In this document: positions 1 to 36,223 of the stretch, piece by piece
Position numbering within the stretch: the first letter of the stretch is position 1
How the letters are laid out: every line of letters begins with the position of its first letter
DNA from: a virus
UHGV virus genome: UHGV-0136979
Length of the DNA stretch: 36,223 nt
Direction: 5' to 3' (one strand)
Made by a program: the position numbers and the translations under genes
The notes under the pieces: generated by a model
Databases searched by the model: none
The model's input: the letters and a program-made list of their open reading frames with translations, nothing else
What the model was told of the DNA's origin: nothing

Positions 1-49
1 TGTTTTAGGGGCGTTTATTACTGTCTTTTTTATTAAAGGAGCTCAGGTA

Positions 50-292
50 ATGTATACCTATAAAATGATTCAGGTGCCGCCGAATATTTCTGTAAAAGCC
101 AAGGATAATAAGTCTGGTGTAGCTGCTGCATATCTTCAGGGGGTGGTCAATGAGCAGGCTGCTGAAGGTTGGGAGTTTCAGCGAGTTGATACCATTGGTA
201 TTGAAGAGCAGCCAGGATGTTTCAATGGAGGAAAGGTACAGGTTTTCCAGTACTATGTGATTACTTTTCGAAAAAAAGTGCCAGATGCTTAA
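50..292 (+). CDS. small protein of unknown function (DUF4177-like by eye); flanking or cargo gene
   Basis: 80-aa track ORF; AGGAG about 9 nt upstream of the ATG at 50; 8-nt overlap with the next ORF suggests an operon. Family assignment is from memory only. Confidence 0.5.
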   Translation: MYTYKMIQVPPNISVKAKDNKSGVAAAYLQGVVNEQAAEGWEFQRVDTIGIEEQPGCFNGGKVQVFQYYVITFRKKVPDA

Positions 293-518
293 ATGGGTTA
301 GTATTCGCCTGATTCTTTATTATCGCGCCCATGCGCCAGCAAGAATTCGTAACAGATGTCGTTATACTCCAAGCTGCTCAGCTTATACTTTGATTGCAAT
401 AAGGCGCTTTGGTTTTTTTGAAGGGTGGCGATTAGGCTTGAACCGGATTTATCGCTGTCGTCCGCCTAATGGTGGTGCTGATTATCCCCCGCATATTTGT
501 AAATATCGCAAATCGTGA
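285..518 (+). CDS. YidD-family small protein (putative membrane protein insertion efficiency factor-like)
   Basis: 77-aa track ORF with the RYTPSCSAY motif resembling the conserved Cys/Thr-Pro-x-Cys-S-x-Y core of YidD proteins; followed by an intrinsic terminator. Confidence 0.55.
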   Translation: MLKWVSIRLILYYRAHAPARIRNRCRYTPSCSAYTLIAIRRFGFFEGWRLGLNRIYRCRPPNGGADYPPHICKYRKS

Positions 519-533
519 GTGCGCAGGAAAAAG

Positions 534-568
534 AAAACCCGCAGTTTTTACGCTGCGGGTTTGTTGTT
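534..568. terminator. bidirectional rho-independent terminator
   Basis: Stem CCCGCAG (538..544) / CTGCGGG (553..559), loop TTTTTACG, flanked by an A-run upstream and TTTGTTGTT downstream; sits between convergent yidD-like (+) and hok-like (-) ORFs. Confidence 0.6.
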
Positions 569-647
569 CATGTCTGTGAGATAGGGTGCCACTTCAGCCA
601 ACCTTAGCAACCGATTGACGGGGGATCGCTCCCCCGTCGCGGTTTCC

Positions 648-788
648 TTACTGCTTACACTGTAAGAACGCCGCAAACTCCGCTCCCCAGAAGCTCATCC
701 GTATTTCACACAGCGAACCGTGCAGCATCCAGATGATGAGGATTGCCGTCACGCAGAACGTGATGGCCGTAAGCGATTTTTGCGACAT
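648..788 (-). CDS. Hok/Gef-family type I toxin-like small membrane peptide (46 aa), not in the ORF track
   Basis: Own translation: MSQKSLTAITFCVTAILIIWMLHGSLCEIRMSFWGAEFAAFLQCKQ. N-terminal hydrophobic helix plus the SLCEIR and E-x-AAFL-x-CK motifs recalled from HokA/Hok/HokE. GGAG lies 8 nt upstream of the ATG at 788 inside a possible CTCC/GGAG hairpin; a perfect 9-bp-stem hairpin (617..638) follows the stop. Confidence 0.6.
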   Translation of the reverse strand: MSQKSLTAITFCVTAILIIWMLHGSLCEIRMSFWGAEFAAFLQCKQ

Positions 789-979
789 AGCGCTTGCTCC
801 TTTGTTGGAGAGGCGCTAACCTATCACTTGCTTAAGGTAGATATGTTAGGGCCTCGGTTAAACAGAAATGTTTTCCGGGGCCTTTCCACATCTGGCCTTC
901 AGGTATTCCCTCCGACCATCAGCCGAAAGGCACCCGCGCGTAATCTAACGCTTTTTTGTTACTCCGGCAATTCTGCCTG

Positions 980-1240
980 TTAATTCTGAGGTAAAGGTAA
1001 GCTCATCTGATTGTTTCCCCTGTGTGAAGCTGGTAGCTCATGCCACGGGATACCTTCTGAAGAGTGAACGCCGGAGGCGTGTTTCGATGTGAATTTATGG
1101 AAAGCTTCCAGTGTTGAGAAGCATACGCCGCATTCCAGGTTGTTACACTGATAATACTTTTGCCGGACGGTGTTTGAATCATTTTCCGGGCGACTGGTGC
1201 GGATACGGGCAGACGCGCCACAAAGCGGACAACGAAACAT
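980..1240 (-). CDS. ogr: Ogr-type zinc-finger late transcription activator
   Basis: N-terminus MFRCPLCGASARIRTSR...YYQCNNLEC is the P2 Ogr/Delta Cys4 zinc-finger signature; position at the prophage end next to D is as in P2. The 86-aa track ORF is longer than P2 Ogr (about 72 aa), so the C-terminus is less certain. Confidence 0.85.
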   Translation of the reverse strand: MFRCPLCGASARIRTSRPENDSNTVRQKYYQCNNLECGVCFSTLEAFHKFTSKHASGVHSSEGIPWHELPASHRGNNQMSLPLPQN

Positions 1241-1597
1241 AGCAACCTCCCTTAATGTGGTGCTGTCGCTATTTTAAATTGTATTCGCAAATATGCAAAC
1301 TGACCGTCAGGTCAGTTTGAGGAACGGGCGTTTAATCATTAATAAAAATGTTCTCTGATGTTATTTATTATCTTGCCATTGTCAAATGATGATCTAATGA
1401 CTAATTATAACAAAAGAGTCTGTACATTATTTATATGTTTTGATAACTAGGTGTTTTTATATATTTATAGATTTAAAATATCATATAAAAATGTGTGTTA
1501 TAAAATCATCTGGTTTGAGTGAAAGGGCAGGAGGTGGATTTTTTCTGCCCTTTAATAATATAGTGCTAATGGAAACAATATCTATATACGAGTTATT

Positions 1598-2356
1598 CTA
1601 CTCTCTGTAAAATTCTGCGTGTAAAATTGAGGCCAGTGCTGATGGGTTTTCCCATGACATGGAATGTCCTGCTTTTGGCACTATTGCAACAGATATTCCT
1701 GATTCTTTTATATGCTGGAAATCATTGTCTGGCAATGATTGTTCGCCGAAAATTAGTGTACGTGAACAGGGCAGATTAAGGAAGATATCTCTCCATGATG
1801 GAGTGGCTCCATCAACCAGACTTTTGGCTCCTCGCCATATTGCCCATGGGGCTGCATTCTGGAGTTCACCTTTCCATGGGGATGTCTCTTGCTCCAGTAA
1901 TTCATCGTATATGTGTGAGATAAACTCTGCTTCTGGTTTCTCTATTATCTTACGACTATATGTACCTCCACCAGAGTGAAAATTAGGTTCAGAAACTACA
2001 AGCTTTCTTGTTCGTTCATGTAGTTGTCTGGCTACTTCAATCGCAATACTTCCTCCCATACTGTGACCATAAATATGGAACTGTGAGAGATTTAATGTTT
2101 CTACTACTTCAATAACAACTTTAGCTTGATGGGATATGCTGTAATCGAATCTTTTAGGCTTATCACTAAACCCATATCCAGGGAGATCTATCAATATTGC
2201 TCGTTGTCCACCAAATGCAGGGTCTGCAACAACCCGTGGATATTCATAAGAAGAAGAACAGCCAAGCCCATGAATAAAAATAACAGGAATACCCTGACCA
2301 GGTAAATCATGCCAACGTACATTTGCTCCGGCAATTAAAGAAAACAAACTGAACAT
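1598..2356 (-). CDS. alpha/beta-fold hydrolase (esterase-like; BioH/YbfF-like by eye), cargo gene
   Basis: 252 aa; HGLG oxyanion region, GHSMGG nucleophile elbow and C-terminal AGHSMSWENP histidine region; AT-rich flanks (1241..1597, 2357..2482) contrast with the phage backbone. Confidence 0.8.
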   Translation of the reverse strand: MFSLFSLIAGANVRWHDLPGQGIPVIFIHGLGCSSSYEYPRVVADPAFGGQRAILIDLPGYGFSDKPKRFDYSISHQAKVVIEVVETLNLSQFHIYGHSMGGSIAIEVARQLHERTRKLVVSEPNFHSGGGTYSRKIIEKPEAEFISHIYDELLEQETSPWKGELQNAAPWAIWRGAKSLVDGATPSWRDIFLNLPCSRTLIFGEQSLPDNDFQHIKESGISVAIVPKAGHSMSWENPSALASILHAEFYRE

Positions 2357-2482
2357 AATATGTACCTTTGCTTTTTCTTACAGGTATAACCTGTAACTCT
2401 GACTGTAAAGGATCTTCTATCCTTGTTCTTGCCTCGCTGTATCCAGAGAGTTTTTGTATATTAAATTAAACACCGAAGTTGC

Positions 2483-3592
2483 TCACTCTGTTTCTGCTAT
2501 CCATTCCGGGATTTTTGCTTCAAGCTCAAGCTGCGTGGTAAAACCGCTGTTATCAATGGTGTGCTCGGCTTTTGCAATAATCCAGTCCTGATTATCAATC
2601 TCGCTTTTAAATCCTGTTACCGTGCCATGCATTTCGGGGTAGAGTTCTGCGCGTCCGCGTGCCAGTGTGATGGAGAATGATGCGGCTCCGCGTTGTAGCT
2701 GCTGCCACTTTGCCGCCGCTGCGCGTCTTGCTGCCTGCTCGTTCTGATAAGTCTTGCGTAACACAAACACATTGCCTTCCGCACCTTCCATATAATCACC
2801 TTCACGGCTGCTGCTTTTCTCCTTTTTGGGTTTTGGCGGTTTGCGGCGTTTCACGCTGACTTTTTTCTTTTTCCCGTAATTAAGATCAAGCCAGTAAGCG
2901 CGTACCCCCGTATACGCTTCGCGGTCAGCAATGCGGAACTGATGTCGATCGCCACTGCTGCGCGTGATGGCGAACGAGGGCAACGGCTGGCCCTGCGCGT
3001 TCACGCCACCGCCTGGCATGATGAATAACAGATTACCGCTTTTTACCGTGGTGATTGCGCCCAGCATTTCCGCCATGCGCGTAAGGAAGGACATGTCGCT
3101 TTCTTCAGTCTGGTCGGCGTGGTCGATTTCGATATCCATCAGCATTTCGCTGATTTGCGGTTTCAGACCGTACCGATGAGCGATGGCGGATACCACGCGC
3201 TCAACGGTCACATCATGCCAGGACACTTCACGTTTAACGTTAAATTCATCCCGAAAATCTGCGCTTCTGGCTGAAACAGTCAGCCTGTCCGGCGGTCCTT
3301 CGTGTGCGATTTCATCAACAATGTAAGAGCCTTTTTCTGTCAGCGGTTCTCCTTTCCAGCCAATGAGAACCGTCAGGCGCGCGCCCCGTGGCGGTAGCTG
3401 CAACTGACCATCCGCATCATCCAGCGTGATGGTGAGCTGGTCCGCTTCAAATCCCCGGTTGTCGGTCAGTGACAGACTCATCAGGCGCTCTGCCACGCCG
3501 GACAGCCTTTTCCCCTCCGCGAGAATATCAAAATCCGGCATTTTCACGGGGTCTGTGCTTTGACTGAGCAATTGCATGGTGGTGTCGGTCAT
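2483..3592 (-). CDS. D: tail protein D (late control gene D family)
   Basis: 369 aa (P2 gpD is about 387 aa); lysine-rich central linker; strong RBS GGGAGGGA upstream of the ATG at 3592. Recognised by resemblance to gpD. Confidence 0.85.
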   Translation of the reverse strand: MTDTTMQLLSQSTDPVKMPDFDILAEGKRLSGVAERLMSLSLTDNRGFEADQLTITLDDADGQLQLPPRGARLTVLIGWKGEPLTEKGSYIVDEIAHEGPPDRLTVSARSADFRDEFNVKREVSWHDVTVERVVSAIAHRYGLKPQISEMLMDIEIDHADQTEESDMSFLTRMAEMLGAITTVKSGNLLFIMPGGGVNAQGQPLPSFAITRSSGDRHQFRIADREAYTGVRAYWLDLNYGKKKKVSVKRRKPPKPKKEKSSSREGDYMEGAEGNVFVLRKTYQNEQAARRAAAAKWQQLQRGAASFSITLARGRAELYPEMHGTVTGFKSEIDNQDWIIAKAEHTIDNSGFTTQLELEAKIPEWIAETE

Positions 3593-3748
3593 TCGTCCCT
3601 CCCTGTGCGGTATGGTCGCATGTGCGCACGGAGTGGGTTACTGCTTTTTGTTGTCGCCGTGGCGGGAGAACGGCGCAGGGGTGAGATTACGCGCGTGGTG
3701 GGTGATGATTGTTGCCGAATCATTTAACGGATACAAGGGGCTGAAGCT
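3593..3748. promoter_or_regulatory. divergent intergenic region between D (-) and FI (+); presumed late promoter region
   Basis: 156 bp separating two divergently oriented late genes, each with its own RBS; no clean TGT-N12-ACA Ogr box was found by eye. Confidence 0.35.
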
Positions 3749-4933
3749 ATGAGTGAAACTCGTTTTCATGGTGCCCGTGTTACGGAAAATACCGACCTGG
3801 TAACAGCGATTAACGATGTTGATTCCAGCGTTATCGGTATCGTGGCAACGGCGGATGATGCGGACGCGAAGCTGTTCCCGCTGAACAAGCCCACACTGCT
3901 GACCCGCGTCAATGACGTGCTGGGAAAATGCGGGACAACGGGGACGCTTTATCGTGCGCTTAAGGCCATCGCTGACCAGGTGAGCACAAAGGTGATCGTC
4001 GTTCGCGTGGCTGAACACAAAGAAGAAGACGGAAAGACGCAGGATCAACTGGTTATCGGTGGTTCTGAGGATGACGGCAGCTATACGGGGATGTATGCGC
4101 TGCTTGTTGCAGAGCAGGATGAAAGCATCGGATACCGTCCGCGTATTCTGGCCGCGCCGGAGCTGGACACGGAGGCGGTGACAAAATCCCTGTGCGTGAT
4201 TGCGGGTAAACTGCGCGCGTTTGTGTATGCCACATGTCATGGTTGTAACACGATGGCTGAGGCGATTACCTACCGCCAGAAATTCAACGAACGTGAGGTG
4301 ATGCTCTTATGGCCGGACTTCATCGCCTACAACCCGAAAAGTGGCAAAAACGAAACGTTCCCCGCGCCTGCCTATGCGTGCGGCCTTCGTGCGTACATTG
4401 ACCATGAGCAGGGCTGGCACAAATCACTGTCCAACGTTCCGGTTAAAAATGTGCTGGGGATGTCGAGGCATGTGTTCTGGTCGTTGCAGGCCGAAGACAG
4501 CGATGCCAACAGCCTCAACAACAAAGAAATCACGACCATTATTCGTCGCAACGGGTTCCGCTTCTGGGGCAACCGCACACCGGAAACGAACGCCTACATC
4601 TTTGAGGTGTATACCCGAACCGCACAGGTGCTGGCTGATTCAATTGCGGAAGCGCAGTTTGAAACCATCGACAGTCCACTGACGCCTGCGAACGTGAAGG
4701 ATGTTATCAGTGCCATCAGGGCAAAACTGGATTCACTGGTTACTGCCGGGAAACTGATTGGTGCGGAGTGCTGGTATGACGTGGTGGATAACGGCACCAC
4801 GAATTTACGTCAGGGACGTGTGCGTATTCGCTACAAATATACGCCTGTTCCCCCGCTGGAAGACATGGAGCTTTACCAGTCGTTTACTGATGAATTCTTT
4901 GGTCCCGCATTTGCGGTGCTGGGAGGTGCCTGA
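3749..4933 (+). CDS. FI: contractile tail sheath protein FI
   Basis: 394 aa (P2 FI is about 396 aa); N-terminal region resembles P2 FI (ADDADA..FPLNKP); immediately followed by the tube gene. Confidence 0.9.
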   Translation: MSETRFHGARVTENTDLVTAINDVDSSVIGIVATADDADAKLFPLNKPTLLTRVNDVLGKCGTTGTLYRALKAIADQVSTKVIVVRVAEHKEEDGKTQDQLVIGGSEDDGSYTGMYALLVAEQDESIGYRPRILAAPELDTEAVTKSLCVIAGKLRAFVYATCHGCNTMAEAITYRQKFNEREVMLLWPDFIAYNPKSGKNETFPAPAYACGLRAYIDHEQGWHKSLSNVPVKNVLGMSRHVFWSLQAEDSDANSLNNKEITTIIRRNGFRFWGNRTPETNAYIFEVYTRTAQVLADSIAEAQFETIDSPLTPANVKDVISAIRAKLDSLVTAGKLIGAECWYDVVDNGTTNLRQGRVRIRYKYTPVPPLEDMELYQSFTDEFFGPAFAVLGGA

Positions 4934-5445
4934 TGGCTGTACCAAAACATCTTCGCTTTTTTACGTTGTTTGTGGATGGTGAAAACGAAGTGGGTAAAGT
5001 GACATCCGTCACGCCGCCCAAACTGACGCGCAAAACCGACAGTTATCGTGGTGGTGGCATGATGGGGGCGGTAAGTATTGATCTCGGTCTGGACGACTCC
5101 GCGCTTGATGCGAGTTTTGTCATGGGGGGAGCTGTTCGTGCGCTGTTCCTTAAATATGGCGGCACGATTGACGGCACGCTGCTGCGTTTTGCGGGTGAAT
5201 ACTACACCGATGCAGAAAGCGATCTGTATGAAATCGAGATGCGCGGGCGTGTGACGGAAATTGATATGGGGGAAGCCAAACAGGGCGAAGCCACATCACA
5301 CACTTACGCTGTCAAAAACACCTACTACAAGCTGAGCGTTAACGATCGCCCGCTGTGGGAAATCGACCTGTTGAACCACATCTACCGGAAGGACGGCAAG
5401 GACATTGTGCCTGACCGTATCCGTTCCGCGCTCGGGCTTGGCTGA
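4933..5445 (+). CDS. FII: tail tube protein FII
   Basis: 170 aa (P2 FII is 172 aa); start overlaps the FI stop. Confidence 0.9.
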   Translation: MAVPKHLRFFTLFVDGENEVGKVTSVTPPKLTRKTDSYRGGGMMGAVSIDLGLDDSALDASFVMGGAVRALFLKYGGTIDGTLLRFAGEYYTDAESDLYEIEMRGRVTEIDMGEAKQGEATSHTYAVKNTYYKLSVNDRPLWEIDLLNHIYRKDGKDIVPDRIRSALGLG

Positions 5446-5500
5446 TAAGTAATATGCAGGCGGCACAGTGCGTCGCCTCTGACTGAAAAGGAGACAACTG

Positions 5501-5875
5501 ATGAAAGACATCGATACTGAAACCCGGAATAACACCGTGGCGGATGATGTGACGGCAGGTGAGGATATGGCTGTCGAACGTGGTGTAAAACTTTCCCGGC
5601 CAATTGAGCGTGGTGGCGAAAAAATCACGTATGTGGAGATCACAGGGGCTATTGAGCAGGCTGGATCCCTGCGTGGTCTGTCGCTGTCTGATGTGCTGAA
5701 TCTGAAAGCGGATACCATGTTCACGCTGTTGCCTCGCGTGACCTCGCCACGACTGGATGAAGTGATGATTAAAAAAATGTCGTCACGCGATTTTATTCAG
5801 TTGTGCGCTGCGGCTGTAAATTTTATGAGCGAGCCAGACTCTGGCGCGAAGAGCGTGCAGGAGACGGCAGCGTAA
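5501..5875 (+). CDS. E: tail assembly chaperone E (zero-frame product)
   Basis: Small ORF between tube and tape-measure genes; overlapped by a -1 frame ORF (E'), the conserved arrangement in P2-like phages. Confidence 0.7.
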   Translation: MKDIDTETRNNTVADDVTAGEDMAVERGVKLSRPIERGGEKITYVEITGAIEQAGSLRGLSLSDVLNLKADTMFTLLPRVTSPRLDEVMIKKMSSRDFIQLCAAAVNFMSEPDSGAKSVQETAA

Positions 5876-6039
5876 TCACCCTGGTGTGCTTTGAGCACAT
5901 CGAAGATCTGGTGGCGGATATTGCCGCCATTTTTAACTGGTCGCCCGCCGAAATCTTCATGATGACGCCCGGCGAAGTGGTTAGCTGGCGTGAGCGGGCG
6001 GCACTTCGCAGCGGGAATGCAGACAATGAAGACTCTTGA
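5776..6039 (+). CDS. E': E' extension of the E+E' fusion, reached by programmed -1 frameshift
   Basis: The -1 frame is open from 5773 (after TAA at 5770..5772) to the TGA at 6037..6039; an A7 run at 5771..5777 is the only slippery tract in the overlap; the E portion up to the tract is about 92 aa, matching P2 gpE (91 aa). Confidence 0.5.
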   Translation, partial: NVVTRFYSVVRCGCKFYERARLWREERAGDGSVITLVCFEHIEDLVADIAAIFNWSPAEIFMMTPGEVVSWRERAALRSGNADNEDS

Positions 6040-8833
6040 TATCCGGGTCGCTTTCAGCGCCGTTGACAGGCTGACCCGGCCTGCCGAAAACGCCCGCCGC
6101 CTGATGGGGCAGTTTGGTGACTCCATCCAGCGAACGCAGGGGGCGATCAAAAATCTCGAGCGTCAGGCGCGTTCATTTGAGCGCGCCCGCGACGCTGTCA
6201 GTAAAGCGGATGCGGGCATCGTGAAAGCACGACGCCAGCTTAACGCCCTTAATCAGTTACAACGCACGGGTACAGTGCTCAGCGAAAAACAACAAAAGCT
6301 GATGCAGCAGTTAAGCACCCGGCTTGAACGCCTGAATGAATCGCGCACACGGGAAATTCAGAAAATGCGGGAACTTGGCGGAGAACTGAAACGCCACGGC
6401 ATTTCCCTGACAGGCAGCGATAACACCATTCAGCAGGCCATCAGACGTACCGAACAGTACAACAACCAGCTTGAACGCGAACGGCAGGCGCTTGCGCGTG
6501 TAACGCGGGCGCGTGAGCGGTATTCGCGCGCGCAGGAAACAGCGGGAAAACTGAAAACAGGTGGTGCACTGGCAATTGGTGCGGCAGCGGCGGGCGGCTA
6601 TGCTGCCGGGCGTTTTTTGCAGCCTGCGATCGGGTTCGGCAAAGAGATGTCCCGCGTTCAGGCACTGACGCGAATCGACCAGAACAGCCCGCAGTTTAAG
6701 GCGCTGCGTGAGCAGGCGTTAAAACTTGGCTCTGAAACACAGTTTACTGCGAGTGATGCCGCCAGTGGGCAGAGCTTTCTGGCAATGGCTGGTTTTACTC
6801 CGCAGGCCATTCAGGCCGCATTGCCCGGTGTTCTTAATATGGCGCTGGCAGGTGGCGTCGAACTCGGCGAGACGGCTGATATAGGCTCCAATATCCTCAC
6901 ACAGTTCAACCTGACAGCCGATCAAATGGACCGGGTTGGCGATACGCTGACAGCGGCATTCACCCGGACCAATACTGATTTACGCGCGCTGGGCGAAACC
7001 ATGAAGTATACCGGTCCGGTTGCCGCAAAACTTGGTATCAGTCTTGAAGAAGCGGCAGCCATGGCCGGGATGCTTGCCAATAATGGTCTTCGCGGAAGCG
7101 ATGCTGGTACGGCCATGCGCGCAAGTCTGTCCCGCCTTGCATCACCGCCAAAAGCTGCGGCTGATGCGCTGAAAGAGCTGGGAGTGTCAGTTGCTGACGC
7201 CAGAGGCAAAATGCGCCCGATGGAGGATGTGCTGCTTGATCTCTATAAGGCGACACAAAAATACGGACAGGTGGACCAGGTTTCCTTCTTCAAGGACATC
7301 GCCGGAGAAGAGGCGTTCGTTGGTTTGCAGACGCTTGTTGCGGCGGCTGGTTCAGGAGAGCTGCAAAAACTGACCAGAGAATTGCAGGGGGCAAGGGGAG
7401 AGGCCGATCGCGTTGCAAAAGTAATGGCCGATAATCTTGATGGGGACCTGAAAAATCTCGACAGCGCATGGGAAGGTCTTCGTATTCGCATCAGTGATCT
7501 GGTTGACGGTCCGCTGCGTTCTGTCACGCAGTGGCTCACGCGGGTGCTTGAAAAAATCACCTCGCTGGCGCAGGCCCATCCGGTACTGACGCGCCAGCTA
7601 CTGATAGCAGGCGGTGCGTTGCTGGCAATGACTGCAACGATTGGCTCGTTGTCGCTGGTTATTGGGGTGCTTTACGGGAAGCTGGCCACCTTGCGTCTTG
7701 GTTTCGACATTCTTACCCGGTCAATGAATGTCATCAGGGTGTTGCCTGCGCTGTGGGGAATGGTGACGGGTTCTGTTTCTTTGCTGGGAGGCGCTATCGG
7801 GGCGCTGTTCAGTCCGGTTGGTCTTATCGTGGCTGCGCTTGCCGGAGCTGCCGTTCTTATCTGGAAATACTGGGATCCCATCAGGGTATTTTTTGCCGGG
7901 GTGTTCAGCGGGATTATGGAACGGCTGGCTCCGTTGCGCGAAACCTTTGAACGGTTTGGCCCTGTTTTTGACGCAATCGGAAGCGGGATCAGCCAGGTGT
8001 TTAACTGGTTTAAATCGCTGCTGTCACCGATGGAGTCCAGCAAGGAAACGCTGGATAAATGTACCAGTGCTGGCGAGATATTCGGTAACGTTCTTGGCGG
8101 TGCGTTACAGCTTGTTCTGACACCTGCAAAAATGCTACTGGATACGCTGGCGTGGATACTTGAAAAACTTGGCGTCCTTCCGGATGAAGCGGAAAGGGCG
8201 CGCAAGAAAATCGAAGACGCACAGCGTGCAGCCATTCTTCAGGACAAGGTTGCCTTGCTTCAGGGGGACCTGGCGAAAATCAATCCGCCGAAGCCTGTGG
8301 AAAATGGCAATGGCACCGGAGGTGATAAACCCAAAGACAACAAACCGCTCACAGACAGCAATACCGGGACGCTACGCAGACTCAGCAAAATTGCTGATAA
8401 CACAGGTAAGCTGGTTGATGAGACGAAAAAACGCATTGGCCCCGGCGATATTGTCTTTAAGAACCTGCCCCGCGCACTTGCTGTTCGTGGGGAGTGGCAG
8501 GAGCGGAAGATTGCGCATGTCAGTAAGCCTGCCCCCGCAATTAATATCACACCCGTGGTCCCGGCTCCGCTGCCTCCGGCGCTGGTCCCTGTTGTTGCGG
8601 CCAGCTCCCGCCCGGTGGCGGAGGCTATACGATCTCCAGTGGCATCAGTTCCTGTAACTTCCCGTAACCGGGAGCCTGTTGCCTCCGGATTTGGTGGTGA
8701 AATTCATGTTCATCTGCATAACGTTGTTACGCAGAATCCCCGCGAACTGGCGAAACTGGTCGGTGAAATGGTCAGGGCAGAAATGGAACGGCGCGCCCGT
8801 GCCGGGCGTGGCAGTTTTTACGATAAAGATTGA
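5990..8833 (+). CDS. T: tail tape measure protein T
   Basis: 947 aa, coiled-coil N-terminus, Gly/Ala-rich hydrophobic central segments, located after E/E'. Track start is GTG at 5990; ATG at 6017 or 6026 are alternatives. Confidence 0.9.
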   Translation: MSGRHFAAGMQTMKTLDIRVAFSAVDRLTRPAENARRLMGQFGDSIQRTQGAIKNLERQARSFERARDAVSKADAGIVKARRQLNALNQLQRTGTVLSEKQQKLMQQLSTRLERLNESRTREIQKMRELGGELKRHGISLTGSDNTIQQAIRRTEQYNNQLERERQALARVTRARERYSRAQETAGKLKTGGALAIGAAAAGGYAAGRFLQPAIGFGKEMSRVQALTRIDQNSPQFKALREQALKLGSETQFTASDAASGQSFLAMAGFTPQAIQAALPGVLNMALAGGVELGETADIGSNILTQFNLTADQMDRVGDTLTAAFTRTNTDLRALGETMKYTGPVAAKLGISLEEAAAMAGMLANNGLRGSDAGTAMRASLSRLASPPKAAADALKELGVSVADARGKMRPMEDVLLDLYKATQKYGQVDQVSFFKDIAGEEAFVGLQTLVAAAGSGELQKLTRELQGARGEADRVAKVMADNLDGDLKNLDSAWEGLRIRISDLVDGPLRSVTQWLTRVLEKITSLAQAHPVLTRQLLIAGGALLAMTATIGSLSLVIGVLYGKLATLRLGFDILTRSMNVIRVLPALWGMVTGSVSLLGGAIGALFSPVGLIVAALAGAAVLIWKYWDPIRVFFAGVFSGIMERLAPLRETFERFGPVFDAIGSGISQVFNWFKSLLSPMESSKETLDKCTSAGEIFGNVLGGALQLVLTPAKMLLDTLAWILEKLGVLPDEAERARKKIEDAQRAAILQDKVALLQGDLAKINPPKPVENGNGTGGDKPKDNKPLTDSNTGTLRRLSKIADNTGKLVDETKKRIGPGDIVFKNLPRALAVRGEWQERKIAHVSKPAPAINITPVVPAPLPPALVPVVAASSRPVAEAIRSPVASVPVTSRNREPVASGFGGEIHVHLHNVVTQNPRELAKLVGEMVRAEMERRARAGRGSFYDKD

Positions 8834-8839
8834 GGAGTC

Positions 8840-9334
8840 ATGGCCATGATGATGATCTACGGCATGTTTGTTTTTGAGCTGCGCACGCTGCCGCATCAGC
8901 AGTTACAGCAAAACAAAAGCTGGCGGCATGTGAAAAATGAACGCGTTAACCGTTCAGCAAGCTGGCAGTATATCGGTGCAGGTGATGATCGCATCGTTCT
9001 TTCTGGTGTGCTTTATCCTGAAATTACAGGTGGCGAAGTGTCGCTGTCGCTGCTGACCACGCAGGCGTATACAGGACGCCCCTGGCCTCTTATTGATGGC
9101 GTCGGGCAGATTTACGGCATGTATGTCCTGACCGAAACGAATACGACCCGTTCCGAGTTTGATCGCTACGGTAAGGCGAAAAAGATAGAATTTTCACTGA
9201 CCCTTGAACGCTGTGATGAGGATTTGCGGGAGCGCCTGCAATCCTCATCGTTCAGCGATATGCTGTCCGGCTTCAAAGATAAAGTGACATCATCCCTTAA
9301 CAGCGCGGCCAGTTCAGTTAAAGGGCTGTTCTGA
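8840..9334 (+). CDS. U: tail protein U
   Basis: 164 aa (P2 gpU is 159 aa); GAGGAG RBS; directly follows T. Confidence 0.85.
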   Translation: MAMMMIYGMFVFELRTLPHQQLQQNKSWRHVKNERVNRSASWQYIGAGDDRIVLSGVLYPEITGGEVSLSLLTTQAYTGRPWPLIDGVGQIYGMYVLTETNTTRSEFDRYGKAKKIEFSLTLERCDEDLRERLQSSSFSDMLSGFKDKVTSSLNSAASSVKGLF

Positions 9335-9341
9335 TTTAATG

Positions 9342-9381
9342 CTGGCCACTCATACCCTCATACCTGGTAATAAGTGGCCAG
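9342..9381. repeat. inverted repeat (9-bp arms CTGGCCACT / AGTGGCCAG, 22-nt spacer) just after U
   Basis: Read directly from the sequence; lies in the right-hand junction of the inverted tail block; could be a terminator-like structure. Confidence 0.5.
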
Positions 9382-9504
9382 TCTTAACACTCACCATTTG
9401 ATTGCACCAGTGTTAACGATTTGTTACTGGACATCAGACACGCTGGATAGCCAGTAGAAACATACCATTAAAATTATTACAATAATTGGTCACATGATTA
9501 TCTT

Positions 9505-10068
9505 ATGCTGAATAATAGAGATATGAATATTAATGAACTTAAAGATTGTATTCACTATGAAGTAATCGGTAGCGAGCGTCCTTTCTCCTGGCGAAAGGCA
9601 ATTGTTCGCGCAATAAAACATAGAAGAGTTCGTTATTTATTTTGGTGGCGCATAGCCAAATACCTTTTTGATAAAGGCGGATACTGTCGGAAGATTGCGG
9701 GGAAAATAGAACGTTTCATTCTTGATAAATATAATGTAACAGTCCCTTTAACTGTAAATATAGGGAAAGGCTTTGATATTTCTTATCTCAACAGTGTTGT
9801 TATCGGTCACAAAGTAACAATCGGTGAAAATTGTTCAATAAAACCAGGGGTAACTATTGGGCTGCGTGGTGATTTTAATGATATGGATATTGTTATAGGA
9901 CATAATGTGACCATTGGTTGTAATGCCACCATTCTTGGTGGCAAAGTGCGTATAGGAAACAATGTCACAATAGGTGCTCATGCATTGGTATTGCATGATA
10001 TTCCTGATGATTCAACATTCATCACTAAATTTCAGTCTGAAGTTATCTGCTCGTCCTCCCGCACATAA
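9505..10068 (+). CDS. hexapeptide-repeat (left-handed beta-helix) acyltransferase, cargo gene in the Z/fun position
   Basis: 187 aa with tandem [LIV]-G-x4 hexapeptide repeats ([22 protein letters not shown]...[33 protein letters not shown]); markedly AT-rich; 3' end overlaps G convergently by 37 nt. Confidence 0.75.
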
Positions 10069-10649
10069 CCCTGATTCATCAGCTCTGGCCATACGATATC
10101 CGGAGCTGTACTGGTGTCAATTCTACTCACTAATACTCTGTATTTTCTCCAGGAATCCAGTTGTGAATTTTCCTCGTTTGTTGCTATTTCAAGATTAACT
10201 GCATCCTGCAGAATTGCGATGTTATCTGTTGCTTCCTGGATCAACCTTGCCTTTTTCTCTTCCGCTTCCCGTATCCGAAACAGTTTTTCTGCTTCCTCAT
10301 CCTTCACCCAGGATACGCCGTCCCACTTCTGATACTCCCCTGCTGGCGACAACCAGGTGACATTCTCTGGTAGCGGTCCGGGTTCAGAAATAAACAACGC
10401 GTCCCCCGATGCCACGTCATAGACCGTTTTACCACGATGGTCTTCAACAATATTCCACGATTCATTTTCACTGTTAAAAACTGCCACAAAGCCAGCAGGA
10501 ATTTCCGGTGGGGCGATATCTGTAGAATTAGCTGGCAGCCCTGTATGAGGTGGAATATATGCGTCACCTTCACCAATAAACTCATTAGTTCCGGCCAGCA
10601 GGTTATAAATTTTTACAGTACGTGATTGTTTGCTCATTCTGAATGCCAT
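10032..10649 (-). CDS. G: tail fibre assembly protein G
   Basis: 205 aa directly after H; ATG at 10649 overlaps the H stop (TAATG). Confidence 0.8.
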
Positions 10650-13306
10650 TATGCAAGCCTCACAATATAATTAAATGCGATGTTTTTAACGGTGTTTTCC
10701 GCGTTACCAGCAGCGTTAACGGTGATGGTGTGTCCATGTGAACCAATCGCAACAGAGTGCGTATGAGCGCCAATACCAACAGTGTGTGCATGTGCCCCAG
10801 CACTTGTAGCGGTACCTGATACTGAGTGGGTATGTGCGCCAGAAGAAGGCACAGTTCCATTCCCCACCACCGTGCCACTTGATGCACCATCCAGCCAGTC
10901 GAAATTCATACCGCCACTGTTTGGTCTCCTTAATGGAACGGTATGAGTATGTGCGCCAGCACTATTTGCAGTACCAGATACATTGTGGGTATGTGCACCT
11001 GTGTTATTCGTTGATTTAGTACCGTAATCAAACGACGATGTGGTTTTCGTACCCAAATCCGTACTGGATGCGCTGGCACTGTGGGTGTGCGATTTAATGC
11101 CGTCCTGTTCCAGAGACAATACGGCCCGACCACTGGCGGGTTTGCCCTTGATTGTCCAGCCACGCATATCCGGGATCACGCCTGACGGATAAGCGACTGC
11201 AAGTTTCGGGTATGCAGATTTATCAAAAGTCTGTCCCTGCATCAGGGCGTAACCAGACGGCACAGTATCTGATGGCCACGGCAGCGGAACACCTGGCGGA
11301 AACGCTTCAATATTTGCCGAGCCGTCAAATTTTACGCCGTTAATTGTCCTTGCCGTTTTCAGCTTTGTTGCTGTAGCAGCATTGCCGGATAGTTCGCCTG
11401 AAAGACCACCGCTGAATGTCTGTTTCGCCGCCCATGTCTGAGCTTCGTCGATAATTGGCACACGTCTTGTCGTAATCGTGCGGCTTCCCGGATTTCCTGA
11501 AATGCGAACCATAAAAAAGCGGTAATTCGCTTTACTTACAGTGCTGCGCCATACATGCATTGAGCGCCCCGTACCGGAATCATCACTCGGACCAACTGCG
11601 ATGTTTATCAGGTTGCCATCAATGACGCCCCAGTCCATACCGTCGGGAATATTGGTCATGTTATCAAGCCGAACGGTTATCAGACTGCCCGGCACAAAAT
11701 CGTAGGTCTGCCAGTCCAGGCTGGTGAGTTTTGCCACTGCGCCACCGATCCCCATATTCAGGGGCAACGAAAAGGAGTTATACACTTCTCGCCATTCGGT
11801 CCATGTGCTCCCGGCGTAGACGCGCTCAAAAGTGCGCCCCTGTGTGGTTTCTGATTTCCCTGTGGTTGTGTAACGCTGCCAGACAGATACACCATCAAAA
11901 CGCCTGATTACTTCCAGTATCCCAAGCAATGTCGCCCCAGCAGCGTCCAGCATCGGACCGTTTGTCGCCTTTCCTGTAACACTGTAAATACCGGGGTCGG
12001 TTAGAACATTCAAATCACCTTCGTAATAACGGCTCTCTGACTGATGACCGACTCTTAACCACGGTTCCCACTGCGGATTTGATGCATCCCAGCTTGCCGC
12101 AAGGCAGCGAACGTACATATTCCCACGACGAGTGGTATAACGTTGCGTTCTTCCATAATTCCCGCCTTCGAGGATCTCAAGCGTCCCCTGAGCAAAGCCG
12201 CCTTCCTCTGGATAATTGCGTTCATATGAAGCTATAGCCGAGCTACTGTTACGCCATAAACCAAGATGCTCAGCGGCTCCAAGCGTATTCAGGTCTATAG
12301 TCGTACTCAAAGGGCGGGTAGCTGATTGAGTGTGACGCCATACGCCCCACGGACCATCAGTGCCATTCCACTTATTGGCGAGTTTACGCATGTATACATT
12401 GCCGTCTCTCGTGATAAAACGTTGCGTGCCTGCAAAATTGCCAGCTGCAAAAACCTCAAGCACACCGACAGCATTATCTTCCGGGAAATTTTTCTCCAGT
12501 GTTGCGTTGGTGGATGTTGCTTTAGACCAGATGCCAAGATAAGCCTTAACGGGACCAAATGTATTCAGGTCGGCATCAAGCGGCATTTCGCCATTATTTT
12601 TCATAAACGTCAGGCTGGTAACGCCAACATTGCCCAGAAAAGCGCCCTTATCTGGAATATCGTCACCGTTCTGGTCTTTCTGCAGACGTTTCTCAGCATT
12701 GTCATAGGCTGCTTTTACTGCCTTTGGCGTTGCCGCCAGCTTTTCACTGGTGCTGTTTGTTGCACTGCTTAACTGGGTAAAACCTTTTTCTGTCAGCGTG
12801 GCGTCAGGATGGCGGCGGGATTGCTCATGCTCTGCGATTTTGTCATCGACGTAATCCTGCGTCGCCATCACTGTGCTGGCATCAATACTCAGCTCAACGG
12901 ACGCCACGTTGCTGACAATAATAACCATGCGGCAGGTCTGCGCGCGCCCGGAGCCTTCAGCGAGTTCAGGTTTATAGCTTTCCGCCATGTTAGCGACCGC
13001 AATCAGTGTTCCGGCATCGTCATACAGACCCAGCTCACGCATCCAGAAGCCGCCCACTTCTGGCGGTACAACCAGTTCAGCCACGATATAGTTTTTATTC
13101 TTGTTATCCACGCTGACTTTATTCAGAGCGTGACGCCAGACCTCATGCACCAGTTTCGTCTGACCGGCATCCGGCACCGGCAATTTGCCATTACCGTCAC
13201 CCACGGCCATTGCAGACAGAGTTACTTTTTTCCCGCCGGGGACAGTGGCGGCTGCCAGCTTCGCGGCTCCGGCAGTAGTGATAACGGTTTTAAATTTCGT
13301 GCTCAT
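10649..13306 (-). CDS. H: tail fibre protein H
   Basis: 885 aa; conserved N-terminal region of P2/Mu-type fibres; C-terminal repeated GAHTH / HxH motifs typical of tail-fibre tip domains. Confidence 0.9.
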
Positions 13307-13316
13307 TGTTTCTCAC

Positions 13317-13877
13317 TTATCCGGGATAAACAGTAATAACATCACCATCACAGACCACACCGCCTGTATACAGATAGCCGGGAATGTCCTGGATAATGTT
13401 CAGGCCGATAAGGTGGCGACTTGCGGGTTTGGCATCGGCAATCAGCCGTTCCATTTCCAGATACATTTCCTCGGTCACACCACTGTCCAGCGTGCCAACA
13501 TCAACCTTGAATGTTCCGGGTTCGCCGTCGAACTCCCACCACTCAGACACACGAATGAGATATCCCAGCGGCTCAATGGCCCGGCGCAGTGCGCTGATGG
13601 TTCCCTTGTGTCGGTGTATCAGCCATGCATCACGAATCACCTGTCGCTTTGTCTCTTCCGGCCAGTTGCGATCCCAGCGGTCAACGGAAAATGCCCAGGC
13701 GAGATAAGGCAGCAGATGCACCGGGCAGGTGTCCGGCGACCACAGCGTGTTGAGGTCTACCGGAATGTCTGTAATGCGCGCTCCGACAGCTTCGGCGCAA
13801 CGCATGAAATTGCTGGCTGATGGCGGTAACAGTGAATTACTCATTACGCCCACCTTCGCTGATGGTGAATGACTCAC
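13317..13877 (-). CDS. I: baseplate/tail protein I
   Basis: 186 aa (P2 gpI is 176 aa); synteny J-I-H; overlaps J by 41 nt. Confidence 0.85.
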   Translation of the reverse strand: MSHSPSAKVGVMSNSLLPPSASNFMRCAEAVGARITDIPVDLNTLWSPDTCPVHLLPYLAWAFSVDRWDRNWPEETKRQVIRDAWLIHRHKGTISALRRAIEPLGYLIRVSEWWEFDGEPGTFKVDVGTLDSGVTEEMYLEMERLIADAKPASRHLIGLNIIQDIPGYLYTGGVVCDGDVITVYPG

Positions 13878-14733
13878 AGCGCGCCGCCTGTATGTCGCTG
13901 ATGGCCATATTCTGTGTGGGTTCGATTATCTCCACGCGTTGAACACCGTGCACATGCAATGCGGCAGCAATGGCGGACAACGCCACGTCCTGACCGATAA
14001 GCCCCTGCTCAGCCAGCCACTTCCTGAACGACGATTCAGCCGCAGCCAGAATAGGTTCGGATTCCGGGCCGGGATAAAAGTACAGTTTTGCATTCAGCCG
14101 CCATGTCACGATTCTGGCACTCTGTACGGTCAGGCGGTCGGCCACCGGGCGGGTATCCTCTGCATTCAGAACGGCACGAACGGTATTAAGCAACGCCTCC
14201 GTTGCTGTGCCGTCGCCTTCAGTGGACAGGATGGAAACCGTCACGTTGGCCGGAGACGGACTGATAGCCCGCGCATCACGCACCAGACCGCTGGCGCTGC
14301 GGGCAAAATACTCGTATGCACCTGACGGGCCAGCAACACTCAGGCCGTCGTACGCCCGCTGCGCCCGCAGTCTCAGCGAGGTGTCACTCTCCATCACCGC
14401 GTCGGTGGTATCCGTTGCCGGAGTGATGGTCAGGCGCTTTGTGTTCATATTGCCCGCGAGGTTGTCCAGGTCTGTCCCGGCGCTGTGGCTTAACATGCAG
14501 GCGCGTGCCCCCTCATTGACCCGCTGGCGTAACAGCATTTCACGAAACGCTGTTGTCTGGGCGATAACGTTCAGGGGTTCCGATTCCAGCTCCAGCGCGG
14601 CGGAGACGGCTTCACGCTGTTCGGCGGGATAAGCCGCAATCATCATGGCCTTTGTGTCAGCCAGAATTGCCTCAAAGTCAGGCTCCGCGATGATGGCGGG
14701 TTCCGGTAACTGTGAAAGGTCAACGGCGGGCAT
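13837..14733 (-). CDS. J: baseplate assembly protein J
   Basis: 298 aa (P2 gpJ is 302 aa); synteny W-J-I. Confidence 0.9.
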   Translation of the reverse strand: MPAVDLSQLPEPAIIAEPDFEAILADTKAMMIAAYPAEQREAVSAALELESEPLNVIAQTTAFREMLLRQRVNEGARACMLSHSAGTDLDNLAGNMNTKRLTITPATDTTDAVMESDTSLRLRAQRAYDGLSVAGPSGAYEYFARSASGLVRDARAISPSPANVTVSILSTEGDGTATEALLNTVRAVLNAEDTRPVADRLTVQSARIVTWRLNAKLYFYPGPESEPILAAAESSFRKWLAEQGLIGQDVALSAIAAALHVHGVQRVEIIEPTQNMAISDIQAARCESFTISEGGRNE

Positions 14734-14736
14734 GAT

Positions 14737-15087
14737 TTACTCCCTCAGCGTGATGGTTAATTCAACATTCTGCATGGTCTGCATGACAGTGCCCGACAGC
14801 GTCACCCCGGCGCGGCCTCCCGCTTTCCAGACAACGTCGATGGCATCCAGGGCAATGCGGGGTTCCCATCGTGTCAGCGCAATCACGGCAGCACTCATGC
14901 ATTGCAGACGCGTGGTGTTATTCATGGGTTCGTCAATCAAATCAGGCACAAGGCTGCCATATTCCCGTCGCATAACCCGGCTTGCCAGCGGGGTGGTCAG
15001 GATGTCCCTGACTGACTGTTTCAGGTGCTCCATATCGTTCAGGTTTCCCGTTCCGTCCGGGTTCATTCCTGTGTAGCGGGTTGTCAC
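14737..15087 (-). CDS. W: baseplate protein W (gp25-like)
   Basis: 116 aa (P2 gpW is 115 aa); synteny V-W-J. Confidence 0.85.
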   Translation of the reverse strand: MTTRYTGMNPDGTGNLNDMEHLKQSVRDILTTPLASRVMRREYGSLVPDLIDEPMNNTTRLQCMSAAVIALTRWEPRIALDAIDVVWKAGGRAGVTLSGTVMQTMQNVELTITLRE

Positions 15088-15665
15088 TGCGGGCCTCCTG
15101 TCGAATCGCTGCCACCTTTCACGCCACCGTGTTTATGCGTATGCACGGTAATGCCGTTTGAGGTGAAATTGCCGCCGCTGTGCGTGATATTGCCGCTCAT
15201 CTTTCCCCCTTTTGTGACGTCAAGCGTCGCCGTTCTCAGAAGGTTTGTGCATTCCACGACGGGCGTATCCAGTGTCACGCTGACGGATGCCTGCAGGGTG
15301 GCTGTTTTCATGCCGCTGGCGCTCAGTGCGCCTGCGTCCGCGTCGTAGCGGAACACCGCGCCATCCGGCGCGCTGACCACGATTTCTTTCAGGCTTTTGC
15401 CGGGGGCCGGACTGGCATCACTCCACAGGCTGCCAATTATCATGGCGGTTTCCGGGTTGCCGCCAATGCAGGCAATTACCACCTGTTCGCCTGGTGATGG
15501 CGGCAGCCACACATTGAAGGCTCCCGCGCGCGTGGTGTTCCAGCGCAGCCAGCCTGTTTCCAGTTCGCCGCTGCGAACGCGCACGCGCCAGGACTTCTCA
15601 TCAACTTCAGAGATGATCCCGGTGCGGATGATATTGCTCAGCAGTCGCATGAGTTCTGCGCTCAC
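15084..15665 (-). CDS. V: baseplate spike protein V
   Basis: 193 aa; position and size fit P2 gpV; 4-nt overlap with W. Confidence 0.85.
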   Translation of the reverse strand: MSAELMRLLSNIIRTGIISEVDEKSWRVRVRSGELETGWLRWNTTRAGAFNVWLPPSPGEQVVIACIGGNPETAMIIGSLWSDASPAPGKSLKEIVVSAPDGAVFRYDADAGALSASGMKTATLQASVSVTLDTPVVECTNLLRTATLDVTKGGKMSGNITHSGGNFTSNGITVHTHKHGGVKGGSDSTGGPQ

Positions 15666-16306
15666 CGTACAGCCTCCGCAATCCGGCCCAGCACCGTGTT
15701 ATAAATCAGGCGTTCATCTGCCTGACTGATGCCCAACAGCTCACGTACCGGGTAATCGGTGAAAATGCCCGGCGCAACCTGATCGCGCTCACCGAACTGA
15801 TGAACGCGTGCAATACGTGCGGCCACGCCGCTGTAACCCACCGTCACACCGGAAGCATCCGCACGGGCTTTCAGGTAGCGGGCGGTGCGCAGTTTTACGA
15901 ACATGGGGACGCGCTTTGTGCTGTCCTGGTTGATGCGCCGGGTGCGTATTTCCAGAAAGCGGTCGATGTCATCCCGGTAAAACGTGCGGATGCTGTTTTT
16001 ATCCTCATCCCACCCGGTGATGGTTCGCCCGTATTTCCCCGTGTCGTGATGCCAGTTTTTCAGCGTGCGTGCTTCGTTATTCCAGATAAAGCGAATACGC
16101 TCCTGTATCCGGGTTACGCGGCGTCTGCGTGGTGTCCATGCAGTCCCGTCCGGCGCTTTCTGTGACCGGATACGTGCCTGCTGGGCGCGACGTAAATCCT
16201 GTGCCAGCTTTCTGGCGATGTTATTGATGGCCTGCTGATTCAGGCTGTCGCGGATAGCCTCAAAGGTTTCATCCACGCGGGTGAATGCCTTATCCATCGC
16301 TTTCAC
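15662..16306 (-). CDS. virion morphogenesis / tail completion protein (S-position)
   Basis: 214 aa in the P2 gpS position between R and V; longer than P2 gpS (150 aa), so called by position and general resemblance only. Confidence 0.7.
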   Translation of the reverse strand: MKAMDKAFTRVDETFEAIRDSLNQQAINNIARKLAQDLRRAQQARIRSQKAPDGTAWTPRRRRVTRIQERIRFIWNNEARTLKNWHHDTGKYGRTITGWDEDKNSIRTFYRDDIDRFLEIRTRRINQDSTKRVPMFVKLRTARYLKARADASGVTVGYSGVAARIARVHQFGERDQVAPGIFTDYPVRELLGISQADERLIYNTVLGRIAEAVR

Positions 16307-16757
16307 CCCACGTCACATCCTGGAATACATGCGACCAGTCGCCTTCGGAAGATGGCAGACGGGGTTTTGGCTCCGGCAGGTGTTCTGCCTGCGGTGTCCC
16401 CTGACTGCTGCGCGTGATGCGAACGCGTTCCCGCAGAGGGAGCGTAAACAGGAGATCGGCGCTGTCATCGTCATTGATAACGGCGGAGAATTTGATGTCC
16501 TGATTACGCTCCGGATTGAGCAACAATTGCGGCTGATTTTCGGATAACCACGCCAGTAGCGGCAGCGTGAGGTCGTCCAGCTCCCCGGCGTAATCCATGA
16601 CAAACATCACCATCTGATAGCGGTAAACAAACGAGGGCGTTTCTCCGGTCGTTTCAATGTTGCCGCTCTCCACGAAAATGGTGAATTTTTCCGGGTTGGC
16701 CTGACACCATCGGCATGAACGGGTCATGGCTTCACGCAGGGAATCAGTTTTCAGCAT
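16290..16757 (-). CDS. R: tail completion protein R
   Basis: 155 aa, the same length as P2 gpR; synteny after the lysis genes. Confidence 0.8.
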   Translation of the reverse strand: MLKTDSLREAMTRSCRWCQANPEKFTIFVESGNIETTGETPSFVYRYQMVMFVMDYAGELDDLTLPLLAWLSENQPQLLLNPERNQDIKFSAVINDDDSADLLFTLPLRERVRITRSSQGTPQAEHLPEPKPRLPSSEGDWSHVFQDVTWGESDG

Positions 16758-17034
16758 GGTTGTTGTCCTCGTTGTTCAGTCGTTGCAGCCTGCGCTGTTC
16801 CAGTAATTCAATGGCCCGTTTATCCGCGTTACAGGTTTCCAGTGCATCCAGAAGGCGGTCGCCCCATATACCGAGATTTCCCCATGTGAGAGGGGCAGGG
16901 AAGGGGGGCGGCGTTACCGGAATGGTCAGTGTCTGCGGTATAAGCCGGACTGACGGCGCTGGCCGTGGCGCGTTCTGCGTGCCTGCGCAACCTGTCAGTA
17001 AAACGAGCGTCAGGCAAAGCGTGGGCGCATTCAT
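16744..17034 (-). CDS. lysC: o-spanin lipoprotein (LysC/Rz1-like)
   Basis: Internal start at 17034 gives MNAPTLCLTLVLLTGCAG with lipobox LLTGC, then a Pro-rich segment; lies in the +1 frame over the 3' half of the i-spanin gene. The track ORF starts further upstream at 17148. Confidence 0.7.
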   Translation of the reverse strand: MNAPTLCLTLVLLTGCAGTQNAPRPAPSVRLIPQTLTIPVTPPPFPAPLTWGNLGIWGDRLLDALETCNADKRAIELLEQRRLQRLNNEDNNHAEN

Positions 17035-17302
17035 CTTTTGCAATATCGTTGCGTAGCTGTTCACGTCTGGCCTCTCCGTCCTGATTTCGCTGTTGATTTT
17101 CCACGCGGAGTTGCGCCAGCACCTGCTGCATATCCTGTACCCCGGCACTGATGATATTCAGTGTGTCGACGGTACTTTTCAGGGTGCTGGCCTGTGCTTC
17201 GTTTCTGGCGTTCTCCCGGCCAAGCGACCATGACAGACGCATGGATGTTCCCCATGCGGCAATCAGAAGGAAAGCGACACCCAGCGTGGGCCAGAGCTTC
17301 AT
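16829..17302 (-). CDS. lysB: i-spanin (LysB/Rz-like)
   Basis: Start at 17302 (MKLWPTLGVAFLLIAAWG) gives an N-terminal transmembrane helix and coiled-coil periplasmic domain; start overlaps the endolysin stop; contains the o-spanin gene. The track ORF extends to 17446. Confidence 0.7.
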   Translation of the reverse strand: MKLWPTLGVAFLLIAAWGTSMRLSWSLGRENARNEAQASTLKSTVDTLNIISAGVQDMQQVLAQLRVENQQRNQDGEARREQLRNDIAKDECAHALPDARFTDRLRRHAERATASAVSPAYTADTDHSGNAAPLPCPSHMGKSRYMGRPPSGCTGNL

Positions 17303-17691
17303 GCCGGATAGGCTCCGTGTGGTAACTGAAAATGTGGTCCGTCTTTCAGTGTCTTCCAGTCGCCGCCCCATTCCACCGGAATATTCAGTTCCCGGCTGGC
17401 CTGTCTGAATGCTGCTGCGATTTTTTCGTACAGCGGCCATTCCCATGACACCTGGCTGCCGATATAAGCCACAACATCCACGGCATGCCCCGTAAGGTGG
17501 CGGCTGTTCATGGTCTGGCTCTTACCCGTGGCCACCAGTTGCTTCTGGCGGTAACGGCTGCGCAACCCTTCGGTGATACCAAAATCCACTTCCGAGATTT
17601 CCAGTGCCCGTCGGGTCACTTTCACCAGATCAGGATTTACGCCCTGCAAATTCTTTTCGCTCCGGCTGCTGAATTTAAATGTGTTGCTCAT
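17299..17691 (-). CDS. endolysin, peptidase M15-like
   Basis: 130 aa with HLTGHAVD and DGPHFQL motifs resembling the His..Asp..His zinc site of M15 peptidases; sits between holin and spanins. Confidence 0.7.
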   Translation of the reverse strand: MSNTFKFSSRSEKNLQGVNPDLVKVTRRALEISEVDFGITEGLRSRYRQKQLVATGKSQTMNSRHLTGHAVDVVAYIGSQVSWEWPLYEKIAAAFRQASRELNIPVEWGGDWKTLKDGPHFQLPHGAYPA

Positions 17692-18011
17692 TCGTCCTTC
17701 TCCTTCACCCTGCGATTAAAGGCCGCAATAACCTTGTCGCGTGCTTTCTCTGCACCCATAAAACCGATTGATGCGCCGATAAACGTCACGGCATCTTCAG
17801 GAAACCCGAAGAAGCGCAACGACCCGGCCACGGCCATGGCAAGAACGCCGCACGCCAGCGATCCCGTTACGGTCTGAACCAGTGTTCGTCCGTCATAAAG
17901 GCTCATCAGCGCGGAAATGCTGACCGCCGCGCCTACTGCATACACCGTTGGCAGGTGGTCAAAGAGCCACGCAATAACCTGCTCTGTGATCCCTGTTTGA
18001 ATGGTGCTCAC
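17688..18011 (-). CDS. holin (GTG start)
   Basis: GTG at 18011 preceded by GGGGGGAG; about 108 aa with two or three hydrophobic helices and a charged C-terminal tail; directly upstream of the endolysin. The track ORF runs to 18230 but would overlap X. Confidence 0.6.
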   Translation of the reverse strand: MSTIQTGITEQVIAWLFDHLPTVYAVGAAVSISALMSLYDGRTLVQTVTGSLACGVLAMAVAGSLRFFGFPEDAVTFIGASIGFMGAEKARDKVIAAFNRRVKEKDE

Positions 18012-18013
18012 TG

Positions 18014-18214
18014 CTACTCCCCCCACAACTGAATCATTTCTCGTTTCTTCTTCTCCGGCTCCGGCATCTCCACTTCCTGCCCGGCGTCCAGAAATACCTG
18101 CTGACAGAGTTCGGGGTTGGCATCCAGCACCTTTTCGGTGACGCCCTGCGTCGTGCCGTAGTACCGGAAACAGAGCGAATCCACGGTGTCGCCTTCCAGT
18201 GCCTTCACTTTCAT
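18014..18214 (-). CDS. X: tail protein X
   Basis: Start MKVKALEGDTVDSLCFRYYG at 18214 (ATGA overlap with the L stop); 66 aa, close to P2 gpX (67 aa). Confidence 0.7.
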   Translation of the reverse strand: MKVKALEGDTVDSLCFRYYGTTQGVTEKVLDANPELCQQVFLDAGQEVEMPEPEKKKREMIQLWGE

Positions 18215-18717
18215 CAGCACAACTCCGCAAAGATTCGCGGGCGGCACAGAATGTCAGAGATGGCCCAGCTCACATCGCGCCACAAATCCGATGTCTGTAT
18301 ATCCAGTGCGTCCGCCCGGCGGTCGCCCTTGTCCGTTGTGTCCGCATCGCGGTAACGCTCCAGAATCAGGGCGCGTGTGGCGGTGTAAACCGCATTGCGC
18401 CAGTGCCAGAGATTGACGCTTTCTCCGTTAATTACGGGTGCCGGAACATCGGCCAGCGTCTGATGGCCAGCCGCCTGCTGTTCCTGCTGCCACGCTTCCA
18501 GCTCGCGGGTAACGTGTGCCACGGCCCCGGTGGCGGTATGCAGCAGGCGGGAGGTGGTCACACGGCCCGGCAGTCGTACCGCCAGACGCAGTTCACGCAG
18601 CACAATATCCGGCCAGAATGCACCCGCTGAAATACGGGTATCACCATCATCGGTATCGGTGATGTCGTCCTCTGCGGGTCCGGGGTTGGTTCTGGCAACC
18701 ATACTCATGGGGTTCAC
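18214..18717 (-). CDS. L: head completion/stabilisation protein L
   Basis: 167 aa (P2 gpL is 169 aa); synteny M-L-X. Confidence 0.85.
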   Translation of the reverse strand: MNPMSMVARTNPGPAEDDITDTDDGDTRISAGAFWPDIVLRELRLAVRLPGRVTTSRLLHTATGAVAHVTRELEAWQQEQQAAGHQTLADVPAPVINGESVNLWHWRNAVYTATRALILERYRDADTTDKGDRRADALDIQTSDLWRDVSWAISDILCRPRIFAELC

Positions 18718-18809
18718 TCCTGAAAAAATCGGGCGGTGGGTGCGCGGTGTAAACGGTCACGGAGTCAAACCGGAACACCGCGCACGCCGCCCGCTGACGG
18801 GGTCAGTCG

Positions 18810-19610
18810 TTAACCGCGCTTCGCCTTCTGCGTCGCGGTGGTTTTTCGTGTTGCAGGCTTCCGCGTTGTCTTTTTACTTTTGCTGCTTTCGTCCTGCGCC
18901 TGCTGTGCGCTGGCGTCTTCTGGTGCGACTGCGGAATCGGCTTTTTTCAGGGCGCGGGAAAGGGTTGCAATCTCGCGTTTCACACCTGCGTTCGGGTTCA
19001 GGTGCATTGCTTCGCGCAGCAGCTTCAGTGATAAGGCCATGTTGTCTGCATCGCTCAGACCACGACGGGCAAAGGCGCATGCCTTGCATAATTTGGCGCG
19101 TACTTCGTCCGGCATGTCCTGGTCGGTGACAATCTCCCGGAGGGTGTCCAGTGGTTCGATAAAGGCGGACAAATCCGCGTCGGCATCCGTCCCGGCCTGC
19201 GTCAGCACTGGATTGCAGATTTCTTCGGTCAGCACTGTGGCAGCAGTACGGCCAAAGTTATCCGGCATGATGAGGTTGTGACGGACCACATACGCGCCGA
19301 TACGCAGCGCAAGCGGAAGATCGCCGCAGTCAATCGCCCACACCATCAGCGTGGCAATCACTTCATCCTGCTGCCCGCCGTCAGCCTCCAGTGTTCCCTC
19401 AATCCAGCCGGAAAAGTCCGGCAACAACTCTTTTTTGATGGCGGCTTTCGCGCTTCTGGCCTGTACGCCCTTAAGCCGGGCCTGTGCCAGACGCAGACGA
19501 TACAGCACCTCTTCATGCGCGGTACGCGCGGCGTGGTCCACGCCTTCATTTGCCCGGCCTGCGCGCTGTGCCATCACGTTCTGCCAGTGTTGCTGTGCAG
19601 GAGTAATCAT
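18810..19610 (-). CDS. M: terminase endonuclease subunit M
   Basis: 266 aa with a basic C-terminal tail; synteny O-N-M. Confidence 0.85.
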   Translation of the reverse strand: MITPAQQHWQNVMAQRAGRANEGVDHAARTAHEEVLYRLRLAQARLKGVQARSAKAAIKKELLPDFSGWIEGTLEADGGQQDEVIATLMVWAIDCGDLPLALRIGAYVVRHNLIMPDNFGRTAATVLTEEICNPVLTQAGTDADADLSAFIEPLDTLREIVTDQDMPDEVRAKLCKACAFARRGLSDADNMALSLKLLREAMHLNPNAGVKREIATLSRALKKADSAVAPEDASAQQAQDESSKSKKTTRKPATRKTTATQKAKRG

Positions 19611-19655
19611 TTTTTCTCTCCGTTACAGGCGGGCATGATGCCCGCCGTGAGTTGA

Positions 19656-20708
19656 TTAGCTGTCGGCGAACTTCAGGCCAGTGACCATCGCGCACTTGCC
19701 ATAGTCTTCAACGACATAAGCGTCATTGATGGACTGGTAGGTGGCGATGCGGTTGTATTCCGGTTCGTCTTTCATCAGACGACGCATTGAACCTTTCTGC
19801 CAGTAAATCGACAGGTTGTTGAACGAGGTGATCAGCATCGTTGAATCCGGGAAGAACGGCGCAAGGAACACGCCCAGCCCGCCAATGGTGCGCGATGACA
19901 GAATGAGCTGCCCGGCGAGTAATTCCGCATTGGGATTCTGGCCGCTGATGCTGTTCAGCACGGGCAGACGCAGCGAGTTAAACAGGTTGCGCCCCATAAT
20001 CACCACGAGGTCGTCAGCTTCCTTGTGCCATTCATCCAGCAGGGATGAGCGCGCGTCCTGTACCAGTGCATCAGCGTTCGCATACTTACCCGCGTGCGCC
20101 ACGGTGTTGTCCATGTTACGGGAGGTCAGCGTCACGTCATTCATAACGCGTTCGCTGGCGTCGGTTCTGATGTGCTCCAGCCAGCCCACGTTAACGTCCT
20201 GAAGCAGCTTGTTGGTGCTGAAGTTAGACTCATCCGCGTGAGACGTGCCGTTGAAACCGATCATGATGCGGTCAAGTGCCACCTGTCGGGCAATCTGTGC
20301 GCTGATGCGGGACTGAAAATCAGGGTGTGCCGCCCAGGCATCAAGCTGCGGATATGAAATAAACGTGTCGTAGTTCACCTGTTCGCACTGGTATTTGCGG
20401 TTTTTCAGATCAACCACGTTATTCGGGTTACGGCGTTTTGTGCCGTCATAACTGGTATTCGTGCGCGCAATCGGCCCGGTGGTATCCAGGAGGATTTTTT
20501 CGCCTTTCTGGTCGGTCACGCCGATCACGTTAATTCTTTTTGTAAATTCGGTGCTTTCCTTTGAGGCGTTTTCAAAACGCTGCTGTACCGAGGGTTCCAC
20601 GGTAAATCGCGATACCAGTGCGGAAATCGGGATATTGTTAAGCGACGCCTGCTGCGCCATATAACAACCCAGCTTGTTGCGGGTAATATCTGACATCACC
20701 AGATTCAT
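19656..20708 (-). CDS. N: major capsid protein N
   Basis: 350 aa (P2 gpN is 357 aa); synteny O-N-M. Confidence 0.9.
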   Translation of the reverse strand: MNLVMSDITRNKLGCYMAQQASLNNIPISALVSRFTVEPSVQQRFENASKESTEFTKRINVIGVTDQKGEKILLDTTGPIARTNTSYDGTKRRNPNNVVDLKNRKYQCEQVNYDTFISYPQLDAWAAHPDFQSRISAQIARQVALDRIMIGFNGTSHADESNFSTNKLLQDVNVGWLEHIRTDASERVMNDVTLTSRNMDNTVAHAGKYANADALVQDARSSLLDEWHKEADDLVVIMGRNLFNSLRLPVLNSISGQNPNAELLAGQLILSSRTIGGLGVFLAPFFPDSTMLITSFNNLSIYWQKGSMRRLMKDEPEYNRIATYQSINDAYVVEDYGKCAMVTGLKFADS

Positions 20709-20731
20709 AAAAAATTTGCTCCTTTGTCTTA

Positions 20732-21601
20732 TCAGAAGTCAGCCAGCTGGTCGGAGGCTGCGCCCGTTGCGGTGAACCGGTTCTGCGGATCGCCGTCCTG
20801 CGTGCGCAGTTTTTCCTTCAGTGCTGCCAGCTCTGTGGTCAGTGAAGTGATTTTCTGGCTGTCCTGCTGATGGCGGGTTTCCAGTGCATTAAAACGGTCG
20901 ATAATGTCGGCCTGTGACGTTGCGACGCCTTCCACCGCTTCCTGAATGCGGGAGAAACTGGCGTCATCCGCTTTGCGGCCACGGCCAATAATCCCCATTA
21001 CGCGGTTAAACCACTGGGTGCCTTCTTCCTGGCGTTGTTCTGCCATTTCGATGATTTCAGACTCGATGGCTTCGGAGATAAGCGGTGCTTCACCCTGGAC
21101 ACTGTTGAACGTCATCACCGCCTGACGTTGCTGTGCCGTGAATTTCAGGCGCTCAGTGCCCAGGCTTGCCGGGGTGTCGGTCATCGCCAGCCCGACCAGA
21201 TAGGCGCGCCCGTTAACGGAGAACTGCGGGTGCAGTTCGATACTGGAATAGATTTTCTTGCCGTCAGCGACAAGCTGCTTCATGCGCTCGGTCGGTTCGA
21301 TTTCTGCATACAGCGCAGTACGTCCGGCCAGCGGGCCTTCCGTAATATCTTCCGTACTCAGCGCGGTGACATCGCCCATTGCGGAAAATTCGCTTGACGG
21401 GCATGGCGAGAGATAGTGCTCAACGTTCACGCGGGCAGCGTAAACATCCGGGTTGAAGTTCTCGGCGGCTTCACGCAGATGTACCGGACTGATTTCGCGG
21501 CCATCAACAGTTGATCCGGAGACAGCCACGCGAAACTTTTTGCGGGATGTCTTTTTTTCATTAGCCATAGTTTTTGCCCCTCTGACTGGTTCTTCAGTCA
21601 T
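20732..21601 (-). CDS. O: capsid scaffolding protein O
   Basis: 289 aa (P2 gpO is 284 aa); first gene of the leftward late operon, divergent from P. Confidence 0.85.
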   Translation of the reverse strand: MTEEPVRGAKTMANEKKTSRKKFRVAVSGSTVDGREISPVHLREAAENFNPDVYAARVNVEHYLSPCPSSEFSAMGDVTALSTEDITEGPLAGRTALYAEIEPTERMKQLVADGKKIYSSIELHPQFSVNGRAYLVGLAMTDTPASLGTERLKFTAQQRQAVMTFNSVQGEAPLISEAIESEIIEMAEQRQEEGTQWFNRVMGIIGRGRKADDASFSRIQEAVEGVATSQADIIDRFNALETRHQQDSQKITSLTTELAALKEKLRTQDGDPQNRFTATGAASDQLADF

Positions 21602-21722
21602 GATGGCAAAGCGTAACAGGCTGATACAAAGGGCTTTTGTTGTAAGAAAACGGCCAGAACAGGGGGGTAAGGAGAACGGTTTCGCGCGCGGGTAATCTTC
21701 CTGTAATTACTCAGGGGGAGCA
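21602..21722. promoter_or_regulatory. divergent late promoter region between O (-) and P (+)
   Basis: 121-bp intergenic region between divergent late operons as in P2; only an imperfect TGT-N12-AGA dyad seen near 21641..21658. Confidence 0.4.
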
Positions 21723-23474
21723 ATGATTCAGGACGCTTTTGTGCGCCAGCGTGCGCGGCAACTTTACTGGCAGGGTTATCCGCCCGCAGAAATATCACGT
21801 CTGATGGGAATAAACCCGAACACGATTTATGCGTGGAAAAAACGCGACCAGTGGGATGAAACGCCACCCGTGCAGCGTGTCACGCAGTCCATTGATGCGC
21901 GCCTCATCCAGCTTACTGAAAAACAGAATAAAACAGGCGGTGACTTTAAGGAAATAGACCTGCTGACCCGGCAGCTTAAAAAGCTGCATGATGGCCAGCC
22001 GGATGTGATGGCCGCAGGAAAGAAAGGCCGGGCGAAAAAACTCAAAAATCATTTCACGCCGGAACAGATTGCCGCACTGCGGGAAAAAATCATCAGCAGG
22101 CTGGAGTGGCATCAGCGGGGCTGGTTTGACTCCCTGACCCTTTGCAGGGAAGCCGGGATACGTAACAGGATGATCCTGAAATCCCGACAGATTGGGGCGA
22201 CCTGGTATTTTGCACAGGAAGCACTGCTGATGGCGCTGCGTGACGATGTGGCGCAACCTTACCAGCGTAACCAGATTTTTTTGTCTGCGTCGCGTCGTCA
22301 GGCGTTCCAGTTTAAAAGCATTATTCAGAAGGCCGCGGCTGAAGTTGATGTGGAGCTGAAAGGGGGTGATAAAATCATCCTCTCCAACGGCGCAGAGCTG
22401 CATTTTCTCGGCACTTCTGCTGCGTCGGCACAGTCCTATACGGGCAATTTTTATTTTGATGAATTTTTCTGGGTCAGTCGCTTTGCTGAACTGCGCAAGG
22501 TGGCTGGCGCTATGGCAACCCTCAGCGGACTGCGGCGCACCTACTTCTCCACGCCATCCACCGAAACGCACGAGGCATACGCCTACTGGAACGGCGACCG
22601 CTGGAACGAGAAAAAGGCCTCGCATAAACGCCAGCGTTTTTCTGTGGACTGGAAAACGCTGCATAACGGACTTATCTGCCCTGACCGGACATGGCGGCAG
22701 ATTGTCACGCTGGAAGATGTGGTTAATCACGGCTGGAAACACACCGATATTGACGAAATCCGTGATGAAAACACCGAAGACGAGTTCCTCAATCTCTACA
22801 TGTGTGAGTTTGTCCGCGAAGGGGAATCGGCATTTAACCTGAATATCCTGATTGGCTGCGGCGTTGACGGATACGACGACTGGAAAGACTGGAAACCTTT
22901 TGCTCCCCGCCCGATGGGAAATCGTCCGGTATGGATTGGGTATGACGCAAACGGCAGCAGTGGCAACGGCGACAGCGGCGCTGTGTCCGTGGTGGTTCCT
23001 CCGGCTGTTCCTGGTGGCCGTTTTCGAACGGTGGAGACGCGACGCGTTCAGGGGCTGGAGTTTGAAGAACAGGCCAGAGTCATTGAAGAGTTCACGTGTC
23101 GCTACAACGTGGAACACATCGGTATTGATGTGACGGGCGGGAATGGGGAGGCTGTTTATCAGATAGTGAAACGGTTTTTCCCTGCTGCTATTCCGTACAC
23201 CTTCACGCTGTCATCAAAACGGTCGCTGGTACTGAAAATGCTGCAAATAATGCGTGCCGGGCGGTGGGAATACGATCGCGCCGAACGCGAGCTGGTCGCG
23301 GCCTTTAACGCCGTGCGTAAGGTGAAAACACCGGGCGGCTTTATCACTTACGAAACGGACCGCGCGAGGGGGATCAGCCACGGCGACCTTGCGTGGGCAA
23401 CCATGCTTGCTGTCATTAACGAACCGATTGGCGGCGAAGGAGAAAACGAGCGTTTCACGGTTATGGAGTTCTGA
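21723..23474 (+). CDS. P: terminase ATPase (large) subunit P
   Basis: 583 aa (P2 gpP is 590 aa); Walker-A-like KSRQIGATW; followed by the portal gene. Confidence 0.9.
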   Translation: MIQDAFVRQRARQLYWQGYPPAEISRLMGINPNTIYAWKKRDQWDETPPVQRVTQSIDARLIQLTEKQNKTGGDFKEIDLLTRQLKKLHDGQPDVMAAGKKGRAKKLKNHFTPEQIAALREKIISRLEWHQRGWFDSLTLCREAGIRNRMILKSRQIGATWYFAQEALLMALRDDVAQPYQRNQIFLSASRRQAFQFKSIIQKAAAEVDVELKGGDKIILSNGAELHFLGTSAASAQSYTGNFYFDEFFWVSRFAELRKVAGAMATLSGLRRTYFSTPSTETHEAYAYWNGDRWNEKKASHKRQRFSVDWKTLHNGLICPDRTWRQIVTLEDVVNHGWKHTDIDEIRDENTEDEFLNLYMCEFVREGESAFNLNILIGCGVDGYDDWKDWKPFAPRPMGNRPVWIGYDANGSSGNGDSGAVSVVVPPAVPGGRFRTVETRRVQGLEFEEQARVIEEFTCRYNVEHIGIDVTGGNGEAVYQIVKRFFPAAIPYTFTLSSKRSLVLKMLQIMRAGRWEYDRAERELVAAFNAVRKVKTPGGFITYETDRARGISHGDLAWATMLAVINEPIGGEGENERFTVMEF

Positions 23475-24520
23475 TGAGCAGAAAAAATAAAAAAGTGCGC
23501 ATGAGTTCACGCATTGATCTCGCTGATGCGCTCAGGAAAGAATCATCGCTCAGTGCATTCACATTTGATGGTCCTTATCGCCTGACCGGGCATGACCTGC
23601 TGGACAATATGTACTGTGCTGATAACGGGCGGTGGTATGAAACCCCGGTGGACTGGTACGGTCTGGCAAGAGCTGCCCGGCAAACGTCCTGGCATCAGTC
23701 TGCGCTTTACTTTAAGCGTAATGTATTGCTCGGCTGCTATATTCCGCATCCGCTGCTTTCCCGGCAGGATTTCTCGGCGCTGGCGCTGGACTGGTTTGTG
23801 TTCGGTAACGCATTCCTTGAGCTTCGGAGCAATATGCTCGGCGAACCGCTTAAATTACGGCACGCCCTGGCGAAATACATGCGACGCGGAAGCGATCTTG
23901 AATCATGGTGGTATGTGCAGGATGGCAAGGACGCGTTTCAGTTTCGCCCTGGCAAAGTGTGCCACCTGATGAATCCTGACATTAACCAGGAAATCTACGG
24001 CATGCCGGAATATCTCGGCGCATTACTCTCGGCCAGCCTGTCTCATTCGGCGGACATGTTCAGAAAACTGTATTACGACAACGGATCCCACGCCGGGTGT
24101 ATCATCTACATCGGTGCAGCGCAGGTAAACCGCGAAAGCATGGACTCCCTGAAAGAAACGCTACAGGGTGCACGTGGTGGTGGTGCGTTTAAAAACGTGC
24201 TCATTCATGCGCCCAACGGGGGCAAAGAAGGTGTGCAAATTTTGCCGTTCCAGCAGATCACCGCAAAGGATGAGTTCATGAATGTTAAGGCGGCATCCCG
24301 TGATGATGTGCTGGCTGCGCACCGCGTTCCGCCGCAACTGATGGGGGCGATGCCGGGTGAAAAAAGTGCGTTTGGTGATGTGGAAAAGGCCGCGCGGGTT
24401 TACGCAATTAACGAGCTGATGCCCGTTATGGAGGCCATGAAGCACATCAATGACTGGCTTGGCGAAGAGGTGATCCGTTTTAATTCTTATGCTCTTCTTG
24501 ATGAAAAAACAGCCCCGTGA
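23474..24520 (+). CDS. Q: portal protein Q
   Basis: 348 aa (P2 gpQ is 344 aa); start overlaps the P stop (ATGA). Confidence 0.9.
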   Translation: MSRKNKKVRMSSRIDLADALRKESSLSAFTFDGPYRLTGHDLLDNMYCADNGRWYETPVDWYGLARAARQTSWHQSALYFKRNVLLGCYIPHPLLSRQDFSALALDWFVFGNAFLELRSNMLGEPLKLRHALAKYMRRGSDLESWWYVQDGKDAFQFRPGKVCHLMNPDINQEIYGMPEYLGALLSASLSHSADMFRKLYYDNGSHAGCIIYIGAAQVNRESMDSLKETLQGARGGGAFKNVLIHAPNGGKEGVQILPFQQITAKDEFMNVKAASRDDVLAAHRVPPQLMGAMPGEKSAFGDVEKAARVYAINELMPVMEAMKHINDWLGEEVIRFNSYALLDEKTAP

Positions 24521-24535
24521 TGGGGCTGTCCTTTT
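24502..24535. terminator. bidirectional rho-independent terminator shared by Q and the convergent cargo ORF
   Basis: A6-ACAGCCCC (24508..24515), loop GTGAT, GGGGCTGT (24521..28)-CCTTTTT; the Q stop codon lies in the loop and the T-tract overlaps the 3' end of the convergent ORF. Confidence 0.7.
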
Positions 24536-25059
24536 TACCAGAGTTGAACCATTTTCTGGGTGCCGTCAGGCTTGAGATTATCAATTTCAGAGAGAACGTA
24601 ATATTGAATGGCTTCACAAACGGTGGTGTATGGTGAATTACCTTCTTTAAGTGGCACGATATTATTATTAACGCGAACCTGTATTTCATCGTTATACATT
24701 GCGATCGAAAGAGGAGTATGCACGAAGGCGACTTCGCCAGGTGTGTCGTCAACCACTGTCTCAATGCTGAAAATCAGTTTTCGCTCATCATTGCCGCCCC
24801 TTGCTTTGGGGGTAGCGGCAGGAATCTGAGATAAAGGCATTCTGCGAAACCCTTCAGCCGTTTCCAGTCCGCATGAAACGTAATGCTGGCGATTACCGTC
24901 GCTATCCGTCCATGTCTGTGATGGCAGCTCCAGAGAGATTTCATAAGCATCAACAATTCCCTGGGCAATGCGTACAAGCGGGGTCAGGTCTTCATTGCGG
25001 CGAAAACTCTCCTTTACCTGATCTCGTTTTTCTCGTAACTGCTTGTAATTAATGACCAT
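24535..25059 (-). CDS. hypothetical protein (cargo gene next to portal)
   Basis: Start at 25059 (MVINYKQLREKRDQ...) preceded by GGAGG; about 174 aa; no family recognised. The track ORF extends to 25098. Confidence 0.5.
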   Translation of the reverse strand: MVINYKQLREKRDQVKESFRRNEDLTPLVRIAQGIVDAYEISLELPSQTWTDSDGNRQHYVSCGLETAEGFRRMPLSQIPAATPKARGGNDERKLIFSIETVVDDTPGEVAFVHTPLSIAMYNDEIQVRVNNNIVPLKEGNSPYTTVCEAIQYYVLSEIDNLKPDGTQKMVQLW

Positions 25060-25161
25060 AGAACAGCCTCCATTGATTTCTTTGCTCGTATTTTGCACTT
25101 ATGAAGTGTGGTCGGCAAGGTGCCGCATCACTGACGCGCTTCGCTTGTCTGCTGCTTCGCC

Positions 25162-25184
25162 GGGGCATAAAAAATTTATGCCCC
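25162..25184. repeat. perfect palindrome GGGGCATAAA-AAA-TTTATGCCCC
   Basis: 10-bp arms with a 3-nt centre, in non-coding DNA; no adjacent U-tract on either strand, so not a canonical terminator. Confidence 0.6.
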
Positions 25185-25558
25185 GACTCTCCAGCTCCTG
25201 TATCAATCAGATAATTTCGCGACGTCTTCCGACTTATCGCTATCATCGACGGCCAGACTCTTACACAATCCCGCCGCGCTGACTGCATGTTCTCGCCGCC
25301 TCAGTGCGATTTTGACGGCCTTACCTTTCATCCCATCAAATCAGAACACCTTACGTCTTTTTCACGCTCAGCGTGAGCGATACAGCCATTTTGTTGTGTC
25401 GCTGCGACATCGTTCAGGGAATGCTATTTACCCCCTGAAACGCGGGCTGTTCCCCCGTCACCTGCGCGCAGAAAAAGCGTGTTTTTTTGTGCACGCACGG
25501 ATCCTTGGCGGATCCAGCCGCCACGCGGGCCGGAAGGGCAAAAAGTCGTTCAAAAAAA

Positions 25559-25585
25559 TTGTGCAAATTTGTGCACTATTGTGCA
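25559..25585. repeat. three tandem TTGTGCA repeats at exact 10-bp phasing
   Basis: TTGTGCA at 25559, 25569 and 25579, followed by an 8-bp-stem hairpin (25588..25611), just downstream of the operon stop at 25625. Confidence 0.6.
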
Positions 25586-25624
25586 GAAGGGCGATGTGCG
25601 ATTATCGCCCTGGTTTGAGGGGGA

Positions 25625-26215
25625 TCAGGTGTTATTTTTATCTGTCGTCAGTGGGCTAAACCATCCACAATTTACATCGCAGGACTGATGCGTTCTGTCC
25701 TCGTGTTTCTCCTGCCACAATGCTTTTCCGCCAGCCTTTATGATGGCTCTTTCAACATCCCGCTCGTATCGCAAGGGCTGAAATACGTCATTAATGAAAT
25801 ATTCGCTTATGTCCGGAAGCGATACTGCAAAATTATTTGTTTGTTGCGCCGTCCGGCTATGCAGCAAAGCGGCATACTTTAATGCGTCCTGTGCTTTCTG
25901 GAATTTAAGTGCATAGTCAGTGGCGATTTTTTCCAGTTCAGCGATTCGGTTGTCTTTGGTTTCCAGCCAATCAAGTAGCGCCAATACTTCAGGATCCCCG
26001 ACATCCAACACTGTTACGCGTGATTTTTCATAATGTTCGTCGGCAAGAGTTCGGCCAATTTTGAAATCTCCATCATCACCATAACCGGAGCAGGCATAAA
26101 CAACCTGTGCTCCAGATATTCGCTGAATTGACATTTCCTCGCCGCAAATAGGGCATTTCGGTACTGGCGCAGGTGAATAACGTTCGCGTAATGCCTGATA
26201 GTCAATCTTGCTCAC
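25625..26215 (-). CDS. hypothetical protein with N-terminal zinc-ribbon-like motif
   Basis: 196 aa; GTG start overlapping the upstream stop (GTGA) with AGGAGG upstream; CPICGEEM-x14-YACSGYG motif; last gene of the parM-led operon. Confidence 0.55.
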   Translation of the reverse strand: MSKIDYQALRERYSPAPVPKCPICGEEMSIQRISGAQVVYACSGYGDDGDFKIGRTLADEHYEKSRVTVLDVGDPEVLALLDWLETKDNRIAELEKIATDYALKFQKAQDALKYAALLHSRTAQQTNNFAVSLPDISEYFINDVFQPLRYERDVERAIIKAGGKALWQEKHEDRTHQSCDVNCGWFSPLTTDKNNT

Positions 26216-26736
26216 TGGTTGCCTCCTTTGTGTTGCGTCAGCTCTTCCTGCGCCTGCATCATGCGATTGACCTGAACGCGTGTGCGTCGAACGGCAAAAT
26301 TAAATTGAAACATGAGCCGGAACATTTCTGAGGCTTCCGTGTGAGCATCACGGAGAGGTGACAGTCGGTATAGTTCTGCCTCCGTAGCTTGTTGAATCAA
26401 TGACAGATCAAATTGAAGTGCGGGTCTGGTACATTTTGCACATCTGGCAGCAAGCTCCGGCATCAGTTTCTTAACGAAGGTGTTTTGCACCGCTTTGTTG
26501 AGTTGTGTCTGCATCCAAATCGCAAATTTCAGCGAACGCATAAGTTTGATAGCCTCGGGCAGCGGCAGATAGATCATGCTGGTAGATTTGGGGGGTTGGT
26601 GAATCATCTTCACGGATACGCGATTTCGCAGCGTTCGGAAAATCGTGTTCCCAACAACAGCTTCTACGGATACAGGACAGGGAGCCAGACCAGCCCGCAG
26701 TGCTTCTTTCATTAGCATGTATTCGTATTTTTTCAT
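26212..26736 (-). CDS. hypothetical protein
   Basis: 174 aa; GAGGAAA RBS; third gene of the parM-led operon; no family recognised. Confidence 0.55.
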   Translation of the reverse strand: MKKYEYMLMKEALRAGLAPCPVSVEAVVGNTIFRTLRNRVSVKMIHQPPKSTSMIYLPLPEAIKLMRSLKFAIWMQTQLNKAVQNTFVKKLMPELAARCAKCTRPALQFDLSLIQQATEAELYRLSPLRDAHTEASEMFRLMFQFNFAVRRTRVQVNRMMQAQEELTQHKGGNQ

Positions 26737-26796
26737 CGTGTTTTCCTCGTGCGGGGCGACAGTGCACCCCGATAAAATTAAAAGCCGTCAAATTCG

Positions 26797-27108
26797 TCAT
26801 TCAGGAAATAATGCCCGGATATTCCCTGCTATCTGACTGGTTATCTGTGCGGTTGGTACTGGCTGTGACACGGGGCGTTCTGTCCTGGTTTGTGTCACCG
26901 ATAACGCCTCATCGTCAGCCCATGCAGCCAGTCGGTAAGCCTCTGCTGGATTCATTTTCAGAAGTGCCAGCCCGGCCAGAAAAGCCACGCGTTGGCCGCT
27001 TTTGCGGGCTTCTGGTGTAAGGCTGTCCAGCCAGGCGCATGCTTCGCCTTCGTTCTTGACGGCGGCGGGCTTCAGATAGAAACTTATCCGTCTGGTTGGA
27101 GTCGTCAT
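26797..27108 (-). CDS. parR: ParR-like ribbon-helix-helix adaptor
   Basis: Start at 27108, 5 nt after the ParM stop, with AAGGAG upstream; 103 aa; RRISFYLKP...LAGLALL and C-terminal IRALFPE resemble plasmid R1 ParR as I recall it. The track ORF 26797..27243 is an upstream over-extension. Confidence 0.6.
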   Translation of the reverse strand: MTTPTRRISFYLKPAAVKNEGEACAWLDSLTPEARKSGQRVAFLAGLALLKMNPAEAYRLAAWADDEALSVTQTRTERPVSQPVPTAQITSQIAGNIRALFPE

Positions 27109-27112
27109 TGGT

Positions 27113-28072
27113 TTACTCCTTGTCCATTGCGTACAGCCCATTAACCAGAGCAAACTGTGGCACCCCGTCCGCGATGAAAGTCGCATTAACTCCGCAGGCT
27201 TCGCGGATAGCGGGTGCCACAATCTCCGCCCCGCCACCGACAACCATCACCCGCCCGTAACCCGAAAAACCCGCCAGCGCGCGGATCACGCGTTGTTTCA
27301 GTGTTTCTTCCTTTTCACGAATAACCGCCATCAGGTTGGCGTAATGCGCGTCATTGTGGATGTGCTGGCGCAGCCAGGCTTCATCATGGCGATGTTCGAT
27401 AATGGTATTGGCGATGTGGTGACTGGTGCGCATACCGTTAGTGGCCATCACCGACAGTACGGCATCGGCCATCAGAGAAACGCCTACGTGTGGATCGCAA
27501 AACACCTGGCTGATACCTGCCAGTTGCCCCTGAACCTTTGCCACATCCAGCGTGGTTCCGCCCAAATCCACAATCAGCAGGGATTCAAACGGACTCATGT
27601 CAGCCAGTGCTTTAAAGCCAGCCGGAATGGATTCAGGCATAACCCGTACGTTACGGATAGTGAATGCTTCGCCGTTCTGGTACTCCACCGGGCGCATAAC
27701 GTTCGCTTTTTTGCGGCTGATGTTAGCCATGTCCGGCTGTGCGTTTGTGTCGAAATACTCGCTCAGTGGCAGGGTGACAACCACATCCACCTCCTGTGGC
27801 GTGATGCCTGATTTGACCAGCGCGTGATGAATGGCAATGACATTCACATCGCTGTACTGGTATTGCGTGTCGGTCGTCTGGACAAAGCGATCGCTGACCG
27901 GATCAAAACCATAGCGCACGCCATCAAGCATGTAGTTCGCGGGCTGCGTACCACCGAACGGCGCAGACCATTCCGACTTGAAGCTGTTCGGGCTGATGGC
28001 GTTGCGGCGTTCGCCGTTCTCAGTCCATGCCAGCTTGATGTTGGTGGAACCGTCGTCGATACAAATTTTCAT
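27113..28072 (-). CDS. parM: ParM/StbA-family actin-like ATPase
   Basis: 319 aa; MKICIDDGSTNIKLAW (phosphate-1), LIVDLGGTTLDV (phosphate-2) and VMVVGGGAEIV (adenosine) motifs; near-collinear resemblance to plasmid R1 ParM from memory. Confidence 0.85.
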   Translation of the reverse strand: MKICIDDGSTNIKLAWTENGERRNAISPNSFKSEWSAPFGGTQPANYMLDGVRYGFDPVSDRFVQTTDTQYQYSDVNVIAIHHALVKSGITPQEVDVVVTLPLSEYFDTNAQPDMANISRKKANVMRPVEYQNGEAFTIRNVRVMPESIPAGFKALADMSPFESLLIVDLGGTTLDVAKVQGQLAGISQVFCDPHVGVSLMADAVLSVMATNGMRTSHHIANTIIEHRHDEAWLRQHIHNDAHYANLMAVIREKEETLKQRVIRALAGFSGYGRVMVVGGGAEIVAPAIREACGVNATFIADGVPQFALVNGLYAMDKE

Positions 28073-28100
28073 GTCGCTTTTCCTTATGTTGATTAATTAA

Positions 28101-28216
28101 TCGTTTACGGGATTCTGAAATCCCGTTTTTGCCTGTTTTGTGCGCGCTTCATATATCGCTGCGCGTTTTTTGCTCATTTACGGGATTCGTGAGTCCCGTT
28201 TCTGTCTGTTTTTTGT
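28101..28216. repeat. two copies of a 40-bp hairpin-plus-T-tract repeat, about 73 bp apart, straddling the A stop
   Basis: Copy 1 (about 28104..28140): TTTACGGGATTCTGAAATCCCGTTTTTGCCTGTTTTG; copy 2 (about 28177..28216): TTTACGGGATTCGTGAGTCCCGTTTCTGTCTGTTTTTTG, inside the 3' end of A. The T-tracts are on the + strand although both flanking genes are on the - strand. Confidence 0.65.
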
Positions 28217-30971
28217 TTCCACTGGTCAGGCCACCCCGCAGCAGGTCTGCTTTGCGGCGGGCGCGTTCAGTGGTTTCACTGATTCTCTGTGCGTGCTCTG
28301 CGTCACGGATGGCGCGCAGCATGTCAGAAAGCACGGTAACGGGTGTTTTCATGGTGTTCTGGTCCTGCTGAAGTGTGGATGCCAGGCGTGCGGCGGCTTC
28401 AGGGTCTGATGCCCCCAGCTGTTCCAGATAGCTGGCGACCGGGTTATGGCGGATCTCCGTGCTGCTTACGCCGTGATTACGGCTCAGGCGTTGCCAGAGC
28501 TGCGTGATCCGGCTGTCCGGGCGGGTATCCGGTTTGCGTACAATTTCAAATCCCTGCGGTGCAATGATGCTGCCGTCAACGTACAGACTGCCGCCCCGTA
28601 ACAGGTGCTGCATCTGTTGTTCACCGATATGCAGGCCGAGAGATTCAGCAGACTCCCGCCATTCTTTAGCGAGTAATTCGTGGTTATCAGGCAAAGGCCG
28701 CGGCTGTTTGCGGCTCTGTGTCCAGCTCTGCATTTCATCACTGCTGTTTTTTGCCTGTTTGTCACGAAGCGAACGCATCAGCGCCCGGCGTTCGTGCCGT
28801 TTCAGTGAGCGCATCCATTCGTTCACGTCAACGCCATCAGGAAGCTGCGGCCACGGTGCTGGCCGTTCTTCCGGCTGTTCTGTCCCGTTGTTGTCCGTTT
28901 CCTGTACACGGGGACAGTTATTGCCACGAGTCCAAGGGGCGGCAGGGCCGCCCTGAAGGTCAAAACCATTTTCGCGGGCGCTGTCTTCCGCTTCCGGTTT
29001 GCGTCTTACCAGCTTCCAGTTGTCCGGATGCGTGCATACGCGGGAAGACTCCCCGATGAGCGGTGACCAGATCCCGTAAATCTGTACGCTCTGTTCACCG
29101 TAATCGTTCAGCTCATCTGCGAGGTCGTAGGCGGTGCGAATCAGGTAGTCCTTGCGTGGAACAAGTACGCCGCCCTGTTTCTCTATGTAGGTGGCAAAAC
29201 ATCCGGCATCAGCGGCAGCAAGAACCGCGTCCATTGCGTCATCCTTCAGCCGTTGCGGTCCTTCCGGGTTGCGAGCCATCTGGCTGGCAAGGCGGCGCAG
29301 TTCACGCCACACCTGACGGGAGGGGATACCAAAGAACTGGAACTGGCGGACCCGGTGAAGGCGCGCCCAGCCGATGGCGCGTTCCACGCTCTCGGCCATT
29401 GATTTTCCGGTTTCGTGGTCAACGCGTGGCTTGCCCGTTTTCGGGTCGATGCCATCCACGGCACGGCTGTCCAGGTTTTTCCCGATGTAGGTGGCGATGT
29501 AGCTGGTCGGTGTGCCTTTTGAGCCGTCGACGTACTCCGCCTTAAAGCGTGGGGTAATATCATCACCCAGCTCGTGACGATCTTCCTGAATGGCAATATC
29601 GCGGGTGTGGGACACAATAGTGTCGATTTCTTCCGGATGAGCAAAGACCATCATATGCCAGTGCACGGTGCCGTCATGGTGAGGCTCCACCGTGCGGATG
29701 CCATACCAGCGCAGGCCGTCGCGGTTCAGTTTCTTGCGGACCGCCGCAAAAAACGTGTTAACCAGGTAATCGCTGGAGTCGCGCATGGTGGCCCCGTTCC
29801 ATTTGGGATTCGGATGACCGTTCTCCGTTGTTGCGTGGTATTTTGACGGGCAGGTGACAGTCAGAAACACCGCTTTGTCGCCACGGGCTTCGGCCAGAAG
29901 TTCCAGCCCCTTCATGGTGGCCATCATTTCTGCCTTACGGTGAACCGGGTTACTTACTCCCGCGTAATACACTGTCTCGAGATCAATCGTGAACCCATCT
30001 TCGTTTTCCAGCATGAAACTTTTCAGGAAATCGCGTGTTTTCTCGCGCTGTGCGCGAAACTCGCTTAATGCGTCCTGGCTCAGATAGGGCGATGTTTTTC
30101 TGGAAACCAGACAGGCGGCGCGGAGTTGTTCTTCTCTCCACTCGCAACGTAACAGCCACAGTTTGCGTTTCCACCATTCCGTACAGGTCAGGCGAAGGAT
30201 TGCGCCCGGCAGCAGCTCCGTGTCCGGTTCGTTCCTCCGGTCTTTATCTGTTGTCAGTGCGTCATAATGTGGAGGCATGATGTGCAGGTGTAACGCCATG
30301 CGGGCCAGCATCTGATACGCCTTCAGCGTTACATCCATGGTCAGTTCGCCATCGGTCGCGCCAAAGCCATCGCAGAGTTTTTCGAAGGTGCTGCTGAACA
30401 TCGCCGCCGTCATGGTGGCCAGCGTCTGTATCTGGTGCTTGTTGAGCTGCGGCAGGTAAAGCAAATCATCCAGGCGTTCGCGTCCGGCAAGGGAGCGATA
30501 ACCCGGTGTCAGCCAGCGATGGTCGGTGCGGTCCAGACGTTCGAATATTTTGCGCAGGGTTCCGCGCGCGTAGCGTTCAGCCTGCCAGCTCTTTTTGCCT
30601 TTCCGGCGATCGGCTTCCTGTTTTTTGCGCAGGAAGGAGAGGTGGCGAATAAGCGGATCGCGCAGATAGGACGGCAGCAGGCGCAGCGAGGCCATGGCTT
30701 CATCCACCGCACCGCGTACCTGTTTTCTGGCGTCTCCTGCCAGTGTGATGGTTTTGTCCTGTTTTTCCTGTGCGTCCAGGCTTTTATTAATCAGGTTGCC
30801 CAGCGGCGTGGCGGAGAACGCCGCATCAGCCATTTCCTGGCGGCGCTCGTTCTCTGCCCGGTAGGCATCCAGCCAGGAGGAAAGCGCGGATTCAGGAACG
30901 GGGATCCCCGTTCCTTCACGCCCCACTGCGTGGCGCGGTTGTTGCCAGTCCCTGATGTACTCTGCCGTCAT
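28149..30971 (-). CDS. A: replication initiation endonuclease A (rolling-circle, HUH type)
   Basis: 940 aa; HUH-like TVHWHMMVF and paired active-site tyrosines SYIATYIGK; conserved position. About 180 aa longer than P2 gpA (761 aa, from memory). Confidence 0.9.
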   Translation of the reverse strand: MTAEYIRDWQQPRHAVGREGTGIPVPESALSSWLDAYRAENERRQEMADAAFSATPLGNLINKSLDAQEKQDKTITLAGDARKQVRGAVDEAMASLRLLPSYLRDPLIRHLSFLRKKQEADRRKGKKSWQAERYARGTLRKIFERLDRTDHRWLTPGYRSLAGRERLDDLLYLPQLNKHQIQTLATMTAAMFSSTFEKLCDGFGATDGELTMDVTLKAYQMLARMALHLHIMPPHYDALTTDKDRRNEPDTELLPGAILRLTCTEWWKRKLWLLRCEWREEQLRAACLVSRKTSPYLSQDALSEFRAQREKTRDFLKSFMLENEDGFTIDLETVYYAGVSNPVHRKAEMMATMKGLELLAEARGDKAVFLTVTCPSKYHATTENGHPNPKWNGATMRDSSDYLVNTFFAAVRKKLNRDGLRWYGIRTVEPHHDGTVHWHMMVFAHPEEIDTIVSHTRDIAIQEDRHELGDDITPRFKAEYVDGSKGTPTSYIATYIGKNLDSRAVDGIDPKTGKPRVDHETGKSMAESVERAIGWARLHRVRQFQFFGIPSRQVWRELRRLASQMARNPEGPQRLKDDAMDAVLAAADAGCFATYIEKQGGVLVPRKDYLIRTAYDLADELNDYGEQSVQIYGIWSPLIGESSRVCTHPDNWKLVRRKPEAEDSARENGFDLQGGPAAPWTRGNNCPRVQETDNNGTEQPEERPAPWPQLPDGVDVNEWMRSLKRHERRALMRSLRDKQAKNSSDEMQSWTQSRKQPRPLPDNHELLAKEWRESAESLGLHIGEQQMQHLLRGGSLYVDGSIIAPQGFEIVRKPDTRPDSRITQLWQRLSRNHGVSSTEIRHNPVASYLEQLGASDPEAAARLASTLQQDQNTMKTPVTVLSDMLRAIRDAEHAQRISETTERARRKADLLRGGLTSGNKKQTETGLTNPVNEQKTRSDI

Positions 30972-30977
30972 AGTGAT

Positions 30978-31343
30978 TTACTTCGTCATGCCATTCAGGG
31001 TGTCGCGGCAGACGGCAGCCAGCCGCTGAATTTCCAGCACGGTGTCTTCTGTGTCGGCATGGCGATGTGTGATGCGGATGCTGTCGGCAATCACATCGAC
31101 GATTGCAGAGGATGGGCGCTGGTAAATGCCAATAACGGACGGGGTGCCACCTTCAATGCGGTAAAGCCTGTAATTTCCCTCGTGGCTGTCAATCATGTAG
31201 CGACCATCAATAACAATCTTTCCGTCAGCGAGCTGCGGTACAGGCAGGGATTTCAGGTACATGTCATAACGTTCACGCACGCGAACGGCAAGATCACGCT
31301 CTGTGTTGAGCAGGTATTCAAGAAAGTCGTTGGCGAGAATCAT
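30978..31343 (-). CDS. hypothetical early protein
   Basis: 121-aa track ORF immediately upstream of A in the early operon. Confidence 0.5.
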   Translation of the reverse strand: MILANDFLEYLLNTERDLAVRVRERYDMYLKSLPVPQLADGKIVIDGRYMIDSHEGNYRLYRIEGGTPSVIGIYQRPSSAIVDVIADSIRITHRHADTEDTVLEIQRLAAVCRDTLNGMTK

Positions 31344-31415
31344 TGCGGCAATCCTCTTGTTACAGATGTGCGAAGGCCTCCCGCCGCAAGGTGCAGGAAA
31401 GGCCCGGAACAGGAA

Positions 31416-31646
31416 TTAATGGAGTTTGTTTTGCTGCTGGATGAGATCCTGAAGAGACAGGAGGTCTTCCGCCAGATAGCTGAATACAGCGGCGCAGTAG
31501 TCGGCTGAAATAGTGCTGTTGAGTCTGTGCAATGTGTTGGATTGCATGATAAAGGCGACGTGTGCAGCGCGGGTGAGTCTGCGATCGATTTCAGTCTGGA
31601 TGTGACGACGCTCCGCGATAGCGCGGTGCTGTTTGCGGTCTGCCAT
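31416..31646 (-). CDS. hypothetical early protein
   Basis: 76-aa track ORF; no motif recognised. Confidence 0.4.
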   Translation of the reverse strand: MADRKQHRAIAERRHIQTEIDRRLTRAAHVAFIMQSNTLHRLNSTISADYCAAVFSYLAEDLLSLQDLIQQQNKLH

Positions 31647-31691
31647 GGTGTGGCCTCTTTGCTCGGTGATAGAAATAACTCACCATCCAGA

Positions 31692-31877
31692 GTTGAGAAT
31701 CTCGGGGTGGCGAGACGTACAGGGTTCTCAACACCGGAGAGCAAAGAATCCGGCCCGACCGAAGTCGGCCCCGTACGCCCCGCCATAATTCTGACGCGAA
31801 AAAGACGTGGCAATACAGTACGCACAAAAAAACCGCTTGCGCGGTTATGCGCTTTGCTCTGTATCGGGTTGAGAATC
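31692..31877. repeat. three copies of GTTGAGAA(T/C)C (two direct, one inverted) in a 320-bp non-coding early-region segment
   Basis: GTTGAGAATC at 31692..31701 and 31868..31877; inverted copy GTTCTCAAC at 31724..31732. Confidence 0.55.
31824..31846 (-). terminator. rho-independent terminator on the - strand within the early region
   Basis: On the - strand: AACCGC-GCAA-GCGGTT followed by TTTTTTTGTG. Confidence 0.55.
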
Positions 31878-31968
31878 CCGGCACCAGTTTTATGAGGTGC
31901 AGCGGAAATGTAACCTGACCGATTGAGGCATGGCAAGCGGTTTTTTTGTGTGTGCATGTTCTGGTTTC

Positions 31969-32268
31969 TTACTGGTTCAGAAAAAAATCAAAAACGTTAT
32001 CGATGCGTTGCAGCAGCTCTTGCTGCATTGCTTCCGGCGTTTCCGGTTCGCCAGGTGCCCCCAGCGTTGCGCAGAAATCAGCGATTTCATGATGGAGCGT
32101 GAGGCGAATGGCAGGAGCCGTGGTTCTGGCGTGCTCCAGCTGATCCAGCAGTGCCAGCACAGCAGACGGCGAGAGCATTGCGCGAAATGCCAGTAATTTT
32201 TGAGGCGTTGCCATTCGTTGCAGGGCAAATGCCAGTTCGCGTAGCTTCTGGTGGTTGATGGTGCTCAT
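31969..32268 (-). CDS. hypothetical early protein
   Basis: 99-aa track ORF; 4-nt overlap with the upstream gene. Confidence 0.5.
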   Translation of the reverse strand: MSTINHQKLRELAFALQRMATPQKLLAFRAMLSPSAVLALLDQLEHARTTAPAIRLTLHHEIADFCATLGAPGEPETPEAMQQELLQRIDNVFDFFLNQ

Positions 32269-32531
32269 GCTCTGGCTTCCTTCAGTAGCTGGTTAAACAT
32301 GTGAGTAAGTGAATTGCTACACCCGAACGGCATCGGGTTTACGTGGTAAGAAGCCTGTCCTCCAGTTTTGCGAGCGCGACCACCTGTGCTGCGGTTTGTT
32401 CTGATGACTAAGCCGCCGCGCCAAAGTTGGCGTAACTCAGCATTAATGGCTGTGGTTGGAGTATTCAGTGCTGCGGCGATCTCTCCGCCGCTACAACCCG
32501 GATGAGTAGCGATGTAGTCCAGAATGGTCAT
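32265..32531 (-). CDS. hypothetical early protein (possible winged-helix DNA binding)
   Basis: 88-aa track ORF; operon packing with 4-nt overlaps on both sides. Confidence 0.5.
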   Translation of the reverse strand: MTILDYIATHPGCSGGEIAAALNTPTTAINAELRQLWRGGLVIRTNRSTGGRARKTGGQASYHVNPMPFGCSNSLTHMFNQLLKEARA

Positions 32532-32731
32532 CTGCGTGGTTCCTGTACCTGTCGGATAAGATTCACCCGCGCCACGTTGGTGGCGCAGAAGTAAGTGCCG
32601 TCAGTGAGGTAGATGTGGTGTGCATCCTTTTCCGAACGATGTTTGTCGATAGTGGTAATCAGGCGTTCGTCGACCTCGTATTCGCGCCCTCTGGAGGTAA
32701 AGCGAACGACGGGAAAATGCTTAATTGCCAT
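32528..32731 (-). CDS. hypothetical early protein
   Basis: 67-aa track ORF. Confidence 0.45.
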   Translation of the reverse strand: MAIKHFPVVRFTSRGREYEVDERLITTIDKHRSEKDAHHIYLTDGTYFCATNVARVNLIRQVQEPRR

Positions 32732-32754
32732 TGCGCCCCCTTTGTCCAGTAACC

Positions 32755-33165
32755 CTATGCGTTAAATATGGTGTGTCGGGCGTCATCAATGAATGCAACT
32801 TGAGAGCGCTCTATCAGGCGGAGATTTGTCAGAAGCGCTGATTCCCTTATGGGGTGAGGAGTGATCAGGTATTTGTTCTGTAATCCGGCGATAATGGTGT
32901 ATCGCTGTGGCTCCGAGCCAATAGTGTAAATAAGGCGTCCGGTGTCAGATAAATCCAGTCCGGTGACTGGTTTAGTTTTGAGAAGCGCAAGTTCCACACC
33001 CTGTTTTTCGATGATTTTGGCAGCTTCTGCCGTGACTTTTGCGACTATCATTGTGTGGGTTGCGACGTCCATGTGAGCATTAGCCACGGCTTTTTTCGCT
33101 ACTTCGCTTTCCATCTTTGAAATTTCTTTCAGTGCTCTGATGATACCTTCTTCTTTTGCGTGCAT
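32755..33165 (-). CDS. hypothetical early protein
   Basis: 136-aa track ORF. Confidence 0.5.
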   Translation of the reverse strand: MHAKEEGIIRALKEISKMESEVAKKAVANAHMDVATHTMIVAKVTAEAAKIIEKQGVELALLKTKPVTGLDLSDTGRLIYTIGSEPQRYTIIAGLQNKYLITPHPIRESALLTNLRLIERSQVAFIDDARHTIFNA

Positions 33166-33258
33166 TTTTGTATCTCCGTTATTTGCGTGTGCGAATACCT
33201 CCGTTAATACGGATGGTTTTCACGTTTTCTTATTTAATTTGATGTTTTATTTGTATCG

Positions 33259-33372
33259 TTATTCATCAGAGAAAAAACGCTCGATCTTTTTCACTGAATT
33301 AATAATTCGCATAATCCCAATGGCGCAGGCCACCGAAATAATCAGAACAAGCCATGAGATAAATATACTCAT
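33259..33372 (-). CDS. 37-aa hydrophobic small protein, not in the ORF track
   Basis: Own translation MSIFISWLVLIISVACAIGIMRIINSVKKIERFFSDE; ATG overlaps the stop of the upstream gene (ATGA); one predicted transmembrane helix plus a charged tail. Confidence 0.45.
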   Translation of the reverse strand: MSIFISWLVLIISVACAIGIMRIINSVKKIERFFSDE

Positions 33373-33611
33373 GCGATATTCCCCAGCTTATACGGTTCAA
33401 TATGTTCTCCGCATTCTGCGGCACAGAGCAGCTCGGAAAGTTCGTTAAGTGCATCCAGATCATCAGCGTAAAAAGCCACGTCATACAGACTCCGGATTGC
33501 CCTGGTCAATGAGTCACGGGCTGCACGTTCAGCATGAACGCCTGATGCGCTTAAGCGAAAATAAAAACGCTCAAGTGCTTTGTTGATGAGTGTTTTATAT
33601 TCTTTGCCCAT
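33369..33611 (-). CDS. hypothetical early protein
   Basis: 80-aa track ORF. Confidence 0.45.
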   Translation of the reverse strand: MGKEYKTLINKALERFYFRLSASGVHAERAARDSLTRAIRSLYDVAFYADDLDALNELSELLCAAECGEHIEPYKLGNIA

Positions 33612-33631
33612 TGCATTTCCCCGGAAAACAA

Positions 33632-33886
33632 TTAAACAAAATCTCTTAATGGTTTACCTGATTCAATGCGCTCAATTGCATCGTTAATGGCCATGTATGC
33701 GGCGTGATCACCTGCATGGCATGCGCATTCCTGTAGTGACTTTAATCCGCTGATAATATCGCTTTTTGCTTCCGATAAAGGTTTTATCGTATTTAATGCA
33801 TCACGGGCATTATTATCTATGAGCCGGTGTATGATAAGAGTGTAGGCCGAGGCTATCTCTACCATGTTTTTTGTCGTTGTTGCCAT
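33632..33886 (-). CDS. hypothetical early protein
   Basis: 84-aa track ORF. Confidence 0.45.
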   Translation of the reverse strand: MATTTKNMVEIASAYTLIIHRLIDNNARDALNTIKPLSEAKSDIISGLKSLQECACHAGDHAAYMAINDAIERIESGKPLRDFV

Positions 33887-33889
33887 TGG

Positions 33890-34240
33890 TTAATTCCCCC
33901 GTGGATGCTGAAAACTACGACCTGCAATTAAGCGGTCAACCGTGCGAAGAGCTTCGTATAATGTGAAATCCTGCCCGAACTGATTGTCGCCGCTGCTCAG
34001 TGCAAAAATGCGGTTTCCGGTAAATGGGTTGCGGGGGCACCTGTGAACCACGATTCCAGCTTTCTCAATTAGCCAGGTGTGTTCGCCGATTTGTTTTACA
34101 GCGTGGCCATCCGGCGTTGCGTGTGTTTCGCTCAGGCTGTAGCGAGAGTTGCTACGTGATGCACTGGTAGCGAAACGGTTAGCATGGCGTTCCGCCCCGT
34201 TGCGGAAGCGCTGCTGTGAAGAATTGCGACGTTCCTTCAT
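33890..34240 (-). CDS. hypothetical early protein (position of P2 orf78 / 186 cII)
   Basis: 116-aa track ORF, basic and Ser/Arg-rich N-terminus; no family recognised. Confidence 0.4.
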   Translation of the reverse strand: MKERRNSSQQRFRNGAERHANRFATSASRSNSRYSLSETHATPDGHAVKQIGEHTWLIEKAGIVVHRCPRNPFTGNRIFALSSGDNQFGQDFTLYEALRTVDRLIAGRSFQHPRGN

Positions 34241-34277
34241 ATCAAAATACTCCGCCTAAAATGAATAATGGTTTGAG

Positions 34278-34703
34278 TTATGCTGCTTTACCGCTGATAT
34301 TTCTGTTTCGTCTGCCACTTGTTGGCTTAAACAAAAACAGACGGTTTTCCCAGTCGTGCCATTCCTGAGGTGCGTTTTCGATGAGGCGATCGCATGCTTC
34401 ATCCCACGCTTTTCTGTTGATGTAGAGTTCAGCGTTTCCGCCTGGTTTGAGAGGGTCCGCCATATACACCGCAGGTAGCTTTCCTGCTTTGGCCATGCTT
34501 ACGATGGCATCAACGGTCTTTCCGATATACATCGCAAATCCTTCTTTTGACAGGAGATGCGAGGGATTTTCTGAAAGTCGAATTTCTTCACGTTCACGTG
34601 CTTTACGTCCTGTTTTTTGATGCTCCCCTTCTGGCGTTTCTGACAGGTGATCGCATCGTGTTCCGCAAAGTGACTCAGGCGCGTTTTGAGTGCTTTCTTG
34701 CAT
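34278..34703 (-). CDS. cox: Cox/Apl-like excisionase-repressor, first gene of the early operon
   Basis: Divergent from C; the C-terminal 84 aa (MYIGKTVDAIVSMAKAGKLPAVYMADP...) are Cox-like. ATG at 34703 has a GGAGGA RBS; an alternative ATG at 34532 also has an RBS, so the true start is uncertain. Confidence 0.55.
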   Translation of the reverse strand: MQESTQNAPESLCGTRCDHLSETPEGEHQKTGRKAREREEIRLSENPSHLLSKEGFAMYIGKTVDAIVSMAKAGKLPAVYMADPLKPGGNAELYINRKAWDEACDRLIENAPQEWHDWENRLFLFKPTSGRRNRNISGKAA

Positions 34704-34811
34704 CTGATATCCTCCGCAATTGGTGCTTTCTTCTAACTAGCACCATTTAGAACTAGTTAGCGCAATTCGTTGTGTGTTAATTGATGTATAAACTAAGTGA
34801 GTTAACTTACT
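34704..34811. promoter_or_regulatory. immunity switch region (Pe/Pc promoters and operators) between cox and C
   Basis: 108-bp region between divergent cox and C starts; overlapping dyads GGTGCT(34722..27)/AGCACC(34739..44) and CTAACTAG(34733..40)/CTAGTTAG(34753..60); AACTAG direct repeat. Confidence 0.5.
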
Positions 34812-35111
34812 ATGTCAACTACCGTAGCTATGAAAATTCGCATCATGCGGAAGTCAGAAATGCTTACACAAGAAAAAATGGCAGAGATTACTGGGCTTAC
34901 TCTTGCTGCATTAAGGCAATATGAGCAAGGACGAAATGAACCCAACCTTGAGTCAACAAAAAAGCTTCTGAAAGCTCCCATGTTCCGTAAGTACCGCGAC
35001 TGGTTTTTGTTTGATGAAGTTGAACCCAAGGCCGGGCAGGTTGTACCGGCTCTCGCACACATTGGGCAAGACGAAGTGGAATCATCCCGCTCCGGCAAGA
35101 AAACTGGTTAA
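34812..35111 (+). CDS. C: P2 C-type immunity repressor
   Basis: 99 aa, the same length as P2 C; N-terminal HTH (IMRKSEMLTQEKMAEITGLTLAALRQYEQG) and C-terminal ...SGKKTG resembling P2 C; directly upstream of int. Confidence 0.8.
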   Translation: MSTTVAMKIRIMRKSEMLTQEKMAEITGLTLAALRQYEQGRNEPNLESTKKLLKAPMFRKYRDWFLFDEVEPKAGQVVPALAHIGQDEVESSRSGKKTG

Positions 35112-35141
35112 CGGTTCACCAGGCATTTATTTCCCAGAGCT

Positions 35142-36173
35142 GTGATCAAGATGATGTTTTCATTGGAGGGCTTCCTTATGTCGATTAAGAAGCTCGCTAA
35201 TGGCAAATTTTGTGTGGACGTGCGGCCTGCTGGATCAGAAGGAAAGAGATTCAGGCGGCGATTTGATACTCGTGGTGAGGCTGTTTTGTATGAGCGTCAT
35301 GTATTGCAGCATTACCACGACAAAGACTGGGTTGATAAGCCAACAGAACGGCGGTCGCTGAGGGAGCTGCTGGATTGTTGGTGGTTGTATCACGGTAAAA
35401 ATCATCCTTACGGTGCGATGGAGCGAGTGCGTATTGCTGCGGTCATTAGTGATCTTGAAAGTATTAATGTTACACGCAGTGATCAACTTACTCGTAAAAA
35501 CATAATTAATTATCGGTTATTGTTGCTTAACCGCGGAATAAAACAATCCACGGTTAATCGTTATTGCGCAATGATGAGTGGTTTTTTCACAAAACTAATT
35601 GACGCAGAGGAATATTCTGGGGCTAATCCGTTTCATGATGTGAAAAAACTTAATATCAAACAGCCTGAAATGGCTTATTTGTATCATGAAGATATTCCAC
35701 GATTACTGGAGTTGTTATCTGGTGATGAATTAAAAGCCGTCTTGTTGTGTCTGGCAACAGGTGGTAGATGGAGTGAAGTTGCAAATATCAAGGGGGAGCA
35801 TGTTATTAGCGGCAAAGTCATTTTTATGGAAACCAAAAATGGGAAGCGTCGCGTTATACCTATATCGTCAGAACTGGAGTGCATGATTAAAACAAAGGCC
35901 ACTGGTCGTTTAATTTATCCAAGTTATGCAGCTGTCAGATCTGCTATCAGAAAGGTGAGGCCCGATCTTCCTGAAGGGCAGTCGATACATGTTTTACGGC
36001 ATACCTTTGCCACTCACTTCATGATTAATGGTGGGAATATCATCACTTTGCAGAGAATACTTGGACATAGCACTATTCAGCAGACGATGACTTATGCCCA
36101 TTTTGCGCCGGATTATCTGCAGGATGCTGTGCGCTTTAATCCTGTGGCTGAGTTGTCCAGATATTGCCCATAA
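35142..36173 (+). CDS. int: tyrosine integrase
   Basis: 343 aa (P2 Int is 337 aa); C-terminal catalytic region with R...HVLRHTFATH...LGH...Y (tyrosine in TMTYAHF); last prophage gene at the window edge. Confidence 0.9.
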   Translation: MIKMMFSLEGFLMSIKKLANGKFCVDVRPAGSEGKRFRRRFDTRGEAVLYERHVLQHYHDKDWVDKPTERRSLRELLDCWWLYHGKNHPYGAMERVRIAAVISDLESINVTRSDQLTRKNIINYRLLLLNRGIKQSTVNRYCAMMSGFFTKLIDAEEYSGANPFHDVKKLNIKQPEMAYLYHEDIPRLLELLSGDELKAVLLCLATGGRWSEVANIKGEHVISGKVIFMETKNGKRRVIPISSELECMIKTKATGRLIYPSYAAVRSAIRKVRPDLPEGQSIHVLRHTFATHFMINGGNIITLQRILGHSTIQQTMTYAHFAPDYLQDAVRFNPVAELSRYCP

Positions 36174-36223
36174 AATAGGACTAAATAAGCCGACTTAAGA
36201 CTATGTGTATTGATGTAACTAAT

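Follow-up and report, generated by a model that had tools for sequence, protein, structure and literature searches.

A probable antisense-RNA control cassette of the P4/P1 type in the early operon of a P88-like phage

Introduction

The immunity factor of phage P4 is an RNA, and RNAs of the C4 family are excised from a longer precursor, with RNase P acting at the 5' end. In the phage-plasmid N15, a small processed RNA (CA RNA) of the anti-immunity locus reportedly controls icd/antA-C (Ravin et al., 1999). RNAs of the IsrK family share a terminator that allows partial read-through into an anti-repressor operon, Hfq binding, and trans-activation of a downstream gene. The P4 immunity region runs in the order PLE, seqA, CI RNA/seqB, seqC and, further on, epsilon and then alpha. 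Processing of the leader releases the CI RNA, which causes premature termination by base-pairing with seqA on its upstream side and seqC on its downstream side (PMC4825925); the P4 epsilon protein, an anti-repressor, binds P2 C (PMC2995052). The immI region of P1 and P7 is ordered as the P51 promoters, a1 b1, c4 RNA, a2 b2, icd and ant1/2, and the P1 record labels a2/b2 as the sites repressing icd ant translation. Heteroimmunity between P1 and P7 rests on short loop sequences that carry the specificity (PMC12197685). In the Salmonella prophage Gifsy-1, isrK is transcribed from a promoter of its own and ends in a leaky intrinsic terminator. Read-through past this terminator gives a longer RNA from which STnc1160, complementary to IsrK, is processed, and IsrK provided in trans turns on translation of the anti-repressor and induces the prophage (PMC4825925). 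Gifsy-1 lysogens express both IsrK and STnc1160 at high levels (PMC7067206). Here we compare with these systems a 320-bp segment of a viral genome, UHGV-0136979, whose whole analysed stretch of 36,223 nucleotides is referred to below as the window. An earlier note, made from the letters of the window, had singled out this segment as structured, non-coding and regulatory.

Results

The segment (31647..31968) is the interval between the ATG of a 76-aa ORF (31646..31416, - strand) and the stop codon of a 99-aa ORF (32268..31969, - strand). The source phage belongs to the P2 family, with Xuanwuvirus/P88 as the best genome matches, and the P2-family gene content of the window comprises GpA, a P2 C-type repressor (39% identity to P2 C, E 5e-24), an integrase and a cox-like gene. 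The identity of a P4-like satellite (alpha primase, sid/psu/delta, no structural genes) was considered and discarded; the window is that of a P2-family phage. Neither tRNA nor tmRNA was found within the window, and no LexA/SOS box was found beside the module, the matches to such boxes in the window being at chance level. A search of Rfam, one of the checks proposed in the earlier note, returned two families above their curated thresholds, both on the - strand, and these matches, together with the predicted folds and the lack of coding periodicity, bear out the description of the segment.

The same note had seen no plausible ORF in the gap, and this view holds, with mechanical ORFs of 205, 97 and 122 aa crossing it. 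The first of these (31957..31340, -) might be taken for a real 'Ash family' protein: its frame is open over 205-215 codons in 40 of 40 distinct relatives, it has a weak match to Pfam Phage_ASH (E 0.0023) and it appears as a CDS in one GenBank record. However, the Pfam match lies under the threshold, the start is located upstream of the internal promoter and has no Shine-Dalgarno sequence, and variable sites counted by codon position show no third-position excess, either in the gap (36/45/48) or over the overlap with the 76-aa ORF (23/42/26). Phage_ASH is also strongly matched by the historical 'cI ORF' of P4, which spans the position of the Rfam C4 match, where an RNA is known to act as the immunity factor. 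The sequence variation of the frame is accounted for by RNA pairing, and a genuine protein at this position is extremely improbable.

The first of the two families, RF01394 (isrK), matches 31900..31826 (-) over model positions 1-77 of 77 with 59.8 bits (gathering score 50, E 1.5e-10), corresponding to an IsrK-type sRNA of about 75 nt with a fold z of -2.9. On the - strand, it consists of hairpin 1 (31900..31881), hairpin 2 (31880..31865), the loop of which harbors target element a1 (UUCUCAAC, 31875..31868), a single-stranded target element b1 (AGAGCAAAG, 31860..31852), and an intrinsic terminator, AACCGC-GCAA-GCGGUU (31846..31831, followed by U7 to 31826), found by terminator scan and by folding. 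The 3' end is thus rho-independent, as in other members of the IsrK family, and both the - strand terminator and its location inside the early operon had been correctly recognized before. The alternative model RF03163 (c4-a1b1) scores only 15.8 bits against 46.7, and the stretch that it scores fits isrK better. A consensus scan places a putative sigma-70 promoter of IsrK at 31936..31907 (-), with a -35 hexamer TTGCCA (31936..31931), an 18-nt spacer and a -10 hexamer TACATT (31912..31907) that together match the consensus at 9 of 12 positions. Across 38 distinct relatives the two hexamers do not vary, in contrast to positions of the spacer, and the predicted start at about G31900 coincides with the 5' end of the Rfam isrK model.

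A terminator in the middle of the early operon had been thought to imply a downstream promoter for the A-proximal genes. In its simplest form, this would mean that the terminator partitions the operon and that an internal promoter restarts transcription, with no RNA regulator involved. The terminator is canonical, the P2 early operon has an annotated putative terminator, and a promoter-like site (31813..31785) does lie downstream of the one found here. This sole candidate, however, reuses the conserved C4 leader AAUUAU as its -10, so that transcripts would begin inside the C4 stem, and its -35 is degraded (TCGCCA) in many relatives. Promoter-like matches in the 8-kb region are no commoner than in shuffles (6 vs 8.0), and the equivalent RNA of Gifsy-1 depends on the isrK promoter (PMC4825925). 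Simple punctuation of the operon also leaves two full-length covariance-model matches and the three-site compensatory variation unexplained, and it is very improbable. The downstream promoter is accordingly unsupported, and the site at 31936..31907, upstream of the terminator, is the better promoter candidate, which would drive IsrK itself. The other options raised at the time, an attenuation or small-RNA element, fit the locus with its sRNA of the IsrK type and its antisense RNA of the C4/CI type, since such RNAs block translation and bring about premature termination in the homologous systems.

The second family, RF01695 (C4), matches 31790..31703 (-) over model positions 1-87 of 87 with 78.5 bits (gathering score 45, E 6.3e-14). 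The minimum free energy (MFE) structure (-47.6 kcal/mol, z = -4.9) reproduces the Rfam consensus, with a long closing stem around hairpins 1 and 2, recognition sequences in loop 2 and in a 3' bulge, and a conserved 5' AAUUAU leader and 3' ACC tail past the closing stem. By comparison with the annotated ends of the P1 RNA, the mature C4 is predicted at about 31784..31706 (~79 nt). Folding places hairpin 1 (CCGAC-UUCG-GUCGG) at 31768..31755 (-), directly followed by hairpin 2 (31754..31733, -); the GC-rich hairpin reported previously at 31743..31766 is present, but that span straddles the two hairpins and the true helix is 31768..31755. Recognition element b' (CUUUGCUCU, 31746..31738, -) occupies loop 2, and recognition element a' (GUUGAGAA, 31732..31725, -) occupies the 3' bulge.

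Direct reading, the repeats and the pairing with C4 all define a downstream bipartite target in the mRNA leader (31699..31655, -). Its element a2 (UUCUCAAC) is located at 31699..31692 (-), and its element b2 (GAGCAAAGAG, 31664..31655, -) overlaps the Shine-Dalgarno sequence AAGAGG (31659..31654), covering the AAGAG of this motif, 7 nt before the ATG at 31646. Within the window, the a1/a'/a2 elements match at 8/8 and the b1/b'/b2 elements at 9/9 and 10/10, and neither set is found anywhere else; a search of the window for extra C4 targets gave isolated 8-mers alone, at about the chance rate. Three copies of GTTGAGAAYC had been noticed earlier, and exactly three are present in 36 kb, compared with 0.13 expected and with at least three copies in 0 of 100 shuffles. 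Two are direct (31692-31701 and 31868-31877, +) and one is inverted (31723-31732, -), an orientation absent from the earlier note. They are the C4 recognition element (the inverted copy) and its targets in the IsrK loop and downstream. A second repeat, GAGCAAAG, is present at 31664..31657 and 31859..31852 (-), with its complement (CUUUGCUCU in C4) at 31746..31739 (-). This second element had been overlooked, and the repeats had been seen neither as an antisense RNA with its targets nor in connection with the downstream anti-repressor gene.

In the 261-nt read-through RNA, the predicted MFE structure pairs a2/b2 in cis with a'/b', which would hide the Shine-Dalgarno sequence. Such a fold is in line with a literal transfer of the published Gifsy-1 model, in which the region 3' of IsrK is a cis-folding silent leader with an orf45-like ORF (its candidate start here would be the AUG within AAUUAUGG), IsrK opens this leader in trans, and there is no free C4. 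The IsrK described here belongs to the same Rfam family, the long transcript of Gifsy-1 is translationally inactive until IsrK in trans activates it at least 100-fold (PMC4825925), and an AUG at 31786..31784 stands in an open frame. That AUG, however, has no Shine-Dalgarno sequence, and the variable sites of the leader frame show no coding periodicity. Moreover, the C4 scaffold (closing stem, 5' AAUUAU, 3' ACC) is conserved from P1 through P4 to this phage, the P1 C4 is annotated as a discrete 77-nt RNA, and a stable processed species, STnc1160, exists in Gifsy-1 as well. In its literal form the Gifsy-1 model is unlikely, although it overlaps with the C4 model and the two are not mutually exclusive.

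Thirty-eight distinct P88-like relatives were used to evaluate covariation. Between C4 and IsrK, the positions are 94.9% paired, 11 of 17 pairs are compensatory (changed on both sides) and the covariation score is 0.585, compared with 0.108 for shuffled controls (0/500) and at most 0.125 when the partners were slid. Similarly, the C4:leader pairing is 94.0% paired, with compensatory changes in 10 of 18 pairs and a score of 0.529 vs 0.117 (0/500), and the C4 scaffold is 98% paired with four compensatory pairs. On this conserved scaffold, four a' types and ten b' types are assembled into 13 combinations, and the compensatory changes are simultaneous at all three sites. The natural specificity type of P88 is CUGUAGUUG/UGUGGAAA. 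Mismatched elements in two natural relatives (L024 and L036) show that perfect matching is not always kept. The 13 natural a'/b' combinations with matching targets indirectly suggest a sequence-specific (hetero)immunity, and the variation of the recognition elements probably represents a heteroimmunity code.

The long-range inverted repeat that had been described earlier is real, but longer than first thought: positions 31820-31840 and 31933-31953 are complementary over 21 nt (95%) and enclose about 92 bp. Its 15-nt core matches at 15/15, and when the 300 nt upstream were shuffled 1000 times, no shuffle equalled this. The upstream arm, ACACACAAAAAAACCGCUUGC (31953..31933, -), overlaps the putative isrK -35 hexamer, has a run of seven A (A7) around -46 to -40, and constitutes the left boundary of the conserved module, being kept in all P88-like relatives even with a different upstream gene. 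In the relatives, 17 of the 21 pairs are invariant, no pair has changes on both sides, and one change is uncompensated. A scan of species-representative genomes yielded only three loci, from E. albertii, from Salmonella and from what is probably a contaminant under the name Vagococcus, and the arm and terminator were the same in each. No equivalent arm beyond chance was detected in P4, N15 and three lambdoid members; the repeat is restricted to P88-like phages.

Inverted repeats of 21 bp could delimit a DNA switch, an invertible promoter segment whose site-specific inversion would control IsrK in an on/off manner, and the ~92 bp between them do contain the putative promoter and most of IsrK. 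Nevertheless, all of the 40-odd relatives are collinear, and an inverted-junction query was covered to at least 80% by none of the 591 matching complete E. coli genomes; every listed match begins at query base 28, which corresponds to the normal orientation. Since the segment is also very short for recombinase-mediated inversion, there is next to no likelihood of such a switch. At the RNA level, the sequence of the arm repeats that of the terminator 5' strand and continues into the loop and the U-tract, which would allow the arm to sequester the terminator 3' strand. At equilibrium, the inverted repeat would mask the IsrK terminator only in transcripts begun upstream. We suggest, tentatively and with more doubt than confidence, that the arm may be a promoter-selective anti-terminator, or else an RNase III processing stem. 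As an anti-terminator, it could let transcripts from the early promoter (Pe), which contain the arm, run into the epsilon-like gene, the 121-aa ORF and gene A, whereas transcripts from the internal isrK promoter (~31900), which are devoid of the arm, would terminate and yield IsrK. No protein factor would then be needed for a single terminator to stop transcripts from one promoter and spare those from the other, and this would explain how a P2-family phage tolerates an sRNA terminator before an essential gene. To our knowledge, N-type antitermination has not been described in P2-family phages.

The first gene under the switch, the 76-aa ORF, encodes a homolog of P4 epsilon (E), as indicated by BLASTP (34% identity over 50 aa, E 2e-8) and hhalign (94% probability, E 1.4e-7). 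Its match to the Pfam Derepression family PF25738 (E 1.3e-4, 22.1 bits) is under the gathering score of 27, and the RefSeq label of its O157 ortholog is 'derepression protein'. Variable sites in this frame are distributed over the codon positions as 26/23/42, a third-position excess that constitutes a coding signature. By homology, the 76-aa protein is a putative anti-repressor, and the repressor of the window, as a P2 C homolog, belongs to the known target class of epsilon. The next genes are a 121-aa ORF (31343..30978, -; PHROG 3237, unknown function), which shows no homology to P4 orf151 or orf106, and the gene for the replication endonuclease GpA (940 aa, 30971..28149, -; Pfam Phage_GPA, E 1.4e-131). 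The 121-aa ORF and gene A lie in the same transcription unit and, by analogy to P4, may be subject to polarity from the switch. Polarity on A would clash with the lytic need for A, unless Pe transcripts escape.

Discussion

We conclude, with a probability of roughly 0.82, that 31647..31968 is a P4/P1-type antisense-RNA control cassette within the early operon of a P88-like (Xuanwuvirus) phage, positioned before a putative anti-repressor gene. This reading is directly supported by the family membership, fold and complementarity of the RNAs, the overlap with the ribosome-binding site, the three-site covariation, and the relationship of the regulated gene to epsilon and of the repressor to P2 C. 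The cassette is an ordinary member of a well-studied RNA-switch family (IsrK plus C4/CI antisense RNA) that seems to have been neither annotated nor discussed for the P88-like phage group, and no paper was found in the literature that ties P88-like or CP-933T-type prophages to C4/IsrK.

How the cassette would operate, from RNA processing and the block of translation to polarity on A, the action of IsrK as a decoy and the activity of the anti-repressor, is suggested by the homologous systems. A constitutive promoter at about 31936..31907 would initiate transcription at about 31900, and the majority of the transcripts would end at the terminator (31846..31826), giving the ~75-nt IsrK. Read-through and Pe transcripts would carry the C4-like RNA, which would be excised as a stable molecule of ~79 nt and would pair, through its loop 2 (b') and its 3' bulge (a'), with a2/b2 in the leader of the epsilon-like anti-repressor gene. 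Since the Shine-Dalgarno sequence lies under b2, this pairing would block translation of the anti-repressor, and the untranslated transcript would, by analogy to P1 and P4, be terminated prematurely, also limiting the 121-aa ORF and replication gene A. IsrK has the same bipartite site (a1, b1) and would therefore compete for C4 as a decoy or activator, in which case the IsrK/C4 ratio would decide anti-repressor production. The anti-repressor would presumably inactivate a P2 C-type repressor, either that of its own phage or that of a related prophage, and the recognition sequences, which differ among related phages, would determine immunity specificity.

Of 5426 complete E. coli genomes, 1280 have a match to a 931-bp stretch containing the cassette. 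None of the RefSeq and GenBank records examined annotates the cassette, and some wrongly show an 'ash family' feature or a hypothetical CDS in its place. P2 C-type repressors have no self-cleavage domain. Sp13, a P2-like prophage of O157 Sakai, is inducible by mitomycin C, and its authors suspected an epsilon-like gene and called the mechanism unresolved (PMC2669165); P88 was recovered following mitomycin C treatment (PMC5285337). The RNA switch sits directly on the epsilon-like gene and is thus an obvious candidate for the control point of induction. The two-element combinations, at least 13 in one genus and each matched at three sites, represent a natural orthogonal antisense/target set. Furthermore, the P4 immunity RNA and helper-derepression gene have a linked counterpart in a phage of the helper family, which bears on the origin of the satellite hijacking module.

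Ten further loci with C4 were found in P88-like phages, N15, Stx and Salmonella lambdoid phages, and P1. In all of them except P1, which matches c4-a1b1 instead, isrK is also present at a fixed spacing, and the b2-type overlap with the Shine-Dalgarno sequence of the first regulated ORF is common to P4, N15 and the lambdoid members. Neither C4 nor isrK was found close to gene A in P2 and four other Peduoviridae genera. The locus resembles that of Gifsy-1 (isrK - orf45/STnc1160 - anrP) in having IsrK, a downstream complementary RNA and an anti-repressor as the regulated gene. However, Gifsy-1 is a lambdoid prophage, AnrP belongs to another protein family, and its output is the AntQ antiterminator, a gene not seen in the window. 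The published model of Gifsy-1 invokes a 45-codon leader ORF and activation by IsrK, and not a C4-type repressor, so the balance between repression and activation could differ here. In N15, the isrK and C4 pair precedes genes 32-30, with gene 30 bearing the annotation of anti-repressor Ant, and the a' element, UGUUGAGAACCC, is identical to that of the window, but N15 differs in the b' element and in the regulated proteins, and it has no upstream arm. The C4 scaffold of P1 scores 68.8 bits on RF01695, the annotated order of P1 (promoters, a1, b1, C4, a2, b2, icd, ant) is alike, and the regulated function is an anti-repressor. In contrast to the present locus, the upstream target of P1 matches c4-a1b1 (51 bits) and not isrK, no terminator lies between b1 and c4, and Icd and Ant are unrelated to epsilon. 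The P1 promoter is under a C1 operator. P4 is a satellite, whereas the phage carrying the present locus is a complete member of the P2 family and itself encodes a P2 C-type repressor. The IsrK-C4 spacer is 107 nt in P4 and 35 nt here, the epsilon ATG of P4 is found ~245 nt below C4 while the epsilon-like gene here directly follows the switch, the replication gene encodes the alpha primase in P4 and GpA here, the recognition sequences differ, and P4 is devoid of the 21-nt upstream arm. Nonetheless, the immunity region of P4 gives both Rfam families in the same order (C4 74.9 bits, isrK 60.8 bits), with bipartite targets upstream (an IsrK-like hairpin, then a terminator) and downstream (the second element lying over the Shine-Dalgarno sequence), and with an epsilon-type derepression gene and then a replication gene downstream in one operon.

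IsrK and C4 RNAs in the early operon

The window derives from a temperate phage that belongs to the P2 family and, within it, to the P88 group (genus Xuanwuvirus). Its nearest phage records are Citrobacter phage Shae_phiSM (91%), several P88-like phages of E. coli (86-88%) and P88; a P4-like satellite was rejected as its identity. A P2 C-type repressor (39% identity to P2 C, E = 5e-24) is encoded at 34812..35111 (+), and an integrase and a cox-like gene, the latter on the - strand, lie at the right end of the window. The positions of the repressor and the cox-like gene imply that the early operon occupies the - strand, beginning at ~34.75 kb and extending as far as the gene for the replication endonuclease GpA (940 aa, 30971..28149 (-); Pfam Phage_GPA, E = 1.4e-131). 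Alignments of this GpA with the A proteins of other Peduoviridae (P2 and phages of Klebsiella and Yersinia) stop at about residue 740-810, which leaves a C-terminal part of 130-200 residues peculiar to the P88 group. The segment under study, 31647..31968 (-), is located within the operon between an Ead/Ea22-like ORF directly upstream (32268..31969 (-)) and a 76-aa ORF directly downstream (31646..31416 (-)); beyond the latter come a 121-aa ORF and gene A.

The Rfam search proposed in the earlier note revealed two full-length matches above curated thresholds, both on the - strand: IsrK (RF01394; 31900..31826, 59.8 bits, threshold 50) and the C4 antisense RNA (RF01695; 31790..31703, 78.5 bits, threshold 45). 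Folded singly, each matches its family consensus structure. The intrinsic terminator that the note had placed on the - strand (AACCGC-GCAA-GCGGUU, 31846..31831, then U7 to 31826) is the 3' end of IsrK, and its GC hairpin (CCGAC-UUCG-GUCGG, 31768..31755 (-)) is hairpin 1 of C4. By the criteria tested, the cassette is thus a member of the C4/CI antisense family plus an IsrK-type target RNA. The upstream target stretch did not qualify under the c4-a1b1 covariance model, being an IsrK-type sequence that ends in a terminator.

The decamer GTTGAGAAYC, reported in three copies, indeed occurs exactly three times in 36 kb, compared with 0.13 expected (at least three in 0/100 shuffles), with two direct copies and one on the opposite strand. 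The inverted copy is a' (GUUGAGAA; 31732..31725 (-)), a recognition element that C4 carries in the bulge on the 3' side of hairpin 2; the direct copies a1 (31875..31868 (-)), in the loop of IsrK hairpin 2, and a2 (31699..31692 (-)), immediately downstream of C4, are the targets of a'. A further repeated element had escaped notice: the - strand carries two copies of GAGCAAAG, and a single complementary copy lies between them. The second recognition element, b' (CUUUGCUCU; 31746..31738 (-)), occupies C4 loop 2, and its targets are b1 (31860..31852 (-)), in a single-stranded stretch of IsrK, and b2 (31664..31655 (-)), in the mRNA leader, where it overlies the Shine-Dalgarno sequence AAGAGG 7 nt ahead of the ATG of the 76-aa ORF. 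Element names were assigned by position after the P1 record (order a1, b1, C4, a2, b2).

The view that this gap lacks a protein-coding gene was also borne out: the 205-codon frame (31340..31957 (-)) is open in 40/40 relatives yet carries no coding signature or periodicity, unlike the overlapping 76-aa frame. The 205-aa ORF, which crosses the RNA cassette, has a weak match to Pfam PF10554 (Phage_ASH), and GenBank records annotate this region as 'similar to ash family protein' or as a CDS. A strong Phage_ASH match (4e-16) is the historical 'cI ORF' of P4 (8168..8584 of the collected locus L003), which spans the CI RNA, and the family looks like an apparent translation of a conserved RNA region.

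Covariation of the antisense and target sites

Loci were collected through the epsilon-like gene, as the 76-aa ORF is called here (47 from IMG/VR, 3 genome loci and 5 phage/genome records), and 41 module sequences, 38 of them distinct, were aligned (alignment A1). The C4 scaffold is nearly invariant (98% paired, four compensatory pairs); the recognition elements are hypervariable and change jointly at all three sites. Pairing between C4 and IsrK is preserved at 94.9%, with both sides changed in 11 of 17 pairs and a covariation score of 0.585, compared with 0.108 in shuffles (0/500) and at most 0.125 with the partners slid. Likewise, C4 and the leader are 94.0% paired, with 10 of 18 pairs compensatory and a score of 0.529 compared with 0.117 (0/500). 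Functional RNA-RNA contacts that set specificity, as in the heteroimmunity of P1 and P7 (PMC12197685), would be expected to leave such covariation. Four natural a' types and ten b' types are found in 13 combinations, indicating that the elements assort independently, and E. albertii and one more locus supply additional a'/b' types. Two natural variants are mismatched: in L024, the C4 b' (CUGUAGUUG) fits its own b1/b2 (CAACCAAAG type) at only 7/9 and 8/10 positions, and in L036, a1 carries two changes relative to a'/a2. Both variants may have arisen by recombination, with a change of immunity, or may be copies in decay.

The regulated gene and a proposed switch

Sequence comparison identifies the 76-aa protein as homologous to epsilon (E) of P4, with 34% identity over 50 residues (BLASTP, E = 2e-8) and a profile-comparison probability of 94% (E = 1.4e-7). 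Its Pfam Derepression match (22.1 bits) falls under the threshold of 27, and its O157 orthologue is named 'derepression protein' in RefSeq. E of P4 has anti-repressor activity: it binds P2 C and takes it off DNA (PMC2995052). The protein is a mosaic: residues 1-20 (MADRKQHRAIAERRHIQTEI) match the lineage L042-L057 (~70% identity overall), which has the same RNA specificity type as the window, and the remainder matches another lineage (L013 and others) at 97%. This points to a recombination breakpoint a short way inside the ORF, so that RNA specificity cassette and protein body would be exchangeable.

With anatomy, pairings, ribosome-binding-site overlap and homology of the parts in hand, the switch most likely works by analogy with P4, P1 and Gifsy-1. 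According to the account of P4 in PMC4825925, CI RNA is a processing product of the leader transcript, and its pairing with seqA and seqC brings about premature termination that keeps the replication genes off. The C4 equivalent of Gifsy-1, STnc1160, arises by processing of RNA that has read through the isrK terminator, and its sequence is complementary to that of IsrK. The long Gifsy-1 transcript stays translationally silent by itself; when IsrK acts in trans, the anti-repressor is translated and the prophage is induced (PMC4825925). STnc1160 and IsrK are both abundant in lysogens (PMC7067206). In the window, IsrK would be made from a candidate internal promoter (TTGCCA-18-TACATT, 31936..31907 (-)), whose hexamers are invariant among relatives, and C4 would be yielded by read-through or by transcripts from Pe, the early promoter upstream. 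C4 would then block the epsilon-like ribosome-binding site in cis or in trans; the predicted fold of the 261-nt RNA has a'/b' paired with a2/b2 in cis. Left untranslated, the RNA might readily terminate, which would hold down expression of the 121-aa ORF and gene A. With its copy of the bipartite site, IsrK would titrate C4, and the output would be an anti-repressor directed at a P2 C-type repressor.

The upstream arm and the module edge

The long-range inverted repeat described earlier extends to 21 nt with 95% complementarity (31820-31840 and 31933-31953), and its 15-nt core was equalled by 0/1000 shuffles. Its upstream arm (31953..31933), the 5' partner, overlaps the -35 hexamer and the A7 tract and forms the left edge of the conserved module. 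The arm is found in all P88-like relatives (14-15/15 core positions) and is absent in P4, N15 and lambdoid members; both arms are invariant, which makes covariation uninformative on their pairing. On equilibrium folding, arm-containing (Pe-started) transcripts are predicted to lack the terminator hairpin (probability 0.001 in window RNA, also with the U-tract withheld, and at most 0.16 across five variants); in RNA started at ~31900 it reaches 0.95-0.97 for the window type and 0.24 to 0.92 for four other variants at stages before downstream sequence is added. This modelling suggests that the arm might be a promoter-selective anti-terminator or a processing stem, although we regard a functional long-range pairing as improbable. 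The P2 early operon already tolerates a putative terminator. Inversion of the repeat-flanked DNA was excluded in 591 genomes.

The module's left edge is the exact joining point for at least five different gene contexts upstream, and the junction (window ~31953..31970; L002, L009, L037, L040 and L041) is always at CACAAAAAAACCGCTTGCC. The upstream cargo comprises an SPFH-domain gene and two small ORFs in P88, and a 552-bp 'DNA binding protein' gene in Shae_phiSM. The edge looks like an insertion hotspot for accessory genes.

Distribution and relation to known systems

The module matches 140 phage records at blastn sensitivity, and a 931-bp stretch containing it matches 1280 of 5426 complete E. 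coli genomes. A P88-like module also occurs in L061 (NZ_JBQPOM010000071.1), enterobacterial sequence on a 226-kb contig labelled Vagococcus sp. (a Firmicute), probably through assembly contamination. No C4/isrK-type RNA was found near gene A in P2 or four other Peduoviridae genera, which makes this an accessory cassette of the P88 group within the family. No paper or record describing it in P88-like phages was found, the P88 paper mentions neither antisense RNA, derepression nor immunity, and in the records the region either carries no annotation or is called 'ash family' or hypothetical; the cassette is therefore newly recognised there, its type being already known. It sits on the gene suspected of making Sp13, a prophage with a non-cleavable repressor, inducible by mitomycin C (PMC2669165), and no LexA box was found near it. 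The cassette family also offers a rich natural repertoire of matched antisense/target specificities.

IsrK and C4 lie at fixed spacing upstream of anti-repressor-type genes in five P88-like loci, N15, two Stx phages (lambdoid) and a Salmonella phage. In Stx2a_WGPS2 (L007, 895..2046) and Salmonella phage sal3 (L008, 883..2041), the annotated 'antirepressor' CDS spans the whole cassette; its start codon is probably mis-assigned, the true start probably following the b2/Shine-Dalgarno site. The N15 C4 (L005 1525..1612) has an a' (UGUUGAGAACCC) identical to that of the window (31725..31735) and a different b', so that unrelated phages share half a specificity, and partial cross-talk is a possibility. 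In all compared loci (P4, P88-likes, N15, lambdoids and P1), the second downstream element overlaps the Shine-Dalgarno sequence. In P1, unlike the window, C4 is accompanied by the c4-a1b1 motif without a terminator. The P4 immunity region has both families as well, arranged in the order seen in the window (C4 74.9 bits, isrK 60.8 bits), with epsilon and then the replication gene downstream. It is the closest overall architecture, since the window too has an epsilon-like regulated gene with a replication gene after it. The cassette links the immunity and derepression module of P4 to a phage of the helper family.
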